Source: Clostridia bacterium (GTDB taxonomy: Bacteria; Bacillota; Clostridia; Oscillospirales; CAG-272). From it: a stretch of 64,000 nucleotides of DNA. This document shows, in pieces, positions 1-64,000 of the stretch. Position 1 is the first letter of the stretch. Each line of letters starts with the position of its first letter. The stretch lies in assembly GCA_017547755.1 (NCBI GenBank), contig JAFYOX010000089.1, positions 1,643-65,642 of the forward strand, written 5' to 3'. A program made the position numbers and the translations under genes. The notes beneath the pieces were generated by a model. It had not been told where the DNA came from. It saw only the letters and a list, made by a program, of their open reading frames with translations, and did not search any database.

Positions 1-223
1 GGATAATGAGGTAATCGGGCGCCTTTCCGCCGAGGACGTTGTCGATATTGTCGAGCCATTCGTGCGTGAACCGCGCGTCCACGGTGTCCATAACGGCAGT
101 CTTCTCATCGAGAATAACATAAGAATTATAAGCCATCCCGTTCGGCACGGTATACTGCCCTTCAAACAGGTCAACGGCATGGTCATTTACGCCTACATAA
201 CGGATATCATTCGTGATTGTCAT
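1..223 (-). CDS. fprA: FprA-family flavodiiron protein (A-type flavoprotein), N-terminal part, runs off window
   Basis: Manual translation MTITNDIRYVGVNDHAVDLFEGQYTVPNGMAYNSYVILDEKTAVMDTVD matches the FDP N-terminus (FE..Y.VP.G..YNSY.I.DEK..v.DTV); SD AAGGAG upstream. Confidence 0.85.
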   Translation of the reverse strand, partial: MTITNDIRYVGVNDHAVDLFEGQYTVPNGMAYNSYVILDEKTAVMDTVDARFTHEWLDNIDNVLGGKAPDYLII

Positions 224-361
224 ATCTGAAATCTCCTTGAAGATCGTGTGGTTTTGTTTTTTCCTGTGTGCCTTTATTATACACTAACCCACGGATCAAA
301 TATGTTGAATTTTCAACATGAATTGTAAATAAAATATGAATTGTACGGAGACGGGGGATAC

Positions 362-584
362 GGGGGAGACGGTCGCTTTTTGAAAAAAGCTCCGCAAAAA
401 CTTCAATCTGTTGCAGCCATCTTTTGCAGTTGACATGGAATGTCGGAGAAATTTTGTTCGTGCAAATTTCTCCGACATCCTATGTATATACTGCCAGCCG
501 ACACAATCCGTCAGCCGCAGTATAAAGTTCTTTGCCGAGACACGTAGTGTCTCAGGATTTCTTTTAAGAAAGCGCGTTCCCCCT
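362..584. repeat. Composite inverted-repeat element (REPIN/MITE-like)
   Basis: Perfect 15-bp IR ATGTCGGAGAAATTT (440-454) / AAATTTCTCCGACAT (464-478), flanked by inverted hairpin+AAA(A/G)AACTT modules. Confidence 0.6.
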
Positions 585-624
585 GAACGAGAGATCCGCG
601 CTTTCAAAATTTTATAGTATGGAG

Positions 625-2358
625 TTATTCGGCAAATACGTTTTCGCAGCCGACTTCGGAGAGCTGACCGATGGAGAAGAGACCGACCCAGAGGTTGTCG
701 CGGCAGACGACGTTGCGGCAGTAGGCGAGCTTGACGAGGGAGGTGCCGGGGTGCCACTTGTCGGCGCAGGTGCTGCGGTAGATGCGGTTGTTCGTGAAGG
801 AGAGGCCGTCGGTGGAGAAGCCGTAGAGGACGGGGGTGTCGGGGGTATCGAAGACGTTGTCGTGGATGCGGATGTTCTTGTGGAAGGGGCGCTTGACGTC
901 CGGTTCGGGAACGATCGGGCAGACGCTGATCATGCCTTCGCAGAACTGGTACATCGAGGAGAGGCAGGCGTCCGTGAAGGTGTTGCCGCTGATTTCGACG
1001 TCGTGGCATTCGCCGGATTCGTACCAGTAGTTCGAGTCGCCCGCGACGAGGATCGCAGAACCGGAGGACTGGAACAGGTTGTCCTGGATCCGTACCGCCT
1101 TCGGCGTGGAAACGAGAACGCCGCGCGCACGGCAGCTGCCGAAACGGTTCTTCGTGCAGACGAACGCCGCAGTGTGCGTCAGATTGTCGAGCGCAAGCCC
1201 TTCCGGATCACGCGCACGGATGGCTTCGTCTACGGGTTCCGCGAACTTCAGCAGGAACAGCTCGTTCGATTCGAGCACGTATTCCGCCGCTTCCGCGTGA
1301 CAGATCTGCGTCATCGGCTTGCGGTCGATGAAGACGATGTCGTCTCCGGATTCCGCCCAGTAGTGGAACGCGCATGCCTGCGGGTGCATATAGCGGCAGC
1401 GGAGCGTCCGTTCGTCCACCCATTCCGCACCGGTCACACAGCATCCGTGAACGTTGATCGGGTCGTCCATCAGACCGAGGAAGCTGCATTCCGTGATCGT
1501 CACCGTGCCCGAACAGCAGGTGATGTGCATGCCGTCGTCGCGTCCGCTAATGACCTTGCGGCCTGCGGCGGTGTTCGGAAGGAAGTGTACTCTGCGGTAG
1601 GTCAGCGTGTCGCAGAACTGCGCCAGACAGCCAAGACCGCCGCAGCAGTGGACTGTCACGTCCTCGATCGTGATATTTCTGCACTTTTCCGTGAAAATAC
1701 CTGCGTGCCAGCGCTCGTTGTGGCGCAGAACGATGATATTTCCGACCGCCGTGTCCGGATTCTTGCACGCATAGCGGTATACATTGCCGCCAAGGTCTTC
1801 GAGCATCTTGCCGAGCTGGAAGCGGTCGCCCGTCGTACGGCGGACGGTGCGCGTGTTCGCGTCAAACTGGATCACGCCCCACTGATTCATCGGGGATTCT
1901 TCGCCCGCGCCGATATCGAATACCACGCGGTTGTCGCGTACGGTGTGCGGATAGATCGCCGGATCGATGAAAACGTCCACGGTGTCCTCGCCGATCGCCG
2001 TCACGATCCCTTCGGAAACGAGCGGCTTTTCCCAGTCGATCACGAAATCCTTCATCACGATGTCTTCGCAGTGCACCATCGTCACCGCCTGCATCTGTCC
2101 TTCGTAGAACAGACGGGTCTTCTGCCCGGTGAGACGGACGTTCTTCATGTTTTCGAGAAGCACGCCGATCTTGCGCTGGGGAAGCACGTCGGTGTTCGAC
2201 AGACGAAGGTCGCGGAAGATCTTCGGGGAGAAGAAATAATCCCCCGCTTCGAAGACGAATTCGGTGTCGCACGGATGTGATGCAAACAGTTCGGCAAGTG
2301 CGATGGTGCAGTCGCTGCCCGGCAGGATGCCGTGGTCTTTTAAGATGATCTGAGTCAT
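625..2358 (-). CDS. GH110-like alpha-1,3-galactosidase (parallel beta-helix)
   Basis: 577 aa; motif DDGMHITCCSG..TITECSFLGLMDDPINVHG, plus SNTD, RARGVLVST and WYESG, typical of GH110. Confidence 0.8.
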   Translation of the reverse strand: MTQIILKDHGILPGSDCTIALAELFASHPCDTEFVFEAGDYFFSPKIFRDLRLSNTDVLPQRKIGVLLENMKNVRLTGQKTRLFYEGQMQAVTMVHCEDIVMKDFVIDWEKPLVSEGIVTAIGEDTVDVFIDPAIYPHTVRDNRVVFDIGAGEESPMNQWGVIQFDANTRTVRRTTGDRFQLGKMLEDLGGNVYRYACKNPDTAVGNIIVLRHNERWHAGIFTEKCRNITIEDVTVHCCGGLGCLAQFCDTLTYRRVHFLPNTAAGRKVISGRDDGMHITCCSGTVTITECSFLGLMDDPINVHGCCVTGAEWVDERTLRCRYMHPQACAFHYWAESGDDIVFIDRKPMTQICHAEAAEYVLESNELFLLKFAEPVDEAIRARDPEGLALDNLTHTAAFVCTKNRFGSCRARGVLVSTPKAVRIQDNLFQSSGSAILVAGDSNYWYESGECHDVEISGNTFTDACLSSMYQFCEGMISVCPIVPEPDVKRPFHKNIRIHDNVFDTPDTPVLYGFSTDGLSFTNNRIYRSTCADKWHPGTSLVKLAYCRNVVCRDNLWVGLFSIGQLSEVGCENVFAE

Positions 2359-2415
2359 AGAAACCTCACTTTTATGATAATTAACAGTTAATCTTTGAAT
2401 TATATGACGTTCTGA

Positions 2416-2500
2416 CGTACGGTACGCTTATTTTGGGATATCCCTATATATATAAGAGCATTATGCGTAAAAAGAAGCGTACGAAGCGTACAAGCGTACG
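2416..2500. repeat. Inverted short repeats (AAGCGTAC x3 / GTACGCTT) around a GGGATATCCC-TATATATATA core
   Basis: Read directly: GTACGCTT 2422-2429; AAGCGTAC at 2475, 2484 and 2492. Confidence 0.6.
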
Positions 2501-2563
2501 GATTGTATATACGTACATCGGAATGTGAACTGTATGGAAACGGAAACCGTTTTTCTTTGTCTG

Positions 2564-3259
2564 CTACATTCCCCGCAGTTCCGTCGGACAGAACCTGTTT
2601 GCCGCGTCACGCATTTTCTCCATCTCTTCGCGTGAAACCGCCGACAGTCCGTCTGCGATCAGTTCCCCCGAATCTTTGAATCCCTGCAGGAAATACCGCT
2701 TTGCTCCCGTGATCGATTCCGCCAGTTCCCGGATGCGCTCCACGGTGTGGAACTCCCTCACGACCGTCGTGCGGAATTCGTAATCGATGCCGCTCTGCAT
2801 CAGCAGGGCGATGCTCTCCTTTACCGGCGTCACGTCAAAGTCCGGCAGACCGACCGTTTCGCCGTAGTACGGGAATGCGTTCTTCACGTCCATCGCGGCA
2901 TAATCGATCAGACCGTCCCGGAGAAGCCGTTCCAGCGCGTCCGGACGTGTCCCGTTCGTGTCGAGCTTAACCGCATACCCGAGACTCCGTACTTCCGGAA
3001 GGAATTCGAGCAGCTCCCGGATGTGCAGAAGCGGTTCGCCTCCCGTGATGCAGACGCCGTCGAGAAGTCCCGCACGCTTTTTCAGAAAAGCGTGGATTTC
3101 CGTGCCGGAGAGGATGGTCTCGTCCCGCATTTCCGGCAGAACGAGCCTTGCGTTGTGGCAGAACGGACAGCGCAGATTGCACCCGTCCGTGAAGAGCGTG
3201 CAGGCGGTCTTCCCCGGATAATCGAGCAGGGTCAGTTTCTGGATTCCGGCGAAATTCAT
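2564..3259 (-). CDS. nrdG: Anaerobic ribonucleoside-triphosphate reductase activating protein (radical SAM)
   Basis: MNFAGIQKLTLLDYPGKTACTLFTDGCNLRCPFCHN (CxxxCxxC), ITGGEP, KLDTNG, YEFRTT; start moved to Met24 of the ORF, ATGA overlap with the upstream gene. Confidence 0.8.
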   Translation of the reverse strand: MNFAGIQKLTLLDYPGKTACTLFTDGCNLRCPFCHNARLVLPEMRDETILSGTEIHAFLKKRAGLLDGVCITGGEPLLHIRELLEFLPEVRSLGYAVKLDTNGTRPDALERLLRDGLIDYAAMDVKNAFPYYGETVGLPDFDVTPVKESIALLMQSGIDYEFRTTVVREFHTVERIRELAESITGAKRYFLQGFKDSGELIADGLSAVSREEMEKMRDAANRFCPTELRGM

Positions 3260-3717
3260 GCTTCCGCCTCTTTTTCCGCGAGGATCCCGTCGAGAATTTC
3301 CGCGATCGCGCCGACAAAGCGTGCGCACGGACGTTTTTTATAATATTCCGCCGTGCGTGCGTCCGGTACGGGGTCGGTGCTGTCCGAGATGCCCTTGAGC
3401 AGGTCGCGGCAGAGGATCGTGCCGTACTTTTCCTTGAAGCGTCCGGCGATGTCCTGAATGAGCTTGTAATGCGCCGCCTTGGTCTTGTCGTCGTCCGTTT
3501 CGGTGTAGCCGTACAGGACGCCTGCGACCATGGCCGCGCCGCTCATCGCACCGCAGACCTCGCGCATTCGTCCGAGACCGCCGCCGAACGAGGAGGAAAT
3601 GCGCATCGCATCCTCATGGGAATAGCAGGTCAGGTCTTCGTACGCGCAGAAAACCGCCTGCGCACAGTTGCATCCGGAGCAGAACAGCTCGACGGCGCGG
3701 GTAACGTGACTTGTCAT
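3256..3717 (-). CDS. C_GCAxxG_C_C family putative redox-active protein
   Basis: CNCAQAV...GGGLGRMREVCGAMSGA...ILCRDLL...PC pattern. Confidence 0.85.
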   Translation of the reverse strand: MTSHVTRAVELFCSGCNCAQAVFCAYEDLTCYSHEDAMRISSSFGGGLGRMREVCGAMSGAAMVAGVLYGYTETDDDKTKAAHYKLIQDIAGRFKEKYGTILCRDLLKGISDSTDPVPDARTAEYYKKRPCARFVGAIAEILDGILAEKEAEA

Positions 3718-4535
3718 TTCCGGTCATCCTCCGTGTAGCGCTTGATGTTTTTCGCGGTTTCCGCATCGTAGGGAAGTCCGAAATACTTTCCGTAGGCTTC
3801 GCGGACTTCGTCTTCGGTCAGGATCTTTTCCGTCACGGTATCTCCGGCGAAGATGTGGAAAATGTTGGAATCGAGCGTGATGCGTCCGTCGTCGGTCTTG
3901 AGCGAGAACATTTCCGCGGAGATGAACGGGGATTCGGCGGCATTTTCGCACCAGAAGGACGGCATGATGTAGTCGATGTTCAGCTGTTCTTCCTCGGTGA
4001 AGCTGTAGAAGCGTCTCCACTCGCCCTTGTGGAAGTCGGAGATCATCCAGCCGAAGAAGGGTTCACGGGTGACGAGGTAGGTCTCGCCGTACTGTTCGCT
4101 GCGGCTGTTTTCTTCCATGAGCAGGGGAAGCCGGAACGCCGACTGACCGATGCCCGCATCGCAGATGTATTTCTTTCCGTCGGAGGTGGTCACGCCGAGC
4201 ACGCGGTGACGGCGGACGGGGATCTCGGTCTCGCCGCGGAGGTAGCGCGCCATGTATTCGGTCACGCCGAAGCCGAGGGAACGGTAGACTTCACCGAGGA
4301 AGCCGTTGATCTCGAAGCAGTAGTCGCCGCGGTGATTGGTGACGATCTTGTCGTAGAGTTTGTCGTAATCGAGGGAAAGAGGGATCTTTTTGATGATGTC
4401 GAGATTTTCGTAAGGCACGTTTTTCTGGAAGCCGTACTGAACGGCGGCGAGGGTCTCATAATCGGTCGGGAGACCTTCGGTGTATGTCAGCCCGATGCGG
4501 GCGAAGATGTTGGTGAGCTGTTCTTTGTTGTACAT
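3714..4535 (-). CDS. Arylamine N-acetyltransferase family protein
   Basis: VPYENLDI, RGDYCFE (catalytic Cys), RHRVL (His), DAGIG (Asp). Confidence 0.85.
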   Translation of the reverse strand: MYNKEQLTNIFARIGLTYTEGLPTDYETLAAVQYGFQKNVPYENLDIIKKIPLSLDYDKLYDKIVTNHRGDYCFEINGFLGEVYRSLGFGVTEYMARYLRGETEIPVRRHRVLGVTTSDGKKYICDAGIGQSAFRLPLLMEENSRSEQYGETYLVTREPFFGWMISDFHKGEWRRFYSFTEEEQLNIDYIMPSFWCENAAESPFISAEMFSLKTDDGRITLDSNIFHIFAGDTVTEKILTEDEVREAYGKYFGLPYDAETAKNIKRYTEDDRK

Positions 4536-4586
4536 TTGTGTTGTCCTTTCGTTGTGGCTGAAGTTGGAAGACCGGTCGTATTCCGT

Positions 4587-5672
4587 TTACGAAATCAGCA
4601 CCGCGCCGATGCGCAGAACCGTGCCTTCGGATTCGTCCGCTTTCGTGTCCGCGAGACGGACGGTCACGCGGTGTGTCCCGTACGGCAGTCCTTTCGCAAA
4701 GAACGCCGCACCCGCACGGTTGAACGATTTGCAGTAGTGATCCCAGCTCCGGAGAGAGACTTCCGCACCGCCGTCCACGGAAACGAGCGCGTCGCCCGAA
4801 TCCTTTGCGAGCATCCAGTAGAAGCCGCAGTTTTCGCCGTCGAACGTGAACGAGAACGTACTGCCGGGGACGGACGCTTCGATGTAGGACGGATACCGTC
4901 CGCAGAGGGACTTTTCCGTGAGTGCAAAGCCGTCGGAGGTGTAATTGTCCGCCGCCGTACAGGAGATCATACGGGCGTTGTCATATACCTTTCCGTCAAA
5001 CGCCGCCGGAGAGGGCATCGGATGATTTCTGAGTTCCCCGGACGCACTGTCCGCCCACTTGCGGAGGAACGCCGTGATGCAGTCGGTGTAGATCGCGTAG
5101 CCGTCGTCGTTCGGATGGACGGTGTCGGTCGTGAAGCGGAGATAATCCCCGCCGGTCTTCAGCACTTCGTAGTGCAGGAGATTGCCGATGTCGATCACCG
5201 GTGCGCCGTAGCGGTGTGCGATCACGGAGTGTGCCGACCGTGCGGTAAATTCGCCGCCCTGTTCGAGATTGTCCGTGATACTTTTCGTCGTCGTGATGAT
5301 GCAGACGATGTCCGTCGTCGGATCGTGCTTCCGGATCTTGCGGTAAATCGCTTCCGCCTGACAGAGGACCGCGTCATACGCCATACCGCTGTCGTTCACG
5401 GCAAATTCGACGAACACCAGATCGGGATTTTTCGAGAGAAGATCCGCGTCACAGCGGTACATCCCGAGATCGGAACCCGTACCGCCGATCGCCGCCTGGA
5501 TCTCACGGACGTCTGCGTCGGGATACGTCACGCGGAACCAGTCCGTCACTCCGGCACGCCACGAGGTCTTTGATGCGTCCGACGCACCCGCACCTTCCGT
5601 GATCGATCCGCCGAAATACCCGACGGTGAAGGATTTGTCATGGGTAAGTTTATAGAATGTGTTGTCAAGCAT
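4587..5672 (-). CDS. SGNH/GDSL hydrolase family esterase
   Basis: GYFGGSITEG, IGGTGS, VEFAVND and DTVHPNDDG blocks; start at MLDN after SD GGAGG. Confidence 0.85.
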   Translation of the reverse strand: MLDNTFYKLTHDKSFTVGYFGGSITEGAGASDASKTSWRAGVTDWFRVTYPDADVREIQAAIGGTGSDLGMYRCDADLLSKNPDLVFVEFAVNDSGMAYDAVLCQAEAIYRKIRKHDPTTDIVCIITTTKSITDNLEQGGEFTARSAHSVIAHRYGAPVIDIGNLLHYEVLKTGGDYLRFTTDTVHPNDDGYAIYTDCITAFLRKWADSASGELRNHPMPSPAAFDGKVYDNARMISCTAADNYTSDGFALTEKSLCGRYPSYIEASVPGSTFSFTFDGENCGFYWMLAKDSGDALVSVDGGAEVSLRSWDHYCKSFNRAGAAFFAKGLPYGTHRVTVRLADTKADESEGTVLRIGAVLIS

Positions 5673-5691
5673 GGGAATTCCTCCTGACAGG

Positions 5692-7659
5692 TTATTTTTC
5701 AAGAATCGTCCCGTCTCTGTATGCCGCAAGGAGACAGCGGAGTTCCGCGATCCGCAGGGACAGTTCCGCGCCGTAGTCCGTGTCCGCGATGTTCACGCGG
5801 CGGTCCATTTTCTCGACCACGGAGACCTTCGGCGTGATGTTCGCGTTCATGCCGTCGTACGGACGGTGTTCCGCCAGACGGAGGCTGTGCGAGTCGTAGA
5901 TGAGCGTGTAGCCCGCGATGCCCGTCTTGATCCGGTATGCTTTCGAGATGCCGCCGTCGATGACGAACAGGCGTCCGCCTGCCTTGACCGGACTTTCGCC
6001 GTCCGCGCGGAGTACCGGCACGTGTCCGTTGATGATATGACCCTTCTGCGGATCGAGTCCGAATTCCGCAAGGATGCGTCCGCAGACCTCCTCGCGTTCC
6101 TTGACCTTATAATACGGCGTGTAGTGCTCGGCTTTGAGTTCCTTTTCGTCCGGAAGAAGCGTCCGTTCGAAGAATGCCATCTTGTCCTTGCCGTACAGGG
6201 GAGAATCCGGGCCGCACCAGAGATACCACATGAAGTCGCAGGCTTCCGTCTGTTCCGGAGAGCCGAAGGTGCCGAAATATGCCCGGTTGACCGCCTTGCC
6301 GATCCGGTCGAGCAGTTCGCGTCCGTGATAGACTCCGCCGCCTTCGGCAAACGGCAGAGTAACTTCGCGGAGCGTGCCGTCTTCGTTCATCGGGATCGAG
6401 CCGTGGTAGAGGAGATTGCCGTTTTCGCAGCGGTACATGGAGCCGTGGGCATAGAGGAATTTGATGTGCGTGTTGAGCTTCGCGCTGTGGTGGAACGATG
6501 ACGCAAGGATGCGCACCAGTTCCGCTTCTTCCGCAGTCAGCTTCAGCGGATCGTCCGGGTCAACGGTCGGGAAATATTTGTCGCAGAGCTCGTATTCCCG
6601 TCCGTCAATGACGATCACGCCGCGGCGGAAGTCGGTCTTTTCGAACAGCATCCGGCTTTCCATCCGGTATTCCGGATGCCGCCGCAGAAGCTGTCCTTCC
6701 AGCTTGAACTGGATCACCGCGATCGCCTTGTGCATCTTCGCGGTCAGCTTCAGGTCGACGCTGTCGTAGACCACGTCGTCAAGGGTGTGCGGATAGAAGC
6801 GTGTGCACGGGTCGTCTGCATAGACTTCCGATGCAAAGACGGACAGCGGACGCAGATTCAGCCCGTAGCCGTCTTCAAGAACGTCGTAGCTGTTGTAGCC
6901 GAGGGCAATGCGGATGACGTTGGCGATCAGCGTGGTGTTGCCGGACGCCGCTCCCATCCACGAAATGTCGTGATTGCCCCATTCCACGTCGATGTGGTCG
7001 AAGGTCATCAGCTCGTCCATGATCTTGTCAGCACGCGGACCTCGGTCGAAGATGTCGCCGATGATGTGCAGGCGGTCGATGGTCAGCGAACGGATGAGGG
7101 AGCACACGGCAATGATGAATTCGTCCGCAATGCCGGTGTCCAGAATGGAGGCGATGATCTCGTCGAAATAGTAGTCGCGGTTGATGTCGTCGGTCACGTT
7201 CAGCAGTTCGTCGAGGATGTAGTCGAAATGCGTACCGGGCATCTTTTTCCGCACGGATTCGCGGGTATACTTCGCGGAGACGGCTTCACAGACGAGGAGC
7301 AGACGGTAGATCGTGATCTTACGCCATTCGTCATCAAGTTCGCCGTCCTGTGCGAGAAGCTTGATCTCGCGTTCGGGGTAGTAGATGAGCGTTGCGAGTA
7401 GGTTCCGGTCGTTTGAAGATATGCTTTTTTCGAAGATCAGGTCGATCTTTGCCTTGATCATACCGGATGCGCTGCGCAGAAGGCGGAGGAAGGATTCGTA
7501 TTCTCCGTGAAGGTCACTGAAGAAGTATTCCGTTCCTTTCGGCAGACTGCGGAGTGCGGAGAGATTGATGATTTCCGCCGAAGCGGCTTCGATGTTCGGG
7601 TAATCGCGGGAGAGAAGCTCCAGATACCGGCGGTCGGGATGAGTGTTTTCGTGTGTCAT
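5692..7659 (-). CDS. fbp: Class III (Firmicutes-type) fructose-1,6-bisphosphatase
   Basis: 655 aa; LPKGTEYFFSDLHGEYE, GDIFDRGP, WGNHD, INGHVPV, VIDGGISKAY. Confidence 0.95.
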   Translation of the reverse strand: MTHENTHPDRRYLELLSRDYPNIEAASAEIINLSALRSLPKGTEYFFSDLHGEYESFLRLLRSASGMIKAKIDLIFEKSISSNDRNLLATLIYYPEREIKLLAQDGELDDEWRKITIYRLLLVCEAVSAKYTRESVRKKMPGTHFDYILDELLNVTDDINRDYYFDEIIASILDTGIADEFIIAVCSLIRSLTIDRLHIIGDIFDRGPRADKIMDELMTFDHIDVEWGNHDISWMGAASGNTTLIANVIRIALGYNSYDVLEDGYGLNLRPLSVFASEVYADDPCTRFYPHTLDDVVYDSVDLKLTAKMHKAIAVIQFKLEGQLLRRHPEYRMESRMLFEKTDFRRGVIVIDGREYELCDKYFPTVDPDDPLKLTAEEAELVRILASSFHHSAKLNTHIKFLYAHGSMYRCENGNLLYHGSIPMNEDGTLREVTLPFAEGGGVYHGRELLDRIGKAVNRAYFGTFGSPEQTEACDFMWYLWCGPDSPLYGKDKMAFFERTLLPDEKELKAEHYTPYYKVKEREEVCGRILAEFGLDPQKGHIINGHVPVLRADGESPVKAGGRLFVIDGGISKAYRIKTGIAGYTLIYDSHSLRLAEHRPYDGMNANITPKVSVVEKMDRRVNIADTDYGAELSLRIAELRCLLAAYRDGTILEK

Positions 7660-7696
7660 GGCATCTCCGGGTGATACAGAATTTCAATATATATCA

Positions 7697-7725
7697 ATTA
7701 TATATAATTCCGCGGATATAATCAA
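7697..7725 (-). promoter_or_regulatory. sigma-A promoter for the fbp operon
   Basis: TTGATT-N17-TATAAT on minus strand. Confidence 0.55.
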
Positions 7726-7766
7726 GCCGTTTTGCGGTATTTTTACGGGAAACTTTGCGTGTCCGG

Positions 7767-7795
7767 TTGAAAAACGTCCGTCATTCTGCTATAAT
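7767..7795 (+). promoter_or_regulatory. sigma-A promoter for the epimerase/G1PDH/GH20 operon
   Basis: TTGAAA-N17-TATAAT with extended -10 TGn. Confidence 0.65.
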
Positions 7796-7841
7796 GGAGG
7801 CATCCTATTTCGTATTTCCTGCCTGAAACGGAGAAAATATC

Positions 7842-8519
7842 ATGCTGAAACAACAGATCGCACCTTCCATGATGTGCGCGGACTACCGCGGCTTCACGGA
7901 ACTGCTCGACACCTTTAAAACCGCCGGCATCGAATATCTGCACATCGACGTGATGGACGGCGTGTTCGTGAAGAATTACACCCTCGGCACCGACTTCTGC
8001 GAACGTCTGCGCGCCATGACCGACATTCCGCTCGACATCCATCTCATGATCACCGAACCGGAATGGAAGATCGACTGGTTCAAACCGCGCGCCGGAGAAT
8101 ACGTCTCCGTCCACGCGGAAGCGACCAATCACCTCCAGCGCGCCCTTGCCGCGATCAGAAAGTACGATGCAAAACCGATGGCGGCACTCAATCCGGCGAC
8201 CCCTCTGTCCGTCCTCGACTATGTCCTCGACGACATCGACGCGGTCCTTCTGATGACGGTCAATCCCGGATTCGCCGGACAGAAGCTGATCCCGCAGACC
8301 CTCAAAAAGATCACCGACTGCCGCCGCTACCTCGACGAACGCGGATACAGCCATGTCGGGATCGAAGTGGACGGCAACGTCAGCTTCGAAAACGCGAAGA
8401 AAATGTACGAAGCGGGCGCGAACATCTACGTTGCGGGAACGTCCAGCGTGTTCTGGAACGGTGCGGACATCCCGGCGAACATCGCGCACCTGCGTGAAAT
8501 GACGGGAGGTACCGTATGA
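7842..8519 (+). CDS. Ribulose-phosphate 3-epimerase family protein (possibly AlsE-like)
   Basis: IAPSMMCAD, LHIDVMDG, DIHLM, MTVNPGFAGQK, EVDGNV, VAGTS. Confidence 0.85.
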   Translation: MLKQQIAPSMMCADYRGFTELLDTFKTAGIEYLHIDVMDGVFVKNYTLGTDFCERLRAMTDIPLDIHLMITEPEWKIDWFKPRAGEYVSVHAEATNHLQRALAAIRKYDAKPMAALNPATPLSVLDYVLDDIDAVLLMTVNPGFAGQKLIPQTLKKITDCRRYLDERGYSHVGIEVDGNVSFENAKKMYEAGANIYVAGTSSVFWNGADIPANIAHLREMTGGTV

Positions 8520-9850
8520 ATTATTCCATCGGCTGGCTCATGGCGAACGACGGCTTCGAATGTGCCTGCGGAAAGCGGCATTACGGTCTGCTGAAGGACT
8601 GCATCATCGGCGAGAACGCACTGCTCCGCCTGCCGGAAATGCTCCGCAAATACGGCGGCACGCATCCGTTCATCCTCTGCGACACGCTGACATACGAAGC
8701 GGCCGGAAAAGCCGTGACGGAACTTCTGAAAAAGGAAAATATTTCCTATACCATCCACATCATCGAACGCATCCATCCCGCGCCGGACGAAAAGATCGTC
8801 GGCGAAGCGGTGATGTACTGCGATGAGAAATGCGATATCGTCGTTGCGGTCGGCGGCGGTGTCATCAACGATACCTGCAAGATCCTCGCGGCGGCGAAGA
8901 AGGTGACGGACATCTACGTGGCAACGGCTCCGTCCATGGATGGCTTTGCATCCGCATCCTCTTCGATGGAACGCGGCGGACTGAAGGTCTCGCTCAATTC
9001 CAAATGCCCCGACGTCGTCATCGGTGACGCGGAGATCCTTGCCGCCGCCCCGACCCACATGATCCGTTCCGGCATCGGCGACATGATCGCAAAATACGTC
9101 AGCATCGTCGAATGGCAGATCGCCGCGCTCCTGCTCGGGGAATATTACTGCCCGACCGTGGCAGAGATCGTCCGCGCATCGCTGGATGTCTGCGTGAAGG
9201 TCGCAAAAGATGCGGTGAATGGCGATCATGACGCGGTCTGCAAGCTGACCGAAGGTCTGGTCATGTCCGGACTTGCCATGAATTATGCGGGAATCTCCCG
9301 TCCGGCATCCGGCATGGAACATTACATCTCCCACATCATCGATATGCGTGCGCTCGAATTCGGGACACCCGCCGACCTGCACGGCATCCAGTGCGGCATG
9401 GCGACCCTGCTGACCGTACAGGCGTACGAAAAGCTGATGCAGATCACGCCGGACAAGGAAAAAGCACTCGCGTATGTGAACGGTTTCTCTCTTGACGGCT
9501 GGTTTGAACACCTCCGCGCACAGCTCGGTCACGGTGCGGAAGCGATGATCGCTGGAGAACGGAAAGAAAAGAAATACGACGCGGAAAAGCATGCCGCAAG
9601 ACTTGAAAAGATCCTTGATCACTGGGATGAGATCCGCCGTATTGCGGGAGAACTGCCGTCGTCCGCCGGACTGCGGGAATTCTTCGTGTCGATCGGACAT
9701 CTCACCTCCGGAAAGGACTTCGGACTTACGGAAAACGAACTGCGTGAAGCGTTCCTCATGGCGAAGGACATCCGTGACAAATATGTCATCGGACGGATGC
9801 TCTGGGACTTCGGCATTCTGGAAGAATTCGCGGACGCGATCGAATATTGA
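8516..9850 (+). CDS. sn-glycerol-1-phosphate dehydrogenase (AraM/EgsA family)
   Basis: CACGKRH, VGGGVINDTCK, TAPSMDGFAS, SGIGDMIAK, SRPASGMEHYISH, LHGIQCG. Confidence 0.85.
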   Translation: MNYSIGWLMANDGFECACGKRHYGLLKDCIIGENALLRLPEMLRKYGGTHPFILCDTLTYEAAGKAVTELLKKENISYTIHIIERIHPAPDEKIVGEAVMYCDEKCDIVVAVGGGVINDTCKILAAAKKVTDIYVATAPSMDGFASASSSMERGGLKVSLNSKCPDVVIGDAEILAAAPTHMIRSGIGDMIAKYVSIVEWQIAALLLGEYYCPTVAEIVRASLDVCVKVAKDAVNGDHDAVCKLTEGLVMSGLAMNYAGISRPASGMEHYISHIIDMRALEFGTPADLHGIQCGMATLLTVQAYEKLMQITPDKEKALAYVNGFSLDGWFEHLRAQLGHGAEAMIAGERKEKKYDAEKHAARLEKILDHWDEIRRIAGELPSSAGLREFFVSIGHLTSGKDFGLTENELREAFLMAKDIRDKYVIGRMLWDFGILEEFADAIEY

Positions 9851-9907
9851 GTGGAACCGGATCGCCCGAACCACCCTTCGTGCCATCCGGAAACAGGAGG
9901 TAACCTT

Positions 9908-11377
9908 ATGTATCTGACCAATCTCTACCCCCGTCCTGCTTCCTTTTGTGAAACGGAAGATATCCGCTATACCTTCGGAAGCCGCGTGACGGCGTATCTC
10001 ACGGCTCCCGCTCTTTCCGCCGATATGATCGGACGGATGCGGTCCCTCTGGAACAATTTCGCAAAGACCGCCTCCGAACTGGACATCCGCACCGTTCCGG
10101 CGGCGCACGGCTGTTCTCTCCGGATCGGCGATATCCCGGAATCCGGTGAGATCCCCGAACATTATGCGATCACCGCCGACGGACGCGGCGTTCTGCTGAC
10201 GGCGGCGGATGCCAATGCCCTCATGGACGGATTCGCGACACTTGTACAGCTCATCTGCCCCGTGGATCTCGATGAAGGCAAGGAAGAATTCTATATCACC
10301 GGCGTGCAGATCACGGACAAGCCGTCGGTCGGCTTCCGGAGCGTGCATTTCTGCATCTTCCCGGACAGCGCCCTGTCCACCATCGAAAAGGCGATCCACA
10401 TGGCGGGATTCATGAAATTCACGCACGTTGTCCTCGAATTCTGGGGAACGCTCCGCTACGAGACCATGCCGGAGCTGGCATGGAAGGACCGTTCGTTCAC
10501 GAAAGCCGAGATGCGTACCCTTGTTGACCTCGCGCGCAGCTACGGCATGGAAGTGATCCCGATGATCAACCATTTCGGTCATGCGCCGGGTGCAAGAAGC
10601 TGTTACGGACGGCACACGATCCTCAACGCCAATCCGCGCCGTGCGAAACTTTTCGAGCCGGACGGCTGGACGTGGTGCCTGTCGAATCCCGATACGTACA
10701 AGCTCCTGTCCGATATGCGCGAAGAACTGTTCGACCTCTGCGGAGAGGGTTCGTACTTCCATCTCGGCTTCGACGAAGCGTATTCCTTTGCGACCTGCGA
10801 CGTCTGCCGGAAGCGCGTACCCGCCGAACTTCTCGCGGAATACATCAACCGCCTGACGGAAGACCTTGCGAAGACCGGACGCCGTCCGATCATCTGGCAC
10901 GACGAGCTCATCCGCCGCTCCGATTTCGCCGGAAAGATCCCCGACGCCATCGTTGCAAACGGACAGTCCCACAATACGGATGCCGCGCTTGACCTTCTCG
11001 ACCGCCGCGTCATCATCGCCGACTGGCAGTACGAATACCGCAGTACCGGCGACGGCGGAAACGTCAATCCCACCGCGTCGTATTTCCAGTCGAAGGGATT
11101 CGACACTGTCCTCTGTCCGTGGGATGATCTGGGCAACGTCCGCACGCTCTGCGAAGACGCGCGTCTTCTGTCCGCGTACGGCGTGATGCTGACGACGTGG
11201 CACCATCTGCCCGCATTCCTGCCGAAATTCCTGAACGTCTCGGAATACGCATGGCACGCGAAGGGACCGTACACGCACGTTCCGATCACGGAAGCGGCGG
11301 CGATCCTGCGCACGGTATACCCGACGTACGGCGATTACGTCAGCTCCGGATGGAACGCATTCGAAGTGGATGGATAA
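9908..11377 (+). CDS. GH20-family glycoside hydrolase (hexosaminidase-like)
   Basis: ITDKPSVGFRSVH, EVIPMINHFGH, FHLGFDEA (catalytic DE), IWHDEL; start ATG 9908 after SD AGGAGG. Confidence 0.75.
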   Translation: MYLTNLYPRPASFCETEDIRYTFGSRVTAYLTAPALSADMIGRMRSLWNNFAKTASELDIRTVPAAHGCSLRIGDIPESGEIPEHYAITADGRGVLLTAADANALMDGFATLVQLICPVDLDEGKEEFYITGVQITDKPSVGFRSVHFCIFPDSALSTIEKAIHMAGFMKFTHVVLEFWGTLRYETMPELAWKDRSFTKAEMRTLVDLARSYGMEVIPMINHFGHAPGARSCYGRHTILNANPRRAKLFEPDGWTWCLSNPDTYKLLSDMREELFDLCGEGSYFHLGFDEAYSFATCDVCRKRVPAELLAEYINRLTEDLAKTGRRPIIWHDELIRRSDFAGKIPDAIVANGQSHNTDAALDLLDRRVIIADWQYEYRSTGDGGNVNPTASYFQSKGFDTVLCPWDDLGNVRTLCEDARLLSAYGVMLTTWHHLPAFLPKFLNVSEYAWHAKGPYTHVPITEAAAILRTVYPTYGDYVSSGWNAFEVDG

Positions 11378-11408
11378 TACCGGGAAATAATATAAAAACC
11401 TGTTAAAT

Positions 11409-11449
11409 AATCGCCCGGAATTGACTTTCCGGGCGATTTGTGCTATATT
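11409..11449 (+). promoter_or_regulatory. sigma-A promoter whose -35 lies in the loop of a 12-bp palindrome
   Basis: AATCGCCCGGAA-TTGACT-TTCCGGGCGATT; TTGACT-N17-TATATT. Confidence 0.6.
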
Positions 11450-11492
11450 AGGCTTATATTAAATGATTACAGATGAAAGAAGGACTGCATCC

Positions 11493-13004
11493 ATGAAAAA
11501 GCAGAACCGGCTTGCCGCACTTGTGCTGGCACTTCTCCTTGCACTCCCGTTTGCTTCCTGCGCATCCAACGAAGAAACCAATCCCGACGACGCACAGACG
11601 ACTGTGACCGCCTCCGAAGGCACCGTCGCGGAAGAAGAAGTTTCCGAAGAACCTGCCGAAGAACGCCTCAAGCCGAACATTCCCGAAACCGCGGATTTCG
11701 GCGGCGATGAGATCTACTTCCTCCACTGGTATCATCCGTCGTGGGACGCGACCGTCCGCACCAACCGTGACCTTTACGCGGAATCCCTCACCGGTGAAGC
11801 CATCAACGACGTCGTCTACAACCGCAACATGAAGATCGAGACCGACTACAACGTCAAGATCGCGTTCGAAAACCTCGACCTCGGTCAGATCGACGGTGCG
11901 ATCTCCAAGGCGGTTGCCAGCGGTGACGATACCTACGACGTTGTCTACCCCCGTCTCTACGAAGCGGCGAGCATGTACCAGAAGGACTACTTCCTCAACC
12001 TCTTCGACGTACCGAACCTCGACCTCACCCAGCCGTGGTGGGACGGAAACTGCGTGGAATCCCTGTCCATGAACAACCGTCTTCTTGCGGTCGCCGGCTC
12101 TCTCAACATCAACGACAAGGATGCAACGGCGGCGCTCGCGTTCAACAAGGGCTACGCGGAATCCCTCGGACTTGCAAACATCTATGACATCGTCCTCGAA
12201 GGCGAATGGACCTACGACCAGCTCATCTCCATGGCGGAAGGCGCGGCAGTCGACACCAACGGCAACGGCGTCATGGAAGACGAAGATATGTGGGGTCTCC
12301 TCGGCGGTCACGACGTTATGTCCGCATTCTGGTTCGGTTCCGGTGAACTCATGGTCACCAAGGACGCCGACGATATCTTCCAGTTCACCTTCGGCAGCGA
12401 ACGCTCCGTCACGGCGGCGGAACGTGTCGTCAGCCTCATGAACCAGAACTGGTTCCTCAACCACCATATGATCGCCAATACCGACGATACCTACTACACC
12501 CAGCTCTTTGAAACCGGCCACGGCCTCTTCTTCTGGATGCGTCTGGACGAAGTTACCAATATGCGTGCCGGTGACACCGACTTCGGCATCATCCCGACCC
12601 CGAAGTACGAAGCATCCCAGGACAATTACTACAGCATGGTTTCCCAGCACACCACGGGTCTGATGTCCATTCCGCTCGTCATCACCGGCGAAAAGCTTTC
12701 CAACCTCGGTATCATCCTCGAAGCGATGGCTGCGGAATCCCATTATGAACTGATCCCGACCTACATCGAAGAATCCCTCAAGACCAAGTATTCCCGTGAC
12801 GCGGAATCCGGCGCAATGCTTGACATCATCATCAACAACCGCGTCTTCGACCCGATGCTGATCTACAACTTCGGCGGTTTCGCGGACACCTTCCAGAACT
12901 GGGGCGGTGCAAACAATACCCAGATCGCATCCACGCTTGCAAAATCCCAGAAGGCGGTTCAGAAGCTTCTCGACCGCTTCATCGAAGCCAATATGGGCGA
13001 ATAA
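11493..13004 (+). CDS. Extracellular solute-binding lipoprotein (carbohydrate type)
   Basis: Lipobox FASC, acidic linker, LDLTQPWWD, GEWTYD, DFGIIPTPKY, RDAESGAMLDII. Confidence 0.8.
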   Translation: MKKQNRLAALVLALLLALPFASCASNEETNPDDAQTTVTASEGTVAEEEVSEEPAEERLKPNIPETADFGGDEIYFLHWYHPSWDATVRTNRDLYAESLTGEAINDVVYNRNMKIETDYNVKIAFENLDLGQIDGAISKAVASGDDTYDVVYPRLYEAASMYQKDYFLNLFDVPNLDLTQPWWDGNCVESLSMNNRLLAVAGSLNINDKDATAALAFNKGYAESLGLANIYDIVLEGEWTYDQLISMAEGAAVDTNGNGVMEDEDMWGLLGGHDVMSAFWFGSGELMVTKDADDIFQFTFGSERSVTAAERVVSLMNQNWFLNHHMIANTDDTYYTQLFETGHGLFFWMRLDEVTNMRAGDTDFGIIPTPKYEASQDNYYSMVSQHTTGLMSIPLVITGEKLSNLGIILEAMAAESHYELIPTYIEESLKTKYSRDAESGAMLDIIINNRVFDPMLIYNFGGFADTFQNWGGANNTQIASTLAKSQKAVQKLLDRFIEANMGE

Positions 13005-13013
13005 TTTTTACGG

Positions 13014-13053
13014 AAAACAGGTGCTGTTCCTTTGCGGACAGTGCCTGTTTTTT
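13014..13053 (+). terminator. Intrinsic terminator
   Basis: AAAACAGGTGCTGTTC...GGACAGTGCCTGTTTTTT hairpin plus U-tract. Confidence 0.7.
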
Positions 13054-13117
13054 CGTTATATCACAGAAATTCCGAAATATTTACCAAACTTAACAAACTC
13101 CTGTTACAAATTTGCTA

Positions 13118-13146
13118 TTGAAAAAACAAAATTCCTATTGTATAAT
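13118..13146 (+). promoter_or_regulatory. sigma-A promoter
   Basis: TTGAAA-N17-TATAAT. Confidence 0.6.
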
Positions 13147-13240
13147 ATAAGCTGACGTGTTTTATAACGAGATACCGCCGGATGGACACGCAAACGTGCG
13201 ATTCCGCGGAAATCCGACCGAAACCCGAAAGGAAATAACC

Positions 13241-14674
13241 ATGCTGTCGGCATTAAAAAATTTTGGCGTGACATTTCTGATCGCCGCCATGCTGTTCGGG
13301 ATCATGGCATACTTTGCCATCGGCTTCGTGACCAATACCATGAACAGTATCATGAGCGACGAAGAAAATGAACTCACCGAGATCATGCAGAACGAGGACA
13401 CACAGAACCTTGTGAACGCCGGAACGGATCCTGCACAGACGCAGAAACCGGACAAGGAAGCGATTCCCGGGGAAAGTTTCAATTTCGTCGTCATCACGAC
13501 CGACTACCGTCCCGATCTCTACGATAATTACAAGCCCACCCTCGAGCATATGTACCAGACGGACTGGTACTCCGTCCCTTCGTCCGACACGCGCGGCTGT
13601 CTTGCCGGAGAATACCGGGAACCCCGTGCATCTTCCGTTGTCCTTGTCCGCGCGGATAGGGAAGCGAAGGAATATACATATACCAGCTTTTCTCCCGAAA
13701 CGCAGGTCTACACCACTTCCGGCCTCCATACGCTTGCCGAAGTCTACAGCCTGTACGGCAAGCAGGCCATTGCGGATCACCTCCACGCGATGACCGGTCT
13801 GAAGATCAGGTACACTCTCCTGATCAACGCATACAATTTCGATGAATTTCTGGAGATCTGCGGCGCACCGACGATCACCCTCGCCAAGGACATCTATCAG
13901 GACGCGGACATGGCATATACCATGCAGTTCGAGACCACGAAGGAAAACATCGGCACCGACGGATACCCGTGGACGGAACATATCCCGAACACACTGATCC
14001 TTCCGGCAGGGGACATTGAGCTGACCGCGGAAAACATTGAGATCCTCAACTCCGTTGCGGTACAGACCGCTGCGGATGCCGCTGCCAGGGAAACATGGAC
14101 GGTGGATATCGTCAGGGCGTTCCTTACTGCTGTCGGTACCAGGGAAGACCTCAAGCCTCTTCTCGCGCAGCTCATCACGAACAAGTCCGAATGGAGCAAC
14201 ATCGAAGGTCTGAATTACACCGAACCGGAGCCGGAAATCACGGAACCGGAATCTGCGGACGGCGAAACCGCCGCGCCGGAGAACACGGAAGGTGAAGTTC
14301 CCGGCACGGACGCACCGACGGAAGACGAACCGTATAACCCGTGGGAAGACACAGGCGGTGAATCCGCGGAAACCGTTCCCGCTGACGCGGAAGACGGAAC
14401 CGAAGACCCCGCTGCGGAACCGGTAGAAGAGGAAGAAACGATCAACCGGATCTGGCTCCTTCCTCTGGGCGAACCAGAAAGTCCCATTCTGGAGACCGAT
14501 TACACTATGAACGACTTCGAAGCGGTCGGCGCACTTCTTGCCGCCGCGGACGATTTCGAAAATATCAACGTACCCTATCCCGGCAGATTTATGGAAGCGA
14601 AGGATGACTCCGCTCCCTACTTCAATCCCGACCTCAATGCAGGTCTGGAAAAATTCCAGCAGTACCGTAAATAA
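13241..14674 (+). CDS. Membrane-anchored protein with a degenerate LCP (LytR-CpsA-Psr)-like domain and an acidic insert
   Basis: N-terminal TM; FNFVVITTDYR...SVVLVRAD...SFSPETQV...LAEVYSLYG...MTGLKIRYTLLIN echoes the LCP segment order; start after SD AAAGGA. Confidence 0.55.
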   Translation: MLSALKNFGVTFLIAAMLFGIMAYFAIGFVTNTMNSIMSDEENELTEIMQNEDTQNLVNAGTDPAQTQKPDKEAIPGESFNFVVITTDYRPDLYDNYKPTLEHMYQTDWYSVPSSDTRGCLAGEYREPRASSVVLVRADREAKEYTYTSFSPETQVYTTSGLHTLAEVYSLYGKQAIADHLHAMTGLKIRYTLLINAYNFDEFLEICGAPTITLAKDIYQDADMAYTMQFETTKENIGTDGYPWTEHIPNTLILPAGDIELTAENIEILNSVAVQTAADAAARETWTVDIVRAFLTAVGTREDLKPLLAQLITNKSEWSNIEGLNYTEPEPEITEPESADGETAAPENTEGEVPGTDAPTEDEPYNPWEDTGGESAETVPADAEDGTEDPAAEPVEEEETINRIWLLPLGEPESPILETDYTMNDFEAVGALLAAADDFENINVPYPGRFMEAKDDSAPYFNPDLNAGLEKFQQYRK

Positions 14675-14708
14675 TTCCAACAACTCTACATAAAGGAGCA
14701 CTATCATC

Positions 14709-16118
14709 ATGGCAAGAATGGCAAATTCCGACAAGACAATGGATAAAGTCGTTGCTCTCTGCAAAAACAGAGGCTTCGTATATGCAGGCAGCGAAATCTA
14801 CGGCGGTCTTGCAAACTCCTGGGACTACGGCCCGCTCGGCGTTGAATTCAAGAACAACGTCAAGAAGGCATGGTGGAAGAAGTTCGTTACCGAATGTCCC
14901 TACAACGTCGGTCTCGACTCCGCGATCATCATGAACCCCCAGACCTGGGTGGCTTCCGGTCACCTCGGCGGCTTCTCCGACCCGCTCATGGACTGCAAGT
15001 CCTGCAAGAGCCGTCACAGAGCCGACAAGCTCATCGAAGACTACGCATTCCAGAACAACATTGACGTCAATCCCGCAGGCTGGACCGACGAAGAAATGAG
15101 CGCATACATCGCGGAAAAGGGCATCGCATGCCCGGACTGCGGCGCGACCGACTTCACCGACATCCGTAAGTTCAACCTGATGTTCAAGACCTTCATCGGC
15201 GTAACCGAAGGTTCTTCCAACACCGTATACCTCCGTCCCGAAACCGCTCAGGGTATTTTCGTCAACTTCAAGAACGTTGCACGTACCACCCGTAAGAAGA
15301 TGCCCTTCGGCGTAGGTCAGATCGGTAAGTCCTTCCGTAACGAAATCACCCCCGGCAACTTCGTATTCCGTACCCGTGAATTCGAACAGATGGAACTTGA
15401 ATTCTTCTGCAAGCCCGGTACCGACCTTGACTGGTTCAACTACTGGAGAAACTTCTGCGCAGAATGGCTCTACAACCTCGGCATGACCAAGGAAAACCTC
15501 CGTCTCCGCGACCACTCTCCGGAAGAACTCTGCTTCTACTCCAAGGGTACCACCGACATCGAATTCCTCTTCCCGTTCGGATGGGGCGAACTCTGGGGTA
15601 TTGCTGACCGTACCGACTACGACCTTACCCAGCACCAGAACGTATCCGGCGAATCCATGGACTACTTCGACGCGGAAACCAACGAAAAGTACATTCCGTA
15701 CGTTGTTGAACCGTCCCTCGGTGCTGACCGCGTAGCTCTCGCATTCCTCTGCGACGCATACGACGAAGAAATCGTAGACCCCGCAAAGAACGACGTCCGC
15801 GTAGTGCTCCACCTGCACCCGGCTCTCGCACCGTTCAAGTGCGCCGTTCTCCCGCTTTCCAAGAAGCTCTCCGACAAGGCGACCGAAGAAGTATTCCAGG
15901 GCCTCTCCAAGAAGTTCAACGTGGACTTCGACGACGCAGGTTCCATCGGTAAGAGATACCGCCGCGAAGACGAAATCGGTACTCCCTTCTGCATCACCTA
16001 CGACTTCGAATCCGTGGAAGACCACTGCGTAACCGTACGTGACCGTGACACCATGGAACAGATCCGTATGCCCATCGCAGATCTCGAAGCATACATCGCT
16101 GAAAAGATCGAATTCTAA
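14709..16118 (+). CDS. glyQS: Glycine--tRNA ligase (homodimeric type)
   Basis: [58 protein letters not shown]. Confidence 0.97.
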
Positions 16119-16134
16119 TTGAATAATATCTTTC

Positions 16135-16187
16135 GCGGGAAACCTTTTTCAGGAAAAAGGTTTCCCGCACCTTTCCGAAAACCTTTT
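16135..16187 (+). repeat. REP-like palindrome copy 1 (after glyQS)
   Basis: GCGGGAAACCTTTTTC-AG-GAAAAAGGTTTCCCGC followed by ACCTTTCCGAAAACCTTTT. Confidence 0.75.
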
Positions 16188-16283
16188 GGATCTGAGATGA
16201 AAACAGGATCGGGTGCATATTTTTGGGAAGGGATCGTTTGTTTTTCTGCATGAAATTTGGATTTATACAGAAAGGAAACCACT

Positions 16284-17165
16284 ATGCTTATCAATTTACA
16301 GAACGGCGATGCGTCTGCCGCTGTACGGACGCAGGGCGGCGAACTCGTTTCCTTCCTTCATGACGGGATCGAATACGTATGGCAGGGACTGCCGGAATTC
16401 TGGGACGGTCAGGCACCGATCCTGTTCCCGGTCTGCTGCTCGCCGAAGGACGGCAAAATGGCACACGTCGGTGCGGAATATCCGATGCCCAAGCACGGAT
16501 TTGCAAAGGACTGTGATTTTGAAGTGATCTTCATGTCCAAGAACAAGGTGGTTCTGGAACAGCGTGAAACGGACGAAACGCTCCGTATGTTCCCGTTCTG
16601 CTATTCCCTGAAGGCGGAATACACCCTTCTGGAAGACGGTTTTGACGTACGTTTTGTCGTACGCAATCTCGACCGGAACGAAATGACCTTCTGCATCGGC
16701 GGTCATCCGGGCTTCAACGTTCCGCTGACCGAAGAAGACGGCGGATTCGAAGACTACAGCCTGTACTTCGCCGACGCGGACGGCTGCACCGTATCGATCA
16801 CGAACAAAGGCTTCATGGACGCGTCCGTCCCGAAGTGCGACCGTCTGAACGGCACCAACGAACTTCCGCTGAAGTACCGCGACTTCGACAACGATGCGAT
16901 GATCGTGGAAAATCTTCCCGTGAAGTCCGTGAGCCTTGTTTCCCGCCGCTCCGGCAGAGGTCTCCGCTTTGATTTCGGCGGATTTGACGCGCTCGGACTC
17001 TGGACGCCCGACCACATGGAGGCACCTTTCCTCTGTCTGGAACCGTGGAACGGTCTTCCGGCGGACGTTGCCGAAACCATCGACGCCAAGAGCAAGAAAT
17101 ACGCCATCACCCTCGAACCCGGCGCGGAATACGCGACCGGCTACCGCATGACGGTCATCCGATAA
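16284..17165 (+). CDS. Aldose 1-epimerase family protein (LacX-like)
   Basis: EYVWQG...FW.GQAPILFP, KHGFAK, IGGHPGFN, FLCLEPWNG. Confidence 0.9.
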   Translation: MLINLQNGDASAAVRTQGGELVSFLHDGIEYVWQGLPEFWDGQAPILFPVCCSPKDGKMAHVGAEYPMPKHGFAKDCDFEVIFMSKNKVVLEQRETDETLRMFPFCYSLKAEYTLLEDGFDVRFVVRNLDRNEMTFCIGGHPGFNVPLTEEDGGFEDYSLYFADADGCTVSITNKGFMDASVPKCDRLNGTNELPLKYRDFDNDAMIVENLPVKSVSLVSRRSGRGLRFDFGGFDALGLWTPDHMEAPFLCLEPWNGLPADVAETIDAKSKKYAITLEPGAEYATGYRMTVIR

Positions 17166-17168
17166 CAT

Positions 17169-18095
17169 ATGATTTACGATTTATGCAATCTTTCGACCGT
17201 TCGTTCCCTTCTCGAACGGTACAATCTTGCGCCGAAGAAGGGTTTCGGGCAGAACTTTCTGATCAATCCCGCGGTTCCCGAACGGATCGCGGAGCTGTCT
17301 TCGTCGTTTGCGGATCACACGAAGCCGACCGGCGTTATTGAGATCGGTCCGGGCGTGGGTGCGCTGACGCAGTACCTTGCCGGGGAATTCGACAAGGTGG
17401 TCGCAGTGGAGATCGACCGCGGACTGATCCCGCTTCTCGGGGAAGTCTTCGCGGATTTCGACAACATCACCGTTGTTGAAGCGGACTTCATGAACATCGA
17501 TCTGCACGCATTCCTGCGCGAACATTTCGGCGGGATCATCGACGCCGGCGGAAGCATCTCCGTCTGTGCGAATCTGCCGTACTACATCACCACGCCGGTG
17601 ATCATGAAGCTGCTCGAAGCGTTTCCGCTGACGGAAAAGATCCCGCTGTCGTCGATCGTGGTCATGATCCAGCTGGAAGTGGCACGCCGTCTCGCGGCAA
17701 CGCCCGCGCAGTCGGACTACGGCTCCATCTCGGCGGAGATCGCGCTCCGTGCCGAAGCGAAGAAGCTGCTTGACGTATCCGCCGGCAATTTCCTGCCGGT
17801 ACCGAAAGTGGCGTCCGCCGTTGTGGGAATCGTTCCGCACGGCGGCATCCGTGAAGTCTATCCGGACGCACCGGCAGACGACGCCGAATGCCTCGCCTAC
17901 TCCGCGAAGGTCTCCGAGCTGATCACGCTCGCCTTCGGTCAGCGCCGCAAGACCCTCATCAATGCAGTCAGCGAAAAATACCCCAAAGACAAAGTCGCCG
18001 CTGTTCTCGAACAATGCGGCATCCGTCCCGACATCCGCGGCGAAAAACTCACCGCCGCCGACTTCTGCCGGATCGCGGATCTGCTTGGAAAATAA
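17169..18095 (+). CDS. rsmA: 16S rRNA m6,2A dimethyltransferase RsmA/KsgA
   Basis: KKGFGQNFL, IEIGPGVGALT, VEID, ANLPYYITTP, FGQRRKTL. Confidence 0.95.
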   Translation: MIYDLCNLSTVRSLLERYNLAPKKGFGQNFLINPAVPERIAELSSSFADHTKPTGVIEIGPGVGALTQYLAGEFDKVVAVEIDRGLIPLLGEVFADFDNITVVEADFMNIDLHAFLREHFGGIIDAGGSISVCANLPYYITTPVIMKLLEAFPLTEKIPLSSIVVMIQLEVARRLAATPAQSDYGSISAEIALRAEAKKLLDVSAGNFLPVPKVASAVVGIVPHGGIREVYPDAPADDAECLAYSAKVSELITLAFGQRRKTLINAVSEKYPKDKVAAVLEQCGIRPDIRGEKLTAADFCRIADLLGK

Positions 18096-18100
18096 TTTTT

Positions 18101-18316
18101 GTGGGGAAATCTTTTTGCAAAAAGGTTTCCCCACACCCTTTCCAAAAAACTTCAGACTATAAACGAAACAAAGAAAGTGCAGATTTGAAGATACAAAATT
18201 ACTGTAAAATTTACAGCCGTTTTGCACTCCGGGTCTGCACTTTCTTTATCTGTCCATATAGTAAAAAGTTTTTTGGATGGGGTTCGGGGAAACCTTTTTG
18301 TAAAAAGGTTTCCCCG
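18101..18316. repeat. Inverted REP doublet (copies 2 and 3) with a self-complementary spacer; REPIN/BIME-like
   Basis: 18101-18152 and 18266-18316 are near reverse complements; inner IR AAGAAAGTGCAGA / TCTGCACTTTCTT. Confidence 0.75.
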
Positions 18317-18325
18317 GGAAAATAA

Positions 18326-19609
18326 TTATTCCATACTGTAAACCGTTCCCATGAACAGGGGGATCATGGTGTCGTTTTCGATGATCATGTAGAAGAAGGG
18401 GCGGTTGAGTTCGATGATTTTGGGCTGGGCAGACGGACCGGCGGAGGTCATCATGACCATGACTTCCGTCATGGCTGCGGCTTTGGTGCCGTTTTCGTCG
18501 TTGATGATCTTTGCTTTCTGGAGGACGCTGCTGATGTACGGATTGCCCATGCCGGTGCCGAGACCGCGGAGGTTGGCGTTCGCGCCGAAGGCTTCTTCAA
18601 GACCCATGTCCGAGAGGATGTCCGTCAGAGAAAGTTCGGTTTCGTATTCGAATTTCGGCAGGTAAACGCGCACTTTTTCCGAGCCGTCATTGATCGCGCG
18701 GGAGATCTCCGCGAGGTCGAGTCCGGAGACAAACGCATCGATCCCCGCGTTTTCGTCCGGCAGGATGCCGACAAAGGAATAGCCGTCCTTATAGGCTTTC
18801 GTGAAGCCGATGCCGCCGTCCACTTCAAAATAGCTGTGTTCGGTCGAGTACATGAATTTCACATCGGTTTCGGAGCCGTCGTGATTGGTGAAGACCCCGT
18901 CGGAAATGTTGTATTCCTCATAGGGCGTTTCCCATTTTCCGTTGAAAAGGACCGTATTCAGCAGGAGAAGCGCGGCATGCGGCGGAAGTTCTTCGACTGC
19001 CTTGTCGATCATGCCGTCCGTGTTGTCCGATACCCAGCGGTTGATCTCGGCGGGTACGGTTTTATCCGCGAAGTCCACCGATTTCGCTTCCGCACGGTAG
19101 TATTTTTCCGCGACGGTGATGAAATCCCCACTCAGCTCAAAGATCGATTTGTTCGCCCACGCGGAGTTGGCGGTGTTCACCGTGGATTCCGCGGTGCTTT
19201 CCAGTTTTTTCGTGTATTCGTAGAGGTATTCGTTCATCTCGCCGACCGGGATCCCGCCGTTCAGGGCTTCGAACGCTTCAAGCGTTGAGTCTGCCGCGCC
19301 GTTTGAAACGAGCGTGAGCGCATAGATCACCGAAAGCGGAGACAGAACAAGATTTTTCCGTTCGCCGGGTCCGGCGCACGCGGTGAAGAGTTTTTCGGAA
19401 AATCCGGCGACCGCGTCGGTGAAGCGTTCATCGGCTTCCGTTCCGGTCGGCTCGGATGCCGCCGCAGCGATCGGAACTGCCGCCGCCGGTGTGAAGACGG
19501 GCTTGTCTTCGGGCGATGATACGGTTCCGTCCTCACCGGCAGGTGCGGCGCAGGACGTCAGAGCGATGGGCAGGCAGAGCATGGAGAGCAAAAGACGTTT
19601 GAAAAGCAT
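18326..19609 (-). CDS. Serpin (serine protease inhibitor) lipoprotein
   Basis: Lipobox LTSC; NLVLSPLSV, INRWVSDNTDGMI, NTVLFNGKW, LPKFEYE, hinge ENGTKAAA, LNRPFFYMI, PLFMG. Confidence 0.93.
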   Translation of the reverse strand: MLFKRLLLSMLCLPIALTSCAAPAGEDGTVSSPEDKPVFTPAAAVPIAAAASEPTGTEADERFTDAVAGFSEKLFTACAGPGERKNLVLSPLSVIYALTLVSNGAADSTLEAFEALNGGIPVGEMNEYLYEYTKKLESTAESTVNTANSAWANKSIFELSGDFITVAEKYYRAEAKSVDFADKTVPAEINRWVSDNTDGMIDKAVEELPPHAALLLLNTVLFNGKWETPYEEYNISDGVFTNHDGSETDVKFMYSTEHSYFEVDGGIGFTKAYKDGYSFVGILPDENAGIDAFVSGLDLAEISRAINDGSEKVRVYLPKFEYETELSLTDILSDMGLEEAFGANANLRGLGTGMGNPYISSVLQKAKIINDENGTKAAAMTEVMVMMTSAGPSAQPKIIELNRPFFYMIIENDTMIPLFMGTVYSME

Positions 19610-19715
19610 ACGTTGTACCTTCCTGTATGTGATTCTGCGTATTGGACGTTCCGGGAAGGGATTTTGTTCCGCAGAATTGTTAAATAAATTTTAAAATATA
19701 TCATATTGAAGTCTA

Positions 19716-19744
19716 TTGAGGTTTCCGGCAATTTATGATATAAT
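19716..19744 (+). promoter_or_regulatory. sigma-A promoter for rimM-trmD
   Basis: TTGAGG-N17-TATAAT with TGn. Confidence 0.55.
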
Positions 19745-19813
19745 GAAACCGTACATATTTATTATATCACACCATCCGGAAATTCACAAGACCAAATATA
19801 AAGGATCAGTATC

Positions 19814-20347
19814 ATGGCTAAACAGAAATATCTTGAATGCGGCAAAGCCGTTTCCACCCACGGTGTCCGCGGGACGCTCCGTCTCGAATCCTACTGCGAC
19901 GAACCGGAAGTTCTCGCAAAGCTCCGCCGTCTCTACATCAAAACGCCTGCAGGCGAATTCGAATGCATGAAGGTCCGTGCGGCATCCATCCAGAAGCATA
20001 TGGTTCTCTGCACCTTTGAAGCGATCACCACCCTCGAAGATGCGATCCGCTATAAGGGAACCATGTTCTATGCTGACCGCGACGACCTGAAGCTCCCCGA
20101 AACCGCTGTATTTATCGCAGATATCCTCGGACTTCCCGTGTTCGACCACGTGTCCGGCGAAAAGTACGGTACCCTCGGTGAAGTCATCACGCCCGGCGGC
20201 CGTGAAGTTTATATTGTCAACGACGTGAAGGGCGGCACCTTCATGCTTCCCGCCGTTCCCGAATTCGTAAAGAAGGTGGAAGTCGAAGGTGACGCCGCCG
20301 GAATTTACGTCGAACTCATCGAAGGTATCCGTGAGGTCGCAGAATGA
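19814..20347 (+). CDS. rimM: Ribosome maturation factor RimM
   Basis: LECGKAVSTHGVRG, ADILGLPV, MLPAVPEFV; adjacent to trmD. Confidence 0.93.
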   Translation: MAKQKYLECGKAVSTHGVRGTLRLESYCDEPEVLAKLRRLYIKTPAGEFECMKVRAASIQKHMVLCTFEAITTLEDAIRYKGTMFYADRDDLKLPETAVFIADILGLPVFDHVSGEKYGTLGEVITPGGREVYIVNDVKGGTFMLPAVPEFVKKVEVEGDAAGIYVELIEGIREVAE

Positions 20348-21063
20348 GCGAAAAACTCCGCATCGATATCATGACGCTCTTCCCGGAATTTGTGGATTTC
20401 ATCCTGTCCGAGAGCATCATCGGACGTGCCAGACGTGCCGGAACCCTCGACATCCGCGCGCATAACATCCGCGATTATTCCGAAGACAAGCACCGCCGCG
20501 TGGACGATACTCCCTACGGCGGCGGCCGCGGAATGCTGATGGCGGCACCGCCGATCTACCGCTGCTACAAGGCAATTGAGGAAAACATCCGCTCTTCCTC
20601 GGAAAACGCGGAGGAAAATAAGCCGTACGTGATCTATATGTCGCCGCGCGGCCGCGTTTTCACGAACGAATATGCGAAGGAACTCTCCGAAAAGGGGAAT
20701 CTCGTCATCCTCTGCGGCCATTACGAAGGGGTCGACGAACGCCTGATCGAAGAGATCGTGGACGAAGAGGTCTCCATCGGGGACTATGTCCTGACCGGCG
20801 GCGAGGTTCCCGCGTGCATCGTTGCTGACGCGGTCGGACGTCTTGTGGACGGCGTTCTGACCCTTCCGGAATGTCACGAAAACGAAAGCTTTGAGGGCGG
20901 ACTCCTCGAATATCCGCAGTACACCCGTCCGGCAGTCTGGATGGGCAGGGAAGTTCCCGACGTTCTTCTCTCCGGTCATCATGCCAACATTGACAAATGG
21001 CGGCACGAAAAATCGGTGGAGATCACAAAGGAACGCCGTCCGGATCTGCTCGAAAAGAAATAA
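20344..21063 (+). CDS. trmD: tRNA (guanine37-N1)-methyltransferase TrmD
   Basis: TLFPE, VDDTPYGGG, LCGHYEGVDER, SIGDYVLTGGE, LLEYPQYTRP. Confidence 0.97.
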   Translation: MSEKLRIDIMTLFPEFVDFILSESIIGRARRAGTLDIRAHNIRDYSEDKHRRVDDTPYGGGRGMLMAAPPIYRCYKAIEENIRSSSENAEENKPYVIYMSPRGRVFTNEYAKELSEKGNLVILCGHYEGVDERLIEEIVDEEVSIGDYVLTGGEVPACIVADAVGRLVDGVLTLPECHENESFEGGLLEYPQYTRPAVWMGREVPDVLLSGHHANIDKWRHEKSVEITKERRPDLLEKK

Positions 21064-21066
21064 ATC

Positions 21067-21630
21067 TTACAGCATCCCCAGATAAGCGAGGATCCCGTTG
21101 GTGACGCCGGCGGAAAAAAGCTGGGGACTGTACGCCATGAGCTCGGCATCCGCCGGATTGCTGATGAATCCGAGCTCGACCAGAACGGCGGGCATCCGGG
21201 TCTTCCGGAGTACATACAGACCCGGACGGGCGGTCGTTCCGCGGTCGGCAAGTCCCGTGGCGTAGTTCAGCTGTTCCAGAATGTTGTCCGCCAGGATTTC
21301 CGCATCGCTGTACCGGCGGAAAACGAAGGCTTCGCTTCCCGATGCCGATGGAATCACCGAAGCATTGGTGTGCAGGCTGATGAAGTAATCCGCACCCCAT
21401 GCGTTCGCGTCGTTCACGCGGGCCTGCAGAGAAGTGGTGTTCGACGTACCGAGGATCGTCTCCGGCGTCGGACGGGAAAGCCGTACATCAAAGCCGTAGG
21501 CCTGCAGGGCTTCGGCGGTCAGCTGTCCGATCCGGTAAACGAGATCCTGCTCCCGGAATCCGTTTCCCTCACTCCCGGCATTCGGATTCACCGGATTGTG
21601 CCCCTGATCTATGTAAATTTTCGTCACCAT
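21067..21630 (-). CDS. N-acetylmuramoyl-L-alanine amidase (Amidase_3, catalytic domain only)
   Basis: IYIDQGH, FISLHTN, LYVLRKTRMPAVLVELGFISN. Confidence 0.9.
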   Translation of the reverse strand: MVTKIYIDQGHNPVNPNAGSEGNGFREQDLVYRIGQLTAEALQAYGFDVRLSRPTPETILGTSNTTSLQARVNDANAWGADYFISLHTNASVIPSASGSEAFVFRRYSDAEILADNILEQLNYATGLADRGTTARPGLYVLRKTRMPAVLVELGFISNPADAELMAYSPQLFSAGVTNGILAYLGML

Positions 21631-21665
21631 AGAAAAACCTCCATAATTTTACAGTATAAAATTTC

Positions 21666-22391
21666 ATGAAAGAACTTCAGAAAGTCATGTCCGGTGTACG
21701 CCGCGTGGTCCAGCATTACGGAATGATCGCGGACGGCGACCGGATCGCCGTCGGTCTGTCCGGCGGAAAGGATTCGTCGGCGCTTTTGTTCGCGCTTGCG
21801 AAAATGCGGGAATTCCTTCCCGTCCGCTTTGAGCTTTTTGCGGTCACCGTCGACATGGGATTTGCGGATTCTCGCGGAAAACTGACGGTGTTTGAGGAAT
21901 TCTGCGCCGGTCTCGGCGTGGAATACCGGATCGCCGACACGCAGATCGCGCAGATCGTCTTTGACGAGCGAAAAGAGAAGAATCCCTGTGCGCTCTGTGC
22001 CAAACTCCGGCGCGGCGCGCTGAACAATACCGCGCTCTCCATGGGCGCGAATAAGATCGCACTCGGTCACCACCTCGACGACGCCGTCGAGACGTTCATG
22101 ATGTCCGTGATGCACGAAGGACGCATCGGCTGTTTCTCGCCTGTTACATGGTATGAGGATCAGCAGTTTTCTGTGATACGTCCTCTTCTTTATACGACCG
22201 AAAGGGAAGTGAAGGCGCTCGTACGTGCCGCGGAACTTCCGGTGGTCGAAAGTTCCTGCCCGGAAAACGGAAACACCGAGCGGGAGGAAATGAAAAAATA
22301 CCTCCGTTCCTTCGACGATCTCCACCGCGGACTGTACAAGCGTGTCCTCGGTGCCCTGGAACGCCGCGGGATCGACGGATGGTATGAGTGA
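21666..22391 (+). CDS. ttcA: tRNA 2-thiocytidine biosynthesis TtcA-family protein
   Basis: PP-loop SGGKDS, NPCALCAKLRRG, ALGHHLDD, IRPL. Confidence 0.88.
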   Translation: MKELQKVMSGVRRVVQHYGMIADGDRIAVGLSGGKDSSALLFALAKMREFLPVRFELFAVTVDMGFADSRGKLTVFEEFCAGLGVEYRIADTQIAQIVFDERKEKNPCALCAKLRRGALNNTALSMGANKIALGHHLDDAVETFMMSVMHEGRIGCFSPVTWYEDQQFSVIRPLLYTTEREVKALVRAAELPVVESSCPENGNTEREEMKKYLRSFDDLHRGLYKRVLGALERRGIDGWYE

Positions 22392-22419
22392 AAAAAACGA
22401 AAAAATTTTTTCACGGGAC

Positions 22420-22447
22420 GGAACTTTTTCCCGTTCTCATACGTCAT
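22420..22447 (+). promoter_or_regulatory. Putative ECF-sigma promoter of the transporter operon
   Basis: GGAAC-TTTTT..N17-CGTC upstream of ATG 22481; no sigma-A consensus seen here. Confidence 0.45.
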
Positions 22448-22480
22448 ATTGTCAGATCAATCAGAATACAGGAACTGTCA

Positions 22481-23449
22481 ATGAAAAAGAAAGTCAAAAC
22501 GGTATCCGGAAATCCGGAAGCATCGGTGCCGGACGGAACGGAAACCGTGATCCAATCCGAAAAAAAGAAGAAATGGCGCATCTCCAAACGCGAACGTGCC
22601 GAGCGCCGTCGGACGGCGTTTTTTCTGACGCCCAGCTTCCTCGGCGTGATGCTGTTTTTTATCCTGCCGTTTCTTGTTGTTATATTTTATGCCCTGATCG
22701 ATAATCCGACCACGGCGAACTTTGTCGGTTTCTCGAATTTCGAAAAACTGTTTTCGAACAATGCCTTCCGGCTGGCGCTGAAGAATACCGGCATTTTCTC
22801 TCTGACTGCCGTACCTCTGGTGGTGGTGACTGCGCTTGCGCTCGCCGTCCTGCTGGAGTCGAATATTCCGTACAAAAGCACATTCCGGACGATCTTCCTC
22901 TCTCCGATGATCGTTCCGGCGGCATCGGTCATTCTGATCTGGCAGGTGCTTTTCGATTACAACGGCGTCATCAACGATATTGCGGTGTTCTTCGGAGCGG
23001 ATCCGGTCGAATGGCTGAAATCCGACTTCGGGTATGTCGTCGTTGTTCTGCTCTTCCTCTGGAAGAACATCGGGTACAACATGATCATGTTCATGTCCGC
23101 CCTGTCCGCGATCCCGCGCGGGATCCTTGAGGTGGCGATGCTTGACGGCTGCGGGACCGTGCGCCGGTTCTTCACGATCAAGCTCCGCTATCTCTCGTCC
23201 ACGCTGTCGTACGTGACGATCATGTCCCTCATCAACTCGTTCAAGATCTTCCGTGAGGTCTACCTCCTTACCGGGGATTATCCGTACGACTCCATGTATA
23301 CCTTACAGCATTTCATGAACAATACCTTCAGCAATTACGATTATCAGAAACTTTCGAGCGCCGCCATCGTCCTGTGCGCGGTCATGATCGTGATCATCGG
23401 CATCCTGCTGTGGGTGGACAATCATGTCGGAAAGGGGATTGAAGAATGA
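22481..23449 (+). CDS. Carbohydrate (CUT1) ABC permease, MalF/UgpA-like
   Basis: FVGFSNF, FLSPMIVP, LWKNIGYNMIMF, EAA loop IPRGILEVAMLDG. Confidence 0.9.
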   Translation: MKKKVKTVSGNPEASVPDGTETVIQSEKKKKWRISKRERAERRRTAFFLTPSFLGVMLFFILPFLVVIFYALIDNPTTANFVGFSNFEKLFSNNAFRLALKNTGIFSLTAVPLVVVTALALAVLLESNIPYKSTFRTIFLSPMIVPAASVILIWQVLFDYNGVINDIAVFFGADPVEWLKSDFGYVVVVLLFLWKNIGYNMIMFMSALSAIPRGILEVAMLDGCGTVRRFFTIKLRYLSSTLSYVTIMSLINSFKIFREVYLLTGDYPYDSMYTLQHFMNNTFSNYDYQKLSSAAIVLCAVMIVIIGILLWVDNHVGKGIEE

Positions 23450-24399
23450 CAACCGATCTCCGGCGGAATTCCGCTTCCTTTCCGCAGAAACCAAAGAAAA
23501 AGAAGATCCGTTTCCGGCGCGTGCTTTTTCTCCTGTTCGCGCTGACGGTGCTTGTGACCTTCGCCTTCCTGTTCCTCTTCCCGACGGTGTTCACTGTCAC
23601 GAACTCGTTCATGTCCACGACGGAGATTTCCGCAAACTACGGCAAGATCTTCACCGGACTTGGGATCTCCGGGGACGGCGGCCGCGTCTTCATCGCGGAA
23701 AAGGTCAATCTTCAGCTCATTCCCGACCGGGTGAGCTTCTCGCAGTACGCTACGGTGCTGCTGAAAAGCCCGGAATACCTGCTGAAATTCTGGAATTCCG
23801 TGATCTATGTCCTGCCCATCGTGATTTTTCAGCTCGTTGTGGCAGCCGGTGCGTCCTACTGCTTTTCCCGAGTTGAGACAAAATTCCGCAGTATCGTATT
23901 TTTCATGTACATCATCCTGATGCTCATGCCGTATCAGGTCACGCTTGTCCCGAACTACATCGTCATGGACAAGCTCAGTCTGATGAACACCCGATGGGCG
24001 ATCATCCTTCCGGGGATCTTCTCGCCGTTCTCGGTGTTCATCCTGACGAAATTCATGCGGCGCATCCCGACGGCGGTCGTGGAAGCGGCGAAACTGGACG
24101 GTGCGAGCGAATGGCAGATCTTTTCGCTGATCTATATGCCGCTCTGCCGCAGTACGCTGTATTCGGTTGCGATCCTTGTGTTCATCGACTACTGGAACAT
24201 GGTCGAACAGCCGCTGATCCTTCTTGCCGATCAGGAACTGTATCCGCTGTCCGTGTTCCTTTCGAAGATCAACGAAGGCGATACCGGCATTGCGCTCGCC
24301 ATCGCGGTCATCTACATGGTGCCGCCGGTGCTGCTGTTCCTCTACAGCGAAGATTACCTCATCGACGGGATCGCGTATTCCGCGTCGGTGAAGGGTTAA
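23446..24399 (+). CDS. Carbohydrate (CUT1) ABC permease, MalG/UgpE-like
   Basis: MLMPYQVTLVPNY, IILPGIFSPF, EAA loop IPTAVVEAAKLDGAS, FIDYWN. Confidence 0.9.
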   Translation: MTTDLRRNSASFPQKPKKKKIRFRRVLFLLFALTVLVTFAFLFLFPTVFTVTNSFMSTTEISANYGKIFTGLGISGDGGRVFIAEKVNLQLIPDRVSFSQYATVLLKSPEYLLKFWNSVIYVLPIVIFQLVVAAGASYCFSRVETKFRSIVFFMYIILMLMPYQVTLVPNYIVMDKLSLMNTRWAIILPGIFSPFSVFILTKFMRRIPTAVVEAAKLDGASEWQIFSLIYMPLCRSTLYSVAILVFIDYWNMVEQPLILLADQELYPLSVFLSKINEGDTGIALAIAVIYMVPPVLLFLYSEDYLIDGIAYSASVKG

Positions 24400-24433
24400 G
24401 AAATACCCCCAACATATCCAAAGGAGAACCGAA

Positions 24434-26815
24434 ATGTCAAGGGATTCCGAAAGCCGCAGAGCCTGGATCAAGAACGTGGCCATCATTTTTCTTGTGATCC
24501 TGCTTCTGCTGACCTTTTTCTCAAATACCATATTGAACTATACGCTGCCGGAAGTTTCCGCGCAGTACGCGCAGTACGGGTCGATCGCCGCGTCCGTGAA
24601 GGTCAGCGGCACCGTCAAGGCGAACGAAAGTTATAACGTAATGTACGAAGCCGATCAGGCGGAGGCGGAAAACGGGATCATTCAGTCACGCAAGGTCGTG
24701 TCCGTGTACGTGAAGGAAGGGGATACCGTTTCGAAGGATACGCCCATCATCGCTCTGCAGGGCGGTGCCAGCACACAGCTGGAATCCGCGCAGGCGGAGT
24801 ATGACAAGCTCAGGCGGGAATACGATCTTGCGCTTCTGCAGGATGTTGTCGATGAACTGGAATCCGGCAATACGCTGAGCAAGGCAGAACAGGCGATCGC
24901 CGACAAAAAGAAGGAACTCGCCGAACTGAACGCGGAATATACCGCCGTTCTCGGCGGTGTGGATACGACGTCCGTGATCGAAGCGCGCATCGAAACGCTG
25001 GAAGACGGGATCGAGTATCTGAACGAACTGATCGCCGCACAGTCGGAAAAAGTTGCGGAGATCAAAGGGAAGATCCAGTCTGCGGAAGGCATGATCGAAG
25101 AGGATATCTTCAGCACGCTGACCGTTGCGGAAAAGCTGGCGGTCGCGGAAGAAGAATATGCCGTTCTGGAACAGACGTATGCGGAGCTGACGGCGAATGT
25201 GGAAACGCTGAAAGCCGAGATGGAACGGATCGAAAGCACTTCCGGCGACATCGGCAAAGCGAATACGCTGACGAACGAGATCCGTTCGCTGGAAAGTCAA
25301 CTGGAAAGTCTGGAAAAGCAGTACAGCCGTGCGGAAGAAGACTTTTACGATGAAGTGAGTGAGATCATCGAAAATTACAGAGATAAATATTATGCAGCAG
25401 TAGAGAATTACGAAAAATTTAAAGAGCAGCAAATGACATCTGCGCCGGAGGACGGCAATACGGACGGAGGTGCTACAGATGAACCTGTAACGCCGCGCTG
25501 GGATGTATATGATGAAAATAACAATCTGATCCCCGTTTCTGTAACATCAAATGAACAGTCCTATCTGGAAGCAATATATGAAGCGGAAATGGCATGGCGA
25601 GCGGCTCAGGACTGGAACGTTGACGAAATCGAGACGCTGAAAAAAGCCTATGACCGTTCCGAAGAAGACCTTTCCGATCAGATTTCCGACCTCGAACGCA
25701 AGATTTCCGACGCATACGAAAAACTTGACGTCATCGGTCTTCCCGAAGTGGACGACGTCATCAACTATGCCACCGATTACGACCTCTCCGAAGCCAAGCG
25801 CCGCTACGATGAAGCCAGCGCAAGCCTGAGCGAGGTTACCGGAAAGTACGAAGAAGCAAAAACAAAAGTCGAATCTCTCCGGAAGCAGAATACCGCAGAC
25901 GGAATGGTGTCCGAGTACACGATCCTGCTGAATACCTATCAGGCGGAGCTTGACAGTCTGGAAGCCCAGCTCAAGCAGAAGAACAAGGACCTGGAAGCGG
26001 CGCGGAAGGAACTTTCCGGTGCGGAAACACCCGCCGATCCCGAGGATATCCGCAAGCAGATCGAAGCGGCGGAAAAGAATATCGTGGAACTGGAAGCTCA
26101 GCTTGAAATCACGAAGGCGACCGAAAACAAGTCCGGTCAGACCACCGAATTCGAACGTGCCGATCAGCTGAAGAAGCTCGAAGAACTCCAGAAAAAGATC
26201 GAGGAATACAAAAACGCTCCCGAAACCGTATCCGTCACCGCTCCCATCGCCGGACGGATCGTTTCCGTGGATGTGGTCCCCGGCGATACCGTGACCAGCG
26301 GCAACACCGTCGCGCGCATCGAGATCGCCGACAAGGGCTACATCTGCGAGATCACCATGTCCGCCGAAGAGGCGCGGAAGATCCAGGTCGGCGCACCTTG
26401 TACGATCAGCAACTCCTGGTGGTACTCCGAAGTTTCCGCGTCCGTCACGCAGATCCGTTCCGATCCGCAGAGCCAGGGCAAGAACCGCATCGTTGTGATC
26501 ACCGTGAACGGGGATGTCTACGAAGGTCAGAGCCTCAGCTTCACCATCGGCGACCGCAATCAGTCCTATGACTGCGTTCTCCCGAATTCCGCGATCCGTG
26601 AGGACAACGACGGCAAGTTCGTTCTGACCGTCACCTCCAAGAAGACTCCGCTCGGCGTCCGCTATACCGCCGTCCGCACCAACATCGAAGTGCTTGCGTC
26701 CGACGATACCAAGTCCGCCGTTTCCGGTCTGTACGGAAGCGAATTCGTCATCACGAACGCGACCTCCCCGATCTCCGACAAACAGCAGGTCCGTCTGGCG
26801 GACGAAAACGGATGA
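24434..26815 (+). CDS. HlyD/MFP-family adaptor protein with a very long coiled coil
   Basis: N-terminal TM; lipoyl half-motifs VKEGDTVSKDTPIIAL and VTAPIAGRIVSVDVVPGDTV separated by ~480 aa of heptad-rich helix; C-terminal VLPNSAI...VSGL. Confidence 0.85.
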   Translation: MSRDSESRRAWIKNVAIIFLVILLLLTFFSNTILNYTLPEVSAQYAQYGSIAASVKVSGTVKANESYNVMYEADQAEAENGIIQSRKVVSVYVKEGDTVSKDTPIIALQGGASTQLESAQAEYDKLRREYDLALLQDVVDELESGNTLSKAEQAIADKKKELAELNAEYTAVLGGVDTTSVIEARIETLEDGIEYLNELIAAQSEKVAEIKGKIQSAEGMIEEDIFSTLTVAEKLAVAEEEYAVLEQTYAELTANVETLKAEMERIESTSGDIGKANTLTNEIRSLESQLESLEKQYSRAEEDFYDEVSEIIENYRDKYYAAVENYEKFKEQQMTSAPEDGNTDGGATDEPVTPRWDVYDENNNLIPVSVTSNEQSYLEAIYEAEMAWRAAQDWNVDEIETLKKAYDRSEEDLSDQISDLERKISDAYEKLDVIGLPEVDDVINYATDYDLSEAKRRYDEASASLSEVTGKYEEAKTKVESLRKQNTADGMVSEYTILLNTYQAELDSLEAQLKQKNKDLEAARKELSGAETPADPEDIRKQIEAAEKNIVELEAQLEITKATENKSGQTTEFERADQLKKLEELQKKIEEYKNAPETVSVTAPIAGRIVSVDVVPGDTVTSGNTVARIEIADKGYICEITMSAEEARKIQVGAPCTISNSWWYSEVSASVTQIRSDPQSQGKNRIVVITVNGDVYEGQSLSFTIGDRNQSYDCVLPNSAIREDNDGKFVLTVTSKKTPLGVRYTAVRTNIEVLASDDTKSAVSGLYGSEFVITNATSPISDKQQVRLADENG

Positions 26816-26828
26816 GAAGGTGGACGAC

Positions 26829-27938
26829 GTGAACGATAAGGTCAACAGAAAACTGCTTGCCGCATCCGGCATTGCCGCCGTGATCTTCGCGGTCAGCGCG
26901 CTTCTGCTCGGCATTCTGGAACTGACCGTGTCCGGCATCTCCGGCTCGATCGATTTTCTCGATGCCGGGGAACGCTGGTCGTCATCCGGTGACCGGTTTG
27001 CCGTCATCACGCTGTATGCCGAGGAAAGCGCGGCAATGTCCGGCGATCAGGTCAAATCATGGGTGCGCGGCATCGATGCGAAACTGCTTGAATCCTCCGT
27101 TGCGCCGAACGAAAACGCCAGATCGTGGGCATACACCTACGCCGCCGAAGAAACCATGACCGTCTACGGTCCGAAGGACAAGGCGACGGCGGAGGTGATC
27201 GCGGCAGGCGGAGACTTCTTCGTCTTCCATCCGCAGATGTTCGTCTACGGATCGGCATTTCTGAACGATGAATCCAACCCGAACGGCGTGGTCATCGACG
27301 AAGACCTCGCATGGAAGATCTTCGGTGCGACCGACATCGTCGGCATGGAAATGACGGTGGACGGCGTCCCGTTCACCGTGACCGGCGTCAGCCGCCGGGC
27401 TTTTGACCGCGGGATCTACGATTACACTTACGGAGAGCGTCCGCGGATGTACATGAGCTACGCCGGATACGTCAAACTGCGCGGTGACGGGGAGCATATC
27501 ACGATGTTCGAGACCGCTCTGCCGAATGCCGTCCGCGGCTTCGCGCAGAATATCTTCAGCAGTGCCGTTACCGCCAACGAGGAAACCATGAGCGTCATGG
27601 AAGCCTCCGACCGGTTCTCGCTCATGAACCGGTACGCGAATATGAAAATTCTGAAATATTCGTGGATCCGCGAAAATAAAATTGAGTATCCCTACTGGGA
27701 AAACGAAGCGCGTACCGCCGATTTCCGCTGTGCGATCCTCATGATCTTTGAGGTGATCCTTGCGGCGGCAGCGGTCTCTTCCATGCTCGTATCCTTTGTT
27801 CTTCTGCGTTCCTCCGGCTGGACCGTGACGGACAGCGTGAAGAATCTGTATTCAAAATCCAGCAAAAACCAAAGAAAAAAACGGCGTACACCGCCGGAAA
27901 ATCCGCAGAATATCCGAAGAAAGAGGGGAAATCCATGA
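26829..27938 (+). CDS. MacB-like periplasmic-core-domain membrane protein
   Basis: GTG start after GAAGGTGG; GGDFFVFH...GSAF...VVIDEDLAWKIFGATDIVGMEMTVDGVPFTVTGV; only two TM segments apparent. Confidence 0.75.
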   Translation: MNDKVNRKLLAASGIAAVIFAVSALLLGILELTVSGISGSIDFLDAGERWSSSGDRFAVITLYAEESAAMSGDQVKSWVRGIDAKLLESSVAPNENARSWAYTYAAEETMTVYGPKDKATAEVIAAGGDFFVFHPQMFVYGSAFLNDESNPNGVVIDEDLAWKIFGATDIVGMEMTVDGVPFTVTGVSRRAFDRGIYDYTYGERPRMYMSYAGYVKLRGDGEHITMFETALPNAVRGFAQNIFSSAVTANEETMSVMEASDRFSLMNRYANMKILKYSWIRENKIEYPYWENEARTADFRCAILMIFEVILAAAAVSSMLVSFVLLRSSGWTVTDSVKNLYSKSSKNQRKKRRTPPENPQNIRRKRGNP

Positions 27939-30376
27939 GAAAATACTCTGTGAAGAAAATTGCATCCGCGGCGCTTGCCGTAGTGATGGCGGCTTCCTCG
28001 CTGACCGCCCTGTCGTCATGCGGAAAAAAGGAACCCGTGAAGGAAAAGCGAACCAACGTCTACAGCGGCATCGAGATCACCCTGCCGGAAGGCGTGGACT
28101 ATGTCCAGAATCTGTTCCATGCAGGGGAAAATATCTGCATGATGTACAACAAGGTGTTCACCATCACCTACAACGAATCCGGCGAGGAAGTCGGACGTGT
28201 TCCCGGATACCAGTGGGATAGCGAAGGGCTGCAGGACGGCTGGTGGCAGGACTACCAGACCTCCAACTATGTTGCGACCCTGGATTCCGCATCCGGTGAG
28301 ATCAGCGAAGTGAAGATCGACGTGATCCAGAACGATACCGGCAACAGCTATATGCACAGTATGCGCGGCGGTGCGGACGGCACCGCATGGGCGCTGATTA
28401 ACACCTGGGAATATGCCGATGACTATTCATGGTCACGGAACACCTACACGCTCCGCGCGGTCGATCCGGTGAGCGGTGAAATGAGCGAAGGCGTCCTTCT
28501 CAACGACGCTCTGCTGAATGCCGGAATCGACGAAGCGAATATGTACATCAACAATTTCGTCGTTACGGAAGCCGGTAAGATCTATCTCAGCACCGATACC
28601 TGCATCGTCGGCGTCGACCGGAACGGTACCTTCAAGGAAAAGATCCAGCTCGATGAAGACGGCTGGATGAACGGTATGTTCGCACATGGCGAAAAGCTCT
28701 ACACCCTGTTCTATCCCAACAGCGGAAGTCAGAAGCTCAAGGTGATCGAAGACGGCAAGATCACCGACATTTCCACTGAAACGCTCAAAGACATCATGCA
28801 GGCGGCGTACAGCTTCTACGGATTCTCCGATACGAAGATGTACTACAGCACCAATTCCGGCATCCATGTCTATGACTTTACCACCGACACCACGGCGGAA
28901 CTCATGAACTACATCAATTCCGACGTGGATTCCGGCAGTACCGGCAGTGCGGTGGTTCTTCCTGACGAACGGATCGCCATCGTGCAGACCGACTGGAGCA
29001 GCGATGTATCGACGAACACTGTGGCTCTTCTCAGCCGTGTGCCGGACGAACAGCTTCAGGAAGAGATCATTCTCGATCTCGGCTGTCTCTACAGCGATTA
29101 TTATCTCACCAAGGCGATCATCAAGTTCAACAAGCAGAACACCGGCGTCCGCATCTCCGTGCGTGACTACTCGCAGTACAACAACGAGGACAACGAATGG
29201 AAGGGCGCATCGATCCAGTTCAACAACGACATCGTGACGGGCAATGTACCGGATATCGTTCTTCTCAGCTCCGAACTTCCGGCGGAAAGCTACTTCCAGA
29301 AGGGACTGTTTGCCGATCTGTACAGCTTCATGGATGATCCGGAGATCGGCGTCAGCCGCGCGGATTATCTGGAAAACGTTCTGAAGGCGTGTGAAGTGGA
29401 CGGAAAGCTGTACTCCATGATCCTTTCCTTCACGCTCAGCACGCTTGCCGCAAAGAGCGAATTTGTCGGCACCGAATCCGGCTGGACGCTCGCCGAAATG
29501 ATGGAAGTGATCCGGAATATGCCGGAAGGTATGTCCGCGTTCCTCGAATATTCCCGTCAGAATGTGCTCGAAAACTTCTTCTCCTACTCGATGGATACGT
29601 TCGTCAACTGGGAGACCGGTGAGACCTATTTTGAAGACGAAGGCTTCGTGGAATTCATGAAATTCCTTGAAACCTGCCCCGAAAAGGGATTCTGGGAAGC
29701 GATGTATCCCGATGACGGCACCGAATACGTCTACGATGAAGAACTGGAAAAGGAATACTACCAGAAGTATGACCTGCGTTTCTACAAGGATTATTCGCTG
29801 TTCAGCATGGCGAATATTTCCAACTTCACCCGTATCATGAACGACCGCGGCATGTTTGCGACCAAGGATATCACCTACATCGGCTTCCCGACGAACGATG
29901 AATCTTCCAACGGTGCAACGATCCTGCCGCAGGCGGAACTGGCGGTCAGCGCACAGTCCCTCGCACAGAGAGAAGCGTGGAGCTTCATCAAGTTCGTTCT
30001 GAACGATGAAACCTACAACGCGAATACCTGGGCGTTTTCGACCAACCTCCGCCGTCTGGAAGAAAAGAAGGCGAAGGCTGCCGACGATTATTATTACTAC
30101 GAACAGACCGAAGACGATCTCGCATGGTACAAGGAATACTATTCGGAAGAATACTTCCAGTACATGCTGACCCGCAACCAGCCTCTTGATGAATCCACCA
30201 TCGATCAGACGATGGACATCATCAGGGGAGCGTCCAAGGTCCAGCGCAGCGACAGCGCCCTTCTTGATATCATCAACGAAGAACTGTCCGTCTTCTTCTC
30301 CGGCACCCGCTCCGCCGAAGAAACCGCAAAGATCATCAACAGCCGCGCAAGAATTTATGTGAGCGAAAATTCATAA
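27935..30376 (+). CDS. Large solute-binding lipoprotein (N-terminal beta-rich domain plus C-terminal CUT1-type SBP)
   Basis: 813 aa; lipobox LSSC; IIKFNKQN, GNVPDIV, EAWSFIKF, SAEETAKII. Confidence 0.8.
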   Translation: MRKYSVKKIASAALAVVMAASSLTALSSCGKKEPVKEKRTNVYSGIEITLPEGVDYVQNLFHAGENICMMYNKVFTITYNESGEEVGRVPGYQWDSEGLQDGWWQDYQTSNYVATLDSASGEISEVKIDVIQNDTGNSYMHSMRGGADGTAWALINTWEYADDYSWSRNTYTLRAVDPVSGEMSEGVLLNDALLNAGIDEANMYINNFVVTEAGKIYLSTDTCIVGVDRNGTFKEKIQLDEDGWMNGMFAHGEKLYTLFYPNSGSQKLKVIEDGKITDISTETLKDIMQAAYSFYGFSDTKMYYSTNSGIHVYDFTTDTTAELMNYINSDVDSGSTGSAVVLPDERIAIVQTDWSSDVSTNTVALLSRVPDEQLQEEIILDLGCLYSDYYLTKAIIKFNKQNTGVRISVRDYSQYNNEDNEWKGASIQFNNDIVTGNVPDIVLLSSELPAESYFQKGLFADLYSFMDDPEIGVSRADYLENVLKACEVDGKLYSMILSFTLSTLAAKSEFVGTESGWTLAEMMEVIRNMPEGMSAFLEYSRQNVLENFFSYSMDTFVNWETGETYFEDEGFVEFMKFLETCPEKGFWEAMYPDDGTEYVYDEELEKEYYQKYDLRFYKDYSLFSMANISNFTRIMNDRGMFATKDITYIGFPTNDESSNGATILPQAELAVSAQSLAQREAWSFIKFVLNDETYNANTWAFSTNLRRLEEKKAKAADDYYYYEQTEDDLAWYKEYYSEEYFQYMLTRNQPLDESTIDQTMDIIRGASKVQRSDSALLDIINEELSVFFSGTRSAEETAKIINSRARIYVSENS

Positions 30377-30385
30377 AAAAAGAGG

Positions 30386-30426
30386 ATCGGGGAAACCTTA
30401 TGAGAAAGGTTTCCCCGATTTTTTTG
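30386..30426. terminator. REP-like palindrome copy 4, probably acting as a bidirectional terminator
   Basis: ATCGGGGAAACCTT-ATGAGA-AAGGTTTCCCCGAT with flanking A and T runs, between convergent genes. Confidence 0.7.
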
Positions 30427-30431
30427 ACGTA

Positions 30432-30641
30432 TTACTGGAAAAGCAGACATCCCTCGTTGCGGAAATGTTCGATGCGTTCCCTGAGACGTTCTTCGGTGCT
30501 GCCGGTGTATTCGGCAAGGCAGGTAAGACAGAAGAATTCCGTCGCCCCGCGGTTGATCATCTTCTTGTGGATGCCGATCTCGTCATAAGTCAGCTTCCGT
30601 CCGCACTTCTTGCAGCACGGCTGTGCAGTATTGTTGTTCAT
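30432..30641 (-). CDS. Small Cys-motif (putative zinc-binding) hypothetical protein
   Basis: 69 aa; CKKCG...FCLTCLA...GCLLF. Confidence 0.65.
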   Translation of the reverse strand: MNNNTAQPCCKKCGRKLTYDEIGIHKKMINRGATEFFCLTCLAEYTGSTEERLRERIEHFRNEGCLLFQ

Positions 30642-30666
30642 ATGGATTTACTTATGTGTTCTTAAT

Positions 30667-30722
30667 AAAAGGTTTTGGAAAGGGGAGAACCTTTTCCGAA
30701 AAAAGGTTCTCCCCGGGAAAAA
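30667..30722 (-). repeat. REP-like palindrome copy 5 (after the GH27 gene)
   Basis: Minus strand: GGGGAGAACCTTTT-TTCGG-AAAAGGTTCTCCCC then TTTCCAAAACCTTTT. Confidence 0.7.
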
Positions 30723-30724
30723 AC

Positions 30725-31843
30725 TTATTTCTGTTCAAGAGTACCGCGGTAGATCTTGCAGTCGTGAGATGCTACGTGTACGTCCATGTTTTCGGTGATG
30801 AGGCCGGTTTCTTCGCCGGTGAAGATGTCACGGAACTTGAAGCCGTAGCCGGAAGCAACGGTGAGACCGAGGTCGTAGAATTCTACGCCGCAGTGACCGT
30901 CGCGGTCGGAGAAGTTGAAGAATGCGAGAACGTATTCGCCGTTTGCCATGTGCTTGAAGAATACGGGACGGTCGCCGCCGCCGATCATCATCGGAGGACG
31001 TGCTTCGATGTCCTGGTTGATGTCGATGAGTTCCTTGTTCTTGAGGAGTTCAAGGTTGAAGTCGTCGAGCTTGTTGAGGTCGCCGCCGATCATGAGCGGG
31101 GACTGGAACAGGCACCACAGAGCGAAGTGGGTACGGTATTCGATGTCGGAGCAGCCGCCGTTGGCAACGTTGCCCTTGCCGTGCATACCGCAGATGAGCA
31201 TGTCGATGTCGTTGTAGCAGCCGGGGCCGGAGTAAGCGAGCTTGTCAACCTGGCTCATTGCGATATCCTTGAAGCTCTGGAAGCTGTCGTTGATGTCGCC
31301 GGTGGAGCGATACATGTGAGCGCCAGTGGAACGGATCCACTTTTCAACTTCGTTGGAACCCCAGTTGCACGCGGAGAAGAGGATTTCACGGCCGCTTGCC
31401 TTGAGAGCCATACCCATTCTGTTGTAGAGGATCGGACCGTGTGCAAGACGCGGCTTGTAGCAGAAGTCGTATTTCAGGAAGTCAACGTCCCATTCTGCGA
31501 AGGTCTTTGCGTCAACGAATTCGTAGTCGAAGGAACCCGGGTAGCCGGCACAGGTACGGGTACCTGCACAGGAGTACATACCGAACTTCAGACCCTTGGA
31601 GTGAACGTATTCAGCGAGAGCCTTCATGCCGGACGGGAACTTTTCGGGGTCAGCAACCATCTTGCCTTCTGCGTTTCTCTTGCGGAGAGACCAGCAGTCG
31701 TCGATAACAACGTATTCGTAACCAACGTCCTTCAGGCCCTTTTCAATGATCGCGTCAGCGGTTTCGCGTACAACCTGTTCGTTGATCGCGCCGCCGAAGG
31801 TGTTCCAGGAGTTCCAACCCATCGGGGGTCTCTGTGCTAACAT
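30725..31843 (-). CDS. GH27 alpha-galactosidase
   Basis: PPMGWNSWN, IDDCW, KFPSGMK, GLKFGMY, DFLKYDFC, YNDIDML. Confidence 0.93.
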   Translation of the reverse strand: MLAQRPPMGWNSWNTFGGAINEQVVRETADAIIEKGLKDVGYEYVVIDDCWSLRKRNAEGKMVADPEKFPSGMKALAEYVHSKGLKFGMYSCAGTRTCAGYPGSFDYEFVDAKTFAEWDVDFLKYDFCYKPRLAHGPILYNRMGMALKASGREILFSACNWGSNEVEKWIRSTGAHMYRSTGDINDSFQSFKDIAMSQVDKLAYSGPGCYNDIDMLICGMHGKGNVANGGCSDIEYRTHFALWCLFQSPLMIGGDLNKLDDFNLELLKNKELIDINQDIEARPPMMIGGGDRPVFFKHMANGEYVLAFFNFSDRDGHCGVEFYDLGLTVASGYGFKFRDIFTGEETGLITENMDVHVASHDCKIYRGTLEQK

Positions 31844-31905
31844 AATTTTTGTCTCCTTTATTTGGTAAATTTAATAATTCGCACATTGGCGTATTTTACC
31901 TCATT

Positions 31906-31934
31906 ATGATAGCACAATTTGTGCGCTTTGTCAA
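31906..31934 (-). promoter_or_regulatory. sigma-A promoter of the GH27 gene, with a small palindrome in the spacer
   Basis: TTGACA-N17-TATCAT; GCACA-AAT-TGTGC within the spacer. Confidence 0.6.
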
Positions 31935-31960
31935 TAGGATTGCAAGGATTACGACAGTCG

Positions 31961-32473
31961 TTATTTCGATTTCGGCGTCAGGAGCAGAAAGGGCAGACCC
32001 GCTTCCGCCGTATTTCCGGCGGTCGTTACGGAAGTATACGCGTCCGTATTGGTGACGATCACCGGTGTGACGATGTCGTAACCGGCATTCCGGATGCCGT
32101 CGAGATCCGCTTCGATCAGCACATCCCCAGCTTTTACACGGTCGCCGGCGGCTACCGGGATTTTGAAGTACTTTCCGTCCAGTTCCACGGTGTCAAGTCC
32201 CACGTGGATCAGCAGTTCCGCACCGCTGTCGGTGGTCATGGAAATTGCATGACAGGTGTGCGGCACCGCTTCGATAAGCGCATCCGCGGGAGCGGTGAAT
32301 GTTCCGCATTCGGGAAGGATGGCGGCACCGCTGCCGAGGATGTGCTCGGAAAACGTTGGATCGCTGACCTCGCAAAGGGGAACGATGCGCCCGGAAACCG
32401 GTGCGCTGAGAGTGATCACCTCGTCGTGTGCGGCAGTATTTTTCCGCTGACGGATATTTCTTAACAGATTCAT
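31961..32473 (-). CDS. Stand-alone PTS glucose-family EIIA component
   Basis: APVSG, VSDPTFS, HAISM, ELLIHVGLDTVEL (phospho-His); second ATG chosen by SD spacing. Confidence 0.9.
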   Translation of the reverse strand: MNLLRNIRQRKNTAAHDEVITLSAPVSGRIVPLCEVSDPTFSEHILGSGAAILPECGTFTAPADALIEAVPHTCHAISMTTDSGAELLIHVGLDTVELDGKYFKIPVAAGDRVKAGDVLIEADLDGIRNAGYDIVTPVIVTNTDAYTSVTTAGNTAEAGLPFLLLTPKSK

Positions 32474-32542
32474 GGGCATACCTCCGGTAAGTTGATCGGT
32501 ATTCGGAGATAGGATTGCCGGAAATCACGCGGAATATCCGGG

Positions 32543-32578
32543 AAAAACAAAAAGCCCACAGAATCTTGTTCTGTGAGC
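32543..32578 (-). terminator. Intrinsic terminator after the zinc-ribbon gene
   Basis: GCTCACAGAA-CAAGA-TTCTGTGGGC-TTTTTGTTTTT on minus strand. Confidence 0.75.
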
Positions 32579-32597
32579 CGTTTGGTTCGGGGGGAGA

Positions 32598-33149
32598 TTA
32601 TTCAGCCTTGTCTTCTTCTGCGGTTTCTTCGCAGCAGCAGCAGGGTTCTTCCGCGGTTTCTTCACAGCAGCATTCGCAGGTGCATTCTTCCGCAGCTTCT
32701 TCGCAGCAGCATTCGCATTCGCAGTCACATTCAGCTTCGCATTCGCATTCACATTCGCAGCATTCGCAGGTTTCTTCTGCCGGAGCGGGCTTTTCGATCT
32801 TGGAGCCGCAGAAATTGCAGAATGCAAAGTCAGCGTTTACTTCGTTGCCGCAGTTTTCGCATACGATCACGTTGCGGAGAGCAGCGATTTCGGACTTGAA
32901 GTTAGCGATGTCAGCCTTGATCTTGTCAGCCTTCATGATGTTTGCAGCGATGTCGCTGGTAAAATCTTCGCCGGTGCGTTCTGCGGTGTAGAAGAGACGG
33001 CCGATTTCTTCGTAAACGGCGCCGAGTCTGGTTTCCGCATTCTTTATATTCATGGCCAGCTTTGCAATATTGGTAATTTCACCGGTCTTCTTGGCAGCCT
33101 TGGTTGCAGCGTCGGTAGCACCGCGCTTGATGTTGTTGAAAATGGTCAT
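32598..33149 (-). CDS. Zinc-ribbon domain protein with a Cys/Glu-rich C-terminal tail
   Basis: Helical N-terminus, CENCG..FCNFCG ribbon, tail ..CECCECECECEAECDCECECCCEE..; SD AAAGGA, own promoter and terminator. Confidence 0.8.
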   Translation of the reverse strand: MTIFNNIKRGATDAATKAAKKTGEITNIAKLAMNIKNAETRLGAVYEEIGRLFYTAERTGEDFTSDIAANIMKADKIKADIANFKSEIAALRNVIVCENCGNEVNADFAFCNFCGSKIEKPAPAEETCECCECECECEAECDCECECCCEEAAEECTCECCCEETAEEPCCCCEETAEEDKAE

Positions 33150-33208
33150 TATGAACGATATCCTTTCTAAGTAAGTGTTATGAAACACATATGTTTTTCA
33201 ACATATTT

Positions 33209-33237
33209 ATTATACTATGTTTTTTGTGCAAAGTCAA
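33209..33237 (-). promoter_or_regulatory. sigma-A promoter of the zinc-ribbon gene
   Basis: TTGACT-N17-TATAAT. Confidence 0.65.
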
Positions 33238-33291
33238 ATTAAAATCGGATGAAAAAATGATTAAAATGTAAACAATTCCATGGCGGAATAT

Positions 33292-33321
33292 GAATAAATT
33301 ATGTGTGTGTCCTCCAAACTA
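33292..33321 (+). promoter_or_regulatory. Putative sigma-G (forespore) promoter of spoVAC
   Basis: GAATA-N18-CAAACTA fits the sigma-G consensus; spoVA genes are sigma-G controlled in model spore formers. Confidence 0.55.
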
Positions 33322-33360
33322 ACGGACAAGTCACAAAAAATCGTAGCGGGAGAAGAAAGA

Positions 33361-33804
33361 ATGGACGCAAAAACCTACAAACGATATGCCGCCGCACGCG
33401 CGAAAAAATCACCGCTGGCGAAGGACTGCGCGAAAGCCTTTGTCACGGGAGGACTGATCTGTACCGGCGGGCAGGGGCTTCTCAACCTGTATAAAACGCT
33501 CGGACTGGCGGAGCAGAGTGCCGGGATGATGGTCTCGGTCACGATCGTTTTCATCACGGCTCTGCTGACCGGGTTTGGCGTCTTCGATAAGATCGCCAAG
33601 CACGCCGGAGCCGGAACGGTGGTTCCGATCACGGGATTTGCCAATGCGGTGACTTCCGCCGCCATCGACAACAAAACGGAGGGTCTGATCCTCGGTGTGG
33701 GAAGCAAGATCTTCAGCATTGCCGGACCGGTCATCCTGTACGGCATTTCCGCCGGCGCGGTCTACGGCGTGATCTACTGGGCGCTGACGACGTTTATTCT
33801 GTAG
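33361..33804 (+). CDS. spoVAC: Stage V sporulation protein AC
   Basis: KSPLAKDCAKAFVTGGLIC, FDKIAKHAGAGTVVPITGFANAV, GLILGVGSKIFSIAGPVILYG. Confidence 0.92.
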   Translation: MDAKTYKRYAAARAKKSPLAKDCAKAFVTGGLICTGGQGLLNLYKTLGLAEQSAGMMVSVTIVFITALLTGFGVFDKIAKHAGAGTVVPITGFANAVTSAAIDNKTEGLILGVGSKIFSIAGPVILYGISAGAVYGVIYWALTTFIL

Positions 33805-34402
33805 GATTTGTCCGTTTCGGGAGACCGTATAGAGTCAGATTCAGCACCAGCGTGTTCATCGTCAGCGCGAGTGCGCTGTAGAAAACCGCCGCGGCAGATT
33901 CGAATACCACGCCGGATGCCAGAACGACCGCCGCATCCACCAGAAGAAAAATATACCCCACCTTTACGTCCGGGATCTTCCGCTGGATCAGATGCACCAC
34001 GATGTCCGTGCCGCCGGTCGTTGCATGGTAGCGGAAGATCAGCCCCATGCCGATGCCGGTCAGGACGGCACCGGTGACTGCACAGAAATACGGATCGTCC
34101 CCGACCGGAGGATAGACGAAATGTTCGGCATACGAGATCATCGCGGAGGATACCGTTGTTGCCCAGACGGTCCCGAAGAAAAAGCGTCCGCCGAATACGA
34201 CGGAACCGACGATCAGAAGGGGAAGATTCAGCAGAAAGATCACCGTTCCGCCGTCGACCGCTGTCCAGAGATGCGTCACGATGACGGCGATTCCCGAGAC
34301 TCCTCCGGCGGCAATGTCCGCAGGTTCCAGAAACAGGGCAAATCCGGCGGCGAACAGGGCGCATCCGAAGGTAATGCGTGCATAGCGTTTCAGAATTTCC
34401 AT
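33794..34402 (-). CDS. YitT family membrane protein
   Basis: IAAGGVSGIA, FLLNLPLL, GIGMGLIFR..ATTGGTDIV; start uncertain (34402 or 34435). Confidence 0.8.
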   Translation of the reverse strand: MEILKRYARITFGCALFAAGFALFLEPADIAAGGVSGIAVIVTHLWTAVDGGTVIFLLNLPLLIVGSVVFGGRFFFGTVWATTVSSAMISYAEHFVYPPVGDDPYFCAVTGAVLTGIGMGLIFRYHATTGGTDIVVHLIQRKIPDVKVGYIFLLVDAAVVLASGVVFESAAAVFYSALALTMNTLVLNLTLYGLPKRTNPTE

Positions 34403-34451
34403 GAGTATCCATCCGATGATTTGTTTGAAGTTCAATAAGTGGATTATGGAC

Positions 34452-34480
34452 TTGCATTTCGGGAACTATTCCATTATAAT
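34452..34480 (+). promoter_or_regulatory. sigma-A promoter of murI
   Basis: TTGCAT-N17-TATAAT. Confidence 0.55.
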
Positions 34481-34516
34481 AAAGGAAGATCCAAAATCCC
34501 CTCGGAGGAATTTCAA

Positions 34517-35296
34517 ATGAGCAAAGTCAGAATCGGATTTTTCGACTCCGGGATCGGCGGTATTTCCGTGCTGTCCTATGCACGCCGCCGTCTGCCCGGC
34601 GCCGATTACATATATTACGCCGACACCGATCATGTTCCCTACGGTACGAAATCGCCGGAAGATATCCTGCGCTATTCCGATGCCGCCGTCGGTTTTCTGG
34701 CGGAACAGGGCGTGTCCGCCGTGGTTGTCGCGTGCAATACGGCAACGAGTATGGCGATCTCTTATCTGCGGGAGAAGTATCCGTTCCCGATCGTCGGGAT
34801 GGAACCGGCGGTCAAGCCTGCCGCCGCCGCACATCCGGGCGCGAATATCCTTGTCTGCGCAACGCCCGTGACCATCGCGGGCAAAAAGCTCCACACTCTG
34901 ATCGAGAACAATTATCCGTCCGAAGAACAGCCCGACCTTGTGGGGCTGCCGGGACTGGTCACGTTTGCGGAAAACGGCATTTTCGACTGTGAGACCGTCT
35001 GCGGCTATCTGGAGACCGTGATCGACCGGACGAAAAACTATGCTGCCGTTGTCCTCGGCTGTACGCATTTCGGTTATTTCCGCGACAGTTTCCGTGACCT
35101 TCTCGGCGACATCGACCTGATCGACGGTACCGAAGGAACGGTCAACCGGCTGATCTCGATCCTTTCGCAGAACAGCATCGACGTGCCGGATGCGCAGGGA
35201 AGCACCGCTTTTTATCAGACCGGACGTCCCGTCACGGATCCGGCGGTGCTTGCGTATTACGATCAGCTTCTGACCCGTTCGGAAATTCTGAAATAA
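34517..35296 (+). CDS. murI: Glutamate racemase
   Basis: FDSGIGG, PYGTKS, VACNTAT, VLGCTHF. Confidence 0.95.
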   Translation: MSKVRIGFFDSGIGGISVLSYARRRLPGADYIYYADTDHVPYGTKSPEDILRYSDAAVGFLAEQGVSAVVVACNTATSMAISYLREKYPFPIVGMEPAVKPAAAAHPGANILVCATPVTIAGKKLHTLIENNYPSEEQPDLVGLPGLVTFAENGIFDCETVCGYLETVIDRTKNYAAVVLGCTHFGYFRDSFRDLLGDIDLIDGTEGTVNRLISILSQNSIDVPDAQGSTAFYQTGRPVTDPAVLAYYDQLLTRSEILK

Positions 35297-35320
35297 TTTT
35301 TTGGGAAATTTTCAGAAAAA

Positions 35321-35347
35321 GCAAACTTTTTTCGCTCCGTTTCCGTC
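35321..35347 (+). promoter_or_regulatory. Putative autoregulatory ECF promoter
   Basis: GCAAAC-TTTTTT..N17-CGTC directly upstream of the ECF sigma gene. Confidence 0.5.
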
Positions 35348-35384
35348 TGTATAGGTGTAACCGGTCAGAATGAGGCAAACGAAC

Positions 35385-36680
35385 ATGACACATACGGAAC
35401 TTGAAACCCATCTCACGGAGAATTACGCCGCGCTGGAGCGGTATATAAAATTCCGCATTTCCGACAAGGATCTTGCGGACGATCTGGTGCAGGACATCTG
35501 TCTGACCGTCCTGACGCACGGAGAGAGCCTGCGTCAGCCGGAATCCTTCCGGCCGTGGCTGTACCGGATCGCACGGAACCGGCTGAACGACGTTTACCGC
35601 AGTCCGGAGCGTGAGCGCGAGATCCGGACGGACCGCATGGACAGCTTTGTCAGCCGCCGCGCGGATGCGTTCGTGCATCACGACGCCGTTTCGGAAACGC
35701 TCGCACGGCTTGGTGACGGCGACCGACGTCTGCTGATGCTGTGCTATATGTCGGATATCACGCAGAAAGAAGCGGCGGAACAGCTCGGTATCCCGCTCGG
35801 AACGCTCAAGACCCGGCTGACCGCCGCAAAAAAACGCTTCCGTGAACGGTATCCGTATACGAAAGAAATGGAGAGAACGACAATGAAAAAGAGGATCTTC
35901 CCCGAAATCATGCCCGAATACACGATCACACAGCGCCCGGACGCACCGTTTGAGGTCGTCCACGAAGCCATCATCGGCTGGGGTATCGTACCGCGGCTCG
36001 GCGAAAAATGCGCGTGGGCGGCGTACGATTTTCCGGAAAAGAAGCTGACCGAGACGATGCATCTGGAAGTTACCGGCCGTGCCGAAGTCCACGGCATCGA
36101 AGGCGTGGAAATAAAAACGGTGGAATCCGGCTGGAATTCGTCCGACAATCTTGTCTTTGCGATGGAAGAAACCGAACGCTGGTTCATCGCACAGCTTACC
36201 GATACCCACTGCCGTCTGCTTGCCGAAAGCCACATCGAAGACGGCGTGAAGAAGTGCTATACCTTCCTCGACGGCGCTTCGTTCCTCGACAACTGGGGAT
36301 TCGGTGAGGACAACTGCGGCTTTGAAACGCATCTCCGTCCGCACGGATGGATCACGAAAGACGGGGAGAGGGTCACGGTGGTACCGGAGCCGCAGGTCAT
36401 CGATATCTGCGGACGGTTTGACGTGACGATCGCAGGAAAGATGTACGATACCATCTGTCTGATGGATGTGGAATCCTACGACACCAAGGTGCTTACCGAA
36501 ACGTACATTGACCGCGAAGGACGCATCGTCCTCTGGCGGCGGTTCAACCGGAACGACTGGGGACAGAAGCGCATCGGTCAGCTCTGGACAGAGCGCTTCC
36601 CGGAAAACGAACACCTGACCGTGAACGGCGAGATCTACGTCCACTGGTACGACTGCATCTACGACTGGATCCTGAAATAA
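35385..36680 (+). CDS. ECF sigma factor with a ~265-aa C-terminal extension
   Basis: Region 2 ADDLVQD...FRPWLYRIARN; region 4 QKEAAEQLGIPLGTLKTRL; start 35370 or 35385. Confidence 0.85.
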   Translation: MTHTELETHLTENYAALERYIKFRISDKDLADDLVQDICLTVLTHGESLRQPESFRPWLYRIARNRLNDVYRSPEREREIRTDRMDSFVSRRADAFVHHDAVSETLARLGDGDRRLLMLCYMSDITQKEAAEQLGIPLGTLKTRLTAAKKRFRERYPYTKEMERTTMKKRIFPEIMPEYTITQRPDAPFEVVHEAIIGWGIVPRLGEKCAWAAYDFPEKKLTETMHLEVTGRAEVHGIEGVEIKTVESGWNSSDNLVFAMEETERWFIAQLTDTHCRLLAESHIEDGVKKCYTFLDGASFLDNWGFGEDNCGFETHLRPHGWITKDGERVTVVPEPQVIDICGRFDVTIAGKMYDTICLMDVESYDTKVLTETYIDREGRIVLWRRFNRNDWGQKRIGQLWTERFPENEHLTVNGEIYVHWYDCIYDWILK

Positions 36681-36684
36681 AGAA

Positions 36685-36713
36685 AGAAAAACCACCGGCG
36701 ACGGTGGTTTTCT
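36685..36713. terminator. Bidirectional intrinsic terminator
   Basis: AGAAAAACCACCG-GCGA-CGGTGGTTTTCT between convergent genes. Confidence 0.7.
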
Positions 36714-36718
36714 GTATA

Positions 36719-37717
36719 TCACGGGCAGGTGCGGTACGCATCCAGTCCGAATTTTGTGAAGTATTCGCGAAACGGTTCCAGAAATTCTTCGCGTTCTTCC
36801 TCAAAATCTTCGTCCCAAGCGTGCGACAGGATGAAATATGCACGGTCAAACGCCGCATCCGCTTCCGCAGTACGTCCGAGACGGTACAGCGATGCCGCGA
36901 TCCCGAGCTGATTGTACCAGTGGTGGGTCTGCATTCCGCCCCATAAATACGAATCGTACCGGATCTCGCTGCTTTTCATGAACATTTCGATCACCTGTAC
37001 GGCTTCGCCGAAATGCCGCAGAGCAAATTCGTAATTTCCGGTTTCAAAATATCCCTCGCCGGTATGGCTGCAGGCGGCGTACAGGTCTTCGATCCGTTCG
37101 TTCCGCAGAGGAAGTGCGGCGTCAAGGCGATCCTGTCCGTGCAGACGGAAGGCACGGCTTTCATACGACCATTCCGGACGGTCGGGCAGGGTAAGGAGTA
37201 CTTCCTTTGCTTCGTCATACCGTCCTTTTTTCAGAAGAAAACTTGCGAGATCGTCCTTTGCGTCGCATACGGTCAGAAAATCCTCCGACGTTTCGATCAG
37301 ATTCCGGGCAAGTGCGATCCCTTCGTCGATCCGGTCGGTGCGTCCGAAATTCCGCATATGGCATTCGTACAGATTGAGCAGGGTATGCCGGAGTTCATCG
37401 TCGGACGGATAATCCTCCAGCGCATTTTTCAGAATGGATTCGCAGGCGTCGAAATCGTTCCAGAAGAGACGGCGGGTCTGTGAGAAGATTTCCTCCAGTT
37501 TCTTCTTTTTTCCGGCGGGTTCGTAGCCGAACAGGGTATCGAGACTGACTTCGAAAAATTCGGCGAGAACGGGGATCAGGGTCATATCGGGAAAAGTCTC
37601 GGCGGTCTCCCATTTTGAAACGGTTTTCGGAGAGATGTTCAGCACTGCGGCAAGCTGTTCCTGCGTGAGTCCTTTTTTCTTCCGCAGGATGCGGATGGTT
37701 TTTGCGAGACAGATCAT
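36719..37717 (-). CDS. XRE-family HTH transcriptional regulator with a TPR-like C-terminus
   Basis: LRKKKGLTQEQLA...VSKWET...PD...LAEFFEVSLDTLFG followed by helical repeats (GRYDEAKE, GNYEFAL, GRTAEA). Confidence 0.85.
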   Translation of the reverse strand: MICLAKTIRILRKKKGLTQEQLAAVLNISPKTVSKWETAETFPDMTLIPVLAEFFEVSLDTLFGYEPAGKKKKLEEIFSQTRRLFWNDFDACESILKNALEDYPSDDELRHTLLNLYECHMRNFGRTDRIDEGIALARNLIETSEDFLTVCDAKDDLASFLLKKGRYDEAKEVLLTLPDRPEWSYESRAFRLHGQDRLDAALPLRNERIEDLYAACSHTGEGYFETGNYEFALRHFGEAVQVIEMFMKSSEIRYDSYLWGGMQTHHWYNQLGIAASLYRLGRTAEADAAFDRAYFILSHAWDEDFEEEREEFLEPFREYFTKFGLDAYRTCP

Positions 37718-37746
37718 GATTGCTTCTCCTTTCGGGTTCTGTCTTT

Positions 37747-37775
37747 ATTGTAACGGATGAGCGTCCGGGATGCAA
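37747..37775 (-). promoter_or_regulatory. sigma-A promoter of the XRE regulator
   Basis: TTGCAT-N17-TACAAT. Confidence 0.5.
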
Positions 37776-37949
37776 CACCGCCGTACGGGAAAAAATCCGA
37801 AAAATAAGAGATATTTCCCCGGTTTTCCCGGAAACCGGAAGCACGGAGACGCTGTTATGGTTGCAGAAACTCACGGAATTTATGAAAAACGCATAAAATA
37901 AATATGGTACAATGACGTCATTTCGGTAATAATTTTCTTGTGTCAAATC

Positions 37950-37978
37950 TTGAAAAAATTTCTCGGACGGTGTATAAT
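37950..37978 (+). promoter_or_regulatory. sigma-A promoter of gdhA
   Basis: TTGAAA-N17-TATAAT. Confidence 0.6.
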
Positions 37979-38054
37979 TATACCGTTAATCACAAAAACC
38001 AGATCAATGGTGCGTGAAATTTATTAATTATTACTTAATGGAGGTATGTATAAA

Positions 38055-39410
38055 ATGGCATTAAAGAATCCTTATCTCATTAGTGTTTATGAAAATACAT
38101 GCAAGAGAAATCCCGGTGAACCGGAATTCCTTCAGACCGTCGAAGAAGTATTCGAATCCCTCGAACCCGTTGTTGAAAAGCGCCCCGACTACGTAAAGGC
38201 CGGCATTTTCGAACGTATGGTTGAACCGGAACGCATGATCTCCTTCCGTGTAAGCTGGGTAGACGACGCAGGCAACGTACAGGTTAACCGCGGTTACCGC
38301 GTACAGTTCAACTCCGCGATCGGCCCGTACAAGGGTGGTCTCCGCTTCCATCCGTCCGTAAACGCTTCCATCATGAAGTTCCTCGGCTTCGAACAGACCT
38401 TCAAGAACTCTCTCACCGGTCTCCCGATGGGCGGTGGTAAGGGTGGTTCCGACTTCAATCCCGCAGGCAAGTCCGACAACGAAATCATGCGCTTCTGCCA
38501 GAGCTTCATGACCGAACTCGCAAAGCACATCGGTCCCGACACCGACGTTCCGGCAGGCGACATCGGCGTTGGCGCACGTGAAGTCGGTTATCTCTTCGGT
38601 CAGTACAAGAGACTCCGCAACGAATTCACCGGCGTTCTCACCGGTAAGGGCTTCTCCTACGGCGGTTCCAGAATCCGTCCCGAAGCTACCGGCTACGGCG
38701 CAGTATATTATGTAGAAAACCTTCTCGCTACCTACGGCGAAAAGATCGAAGGCAAGACCTTCGCAGTATCCGGCTTCGGCAACGTAGCATGGGGTACCGT
38801 TCAGAAGCTGACCGAACTCGGCGGTAAGGTTGTTACCATCTCCGGTCCCGACGGTTACATCTACGACAAGGACGGCGTAAACACTCCCGAAAAGATCGCG
38901 TTCATGCTCGAAATGCGTTCCTCCAACCGCAACCGCGTTGAAGACTATGCTGACAAGTTCGGCGTACCGTTCTTCAAGGGCGAAAAGCCGTGGGGAGAAA
39001 AGGTTGACGTTATCATGCCGTGCGCTACCCAGAACGAAGTCAACATCGACGACGCGAAGAAGATGGTTGCAAACGGTCTGAAGTACTACGTTGAAGTATC
39101 CAACATGCCCACCACCAACGAAGCAGTTGCATACCTCAAGGCAAACGGCGTTATCGTTGCTCCTTCCAAGGCAGTCAATGCCGGCGGCGTAGCAGTTTCC
39201 GGTCTCGAAATGAGCCAGAACTCCATGCGTTACAGCTGGTCCTCCGAAGAAGTTGACGCGAAGCTCCATGACATCATGAAGAGCATCTACGACAACTCCG
39301 TTGCAGCCGCTAAGGAATACGGTATGGAAGGCGACCTCGTTGCAGGTGCCAACATCGCCGGCTTCCTCAAGGTAGCAGACGCTATGCTCGCTCAGGGTAT
39401 TGCATATTAA
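38055..39410 (+). CDS. gdhA: NADP-specific glutamate dehydrogenase
   Basis: GPYKGGLRFHPSVN, GGGKGGSDF, DVPAGDIGVG, RPEATGYG, GFGNVA, NAGGVAVSGLEMSQN. Confidence 0.96.
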   Translation: MALKNPYLISVYENTCKRNPGEPEFLQTVEEVFESLEPVVEKRPDYVKAGIFERMVEPERMISFRVSWVDDAGNVQVNRGYRVQFNSAIGPYKGGLRFHPSVNASIMKFLGFEQTFKNSLTGLPMGGGKGGSDFNPAGKSDNEIMRFCQSFMTELAKHIGPDTDVPAGDIGVGAREVGYLFGQYKRLRNEFTGVLTGKGFSYGGSRIRPEATGYGAVYYVENLLATYGEKIEGKTFAVSGFGNVAWGTVQKLTELGGKVVTISGPDGYIYDKDGVNTPEKIAFMLEMRSSNRNRVEDYADKFGVPFFKGEKPWGEKVDVIMPCATQNEVNIDDAKKMVANGLKYYVEVSNMPTTNEAVAYLKANGVIVAPSKAVNAGGVAVSGLEMSQNSMRYSWSSEEVDAKLHDIMKSIYDNSVAAAKEYGMEGDLVAGANIAGFLKVADAMLAQGIAY

Positions 39411-39425
39411 TTGAACATAATTTTT

Positions 39426-39465
39426 GCGGGGAAAACCTTTCCGGAGGCTTTCCCCGCATCTTTTT
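39426..39465 (+). repeat. Degenerate REP-like palindrome copy 6 / terminator after gdhA
   Basis: GCGGGGAAAACCT-TTCCGG-AGGCTTTCCCCGC-ATCTTTTT. Confidence 0.6.
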
Positions 39466-39613
39466 CGTCGGGTGGTTATTTATACACGGATCCGGCAGAT
39501 TATACGCGGCATATTCATGAGCGGTCCTCCTGTGCGGAAAAAGTCGGCGGAAGGCTTCCGAATATGTTTCAGACCCTTGTATTTTCCGGGATTTTATGCT
39601 ATCATTGTTTCAG

Positions 39614-40102
39614 TTACTTTTTTCCTTCGAAGCCGCAGATGAAGCCGGTGACGTCGGAAGAACACAGGTCGCCGCCGATCACACGGTTTTTGTAGATGAT
39701 CACGTTCGCCATGACCGTGCCGCTGTAATCCGGGAAGTTTGTCACTTTGTAGGTACAGCGACGGACCTCGCGGCCGCGGTATTTGGAGAGATCAAGCCCC
39801 TGATTCCGCTGCAGCTCGTTGTAGGAATTCATGACTTTGTCGAATTCCGCGGGGATCTTGATCGTGACTTCCTCGAGCGGCTCTTTCTCTGTCTCCCAGC
39901 CGAACTGGGCGAGAAAACCGACGATGTCGTCGTTTGTTTTGATCCTGTCGTAATTGTACTGCGATGCCGCCGCCGCGATCGCTTTCGTGGAGACCGGCGT
40001 GTATTTCGGAATGGTCAGGATAATGGCGCAGAGAACGGCAAGGGAAGCGGCGATCACACAGAAGAATTTCAGCGTATGGGCACGGACCGTACAGATGAAC
40101 AT
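39614..40102 (-). CDS. DUF4830-like membrane-anchored protein
   Basis: TM, then FLAQFGWE...IPAEFD.V...YNELQ..QGLDLSKY.G...YKVTN...IGGD. Confidence 0.75.
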   Translation of the reverse strand: MFICTVRAHTLKFFCVIAASLAVLCAIILTIPKYTPVSTKAIAAAASQYNYDRIKTNDDIVGFLAQFGWETEKEPLEEVTIKIPAEFDKVMNSYNELQRNQGLDLSKYRGREVRRCTYKVTNFPDYSGTVMANVIIYKNRVIGGDLCSSDVTGFICGFEGKK

Positions 40103-40193
40103 AGAAAACCTCCGTTAAGGTTTTTGATTTTTCACTCCATTTTATTCCGGAACATTCCATGATAGAACTATAATACAGAAGGAGACCATCCCC

Positions 40194-41450
40194 ATGTTTG
40201 AAAGCGTAACGAAACTGCTTGAATCCTGCCCCTGCGGCAGAAAACATTCTCTTCTGACCGACGAATGCGTTGTCGCGGACGACGCTGCCGTCCAGATGAA
40301 GGAATACATCGCCAAGCGCGGCTTTACCGCTCCCGTGATCCTCTGCGACGAGAACACGAAGGTGTTCGCGGACGCGCTCGCGGACATCACGACCACTGTT
40401 TTTACCGTGGACGGTCACGCGCACGCAACCGAAGTTTACTCCGCACAGGCGATCGACTTCGTAAAATCCTCCGGTGCGGACGTGCTGATCGCGGTCGGCT
40501 CCGGTTCTCTTCACGATATCACCCGCTACGCGGCATTTGATACGCAGATCCCGTTTATCTCCTATCCGACCGCAGCCAGCGTGGACGGCTTTGTCTCCGG
40601 CGTTGCCGCAATGACCTGGTATGGTCAGAAGCTTACCTTTGAATCCGCGCCGCCGATCGCCGTTTTCGCTGTTCCGGACGTTTTCTGCACCGCGCCGACC
40701 CGTCTCACCGCTTCCGGTGTGGGCGACGTCATCGGCAAGTACACCTCCCTGTTTGACTGGCGTGTCGGCGAAATCCTGACCGGCGAATACCGCTGTCCGG
40801 GCATCTGCGGTCTCGAATACGAAGCCATCGACGCCGTACGTGACGCAATCAGGGCACGCAATCCCGAAACCGAACGCGAATATACCGTCAAGGTCATGGA
40901 AGCACTTCTCCTTTCCGGTCTGGCGATGCAGCTCACCGGCAATTCCAGACCTGCATCGGGTGCGGAACACCATATGTCCCATCTCTGGGAAATGTGCCGC
41001 ATCAACGAAGAAAGTGACGCACTCCACGGCGAAAAGGTCGGCGTGGGACTCCTGTACGTTCTCCGTGAATATCACCGTTATCTGAAGAACATCGACGCGG
41101 ACGCGATCGCATCGATCGATCTCGAAAAGGTATTCGACCGTGCGCATATCGAAGCGGCATACGGTGATCTGACCGACGTTACCCTCAAGGAAAACCTCCC
41201 GAAGGGAAAGTCCAGTCTTGCGGATATTAAGGTAACGGCGGAAACCGTTCCCGCACTTCTAGAAGCCGCAGAGACCCTTCCGACCGCGGAAGAAGCGGAA
41301 GAACTGCTGAAGGCTGCCGGCGCACCGGTATCCAATGCGGAAATCAAACTGCCGTACGACGAAGCGTTCATCGAAAAAACGCTGACCTACGCGCCGTACG
41401 TGCGCAACCGTCTGACCCTTCTCAAGGTCATTCAGGCAAGCAAAATGTAA
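40194..41450 (+). CDS. Second sn-glycerol-1-phosphate dehydrogenase (AraM/EgsA family)
   Basis: CPCGRKH, VGSGSLHDITRY, PTAASVDGF, SGVGDVIGK, SRPASGAEHHMSH, LHGEKVGVG. Confidence 0.85.
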   Translation: MFESVTKLLESCPCGRKHSLLTDECVVADDAAVQMKEYIAKRGFTAPVILCDENTKVFADALADITTTVFTVDGHAHATEVYSAQAIDFVKSSGADVLIAVGSGSLHDITRYAAFDTQIPFISYPTAASVDGFVSGVAAMTWYGQKLTFESAPPIAVFAVPDVFCTAPTRLTASGVGDVIGKYTSLFDWRVGEILTGEYRCPGICGLEYEAIDAVRDAIRARNPETEREYTVKVMEALLLSGLAMQLTGNSRPASGAEHHMSHLWEMCRINEESDALHGEKVGVGLLYVLREYHRYLKNIDADAIASIDLEKVFDRAHIEAAYGDLTDVTLKENLPKGKSSLADIKVTAETVPALLEAAETLPTAEEAEELLKAAGAPVSNAEIKLPYDEAFIEKTLTYAPYVRNRLTLLKVIQASKM

Positions 41451-41496
41451 TTGTTTTCTTTGAATATAAAAAATTTTCAAAAGCGAGGGAAAAACA

Positions 41497-42555
41497 ATGG
41501 CAATCAAAGTTGGGATCCTCGGTCTGGCACACGGTCATGTCATGACCTACGGAAAAAAGTGGATCGAACATCCGGAATGGAACATTGAACTCGTCGGCGG
41601 CTGGGATCACGATACGAAACGCCGCGACGACAGCGTTTCCGCGCTCGGCATCAGGGCGTACGATACGCCGGAAGCCCTGCTTGCGGACGTTGACGCGGTG
41701 GTGATTTCTTCGGAAACTTCGTTCCACGCGGAACTGACCGAACTTGCGGCTGCCGCAGGGAAGGATATCCTCTGCTACAAGCCGATGGCTCTGACGCTGG
41801 AAGAAGCGGACCGCATGGTCGCGGCTGTGGAAGCCTCCGGTGTGCGCTTCACGCTCGGCTATCAGATGCGCGTTGACCCGCAGAACATCAGAATGAAGGA
41901 ACTTGTCCACGACGGCACCATCGGCAATATCTGCCACTACCGCCGCCGTCACGGTCTGTCCACCCATACCTGGGCGAATTTTGACACCGCATGGCACACG
42001 CAGGAACATTACAACCGCGATATCTTCGCCGACGACAGTGCGCATCCGATCGATATGATCAACTGGATGTTCGGCGTTCCGGAAACCGTTTCCTGCGAAA
42101 TGACCACCATGGCAAATCTGAAGATCAAGAATGACAACGGCGTTGCGCTGTTCCGCTACGGCAACGGCATGATCGCCGAGATCACCTGCTCCTTCACCTG
42201 CACCGCGTCCGAGATCACGACAGAAATTTACGGTACCAAGGGCTCGATCCAGCAGTATTACGGCGACGCGGTATCCACCGGTCTTCCGAGACCCGCCGGA
42301 CAGCCCGGTCTGAAGTACTATGTCCTCGGTGACAGCGACTGGACGGACAGCGGCATCCCGAGCCCCGCCGTGCACGGCGAACGCATTGCCGCACAGGGCG
42401 AATTCTTCGCGCAGTTCTTCCGCGGCGAACGCGGACCCATCTGCTCGGTTTACGAAGCGAGAGATTCCCTGAAAATGGTCCTCGCATGCTATCTTTCCGC
42501 GAGAGAAGGACGCCGCGTGAGAATCGACGATCCCGCACTGTACGGAATTCTTTGA
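41497..42555 (+). CDS. Gfo/Idh/MocA family oxidoreductase
   Basis: KVGILGLAHGH, VDAVVI, GKDILCYKPMA, AHPID. Confidence 0.88.
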   Translation: MAIKVGILGLAHGHVMTYGKKWIEHPEWNIELVGGWDHDTKRRDDSVSALGIRAYDTPEALLADVDAVVISSETSFHAELTELAAAAGKDILCYKPMALTLEEADRMVAAVEASGVRFTLGYQMRVDPQNIRMKELVHDGTIGNICHYRRRHGLSTHTWANFDTAWHTQEHYNRDIFADDSAHPIDMINWMFGVPETVSCEMTTMANLKIKNDNGVALFRYGNGMIAEITCSFTCTASEITTEIYGTKGSIQQYYGDAVSTGLPRPAGQPGLKYYVLGDSDWTDSGIPSPAVHGERIAAQGEFFAQFFRGERGPICSVYEARDSLKMVLACYLSAREGRRVRIDDPALYGIL

Positions 42556-42612
42556 TTATAATTCGTAAGAAACTTATAAACCTACATTATCCCCAATAAA
42601 GGAGGATTTATC

Positions 42613-44211
42613 ATGGCAAAGCAGATTATTATCGCCGGAACACCGATCGCAAAGTTCAGGATCGTGTACGGAAAGAGCCTTGACGCCGCGCTGGAACTGC
42701 AGAAGTACCTTGCGCTCGCATCCGGCGTCAAGCTGCCGATCATCCACGACTGCGAAAAGAGCGAGTTCGAAATCCGTGTCGGAAAGACGAACCGTACCTG
42801 TTCCAAACTGTCGTATGACGGAATTGAAAACCACGGTTTCGTCATCAAGGTTGCCGGAGGAAACCTCATCATCGCCGGAAACGACGAACTGGGCGACCTC
42901 TACGGCGTGTACGAGTTCCTCGACCGCTACATCGGCTGGCGCTTCGTCCATAAGGAAACCGATTATCTGAAGGACGGCGACGTCGATCTTCCCGAAGGAC
43001 TCCGCTTCAAGTTCAATCCGCCGTACGAATACCGTCAGCTCGACTGGCCCTGCACGCAGGACGATGTATGGCGCAGAAAGAACGGCGAAAACCACCTCGA
43101 TTTCCACTGGGTCGGCTTCGTTCACACGCTGTCCGATCTGTCCGAACTGAACAATCAGTTCACCGGTCAGCCCTGTCTGTCCGATCCTGCCGTTCTCGAA
43201 ACCGTCAAGAAGAACGTCCGCAAGTGGCTCGACAACAACCCGCAGGCGAAGATCATTTCCGTTTCCCAGAACGATAACCAGACCTACTGCAAGTGCGAAA
43301 AGTGTCAGGCGACCGACGCCGAAGAAGGAAGCCCCGCAGGCACGCTTCTCCGCTTTGTCAACGCCGTAGCGGACGATATCAAGGACGAATATCCGGATGT
43401 TTCCATCGAAACGCTCGCATATCAGTACACCAGAAAGGCGCCGCTCATCACCAAGCCGCGCGACAATGTGATCATCCGTCTCTGCTCGATCGAATGCTGC
43501 TTCTCCCATCCGCTGTCCGATCCGGACTGCGAAGTCAACAAGGCGTTCCAGCACGACATCATTGAATGGGGCAAGATCTGCAACCGTCTCTACATCTGGG
43601 ACTATGTTACGAACTTCCCGCACTACATCCCGCCGTTCCCGAACTTCCGTGTCCTGCTCGACAATATGCGCTTCTTCGCGGAAAATCACGTCACCGGCAT
43701 GTATCCCGAAGGAAACTACCAGAGCAATTCCGGCGAATTTGCGGAACTTCGCGCATACCTCCTCGGCCGTGCGATGTGGGATCCCTACATGACGGAAGAA
43801 AAGTATTTCGAATACATGGACGACTTCCTCGACGGCTACTACGGTAAGGAAGCGGCACCGTACATCCGCAAGTTCATCGACTTCACGCTGAAGGAATCCG
43901 AAGGACGCCACTTCAACATCTGGCAGAAGCCGTTTGAAATCATTCCGCAGGAAGTCTACGAAGCAAACTTCGACGAAATCGAAGGCTGGTGGAACGCCGC
44001 CGAAGAAAAAGCCGGCGCAAACCTTGCAAGAGTACAGAAATCCCGTCTCCAGTGGACGTACATCAAGCTCATGCTGAAGCCTGACGCTGCGATGGCGGAA
44101 CCGTTCTTCCGCACGGTCCAGAGCCTCGGCATCCGCTGGAACGAATGGCACGGCCCGTTCACGGAAGATCCGGACTTCACGAAGTCCCCGATCGAATGGC
44201 CGCACCGGTAA
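42613..44211 (+). CDS. DUF4838-like protein with a GH20/GH67-type N-terminal domain (putative glycan-active)
   Basis: LIIAG...LYGVYEFL, VHTL, QPCLSDP, SVSQND..YCKCEKC, LAYQYT, LYIWDY, YLLGRAMWDP. Confidence 0.7.
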   Translation: MAKQIIIAGTPIAKFRIVYGKSLDAALELQKYLALASGVKLPIIHDCEKSEFEIRVGKTNRTCSKLSYDGIENHGFVIKVAGGNLIIAGNDELGDLYGVYEFLDRYIGWRFVHKETDYLKDGDVDLPEGLRFKFNPPYEYRQLDWPCTQDDVWRRKNGENHLDFHWVGFVHTLSDLSELNNQFTGQPCLSDPAVLETVKKNVRKWLDNNPQAKIISVSQNDNQTYCKCEKCQATDAEEGSPAGTLLRFVNAVADDIKDEYPDVSIETLAYQYTRKAPLITKPRDNVIIRLCSIECCFSHPLSDPDCEVNKAFQHDIIEWGKICNRLYIWDYVTNFPHYIPPFPNFRVLLDNMRFFAENHVTGMYPEGNYQSNSGEFAELRAYLLGRAMWDPYMTEEKYFEYMDDFLDGYYGKEAAPYIRKFIDFTLKESEGRHFNIWQKPFEIIPQEVYEANFDEIEGWWNAAEEKAGANLARVQKSRLQWTYIKLMLKPDAAMAEPFFRTVQSLGIRWNEWHGPFTEDPDFTKSPIEWPHR

Positions 44212-44232
44212 AACATACGAATGATCTCATCG

Positions 44233-44264
44233 GAAAGGGCATCTGTTCCGGCAGATGCCCTTTC
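44233..44264 (+). terminator. Intrinsic terminator
   Basis: GAAAGGGCATCTG-TTCCGG-CAGATGCCCTTTC. Confidence 0.65.
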
Positions 44265-44363
44265 TATGCGCCATGGAAAGTTTTCTCCGGAAACCGTGCG
44301 GAATCCGGATATTTATTCACAATTTTATGGTAAAATAAAGAAAATTTTCAGACAGGAGTTTAC

Positions 44364-45902
44364 ATGAAACGAATTATGGCTATGGCTCTTTCTTTCCTTC
44401 TTCTCACATCCTGCTCCGGAGAACCGGCGGAAACCACTCCGGTTCCGGAATCTGTTCCGGCTCCCGAAACCGTACCGGTGACGGAAACCGTTCCCGTACC
44501 GGAGGAACCTGCCGCATCCGCAGAAGCACTTCAGGAACCTGCGGCAGAGGAAGTGACCGTCTCTACCTATGCCGATCCCGTCATTGCGGCGGAAAACCTT
44601 TCCCGCGCGGTGGAATACGCAAAGACGATCCGCGGACTTTACTGGGATTCCGAAACCTGCCTGTCCCGGCTGACACCGGACGGCGGCAAGCCGTTCCTGT
44701 GGCCCTACACGGAGCAGGCGGCAATGGTCAACGGCATCCTGCTTGCGATGGACAGGGATCACGAAGACCGTGCGTATTTTGAAGAATATCTGACGGAACT
44801 GATCGAAGGTCTCCGCCATTACCGCGTGAAGGAGGCCCGCATGACCGGAAATCAGACGTGGAACAACGAAGATCACGTCATGACGGCGTTCGGTGAAAAC
44901 GACGGTACGCCCGGATGCTATGCGATCTACTGCGCGTCCCGGAGCGATGCCTCGGTTGACCGCACCCGTACCCTCACGGACGGCGTGTATTTTGACGACA
45001 ACGTCTGGGTGGCAAAGGAAATGTACTATGCCTACCTCAATCTCGGCGATGAACGCTATCTCAACGAAGCGGTCAGCATCCTGAACTGGATCATCGGCGA
45101 AGGCTACGAACCCGCGGAAGGTCTGAACGGGATCTACTGGAAATGGTCGTCGAAATTCGAATTTGCCGGCGGCGATTACAGTGACAGCAATCACGCTTCG
45201 CTCAATGCCTGCTCGAGCGTTCCGACGTCGATGATGCTTGCCAAGGTCTACCGGATCACGGAAGGCATGGAAAAGTTCGCGGGTCTGCGGGAAAATTATC
45301 TGACCTGTGCGGAAGCGATCTACCGCTTTGCCGAAGATGTCCTGCTGGATCGTTCGACCGGCTGTATCGTGGACAAGATCTTCCTGAAGCAGGGATTTGA
45401 ATCCATGACCGGCAAGTCGCGCATCCAGAAGACGGACGGAAATCAGTTTGCCTATAACACGGGAACCTTTATGACCGCCGGTGCGGAACTGTACGCGATC
45501 GCATCCGAACAGGGACGCACGGAAGACGCGGAATTTTATCTTAACCAGAGCGCGGCAACGGCAAAAGGCGCGGACGTCAAGTTCGGTGACCGGACAGTTA
45601 AATCAGGTCAATACTCCTATCCGTCGCACAGCTGGTTCACCTCCTTCCTTCTCGAAGGATTCGCGGATCTTGCACCTGTTCTCCCCGAAGCGGCGGAATA
45701 TGCCGATCATATGCGCTCTTCCCTCGATTATGCGTGGAACAACAACCGTGCGGCGGACGGTCTGGTCTGCCCGTCGTGGATCCGCGGCTGGTCCCGCTAC
45801 AACGACAACGACCCGAATTCCGAAGGAAATCCGCGGCAGATCCTTCTGCAGTCCGCAAACGCGCACTGCTACGCGATGCTTGCGCGGCATTACGCGGAAT
45901 AA
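44364..45902 (+). CDS. GH76-family (endo-alpha-1,6-mannanase-like) lipoprotein
   Basis: Lipobox LTSC, Pro/Glu linker, YFDDNVWV (catalytic DD), GIYW, NACS, AYNTGT. Confidence 0.8.
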   Translation: MKRIMAMALSFLLLTSCSGEPAETTPVPESVPAPETVPVTETVPVPEEPAASAEALQEPAAEEVTVSTYADPVIAAENLSRAVEYAKTIRGLYWDSETCLSRLTPDGGKPFLWPYTEQAAMVNGILLAMDRDHEDRAYFEEYLTELIEGLRHYRVKEARMTGNQTWNNEDHVMTAFGENDGTPGCYAIYCASRSDASVDRTRTLTDGVYFDDNVWVAKEMYYAYLNLGDERYLNEAVSILNWIIGEGYEPAEGLNGIYWKWSSKFEFAGGDYSDSNHASLNACSSVPTSMMLAKVYRITEGMEKFAGLRENYLTCAEAIYRFAEDVLLDRSTGCIVDKIFLKQGFESMTGKSRIQKTDGNQFAYNTGTFMTAGAELYAIASEQGRTEDAEFYLNQSAATAKGADVKFGDRTVKSGQYSYPSHSWFTSFLLEGFADLAPVLPEAAEYADHMRSSLDYAWNNNRAADGLVCPSWIRGWSRYNDNDPNSEGNPRQILLQSANAHCYAMLARHYAE

Positions 45903-45926
45903 CGGCGCCGCCGCAGGGAGAGCGTT

Positions 45927-47582
45927 ATGAATATCAACAAACCCAACCGCGGTTCCGCATCCGCTCCGGATCACATCCTTCTTTCGATCTGCGGAGACGC
46001 GAAAACCTCGATGGCTGTTTCGTGGCGCACCGACTGTACGGTGACGCAGGGATGGGCGGAAGTCCGCAGAGAAGATCAATCCCCGGCGGAAGCCGTCCGT
46101 TTCCCGGCGAATACACAGTATTTCCGGAGTGACATCGACGAAAGCCATTTCCATACGGCGATCCTCACGGGACTTACGCCGGACACCCGCTATGTTTATA
46201 CCGTAGGCGACGGATCCCACCGGAGTACGGAATATTCCTTCCGGACGGAGCCGGAGGATCTCACGCATTACAGCTTCCTCATCATTGCGGACCAGCAGAA
46301 TACGGAGCCGTTTGCCGCGCCCGAATACCGTCCGGTGCGGAATCTGCTCGATCTTGCCCTGCGCCGCTGTCCCGAGGCAAAATTCATCCTCAGCCTCGGG
46401 GACAACGTCGACAACGGTGAAAACGAACTGCAGTGGAACGGTCTGTTTTACGGTCTCGACGGCATCAGCCAGAACATCCCCGTCATGCTTGCCACCGGGA
46501 ACCACGACAACCGCGGCTTCCGTGTCTACGAAGAATTCCGCAGAGAGGGGAAGTATTACCTCGATCACGCCGATGCGTTCGACTTCAAGTTCCGTGAAGC
46601 CTATCCGCAGAACGGTCCGGAAGGCTACGAGACCGAAAATTATTCGTTCGATTACGGCAATGTGCATCTGACCGTACTCGGTGTGAACGCTTACGAAGAG
46701 ACCGGTGCATGGGCAAAAGAGGATCTGACCGCAAGCGAAAAGACGTGGAAGCTCGCCGCGTTCCACTATCCGGTGTTCCCCGTCATGCCGGAAGGCGTCG
46801 GCGGAATGTTCTACGGAAAGATCCCCGAAGCGCTTGACATCGGAAAAGCGGACATCATGTTTGCCGGACACGAGCATTCATTCGCGCGTTCGTATCCGAT
46901 CCGCAATTACGAAATGTTCGACCGACCGTCCGAAGGTACGGTGCACTATATCCTCGGAAACAGCGGGGACAACGGTTTTGCCTCCAACGCGGCGAAGGTC
47001 TGGTACTACAATTTCTATCCGCAGGAAGAACGCAACAGTATGTACGCGCAGGTCGACGTCACGCCGACGCGCCTGACCGTCACCGCATACCTCGATGACG
47101 GACGTACCGCCGACCGCTTCACCATCGACAGGGAACGCGACGAGATCGATCCGCCGCTGACGGCACCGGTATATTTTGATACCCACATGACGTTCAAGGG
47201 CAACCGGACGGAACTTGCCGCGAGAGGGATCTATGCCCATCACGCGGATGGAAAGATCTTCGTACCGTTTGCCGTGATCGCCCAGACCATCGGCTCGGAA
47301 GTTGTCAAGGAACCGGGACAGGTGACGATCGATCTGTATGGGATCCGCACCGTCTTCCGCGAAGGAAGTGCGGAAGCGCTCCGTAACGGGGAACCGTTTG
47401 CACTGACTTCGCCGGTATATGCGGGCGACATGGGCGAACTGTACATTTCCGCTGATGACATTTCCGCTGTCTGGAATCTGCGCTGGCGGTATGCCGCGCG
47501 CAACAATATCATCGATTTCGACTATGCGGAAGAAGATTTCCCGCGCAGCAAACAGCCGCCGTCGGCAAAGGAGAACGCGTGA
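45927..47582 (+). CDS. Purple-acid-phosphatase-like metallophosphoesterase (FN3 + MPP + C-terminal copper-amine-oxidase-N-like domain)
   Basis: AVSWRT...LTGLTPDTRYVYTVG; IADQQ, LGDNVD, GNHD, FHYP, AGHEH; IFVPFAVIAQTIG. Confidence 0.82.
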   Translation: MNINKPNRGSASAPDHILLSICGDAKTSMAVSWRTDCTVTQGWAEVRREDQSPAEAVRFPANTQYFRSDIDESHFHTAILTGLTPDTRYVYTVGDGSHRSTEYSFRTEPEDLTHYSFLIIADQQNTEPFAAPEYRPVRNLLDLALRRCPEAKFILSLGDNVDNGENELQWNGLFYGLDGISQNIPVMLATGNHDNRGFRVYEEFRREGKYYLDHADAFDFKFREAYPQNGPEGYETENYSFDYGNVHLTVLGVNAYEETGAWAKEDLTASEKTWKLAAFHYPVFPVMPEGVGGMFYGKIPEALDIGKADIMFAGHEHSFARSYPIRNYEMFDRPSEGTVHYILGNSGDNGFASNAAKVWYYNFYPQEERNSMYAQVDVTPTRLTVTAYLDDGRTADRFTIDRERDEIDPPLTAPVYFDTHMTFKGNRTELAARGIYAHHADGKIFVPFAVIAQTIGSEVVKEPGQVTIDLYGIRTVFREGSAEALRNGEPFALTSPVYAGDMGELYISADDISAVWNLRWRYAARNNIIDFDYAEEDFPRSKQPPSAKENA

Positions 47583-47618
47583 TGCCTGCGGAATCCGCGG
47601 AGGATTCCGGAAATCCTC

Positions 47619-47647
47619 TTGTATTCTGCGGAAATATGTGATATAAT
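47619..47647 (+). promoter_or_regulatory. sigma-A promoter of the MFS gene
   Basis: TTGTAT-N17-TATAAT with TGn. Confidence 0.55.
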
Positions 47648-47684
47648 ATTATATTATTTTTCGAATCAAGGAGATTCAATCCAT

Positions 47685-48908
47685 ATGTCTGTTTCCGCTT
47701 CCGTTTCCAGACGCCGGATCTATCTGGTCGTCGGGGTCGCCGCCATGCTGTTTTCCGGCGTTTTGTATGCGTGGTCCATTCTGAAAATGCCGTTCAAAGA
47801 TATTTTCGGCTGGAGCGATTCCGCTTTGGCGCTCAATTTCACGCTGACCATGTGTTTCTTCTGCCTCGGTGCGTTTTTCGGCAGTCTGATCTGCAAGCGG
47901 ACAAGTCCCCGCTTTGCTCTGATCCTTGCCGGGATCCTCGTCGGTATCGGCTTCGGTCTGACCGGCTTCCTCACCGCGGACGGTCTTGCACTTCTGTATG
48001 TTACTTACGCCGTTCTTGCCGGTTCCGGGATCGGGATTTCCTACAACGTCATCGTTTCCACGGTCACGGCGTGGTTCCCCGACAAAAAGGGCTTCTGCTC
48101 CGGCTGTCTGATGATGGGCTTCGGTTTCAGCACGCTTCTTCTCGGGAATCTGATCGACGCTCTCTTTGCTTCGTCCGCGTTCGGCTGGAGCGGTACGTTC
48201 ATTCTTCTCGGTATCCTTCTTGCGGTGATCCTCGTTATCTCCGGACTGATCCTCCGCCGTCCGGCGGCGGATACGGAATTCCCGGCAGTCAAAGCCGGAA
48301 AGAACGTCCGTAAGGAAGATTTCGAAGTCCGCGATTTCACCACGGCGGAAATGCTCCGCAGCTTCACCTACTGGAGAGCGTTTGTCTGTATGGCGTTCAT
48401 GACGGCGGTGGGCAATTCCGTGATCAGCTTTGCGCGTGACCTGGTGCTTTCCGTGGATGCCGCACCCGCACTTGCCACCACGCTGGTTGGCGTACTTGCC
48501 GTATGCAACGGTCTCGGACGCATCCTTACCGGCGCGGTCTACGATGCGCTCGGACGCCGCGTGACCATGCTTGCCGCCAACGGCATTGCCATCGTTGCCG
48601 CAGGGATCACGCTGATGGCAGTATGGCTCCATTCTCTGCCGATCTGCATTGCCGGTCTCTGCCTGACCGGACTTTCCTACGGTGCCTGCCCCACCGTTAC
48701 TTCGGCGTTCACGTCGTCGTTCTACGGCACGAAATATTTCCCGGTCAACTACAGCATCACCAATTTCAACCTGATCGCCGCCGCGTTCATCGCGGCATGG
48801 AGCAACAGCCTGCTGGTTTCCACCGGAAGCTACACCGCTCCGTTCGTGATGCTGCTGATCCTTGCCGTCTGTGCGCTCGGACTGAATTTCAGCGTCCGCA
48901 GACCGTAA
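47685..48908 (+). CDS. MFS transporter, oxalate/formate antiporter (OFA)-like
   Basis: GVLYAWS, AWFPDKKGFCSG..MGFG, NGLGRI..G..YDALGR, FYGTKYF; ~12 TM. Confidence 0.88.
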   Translation: MSVSASVSRRRIYLVVGVAAMLFSGVLYAWSILKMPFKDIFGWSDSALALNFTLTMCFFCLGAFFGSLICKRTSPRFALILAGILVGIGFGLTGFLTADGLALLYVTYAVLAGSGIGISYNVIVSTVTAWFPDKKGFCSGCLMMGFGFSTLLLGNLIDALFASSAFGWSGTFILLGILLAVILVISGLILRRPAADTEFPAVKAGKNVRKEDFEVRDFTTAEMLRSFTYWRAFVCMAFMTAVGNSVISFARDLVLSVDAAPALATTLVGVLAVCNGLGRILTGAVYDALGRRVTMLAANGIAIVAAGITLMAVWLHSLPICIAGLCLTGLSYGACPTVTSAFTSSFYGTKYFPVNYSITNFNLIAAAFIAAWSNSLLVSTGSYTAPFVMLLILAVCALGLNFSVRRP

Positions 48909-48938
48909 ATCCCGTACGATATCCGTACATAGAAGCAG

Positions 48939-48974
48939 AACAGCCCCCTCACCGATGTGAAAGGGGCTGTTTTT
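48939..48974. terminator. Terminator hairpin between convergent genes
   Basis: AACAGCCCCCTCAC-CGAT-GTGAAAGGGGCTGTTTTT. Confidence 0.65.
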
Positions 48975-48985
48975 CTATCTGTTTT

Positions 48986-51055
48986 TCAGTTTTCGCAGAG
49001 GATCTTCGCGCCGTACGGCGGAAGGGTCAGGGTAAATCCCGAACCGCAGACGTCCGCGGTTTCCTCCGTCAGCGGATCGAACAGGACGGCGCTTTCCCGT
49101 CCGGGAATCTTAGCGGAAGTACAGACGGCTTCCGGCGTGGTATTGACGAGAAGGATGCTTCGTCCGTTGGCGTTTTCACGGCAGAGGCAGAGGATCTGCG
49201 GCGCATTGTCGAGAAGAATGACGGGCGTCTGAACCGCGCGGATCTGTTCCGGAAGGGAATCGGGTACGGCGTTTTCCGGCAGACAGATGACTGTCACGCC
49301 GTGACGGGTCATGCGGCGGACAACGGTGCGCAGACGCGGAGAGTTCAGGCAGTACGGGATGACCAGTACGCGGAATTCCTCGCCGCCGGCGGCGGTAAAG
49401 AAGCCGTCGTTCAGTCTTGCCTTTTCAAGGGCTTCCAGATCGAGGAAATCAAAGTCGATCTGATGATCGAGCAGGGTGTTCATAGTGCCGCGCACGCTTT
49501 CCCAGCAGGCGTTTGCCAGCGGATTTTTGTACATCCAGGAATAGATCTGTTCACTGCCGTGAGGAATGGTATCTGCCTGAATGGTTTCGATGGGATAATA
49601 TACCGCCGTGCCGGTGATATGCCGTCCGCCGCCGAGAAGACGGTCGATCCGTCCGACGGCGCGGTTGTAGCGTGCGTATTCCGGCGCATCCAGGAGATGC
49701 TTCGAGAAATAGGAGGTGAACACGTCGACGCCGAGCGCGTACTGCGTGGTCATGGTGCAGTAGAACTGTTCGGTCGTCACGTTGCCTCCCTGTGCGTGTG
49801 CGGAAATTTCGCTCATCACATGGGGACGGCGGTACGTATGGGCGATCGAAGAGATCAGCTTGGGCGTGAATGCATCGTCGCGGATCCGTTCGGGGATGCC
49901 GTTGAGCATATCGATCCCGGGAATGTGCATATGCCGCAGAAGCGAGAAGAAATTCCCTTCAAAGACCGGATGATAGCGGATGTCGTCTTCCAGAAGCAGA
50001 TGACCGGAGAAGGGAAGATCGTGCTTCGCGCAGAAATCGGAGATCTGTGCGAAGAAGCTCTGTTCGTACAGGTCGGAAAGGACGCCGTAGAACTGCTGGC
50101 GTACCCGCATGGCTTCTTTGCCGCGACCGGTGAACAGGCAGTAGATCCGGGATCTCAGCTCATATCCCCAGACGGAGCTGAAGCGGTTTTCCACGTCCGC
50201 GCCCCAGTTGACCGACGGAAGGAATTCGATGGTTTCGTCAAAGGGATCATGGATGGAGCCGGGGATCAGTCCGAGATTGATGTAGGCGCCCATGTACGAC
50301 GGTTCGTCGGTGAAAATGGCTTCGATGGGACCGGCTCCCGCCAGTTTTTCGGCGTAGGGACGGTAGGTATTTTCAAGGAATGCGGCAACGGCTTCCCGGT
50401 TGGAAACGTCGATGTAGCGCCGTGCTTCGCAGACATTGTGGATGGCGTGCGTTCCTTCGTACATCGGCTTGCGGTAGAAGACCGCCGCCGTGACGGGACC
50501 GTCCGTCGTGTTTTCGTCCGTCAGATCCGCCTGTCCGGAGAGATCGTACGTTTTCCACGGAGAGAGAAGTTCCTCTTCGGAAAGAGCGTCGAGGCAGTCC
50601 GTTTTCCATGCGTACGCCGCATAAACGCAGGTGTGACCCTTCGGGAAAGGGATCGAGACAGTTTCCCCGGCGGCAAACGTGACCGCTTTCATCGCAAGTC
50701 CCTGTGCCTGCCAGTCGGGATTTCCTTCGTCCAGCGTCAGACCGCCGGCGCCGCCGCTCGGATAGCCTTTTTCGTCGTACAGCCAGACGCGCAGACCCAT
50801 TTCGCGGCAGGTCTGCACCAGCCAGCGCAGAAGGATCCATTCCTCGTCGTCGCGCAGATAGCGCGCGTTCTGACATACATTGGTGACGAGACCGCCGAAC
50901 CCCTTGGCGCGCAGATCGTCAAGGACGGCGCGGATGATCCGCTGTTTTTCGGCGATGGGCGCGTCGGGCGCGTAGCCGAATCCGTGGGTCAGGGACAGCG
51001 GAAGGTACGGTACCGGATTTTCTGCGAAATCCTGCATCCGTTCGGTTAAATTCAT
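48986..51055 (-). CDS. GH106-like glycoside hydrolase (alpha-L-rhamnosidase-like fold)
   Basis: VWLYDEKGYPSGGAGG, IFTDEPS, FSGHLLLE, HIPGIDML, KLISSIAH..VMSE. Confidence 0.7.
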   Translation of the reverse strand: MNLTERMQDFAENPVPYLPLSLTHGFGYAPDAPIAEKQRIIRAVLDDLRAKGFGGLVTNVCQNARYLRDDEEWILLRWLVQTCREMGLRVWLYDEKGYPSGGAGGLTLDEGNPDWQAQGLAMKAVTFAAGETVSIPFPKGHTCVYAAYAWKTDCLDALSEEELLSPWKTYDLSGQADLTDENTTDGPVTAAVFYRKPMYEGTHAIHNVCEARRYIDVSNREAVAAFLENTYRPYAEKLAGAGPIEAIFTDEPSYMGAYINLGLIPGSIHDPFDETIEFLPSVNWGADVENRFSSVWGYELRSRIYCLFTGRGKEAMRVRQQFYGVLSDLYEQSFFAQISDFCAKHDLPFSGHLLLEDDIRYHPVFEGNFFSLLRHMHIPGIDMLNGIPERIRDDAFTPKLISSIAHTYRRPHVMSEISAHAQGGNVTTEQFYCTMTTQYALGVDVFTSYFSKHLLDAPEYARYNRAVGRIDRLLGGGRHITGTAVYYPIETIQADTIPHGSEQIYSWMYKNPLANACWESVRGTMNTLLDHQIDFDFLDLEALEKARLNDGFFTAAGGEEFRVLVIPYCLNSPRLRTVVRRMTRHGVTVICLPENAVPDSLPEQIRAVQTPVILLDNAPQILCLCRENANGRSILLVNTTPEAVCTSAKIPGRESAVLFDPLTEETADVCGSGFTLTLPPYGAKILCEN

Positions 51056-51105
51056 AGATAATCTCCTTTCCGGGATGGAATACGTTCGGAAGAGCCGTTT
51101 TTTTC

Positions 51106-51149
51106 ACTATATCATGTTTGTGAGGAAAAGTCAATTCATCCGGGCGATT
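51106..51149 (-). promoter_or_regulatory. sigma-A promoter of the GH106-like gene with an upstream AATCGCCCGGA box
   Basis: Minus strand AATCGCCCGGATGAA-TTGACT-N17-TATAGT. Confidence 0.55.
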
Positions 51150-51217
51150 TTCGCTTCCGGAACCCCGGAAAACGGCAGAAAAAGCATTGTGATAATGACG
51201 AATTTCCATCCCGGTTA

Positions 51218-51246
51218 TTGACTTTTGCAGAGAACTGTTCTATAAT
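51218..51246 (+). promoter_or_regulatory. sigma-A promoter of the LamG operon
   Basis: TTGACT-N17-TATAAT. Confidence 0.65.
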
Positions 51247-51308
51247 GTACAATATGGTAATATAGCCATTTCTGTATAATTAATTTATCAAACATGGAGG
51301 ATGTTCCA

Positions 51309-53129
51309 ATGAAAAAGTTCTGGATGATCCCCGCGGCGGCAGCTCTTGCGGCAGCCTGCGGTATCTCCGCTTATGCGGCAACCGGCGAAGAACTGCTGAA
51401 GTCCGCGGAAATGTACCTCACGTTCGAAGAAACCCTCGATGACGTGATGGGCAACCACACCGTTGAATCCGACGGTGATACCCCCTTCGTTGACGGTAAG
51501 TTCGGTATGGGCGTCAACATTGAAAACGCAGTAAACTCCCTCTACATCGAAGACCTCAAGTTCGAAGATTCTTCCTTCACCATTACCACCTGGATCAACT
51601 GCCACGAGCACAGCGGTGACCCCGTTCTTTTCGGTAACAAGGACTGGAATCTCGGTGCTAACCCCGGCTGGCTCCTCTGCATACGCGGCAGTGACTTCAA
51701 GTTCAACGCAAACGTTGACGGCGGTACCCGTACCGATATGGAATATCCTTTCGCTGTTGCTCCGATCGAAAGCGAAAAGGATACCTGGATGCACGTTGCA
51801 CTCGTTGTTGACCGTGAAAACAATACCTATGAATTCTATGTCAATGGCGTAAAGCAGGGTAAGAGCGGTGACATCAGCGGTCACGCAGGCTCCACCTACG
51901 ACGAAACCTTTATGGAATACCCCTTCGCAATCGGTGAAGACGGTACTCTTCTTTACAACATGATGCAGACCCTTATCTGTGACTACGACGAATTCGCCGT
52001 ATTCATGAAGGCTCTTTCCGCAGAAGAAGTAGAAGCAGTTTACACCTACGCTCCCGCAGGCGAAGAAGCAGCGGCTGTTATTGTAGAAGAAGACCCCAAC
52101 GCTCCTCTCACCTACACCGCAAATGCAGCGGAAGTTCTCGCAACCGCAGATGTATACGTTACCTTTGAAGACGGTGCAAAGGATACCACCGGCAAGTACA
52201 ACATCGTTTCCAACGGTGATACCGCAATCGTTGCAGGTAAGATCGGCAGCGCCGGCAATGTAACCGCAGGCACCAACTACCTCACCGTAGAAGGCTTCGA
52301 ATTCGGTGCAGACTCCTTCACCATCACCTCCTGGATCAAGGCAAACGCTCATACCAGCGACCCCGTAATCTTTGGTAACAAGGACTGGGGTTCCGGTGCA
52401 AATGAAGGCTGGCTCCTCTGCGTTAACGACTCCAGCTGGAAGTACAATGCAAATGGTCTCGGCGGCAACCGTGTTGACTTCTCCTATCCTCACAATATCG
52501 TTGCTTTCCAGAATGCAGAAGGCTCCGAAATCGGCGAATGGTATCACATGGCACTCGTTGTTGACCGTGCAAACGAAACCGTAGAATACTTCATCAACGG
52601 CAGAAGCATTGTTAAGAAGGCTCAGTCTTTCGCAGATAAGCTTCAGACCGGTCTTTCCTACGACGCAGGTCTCGCATTCAACATCGGTGAAGACGGTACC
52701 GGCGCATACAACGCAAACAACACCTTCAACTATGACTACGACGAAATCGCAGTCTTCAAGAAGGTACTCACCGCAGACGAAATCGCAGCGATCTCCTGCT
52801 ACGATCCGAACGCTCCGGTTGCTGAAGCAGCTCCTGTAGTTGAAGAAGCTCCCGCAGTCGAAGAAGCTCCCGCAGTTGAAGAAACTCCCGTAGTTGAAGA
52901 AACTCCCGTAGTTGAAGAAGCTCCGGCAGTTGAAGAACCCGCAGAAGAAATCGTTGAAGAAGTTGTTGAAGCTCCCGCAGAAGAAGCTCCGGCAGAAGAA
53001 GTTGTTGAAACTCCCGCTGCAGCAGAAGTCGTTGAAGAAGCTCCGCAGACCTTTGACTTCGGCGTAATCGGTGCTCTCACCGCAGTTCTTGCTCTCGCAG
53101 GTACCGCAATCAGCCGCAAGAGAAAGTAA
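51309..53129 (+). CDS. Secreted tandem LamG (concanavalin-A-like) protein with a Glu/Ala/Pro/Val stalk and a C-terminal anchor
   Basis: Signal peptide; two repeats of YxTFE...SFTITxWI...DPVxFGNKDW...WxHxALVVDR...IGEDGT...YDE; tail APQTFD-TM-RKRK. Confidence 0.8.
   Translation: MKKFWMIPAAAALAAACGISAYAATGEELLKSAEMYLTFEETLDDVMGNHTVESDGDTPFVDGKFGMGVNIENAVNSLYIEDLKFEDSSFTITTWINCHEHSGDPVLFGNKDWNLGANPGWLLCIRGSDFKFNANVDGGTRTDMEYPFAVAPIESEKDTWMHVALVVDRENNTYEFYVNGVKQGKSGDISGHAGSTYDETFMEYPFAIGEDGTLLYNMMQTLICDYDEFAVFMKALSAEEVEAVYTYAPAGEEAAAVIVEEDPNAPLTYTANAAEVLATADVYVTFEDGAKDTTGKYNIVSNGDTAIVAGKIGSAGNVTAGTNYLTVEGFEFGADSFTITSWIKANAHTSDPVIFGNKDWGSGANEGWLLCVNDSSWKYNANGLGGNRVDFSYPHNIVAFQNAEGSEIGEWYHMALVVDRANETVEYFINGRSIVKKAQSFADKLQTGLSYDAGLAFNIGEDGTGAYNANNTFNYDYDEIAVFKKVLTADEIAAISCYDPNAPVAEAAPVVEEAPAVEEAPAVEETPVVEETPVVEEAPAVEEPAEEIVEEVVEAPAEEAPAEEVVETPAAAEVVEEAPQTFDFGVIGALTAVLALAGTAISRKRK
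52815..53045 (+). repeat. Intragenic ~18-bp tandem repeat encoding (V)EE(A/T)P(A/V)V
   Basis: GTTGAAGAAGCTCCCGCA-like units repeated. Confidence 0.8.
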
Positions 53130-53174
53130 TCAAACAAGAATTCACGGAAAGAAAGTGCAATACAAAAACGGATT

Positions 53175-54938
53175 ATGAAAAATATCAGATGTTTTCTGAC
53201 CGCGCTTGTACTGATCCTCGCTTCCTTTACCGGCTGTTCTTCCGAAACAACTGAAGAAATTCTCACCGAAACCGATGTCATTGATCCGAATCAGACATCG
53301 GTTTCGGTTTCAGAGGATACAGAAAGCCCGGAAGACGCCGGAGAAGCCGCAGAAGTTGCAGAAGAACTTCCTGCGGAACCGGAAGAAGCGGAAGGATTTG
53401 TGTACGAACGCGTGGTTCTTCTCGGTGTGGACGGTGCCGGCAATTTCTTCAATAAGACCGACACGCCCAACCTTGACCGCATTTTCGAAAACGGCGCGGT
53501 CTCCTATGACGTTCTTACTTCGGATCCCACCATCAGCGCGGAATGCTGGGGATCCATGCTCCACGGCGTCACGCCCCAGTGCCACCGTCTGTCCAACTCT
53601 CTCGTCAGCTCGACGCCCTATGACCCGGAATCGGAATTCCCGTCCGCATTCCGCGTGATCCGCGAAAACGATCCCGATGCCGTTCTGGCATCGTTCTGCA
53701 ACTGGAATCCGATCAATGTCGGGATCATCGAAGATAATCTCGGCGTCCACAAGGATTCCGCCGGCGACGCGGCGCTCACCAAAAAGATCTGCGATTATGT
53801 TGCGGAAAACGATCCCACATTCCTGTTTGTCCAGTTCGACGAAGTTGACGGCGCGGGACACGGCTCCGGTTACGGCAGTGCCGCACACCTGAAGCAGATC
53901 AGCATCACCGACGGCTACATCGGCAAGATCTACGAAGCCTACGAAGAACGCGGTTTCCTTGAAACAACGCTGTTCATCGTGGCCGCCGACCACGGCGGTA
54001 CTCCCGGCGGCAGCCACGGCGGTCTTTCCGACGCGGAAAAATACGTTATGTTTGCCGCAGCGGGCAAAACCGTCGAAAAGGGAACCATCGGGGATATGGA
54101 GATCCGCGACAGCGCTTCCGTCGTTCTGCACGCACTCGGTTACGAACAGCCGGACACCTGGACGGGACGTGTTCCTTCCGGACTTTTTGAAGGCGTGGAA
54201 GCATGCGAACGCCCGGTCTACACCATCCAGTACGCCTATGAACACCGTACCCACGAATCCGTACCCACTCCGGAGATCGGCAGCGGAAATTCCGTTGTTG
54301 ACGTCCTTGGCGCGGATCGCGTGCTGACCTACCTGACGTTTGACGACAATACCGCAGACGCCGCCGGCAAAGCGGTGACTGCGGAAAAGGGCAAGCTGTA
54401 TTACGTGGACGGTTACTTCGGAAACGGCTGTAAATTCGACGACGGCTCCGTTGCCGTCAAGGATTATGCCGTTGGTACGGACAGCTTCTCCGTCTCTCTC
54501 TGGATGAAGACCGGCAGCGTCAGCTCCGACCCTGCGCTCTTCAGCAATAAAGACTGGAACAACGGATCCAACCCCGGCTATATCCTCTCTCTCCGTTCGG
54601 GTGACGTAAAGTTCAATGCCGGCAACGGCGGTACCCGTATGGACAAGGAATATCCGTTCCCGATCGACTACATGGACGGCTGGGTCCACCTGACTCTGGT
54701 CGTTGACCGCGAAGCGGGCGAAGTCCGGTTCGCTTACGACTTCGGCGAATTCATCACGGCGGAGATCCCGGCGGCGATGAAGAATTCCTCGTTTGACGCA
54801 TACAAGACGCTCTGCATCGGTCAGGACGGCACCAAGAATTATTCCGCGGCTCTTCCGGCAGTACTGGACGAATTCGTCCTCATTGACGGTGTGCTGACGG
54901 CGGACGACGTCAAGGCCCTCGCAGAACTTTATAAATGA
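53175..54938 (+). CDS. Alkaline-phosphatase-superfamily phosphodiesterase lipoprotein with a C-terminal LamG domain
   Basis: Lipobox FTGC; LLGVDG, PTISAECWGSMLHGV, DEVDGAGH, ADHGG, HGG; LamG with SDPALFSNKDW. Confidence 0.82.
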   Translation: MKNIRCFLTALVLILASFTGCSSETTEEILTETDVIDPNQTSVSVSEDTESPEDAGEAAEVAEELPAEPEEAEGFVYERVVLLGVDGAGNFFNKTDTPNLDRIFENGAVSYDVLTSDPTISAECWGSMLHGVTPQCHRLSNSLVSSTPYDPESEFPSAFRVIRENDPDAVLASFCNWNPINVGIIEDNLGVHKDSAGDAALTKKICDYVAENDPTFLFVQFDEVDGAGHGSGYGSAAHLKQISITDGYIGKIYEAYEERGFLETTLFIVAADHGGTPGGSHGGLSDAEKYVMFAAAGKTVEKGTIGDMEIRDSASVVLHALGYEQPDTWTGRVPSGLFEGVEACERPVYTIQYAYEHRTHESVPTPEIGSGNSVVDVLGADRVLTYLTFDDNTADAAGKAVTAEKGKLYYVDGYFGNGCKFDDGSVAVKDYAVGTDSFSVSLWMKTGSVSSDPALFSNKDWNNGSNPGYILSLRSGDVKFNAGNGGTRMDKEYPFPIDYMDGWVHLTLVVDREAGEVRFAYDFGEFITAEIPAAMKNSSFDAYKTLCIGQDGTKNYSAALPAVLDEFVLIDGVLTADDVKALAELYK

Positions 54939-54959
54939 TGTGAATCAGAAAGGAACGAT

Positions 54960-56441
54960 ATGAAAAAGTTAATTTCTTTCTCTCTCGCCCTGCTGTTTGT
55001 TCTTCTTTCCGCTGCGGGCTGCAGCGATGCAACGCAGGAACCGGAAGAAACCACCCCTGTGATCACGACAAATGATCCGGCGGCGGAACTGGAACTGGAA
55101 ACGGAATCGCTCACCCCCTTCTGGGATGCGGCGGAAAAGGTCGACCTTCAGGGGATCACGCTCAACGCAAGCTGTGAAAACTATGACTCCAACTTCTACA
55201 ATGTCCTTGACTGGGACGAACTGACCGGCGAACGTCTGAACGACGCAGTTTACGACCGCAACCGCTATGTGGAAGAAGCGCTGAACTGTCTGTTCACCTC
55301 CGACTACGGCTCCGCGGTACAGAAGCTGGAACAGTCCTGCATCTCCGGCTCCGGCGACATCGACATGACCTACGCGCTGATGAGCAACGGCGGCAGCCTT
55401 CTCCAGAAAGGCTACCTCAAGGCGTTCAACTCCGTGGATACCATCGATATGAGCCAGCCGTTCTGGGATCAGGGCGCGATCCGCAGTCTGTCGATCCTCG
55501 GTCAGACTTTCTGCGGCATGATCGACTTCGGCTTTGACCACTACGACTCCATGTCCGTTCTGTTCTACAACGGGGAACTCGTGGAAGAATACCGTCTTGA
55601 AGACCCGTACGAGCTCTTCAAGAATCAGGAATGGACGATCGACAAGATGAAGGAACTGATCGTTGCGGTCTCCACCGACCAGAACGGTGACGGCAAATAC
55701 TCTCTTGACCGCGACGTATACGGCCTTGCGGGACGTGAATACAACTTCCAGCCGATCCTCTTTGCTTCCGGCGAACGTCTCGTCGGCTGGGATGAAGCCA
55801 ACGAAACCTTCACGTTCAACTTCACCAACGACCGTTTCCTGCAGGTCGCGGAAGGCATCGCAACCATTTACGATGAATCCGCCAACGCGGACTACGTCCA
55901 CTATTCCGACTATGACCTCGGCAGAACCGCATTCTCCGACGGACGTGTTCTCTTCTACTCCCGTCTTCTCGGGGACTTCAAACAGCTCCGTGAGATCGAA
56001 GACGACTACGGTGTGATCTGCTTCCCGCGCTATGACTATACCAACCAGGATACCTCCTATTTCGTTCAGAATCCGACCACGCTGTTCCTGCCGATCGTTG
56101 TCGGCGATGACAACCGCGACGGAGAAGGCGACTTCAACGAAATCGGCGTATTCCTTCAGGCAGTCGGCGCATATACGCTCGATGTAACGCTCAATGAATA
56201 CATTGAAAATGCTGTCATCGGTAAGGGTATGCGTGACCAGAACTCGGCAGATATGGTTCGTGTCATGATGCAGAACCGTAATTTCGACCTGACGCAGGCG
56301 TTCTCCTTCCCGAACATGGCAAGCGGTCTTTACACCTGTATCAAGTCCAACTCCGGCTATGCTTCCGTTGGCAAGAAGCTGGAACGTTCCTTCGGCAAGC
56401 TCTCCGACAAGATCGTCGAAGAAGTCAAGGAACATCAGTGA
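54960..56441 (+). CDS. Extracellular solute-binding lipoprotein (same family as 11493-13004)
   Basis: Lipobox AAGC; GERLNDAVYDRN, IDMSQPFWDQ, EWTIDKM, DYGVICFPRY, RDQNSADMV. Confidence 0.8.
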   Translation: MKKLISFSLALLFVLLSAAGCSDATQEPEETTPVITTNDPAAELELETESLTPFWDAAEKVDLQGITLNASCENYDSNFYNVLDWDELTGERLNDAVYDRNRYVEEALNCLFTSDYGSAVQKLEQSCISGSGDIDMTYALMSNGGSLLQKGYLKAFNSVDTIDMSQPFWDQGAIRSLSILGQTFCGMIDFGFDHYDSMSVLFYNGELVEEYRLEDPYELFKNQEWTIDKMKELIVAVSTDQNGDGKYSLDRDVYGLAGREYNFQPILFASGERLVGWDEANETFTFNFTNDRFLQVAEGIATIYDESANADYVHYSDYDLGRTAFSDGRVLFYSRLLGDFKQLREIEDDYGVICFPRYDYTNQDTSYFVQNPTTLFLPIVVGDDNRDGEGDFNEIGVFLQAVGAYTLDVTLNEYIENAVIGKGMRDQNSADMVRVMMQNRNFDLTQAFSFPNMASGLYTCIKSNSGYASVGKKLERSFGKLSDKIVEEVKEHQ

Positions 56442-56472
56442 TCCGAAAAAATCCAATAGCACCTGACCACCC

Positions 56473-56508
56473 GACGGGATATCTTTCACAGATGTCCCGT
56501 CTTTTTTT
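56473..56508 (+). terminator. Intrinsic terminator
   Basis: GACGGGATATCT-TTCAC-AGATGTCCCGTC-TTTTTTT. Confidence 0.8.
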
Positions 56509-56533
56509 CGGCTCCGGAATGTGAAATTCCGGC

Positions 56534-56562
56534 TTGACTTCCGCTTTCCGGGGGTGTATACT
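56534..56562 (+). promoter_or_regulatory. sigma-A promoter of the GH92 gene
   Basis: TTGACT-N17-TATACT. Confidence 0.6.
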
Positions 56563-56600
56563 GTTTTCAGTAATAAAATCGGATCAAGGAGAATCAGATT

Positions 56601-58841
56601 ATGCAGAACGTAAGCAGATATGTCAGCACGAAGATCGGGACGATCGGCGATATGACCACGACAAGCTGTCACGGCGGCGGCAAAACCCATCCGGGCGCGG
56701 TGTGCCCGTTCGGAATGGTCGCTTTCGGACCGGATACCCTCGAAGGCGGCGACAACGGCTCCGGATACAGCTATCACCATACCACGATCGACGGTTTTTC
56801 CATCAACCATATGTCCGGTGTGGGCTGGTACGGCGACCTCGGGAACTTTCAGGTCATGCCGACCACAGGCGAGCTGAACCTTCTTTCCGGAACGTACCGC
56901 GATGCCCTGACGACCCGGGATGACCGCGGATACGAATCCGATTTCCGCCACGAAACCGAAGTGACCGAAGCGGGATATTACGCAGTCACGCTCGATACAT
57001 ACGGGATCCGTGCGGAAACCACGTCGTCCGTTCATACCGGTATGATCCGCATGACCTATCCGGCGGATACCCGCCGCCGGGTACAGATCAATCTGGCTCG
57101 ACGCATCGCAGGACGTTCGCCTCTGCAGGAACTGCAGATCTTGGACGGACACACCATCGAAGGACGTATCCACTGTCCGTCCACACACGGCGGCTTCGGA
57201 CGCGGCGGCGGTCACGTGAATTACGACCTGTATTTCCACGCGGAATTTTCCGAAGCGTGGGATGAAAACGGCGTATGGAACTATCATTCGGAAGCGGAAA
57301 GCGGTGTCGAATATACCGGGGAAGAACTCTGGTTCTACGCGGAATTCCCGGAGGGAGATCAGCCGATCGTGCTGAAGGTCGGGATCTCCTACATCAATAT
57401 CGAAGGTGCGCGGTACAATTTCGCGGCGGAAGCGGTGGACGTTTCCTTTGACGAAATGCACGCGCAGGCTACGGCGGCATGGGATGAAGCGCTGTCGGTC
57501 ATTTCCGTGGACGATACCAGAGATGACGCGGACATGCGCACTGTCTTCTACACCACACTCTATCATGCGCTTCTCGACCCGCGCGTATATTCGGATGCGA
57601 ACGGCAATTATCTTTCCGCCGACGGTACGATCCGCCATACGGAAAGCTTCGCCAAGCGCACCGTCTTCAGTGGATGGGACGTTTTCCGGAGCGAATTCCC
57701 CCTGCTCACGATCATCAGGCCCGATGCCGTCAACGATATGATCAACTCCCTCATCGATATTGCGGAATACGAAAACGTCTCGTTCCCGCGCTGGGAGCTT
57801 CTCGGTCACGAGACCGGCTGTATGCTCGGTGACCCAGGGATCGTCGTGACGGTGGACGCCTACAAGAAGGGGATCCGCAATTTTGACGCGGACAAGGCGT
57901 ATGAGATCTGTCTGAAGACCGTCTTTGATCCGCAGTCAAAGCGTACCAGCGGTGAGGCGTACAACCGGTACGGCTACGTCCCCGGCAATATTTCCGCGAC
58001 TCTCGAAAATGTATATGCCGACCACTGCATCGCTCTGTTCGCGGAAATGCGCGGCGACGAAGAAAATGCGGCACGGTTCAGAGAACGTGCGCAGAATTAC
58101 CGGAATATCTTCTCCCATGAAGTCGGCTGGATGCGCCGGAAGGACGAAAACGGCAATTGGGCGGAATGGAAGGGCATCTACGACGGTTCCGGCTGCACGG
58201 AAAGCAATATTTTCCAGCAGACATGGTTTGTTCCGCACGATCCTCAGGGGCTGATTGCGCTGATGGGAAAGGAAAAATTCCTTGAAAATCTTGACCGCCT
58301 TATGGAGGAAAGCGATCTCTCCGCCATGTGGAACGAAGCGTACAACCATCCGAACGAGCCCTGCCATCACCTCGTTCACATCTTCACGGATGCGGGACAG
58401 CCGCACAAGACCCAGTACTGGGTGCGCCGGATCCAGAAGGAATCGTACAATACCACCGAATACGGTTTCTGCGGCAACGAAGACGTCGGACAGATGTCCG
58501 CATGGTTCGCGCTGACCGCGCTCGGCTTCCATATGATGTCTCCCGGAAGCGGTATTTTCCATGTGAATACGCCTCTGTTCCGCCGCGCGGAAATCCGTCT
58601 TTCGAACGAATACCACGCACGTACCGCCGCCGATACGCTGGTGATCGAGTGTGACCGCGATCCCGAAACGAACGTCTATATCCGCGGGATCGACGTCAAC
58701 GGCGTTCCCGTTTCCCGTGCATGGCTCACGTGGGACGAGATCGCATCCGGCGGCGTGATCACCTATCATCTTACGGACACGCCGGACGACTCCTGGGTGA
58801 CCGAGCTTCCGCCGTCCGTCAGCCCTGTTTCGGAAAACTGA
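56601..58841 (+). CDS. GH92 alpha-mannosidase (no signal peptide)
   Basis: PGAVCPFGMV, GFS..HMSGVG, FYTTLYH, SGWDVFRS, SATLE, ESNIFQ, HPNEP, GNEDVGQMSAW. Confidence 0.92.
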   Translation: MQNVSRYVSTKIGTIGDMTTTSCHGGGKTHPGAVCPFGMVAFGPDTLEGGDNGSGYSYHHTTIDGFSINHMSGVGWYGDLGNFQVMPTTGELNLLSGTYRDALTTRDDRGYESDFRHETEVTEAGYYAVTLDTYGIRAETTSSVHTGMIRMTYPADTRRRVQINLARRIAGRSPLQELQILDGHTIEGRIHCPSTHGGFGRGGGHVNYDLYFHAEFSEAWDENGVWNYHSEAESGVEYTGEELWFYAEFPEGDQPIVLKVGISYINIEGARYNFAAEAVDVSFDEMHAQATAAWDEALSVISVDDTRDDADMRTVFYTTLYHALLDPRVYSDANGNYLSADGTIRHTESFAKRTVFSGWDVFRSEFPLLTIIRPDAVNDMINSLIDIAEYENVSFPRWELLGHETGCMLGDPGIVVTVDAYKKGIRNFDADKAYEICLKTVFDPQSKRTSGEAYNRYGYVPGNISATLENVYADHCIALFAEMRGDEENAARFRERAQNYRNIFSHEVGWMRRKDENGNWAEWKGIYDGSGCTESNIFQQTWFVPHDPQGLIALMGKEKFLENLDRLMEESDLSAMWNEAYNHPNEPCHHLVHIFTDAGQPHKTQYWVRRIQKESYNTTEYGFCGNEDVGQMSAWFALTALGFHMMSPGSGIFHVNTPLFRRAEIRLSNEYHARTAADTLVIECDRDPETNVYIRGIDVNGVPVSRAWLTWDEIASGGVITYHLTDTPDDSWVTELPPSVSPVSEN

Positions 58842-58870
58842 ACTCATATCGATCGGGAATAAAACGACAG

Positions 58871-58906
58871 AAAACCCCGGATTCCAGAAAAGAATCCGGG
58901 GTTTTT
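58871..58906. terminator. Bidirectional intrinsic terminator
   Basis: AAAACCCCGGATTC-CAGAAAA-GAATCCGGGGTTTTT. Confidence 0.8.
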
Positions 58907-58920
58907 GCTGTGGTGAAAGT

Positions 58921-60750
58921 TCAGTTTTCTTCCGATCCGGCGCACGATTCCGCATGATCGATCGCGATATAGGCGAGAAGTCCGCCCCAGTGATAGAATT
59001 TGTCGCTGTTGCTGACGCCGCATCCCATGCCGTCGATGCCGCTGTAATTTTCGTGGACATGACCGTGCATCCGCCATTCCTTCAGCAGGAGTTCTTCCGA
59101 TTTCGCCGCGAGATCGGCGCATTCCTTCCGCAGTCCGGCGTGTTTGATGGCAATGTAAGCAAGATAATTCGTCGGCGCCCAGATGCGTCCGCGCCAGTAG
59201 GTCTGATCGGGGAACGCGGGATCGTTTCGCGCAATGGTCGGCAGGATATAGTCGCCCCAGAATTCGTCGGGATTGTAGAAATGCTCGTCCATCATCCGGC
59301 GCTTCTGTTCTTCCGTCACACAGTCGGCGTTCAGGGCATAGAAATTTGTTGGCGAAAGACGCCCGGAGAGGGAACCGTCCCGCAGATCCTTGTTGAGGAA
59401 GCAGCCGGTCTTTTCGTCCCAGAGGGTGGACAATGCCGCTTCGACGTGGTTTTTCCGGGCTTCCAGTTCCGGAATGACGTCTTCGTTTTCCGTGATCCGC
59501 GCAAGCTCGATTAGGCTGCGGCAGTCGAGGATGTACAGACCCATCAGCCCGACGTCCGCGAGAAGCATGATGTTCCGTTCCGGATCAAAGTCCATGCCGT
59601 CGTACATCGGGGAGTTGTCAAGACCGCTTTCCAGAGCCGCACCGGAGGTGCAGTGGACGCTGTTCAGCTCCCAGTACCGTCCGTGGATAGGATCAAACGG
59701 ATCGGAACCCCAGCAGAGATAGCCTTCCTCCGTCATCCGGTGACCGGCGAACCAGCGGTTCCAGCCGAGAAGCGTCGGGAAGACGTGTTCCGCAAACCAA
59801 CGTTCGGGATAACGTCTGTAAATTTCCAGACAGACGAACGAGCCGACCGGCGGTTGGGAACGGTCGTAGGATTTTCCGCTGTGGTTGCAGCCGAAATTCG
59901 GTATGAAGCCTGCCGGAGTCACTTCTTCGGTGATCGCAATGGCGTTGAGCTGTGCCAGTTCCTTGTTTTCAAGCGACGCCATGAGTGCCGCGAAGTAGGT
60001 GTCCCAGTCGAACAGGACATAGCCGCCCCAGCCGACATTCCAGATGCGGGAGACCGGCGAACAGATGCGGTCGTGTTCGCATTCGTAGATCGTATCCCAC
60101 GCGAGGCAGGTTTTCATGGCGGTATAAGCTTCGGAATGCTCGCCGAAGGCGTTGTTTTCTGCGTCCAGACGTGCTTTGGCCGCCGCGTAGAGCGTTTCGG
60201 CTTCTTCGACGGAACAGGGTCGGGTGGAGACAACTACAGGACGGTCGAGCGAGACTGCGATATAGGGGGACAGCGAATGGGTGTGCTGTTCCGCGATCGT
60301 CGGTGAGGAGGTGTAAATGTCAAACCGGCGGCCGCCGCATTCCCCGTAAATTCTGCCGTCTTTACGGAAAATACCGCCGTCTTTGCCCCACATCAGGCAG
60401 GCTTCGATGATGAGCGTGGGTGTTTTGAAGCATCCGTCCGTCTTCGGCGTCAGCAGGATGATCTGCTCGTCCCGGTCAACGACTGTGCGCACATCGAGCG
60501 TGAGACGGTGGAAGGTCAGTTCCATCTGCGTGCAGGAACCGTCGTAGGAGCGTGCGCCCGGGATGATTTTTTCGTCGTAATCCCCGTGGCGGCCGATGAG
60601 GCTTTCGCGCAGTACCTTTGCGTCGCTGTACTCGCGGATGCAGAGATTGATCGTGAAACCTTCGGGCAGATGGGAGTAGGAAAGGACGTTCAGCGTATTC
60701 CATGTGTTCCATCCGGCGTTGGTTTTCTGTTTCAGAGCGGAATAATCCAT
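58921..60750 (-). CDS. GH63/MGH1-like (alpha/alpha)6 glycoside hydrolase
   Basis: LFDWDTYF, RSQPPVG, ESGLDNSPMYD, YWRGRIWAP, ENYS, YHWG; start MDYS after SD GGAGG. Confidence 0.8.
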   Translation of the reverse strand: MDYSALKQKTNAGWNTWNTLNVLSYSHLPEGFTINLCIREYSDAKVLRESLIGRHGDYDEKIIPGARSYDGSCTQMELTFHRLTLDVRTVVDRDEQIILLTPKTDGCFKTPTLIIEACLMWGKDGGIFRKDGRIYGECGGRRFDIYTSSPTIAEQHTHSLSPYIAVSLDRPVVVSTRPCSVEEAETLYAAAKARLDAENNAFGEHSEAYTAMKTCLAWDTIYECEHDRICSPVSRIWNVGWGGYVLFDWDTYFAALMASLENKELAQLNAIAITEEVTPAGFIPNFGCNHSGKSYDRSQPPVGSFVCLEIYRRYPERWFAEHVFPTLLGWNRWFAGHRMTEEGYLCWGSDPFDPIHGRYWELNSVHCTSGAALESGLDNSPMYDGMDFDPERNIMLLADVGLMGLYILDCRSLIELARITENEDVIPELEARKNHVEAALSTLWDEKTGCFLNKDLRDGSLSGRLSPTNFYALNADCVTEEQKRRMMDEHFYNPDEFWGDYILPTIARNDPAFPDQTYWRGRIWAPTNYLAYIAIKHAGLRKECADLAAKSEELLLKEWRMHGHVHENYSGIDGMGCGVSNSDKFYHWGGLLAYIAIDHAESCAGSEEN

Positions 60751-60786
60751 AAAAATAACCTCCGTGCTGTCAATAATACTGTACAA

Positions 60787-60815
60787 ATTATACCACAGAA
60801 CTGCCGGAAATGCAA
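60787..60815 (-). promoter_or_regulatory. sigma-A promoter of the GH63-like gene
   Basis: TTGCAT-N17-TATAAT with TGn. Confidence 0.6.
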
Positions 60816-60856
60816 GAAATTTCCGCAAAAAGAGGCACGCAACTTTTTGTACCATC

Positions 60857-60885
60857 TTGAGAATCGCCGGCGGATGTGCTATACT
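60857..60885 (+). promoter_or_regulatory. sigma-A promoter of the serine hydrolase gene
   Basis: TTGAGA-N17-TATACT with TGn. Confidence 0.55.
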
Positions 60886-60920
60886 TGGGATAAAAGATCC
60901 TTTCTGAAAGGGGAAGATTT

Positions 60921-61958
60921 ATGTACGATTATCTCGAAAAATTCACGGAGGAATACTGCCGGAACCAGCCGTTTTACGGAAATATCCGCGTGACCTCCCA
61001 CGGAAACGTTGTGTACCGGAAGTCCGTCGGCTATGCGGACCGCAACCGCGGCATCCTTCTGAACGAGGATTCCCGCTTCACATTGTATTCGCTGTCGAAG
61101 CCGTTCTGCGCGATCGCGCTTCTTCTGCTCCGCGACCGCGGTATGGCAGACATCGACCGGCATCCCGGGGAATATGTGCCCGAAGCGGCGCAGGCGGATG
61201 CACGGGTGACGCTCCGTCAGATGCTCCATCATACGAGCGGTCTGCCGGACTTTGAACAGAATCCGGAATTCTGCCGGAAATATGCACCGGCACGGCTCGA
61301 AGATCTGCGGGAACATGTGAAGATCCTGTGCGGGGAGTATCCCATGTGTTTTGAACCGGGGACGTCCGCCATGTACTGCAATGTCAATTTTACGCTCTGC
61401 GCGCTGGCGGTCGAAAACATCGCCGGGATGCCGTATCCGGAGTTTCTCCGGAAGGAGGTCCTCGAACCCTTCGGAATGAAAACCGCGCTTGTGGACCGAC
61501 AGGGACTCGTCCTTCCCGACCGTGTGCAGGGATACGACTGGGACGGAGAAAAGCTGCGTCCGGTGCCGGTCAGTTATGACTGGCTGTACGGCGCCGGAGA
61601 TCTGATCGGCTCCGAGAAGGACGTCTATTGTCTCCACGATGCCATCCGGGAACGGAAACTCCTGAAGCCGGAGACTTGGGACGAGATCCTGACGCCGTCA
61701 CCGATGAACGGGATGGGAATGGGCTGCACCGTTTCCGTCTGGCACGGAAAACGGCGGATCACCCACAACGGCGGACATACCGGCTTCCGGACCCTGCACA
61801 TTCAGCTTCCGGACGATGATTTTGACATGATCCTGCTGTCCAACTGCGGGTTCGGAGATGCACGGAATGCGTTCGCGGAAGCGGTTCACGAAGCATGGTA
61901 CGGACAGGGGAACGGGGAAAATACCGCCGTGGAGATGGACAAAGGCTACGCGAAATAA
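60921..61958 (+). CDS. Serine hydrolase, beta-lactamase/class C-like family (cytoplasmic)
   Basis: SLSK (SxxK), LHHTSGL, YCN (YxN), HNGG; no signal peptide. Confidence 0.85.
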   Translation: MYDYLEKFTEEYCRNQPFYGNIRVTSHGNVVYRKSVGYADRNRGILLNEDSRFTLYSLSKPFCAIALLLLRDRGMADIDRHPGEYVPEAAQADARVTLRQMLHHTSGLPDFEQNPEFCRKYAPARLEDLREHVKILCGEYPMCFEPGTSAMYCNVNFTLCALAVENIAGMPYPEFLRKEVLEPFGMKTALVDRQGLVLPDRVQGYDWDGEKLRPVPVSYDWLYGAGDLIGSEKDVYCLHDAIRERKLLKPETWDEILTPSPMNGMGMGCTVSVWHGKRRITHNGGHTGFRTLHIQLPDDDFDMILLSNCGFGDARNAFAEAVHEAWYGQGNGENTAVEMDKGYAK

Positions 61959-61979
61959 ATCGGAACATCCGCACCGGAT

Positions 61980-62684
61980 TCATGTCCGTTCGTTCAGACG
62001 CGAGCGGATCTCCCGCCAGTCCGGCATATACCGGTCGAGGAACGCTTCGAAATCCCGGCCGTGTCCGGGGATCTTCAGATGCGCCAGCTCGTGAAGGATG
62101 ACATATTCCAGGCATTCTTCCGGTTTTTCCGCAAGACGGAGGTTCAGCCAGACCCGGCGCGCCTTCGGATTGCATGTACCCCAGCGGGTCTTCATGTTTT
62201 TGATGTGCCACGTATCGCAGAACAGTCCGGTTTTTCTCTCCCATGCGGGAAGAAAACGCGTGATCTGTTCTTTCAGCAGACCGCGGTACCATTCGTTCAG
62301 GCAGGCTTGCCGCTGTCCGGCGGTGCTGTCGGGCTTTGCGGTCAGGATCACCGTGTCACCGTCGGAACGCACGGACGGTTTTCCCGTACCGGATTCCACG
62401 GACAGACGGTACGGTCTGCCGAAGAGGTACAGCATTTCCCCGGAGGTGTACTGCGGTTCCGGACGGTGCGGGATTTCTGCGAGTTTTTTCTGTGTCATGA
62501 GGATCCAGTCCTTTTTTTCGCGGACAAACGCCGCCGCTTTCTCGTTGGTGAAGCCGAGCGGCACGGACAGACGGACTCTGCCGTCCGGCGGCAGGACATA
62601 GAGGTGCAGGTTTTTGATCTTTTTTCTCTGGATTTCGACGGGGATCCCGTCGATTTCAAGGATCGTCTGTTTTTGTTTCGTCAT
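61980..62684 (-). CDS. YgjP/DUF45-like zinc metalloprotein (M48/SprT-like)
   Basis: RKKIKNLHL, KTRWGTC, LNLRL, YVILHELAHL...H..F. Confidence 0.85.
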   Translation of the reverse strand: MTKQKQTILEIDGIPVEIQRKKIKNLHLYVLPPDGRVRLSVPLGFTNEKAAAFVREKKDWILMTQKKLAEIPHRPEPQYTSGEMLYLFGRPYRLSVESGTGKPSVRSDGDTVILTAKPDSTAGQRQACLNEWYRGLLKEQITRFLPAWERKTGLFCDTWHIKNMKTRWGTCNPKARRVWLNLRLAEKPEECLEYVILHELAHLKIPGHGRDFEAFLDRYMPDWREIRSRLNERT

Positions 62685-62729
62685 CGGTTTCAGTCTCCGA
62701 ACGGATGAACTGAGAAGATATATGATTTC

Positions 62730-62798
62730 ATTATACGCGGAATCCGGCGGTTCGTCAACCGCAAGTGCTTGACAGACTGGCAAAAAATGCGATATAAT
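62730..62798. promoter_or_regulatory. Back-to-back sigma-A promoters
   Basis: Minus: TTGACG-N17-TATAAT (62758-62730); plus: TTGACA-N18-TATAAT (62769-62798). Confidence 0.6.
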
Positions 62799-62847
62799 GA
62801 AAGAAAACGGCGCAGTCCGGAACATTTTTTATCAGGAGGAACGAAGA

Positions 62848-63669
62848 ATGTACAAGAGAATTTTACTGCTGTGCGATCTGGAAGGCATCAACCACGTGGT
62901 CGGCGTACCGTACGAAGGACTTTTGTCGGGTACGGAACAGTGGGAAATTGCCAGACGTCAGGCGGCGCGGGAACTCAATGCGGCGGCAGACGCGCTGTTC
63001 GAAGCGGGAGTATCGGAAGTTGCCCTGTGGGACAACCACGGCGGCGGAAAGAACATCGATCCCGCGGATCTCGATGAACGGATCGATCTGCTGGATCCGA
63101 AGGGACTTCGGCTCAGTTTTGCCGCAGGGAAATATGACTGCGTGTGCTATTTCGGCTATCACGCGATGGAAGGGACCCTCGGCGGTGTCCTCGCGCACAC
63201 GATGAGCAGCAAAACCGTACAGTATTACAAGCTGAACGGACGCTATATCGGGGAGATCGATATGGATTCCGCGATCACCGCGTCCCACGGAATTCCGTCC
63301 GTCTTTTTCGCAGGCGGCAATCTTGCCTGCGCACAGGCGGAACGTGCGGTCCCGGGGATCGTGACGGTCGTTACAAAACAGGAGCTCTCCCGGAATCAGG
63401 CGGTTTTCCGCGATAACGACGAACTTTTTGCGGAGATCCGGCAGAAGATCACCGAAGCAGTGCGGACGGAAGTGCCGCTTTGTCCGGTGACATTCCCGTG
63501 CGTGATGGAAAAATCGTTCAAGCGCATGGAGGATGCGGCGGCGTATCTCGCCAGACTCCGTTCGCTCGGCATCGAAGCGGAGCATCCGGCGGATGATATC
63601 CTCGGCAGGGATGCCCATACCGTGACCGCGTCGGTCGGCGATATGGAAACGTATATCAAGTGTATATAA
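62848..63669 (+). CDS. M55 family D-aminopeptidase (DppA-like)
   Basis: CDLEGI, ELNAA, DNHGGG, FGYHA, LAHT, IGEI; SD AGGAGG. Confidence 0.85.
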   Translation: MYKRILLLCDLEGINHVVGVPYEGLLSGTEQWEIARRQAARELNAAADALFEAGVSEVALWDNHGGGKNIDPADLDERIDLLDPKGLRLSFAAGKYDCVCYFGYHAMEGTLGGVLAHTMSSKTVQYYKLNGRYIGEIDMDSAITASHGIPSVFFAGGNLACAQAERAVPGIVTVVTKQELSRNQAVFRDNDELFAEIRQKITEAVRTEVPLCPVTFPCVMEKSFKRMEDAAAYLARLRSLGIEAEHPADDILGRDAHTVTASVGDMETYIKCI

Positions 63670-63688
63670 ATAAAAGGGTAGGACCGAT

Positions 63689-64000
63689 ATGAAAAACGAA
63701 ACGGCGGCTCTGCTGTTTTCCGGAACCGACGGTATCCGCGCCGGCTTCGAAAACGGCAGACTGGAAATAAACACCCCTGTTCTCGAGATCCATGTGGACG
63801 GAAACGAAGGATCTCTGGAGGGGAAGAATGTCCGGTGGACATTCGTACAGCCGGAACCGGTTCTGGAGGTGCGTGTGATCCCCGAAAACGGCGGAGAAGC
63901 CGATCCTGCGGGGGTCTCTCTGGAGCTCCGGTACGCAGACGGCACGGAGATCTGGCATCTGTATCCGCATCTTCCGTTTGTCTGCACGGACTGTCATCCG
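63689..64000 (+). CDS. Hypothetical protein, N-terminal part (runs off window)
   Basis: ATG 63689 after a purine-rich SD-like stretch; frame MKNETAALLFSGTDG... stays open to the window end. Confidence 0.55.
   Translation, partial: MKNETAALLFSGTDGIRAGFENGRLEINTPVLEIHVDGNEGSLEGKNVRWTFVQPEPVLEVRVIPENGGEADPAGVSLELRYADGTEIWHLYPHLPFVCTDCHP

Follow-up and report, generated by a model that had tools for sequence, protein, structure and literature searches.

The window analyzed here, a 64,000-nucleotide stretch of contig JAFYOX010000089.1 from a Clostridia bacterium, holds five intact open reading frames on the plus strand that occupy positions 22481-30376, where the original prediction had placed them. 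They encode two CUT1 permeases, a membrane-fusion protein (MFP), a protein with a MacB-type periplasmic core domain (PCD) and a large binding lipoprotein, and a hairpin follows the last gene:

22481..23449, plus strand: permA, MalF/UgpA-like CUT1 permease, 322 aa (Pfam, NCBIfam)
23446..24399, plus strand: permB, MalG/UgpE-like CUT1 permease, 317 aa (Pfam, NCBIfam, profile search)
24434..26815, plus strand: MFP of HlyD/MacA type, 793 aa (Pfam, NCBIfam, profile search)
26829..27938, plus strand: PCD protein ("half-MacB"), 369 aa, GTG start (Pfam, AF2, Foldseek)
27935..30376, plus strand: binding lipoprotein, 813 aa (profile search, AF2, Foldseek)
30386..30419, strand not assigned: hairpin of 14 pairs between the operon end and a convergent GH27 gene (consensus scan only)

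The tight packing that had been predicted was evident from ATGA overlaps read directly at 23446 (permA/permB) and 27935 (PCD/lipoprotein genes). An upstream GTG at 22388 provides an alternative start for permA, giving a protein of 353 aa. The PCD gene most likely starts at GTG 26829, 13 nt past the MFP stop, because the homologous sequences begin with MN(D/E)KVN there; TTG 26694, from which the gene would overlap with that of the MFP, is an unlikely start. The hairpin is terminator-like, with its T-run scored on the minus strand in the consensus scan only. As originally described, no ATPase, glycosidase or regulator was found inside the operon; a GH27 alpha-galactosidase gene (30725-31843, minus strand; Melibiase_2, 9.3e-70) adjoins it convergently and directly downstream. 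GH27 neighbors the module both here and within the genus, and one alpha-L-fucosidase, one GH92 and one DUF4838 protein were present among 80 immediate neighbors. Flank clustering and these 80 neighbors revealed no glycosidase or regulator conserved beside the module, the neighbors varying between loci; thus, the substrate of the module need not be a sugar. In metatranscriptomes of three bovine-gut studies, contigs that are 90-99% alike span the five genes and all four junctions; this evidence consists of contigs only, for which DNA carry-over is possible.

The five proteins and the candidate ATPase

PermA matched BPD_transp_1 in Pfam (2.3e-12) and UgpA (1.5e-25) and MalF (5.3e-16) in NCBIfam, and has about six hydrophobic segments. 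PermB matched BPD_transp_1 (1.5e-12) and the NCBIfam models GlcU, UgpE and MalG, and its profile matched the structures of AlgM2 (4tqu), SugB (8ja7) and MalG (2r6g). Among 22 orthologues, the EAA loop of PermA has an invariant G223, with E217 and A219 conserved in at least 90%, and that of PermB has invariant E213, A214, D218 and G219; PermB is the most conserved part of the module, with a mean column identity of 69%. The locus thus encodes the two BPD_transp_1 subunits with EAA coupling loops that mark a CUT1 type I importer, and the claim of two sugar-importer permeases with intact loops was borne out.

In eight relatives (L049, L050, L052, L053, L056, L077, L078 and L079), a MalK-type ATPase gene (ABC_tran+OB_MalK+TOBE_2) lies directly 3' of the PCD gene on the same strand. 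Another contig of the organism's own genome carries a stand-alone ABC_tran+OB_MalK ATPase (L064:1261-2373), adjoining an Mrr endonuclease gene, which is a candidate energizer of this module. The missing ATPase is explained by these two observations, namely a MalK/MsmX-type enzyme encoded as a sixth gene in eight relatives and a stand-alone one in the same genome, which support the predicted energization by such an ATPase. An ATPase with the C-terminal OB/TOBE domain typical of CUT1 systems was found in the eight related operons and, as a stand-alone candidate, elsewhere in this genome, not in this operon. No MacB-type ATPase, fused or adjacent, was found in the window's operon or in 76 related loci, where in-operon ATPases were only MalK-type.

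The MFP matched HlyD_3 (1.5e-9), Biotin_lipoyl and HlyD_D23 in Pfam and TIGR01730 (RND_mfp, 1.1e-15) in NCBIfam, and its profile matched the structures of LipC (5nen), MacA (4dk1, 5nik_D) and EmrA (4tko), all in agreement with the predicted 793-aa membrane-fusion protein. A single TM anchor lies at its N-terminus (residues 15-33); the lipoyl domain is split, an inserted stretch of about 490 aa is enriched in residues typical of coiled coils, and the C-terminus is a beta-barrel. Composition and coiled-coil matches suggest that the insert forms an alpha-hairpin; with this putative hairpin splitting the lipoyl and beta-barrel domains above an N-terminal membrane anchor, the protein has the build of the MFP class, its hairpin length and oligomeric state being sequence-based estimates. 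Across 59 loci, the insert varied from 126 to 646 aa (median 423). Conservation within the MFP is highest in the TM and juxtamembrane segment, which contains 13 of the protein's 31 invariant columns.

The PCD protein is arranged as TM1, MacB periplasmic core domain, TM2 and a short basic tail. PF12704 (MacB_PCD, 1.9e-11) was the sole Pfam family matched, and the only hydrophobic helices are those at 9-27 and 303-321, a two-TM build retained in other orders. The AF2 model (pLDDT 87.8, pTM 0.80) had MacB, Spr0695, YknZ, YbbP, HrtB, BceB and LolC/E as its top Foldseek matches. A periplasmic core domain between TM1 and TM2, the hallmark of MacB/type VII proteins, was accordingly seen by PF12704, PDB profile and AF2 with Foldseek. 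The FtsX four-helix bundle (TM3-4 and coupling helix) was not found by Pfam, helix count or AF2, and the protein is a two-TM MacB core protein lacking an FtsX-type bundle, as first proposed. MacB-type domains normally receive their drive through the FtsX helices and the coupling helix, and we counted the absence of these against reading the five genes as one machine. About 658 clusters of the protein at 50% identity (E <= 1e-30) keep the same length. Two proteins, P0181 (1086 aa) and P0266 (1089 aa), are in-frame fusions in which the PCD protein is followed by a signal peptide/lipobox and then the big binding protein; they are 2 among the best 150 representatives from a library of 1.84 billion proteins and derive from metagenomic gene calls.

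The 813-aa lipoprotein has a signal peptide and a lipobox cysteine, Cys29, which is invariant in 18 sequences, and it gave no Pfam or NCBIfam match. In the AF2 model (pLDDT 86.9, pTM 0.82), residues 43-368 are all-beta and 377-813 alpha/beta. Residues 377-811 match the binding protein CbpC (7x0o; VIA Z 25.0), which was also matched by profile across the whole binding domain (2.8e-15) and by Foldseek (1.6e-15). The best fit for residues 40-372 was to 7nyq_B, a six-bladed propeller of NHL type (Z 17.6, rmsd 3.8, 254 aligned). On the modeled structure, the protein is a six-bladed beta-propeller (about 40-372) joined to a CUT1 oligosaccharide-type binding domain (about 377-813); thus, the extra beta-rich N-terminal domain predicted for a binding protein of about twice the normal size is accounted for by a propeller. 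The sugar-type (SBP_bac_1/8) fold of CUT1 binding proteins is indicated by the CbpC match and is matched directly in two "minimal" variants, L075 and L079, which encode a canonical SBP_bac_8/SBP_bac_1 binding protein of 459-483 aa together with a short MFP. These canonical binding proteins tie the module to ordinary importers.

Conservation of the gene block

The gene block was conserved in 76 further loci, which represent at least ten families and include other orders and a second class. Its order, permA-permB-MFP-PCD, was unchanged wherever a contig with the PCD gene extends far enough. Among 25 same-genus loci, permB was present in 17, seven contigs ending earlier and one (L004) breaking inside permB. 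The module was held by 19 of the 20 loci in the second fetched set, the twentieth (L043) being a weak match to an ordinary MacB-type permease, and it was present in 18/18 loci from five other families, 11/11 from other orders and 3/3 from another class. The big binding protein is located on either side of the block in one to three copies, yet it stays attached; one full locus (L051) had none within 9 kb on either side. Such synteny, kept through rearrangement, points to function rather than to shared ancestry alone. Clustering of 585 flanking ORFs showed that the five module families alone were conserved, and the five reading frames were intact wherever a contig holds them whole, except for an internal stop in the MFP frame of L038. 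In a sample of 201 genomes from one family, 27 carry a permB orthologue (identity of 60% or more, E <= 4e-98; next CUT1 paralogues at most 41% identical), and the same 27, no more and no fewer, gave a strong PCD match. The five genes thus clearly co-occur elsewhere, whereas their failure to do so would have refuted the original prediction. The gene-order comparisons support one conserved unit, which is widespread among Clostridia of the gut and rumen (about 658 clusters).

Relation to known systems and possible mechanisms

The module has in common with CUT1 type I importers (MalFGK2-MalE, SugABC-LpqY and AlgM1M2SS-AlgQ2) a pair of BPD_transp_1 permeases carrying EAA loops, an ATPase of MalK type that has an OB/TOBE domain, and a sugar-type binding lipoprotein; however, no CUT1 member is described with an MFP or a MacB-type PCD protein among its fixed partners, and the binding protein here is about twice the usual size and bears an N-terminal six-bladed propeller. 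An ATPase encoded apart from its permeases is normal in CUT1 systems, and some Firmicute systems share one orphan MsmX/MsmK ATPase. In Anaerocellum bescii, a single msmK deletion is described as abolishing growth on several oligosaccharides (PMC12838199).

The MacAB-like pumps Spr0693-0694-0695 of S. pneumoniae and YknXYZ of B. subtilis, both from Gram-positive bacteria, likewise combine an MFP (TM anchor, lipoyl, beta-barrel and alpha-hairpin) with a PCD/ECD between two TM helices in a cell lacking an outer membrane. Unlike in those systems, the PCD protein here has neither FtsX helices TM3-4 nor a MacB-type ATPase, the only motor being that of the importer, and the hairpin insert, as estimated from the sequence here, is several times longer. 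MacA-type hairpins are much shorter than this insert. The FtsEX complex with EnvC, PcsB or CwlO similarly has an extracytoplasmic domain of the MacB/FtsX kind holding a long coiled-coil partner; however, FtsX contains four TM helices, FtsE serves it as a dedicated ATPase, and its partners are wall hydrolase activators rather than lipoyl/beta-barrel MFPs. In importers of the GlnPQ and OpuA types, the binding protein is fused to a membrane subunit, and P0181 and P0266 likewise tether it to a membrane subunit of the module, except that the carrier is the PCD protein rather than a permease; in the window the genes are separate. Literature searches found no description of a module of importer, MFP and PCD protein, and the joining of an importer to two efflux-pump-type parts appears to be undescribed.

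Overall, we lean slightly towards the reading that the five genes encode a single machine, in which an importer driven by MalK and dependent on its binding protein is joined by two obligate envelope subunits (MFP and PCD protein). The analysis establishes which genes are present, their folds, how strictly they co-occur and the type of ATPase, whereas the assembly of the parts, inward transport, the glycan substrate and the conduit role considered below are what we infer. The core would be a type I (CUT1, MalFGK2-like) importer, in which the lipoprotein's C-terminal domain may bind a sugar or oligosaccharide, the loaded lipoprotein would dock on the PermA/PermB heterodimer, and a MalK/MsmX-type ATPase dimer would power uptake via the conserved EAA loops. 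The two-TM PCD protein would sit in the membrane beside the permeases as a docking platform for an MFP ring, like the MacB PCD or the Spr0695 ECD, so that MFP and PCD protein would form a funnel resembling that of MacA and the MacB PCD with a very long hairpin. Provided that the insert of about 490 residues folds as a plain antiparallel coiled coil, its reach would be roughly 30 nm, a chimney above the importer through the inner wall zone and peptidoglycan along which long pieces of glycan may pass from the cell surface to the binding protein, or which may enclose the latter as a cage. A solved Gram-positive structure offers a precedent for the docking: the Spr0693 MFP hexamer is described as sitting on the Spr0695 extracellular domains (6:2:2) and as reaching, at its apex, 154 A above the membrane (PMC5768738). 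An outer-membrane factor (TolC/OEP, PF02321) was not found in the organism's own genome (74.8% complete), the control search matching 7 of 14 named control genomes. The more specific proposal, a first importer-coupled monoderm envelope conduit in which an MFP tube tens of nm long, with the PCD protein as its platform next to an importer of MalFGK2 type, would carry glycan fragments through peptidoglycan to the propeller-bearing binding protein, is tentative and, in our estimate, rather improbable. To our knowledge, no MFP or PCD protein serves an importer, and a conduit role is without precedent.

The wall-spanning channel and the mechanotransducer of the original prediction, like any interface between the parts, are predictions drawn from fold and geometry. 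In the mechanotransducer reading, the MalFGK2-like core would not import; docking of the binding protein and ATP hydrolysis would instead move the PCD/MFP assembly, which would drive cargo (e.g., an antimicrobial peptide, lipid-linked glycan or lipoprotein) off the surface of the membrane or out of the inner zone of the wall, or would activate a wall enzyme in the way that FtsEX acts with its coiled-coil partners. Outside this module, PCD folds are known only from mechanotransmission systems of type VII (MacB, LolCDE, BceAB, HrtBA and YbbAP) and MFPs are known with exporters, and the strong conservation of the MFP TM/juxtamembrane segment is as expected if force or signal passed within the membrane. 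However, only importers are known to combine the type I fold and its EAA loops with an ATPase of MalK type and a canonical sugar-type binding protein, the coupling helix and FtsX bundle are missing from the PCD protein, and neither a wall hydrolase nor a resistance regulator is conserved nearby; we thus consider this explanation unlikely.

We assign a similarly low probability to a third explanation, in which the MFP and PCD protein carry no substrate and instead position or stabilize the importer (e.g., under surface glycan-degrading complexes), fix the wall distance or retain the binding protein near the permeases. The highly variable hairpin length would suit a spacer matched to the envelope, the fusions of PCD and binding protein point to tethering, and the beta-propeller could be a protein-protein module, but the ring-forming lipoyl and beta-barrel domains, which a simple spacer would not need, are retained and conserved.

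An ordinary sugar importer travelling with the remnant of an unrelated, decayed MacAB-like pump would fit the absence of a MacB-type ATPase and the resemblance of the PCD protein to a truncated MacB, but this is highly improbable and close to refuted by the intact frames in every locus held whole (the L038 MFP stop excepted), the constant PCD length in its many clusters, the gene order fixed across orders and classes, the 27/27 co-occurrence in both directions and the position of the MFP and PCD genes inside the operon, with the permease genes on one side and the ATPase or binding protein gene on the other.

Implications for ABC transport and gut Clostridia

Teaching keeps type I importers apart from MacB/MFP mechanotransmission systems, and a module that always combines both would add a new architecture to ABC transport. 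If the conduit proposal is true, the module would be a Gram-positive functional counterpart of the "selfish" glycan capture by outer-membrane systems, and efflux-pump adaptors could be recruited for uptake. The module also raises the hardly examined question of how large nutrients pass through the wall of thick-walled bacteria. Current labels, which name the PCD protein an "ABC transporter permease" and the MFP an efflux adaptor, probably both mislead metabolic reconstructions of gut Clostridia. The family is a defined and testable object, with five or six genes, four known folds and natural minimal and fused variants.

Organization of the operon and its neighbours

Five tightly packed genes in the same direction occupy 22481-30376 of the window and encode two CUT1 importer permeases (PermA and PermB), a 793-aa membrane-fusion protein (MFP), a 369-aa protein with a MacB periplasmic core domain (PCD protein) and an 813-aa lipoprotein (the big binding protein). 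A GTG at 26829 is the most likely start of the PCD gene, because its homologues open with MN(D/E)KVN there.

Features of the operon and its 3' border
22481-23449, + strand, permA, ATGA overlap with permB
23446-24399, + strand, permB, ATGA overlap with permA
24434-26815, + strand, MFP gene, 34 nt after permB
GTG 26829 (most likely start), + strand, PCD gene, 13 nt past the MFP stop and preceded by a GGTGGA motif
27935-30376, + strand, big binding-protein gene, ATGA overlap with the PCD gene
30386-30419, 14-pair hairpin between the operon and the convergent GH27 gene
30725-31843, - strand, GH27 alpha-galactosidase gene (Melibiase_2, 9.3e-70), convergent to the operon

Both signal scans were at background, with 9 promoter-like sites versus 6.5 expected and 18 terminator-like sites versus 12.2 expected, and only the 14-pair hairpin was used. 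The GH27 gene adjoins the module in several same-genus loci and is absent as a neighbour in other genera; at two loci (L011 and L023) it lies on the operon strand, directly 3' of the binding-protein gene. On the 5' side the operon is bordered by rimM, trmD and a PP-loop gene, and the rimM-trmD cluster is adjoined by a gene for a bacterial serpin of 427 aa (18326-19609, - strand; Pfam Serpin, 1.1e-79). A 436-aa protein encoded at 35370-36680 (+ strand) carries ECF-type sigma regions 2 and 4 within its first ~160 residues, and no family match was obtained for its C-terminal extension of ~275 residues. Metatranscriptome contigs from the bovine gut (three studies), 90-99% like the window, contained all five genes and bridged the four junctions. 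No RNA run contained more than 0.16 of the sampled words, and the contigs derive from 90-99% relatives; they document only the presence of these genes in RNA libraries of close relatives, not the unity or level of a transcript, and gaps in their coverage carry no information.

Domain structure of the encoded proteins

Both permeases matched BPD_transp_1, with types MalF/UgpA and MalG/UgpE represented, and their EAA loops are conserved. The PermB profile matched the AlgM2, SugB and MalG structures, and its mean column identity was unusually high (69%), with the first extracytoplasmic loop among the conserved parts. Matches to HlyD_3, Biotin_lipoyl, HlyD_D23 and RND_mfp and profile matches to MacA, LipC and EmrA identify the 793-aa product as a true MFP. 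It has a single, N-terminal TM helix, and its lipoyl domain is split by a ~490-residue insert, coiled-coil-rich in composition. Among 59 related loci the insert varies between 126 and 646 residues, with a median of 423. The TM and juxtamembrane segment is the most conserved stretch of the MFP and contains 13 of its 31 invariant columns, which suggests specific contacts inside the membrane.

The big binding protein has an invariant lipobox cysteine, and its AF2 model (pLDDT 86.9, pTM 0.82) consists of two domains. Residues 377-813 adopt a CUT1 sugar-binding fold, with CbpC of C. thermocellum as the closest match (Z 25.0) and YesO, TogB and others next, and residues 40-372 were assigned, using AF2 and VIA-align, to a six-bladed NHL-type beta-propeller (7nyq_B, Z 17.6, 254 residues aligned at rmsd 3.8). 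For this N-terminal domain, the ESM Atlas returned only sub-threshold leads, to Reg_prop and SBBP clusters (0.79-0.85).

The PCD protein has two TM helices and MacB_PCD as its sole family match, and it is the single MacB_PCD match in its own genome. Its AF2 model (pLDDT 87.8, pTM 0.80) runs from TM1/stalk through the PCD to stalk/TM2 and a short cytoplasmic helix, and matches MacB, Spr0695, YknZ, YbbP, HrtB, BceB and LolC/E. In a homologue search with the PCD profile all matches were close relatives, annotated either as "ABC transporter permease" or as "hypothetical protein", and the profile found 658 clusters at E <= 1e-30 among 1.84 billion representative proteins. Since the best 150 of these are nearly all of 300-440 residues, the two-TM form is, by this comparison of lengths, a stable family and not a fragment. 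A homologue search for longer PCD proteins yielded no fusions, which is weak evidence; the later exhaustive profile search gave two. These metagenomic protein calls among the best 150 representatives (P0181 and P0266, ~1,090 aa) have the PCD protein fused in frame to a signal peptide, lipobox and big-binding-protein body, with a consistent topology in which TM2 crosses the membrane inward and the former signal peptide crosses it outward. An apparent MFP-PCD fusion at another locus (L041) was ruled out, as a stop codon separates the two genes. The two fusions, together with the conservation of the MFP segment and of PermB, are hints of physical linkage. Complex prediction with PermA (residues 45-322), PermB and the PCD protein (residues 1-345), using alignments and the PCD protein as partner, scored 0.00 against a mark of 0.32 and gave no answer, an outcome that counts neither for nor against binding.

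Co-occurrence, energization and spread of the module

The original prediction treated the five genes as a unit, to be abandoned if they did not co-occur elsewhere; they do co-occur, and the same block (permA-permB-MFP-PCD gene order) was found in relatives. The 25 same-genus loci, found from the PCD protein, retained the MFP, PCD and binding-protein genes, and also permA-permB where the contig reaches (permB in 17/25; seven contigs end earlier). At L004:1-546, the MFP gene is preceded by just the final 9 codons of permB and, before these, by 420 nt of unrelated sequence; this break reflects either a chimeric assembly of the MAG contig or a rearrangement. PCD profile matches were found in 28/201 genomes and 17/97 genera of the family sample, including a weak partial match (9e-9) to an ordinary MacB-type permease in one genome (G049), whose locus (L043) was rejected as a module and left out of the synteny counts. 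Full-length matches in 26 further genomes from five other families of the order stood well apart from weak partial matches to ordinary MacB-type permeases, and the PCD family was also found in 19/398 further genomes of the class, in four more families, and in three genomes from other classes of the phylum. The block had identical order in 19/20, 18/18, 11/11 and 3/3 of the fetched loci from the family, order, class and other-class samples, respectively. PermB orthologues (at least 60% identity) were present in 27 of the same 201 genomes, exactly the carriers of the PCD protein, and the next-best CUT1 paralogues reached at most 41% identity. These genome sets are samples with many incomplete MAGs, and the co-occurrence counts are descriptive because related genomes are not independent.

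The big binding-protein gene lies downstream or upstream of the block depending on the lineage, in one to three copies. It was not found within 9 kb at L051, nor by tblastn at L072 and L074, where large unassigned ORFs adjoin the block; when 585 ORFs from 45 loci were clustered, no further conserved neighbour emerged. In two genomes of a different class (G1306 and G1057; loci L077 and L078), the PCD protein scored E 1e-96 to 1e-99 against the profile, better than the PCD proteins of several Clostridia orders, which suggests that the complete module of six genes was transferred laterally. One family of another order has a sixth gene 3' of the PCD gene, with products of 358-397 aa carrying an N-terminal anchor; the one scanned of these four (L071) had no Pfam match.

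Sixth gene 3' of the PCD gene
L070:7649-8842, - strand
L071:10009-11091, + strand
L072:9962-11038, + strand
L073:10202-11341, + strand

A shared MsmX-like ATPase had been proposed as the energiser, and this proposal was supported by MalK-type genes in related operons and a stand-alone copy in the organism's own genome. Because eight related loci carry a co-directional MalK-type ATPase gene directly 3' of the PCD gene, the energiser of the module is, by gene content, an importer-type ATPase. The eight share 52-60% identity with the stand-alone ABC_tran and OB_MalK protein, whose gene lies on another contig and adjoins an Mrr endonuclease gene; the genome encodes another ATPase of this kind beside a different permease. 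Importers of this class commonly have their ATPase encoded at a separate locus, as with MsmK of A. bescii (PMC12838199). That paper matched "MacB" only through its strain names.

Minimal variants of the module
L075:952-5113
L079:5763-12748

Both variants encode a short MFP (403-420 aa), a canonical binding protein (459-483 aa) and a PCD protein of 462-480 aa; beyond its PCD this protein has several additional hydrophobic helices but no FtsX Pfam match. The L079 locus belongs to a closed genome (4.0 Mb) from another class and encodes, in this order, PermA, PermB, a 403-aa MFP, a 480-aa PCD protein, MalK (ABC_tran, OB_MalK and TOBE_2) and a canonical binding protein of 459 aa (SBP_bac_8/1). These minimal variants may represent an ancestral form.

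Proposed working of the module

By its components, the module groups with CUT1 importers and, by domain content, its MFP groups with membrane-fusion proteins. It fails two defining tests of a MacB-type transporter, lacking the FtsX bundle and an ATPase of its own. It also fails as a tripartite pump, since the 74.8% of the organism's genome that is assembled yielded no outer-membrane factor. The openly accessible main texts searched describe no importer that has an MFP or a PCD protein as partner, and the word "importer" occurs zero times in the available part of an adaptor review (PMC4446572). The analysis establishes the genes present, their folds, their co-occurrence and the type of ATPase; beyond this we infer, as the conservative and most likely reading, that a MalK-driven, binding-protein-dependent importer has gained two envelope subunits on which it depends. 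It appears improbable that the importer-like motor drives a mechanotransducer or extruder, and we give little credence to a non-conducting scaffold. That the genes belong to two unrelated systems is nearly excluded.

For the MalK-driven importer, we propose that the MFP would form a ring seated on the PCD protein, by analogy with MacA on MacB and with the S. pneumoniae pump, in which the MFP Spr0693 sits on Spr0695 (6:2:2, apex 154 A; PMC5768738). With each arm of the predicted MFP hairpin ~210-245 residues long, and 0.15 nm allowed per residue, the hairpin would extend ~30 nm, a geometry taken from sequence and not from a model, and this reach would be of the order of the Gram-positive wall. 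Because of this reach, and because no TolC-type protein was found in the organism's own genome (74.8% assembled), we favour a conduit or cage over the importer, which would ease access of large glycan fragments to the binding protein. There is a minor but appreciable chance that the module is the first uptake conduit through a monoderm wall.
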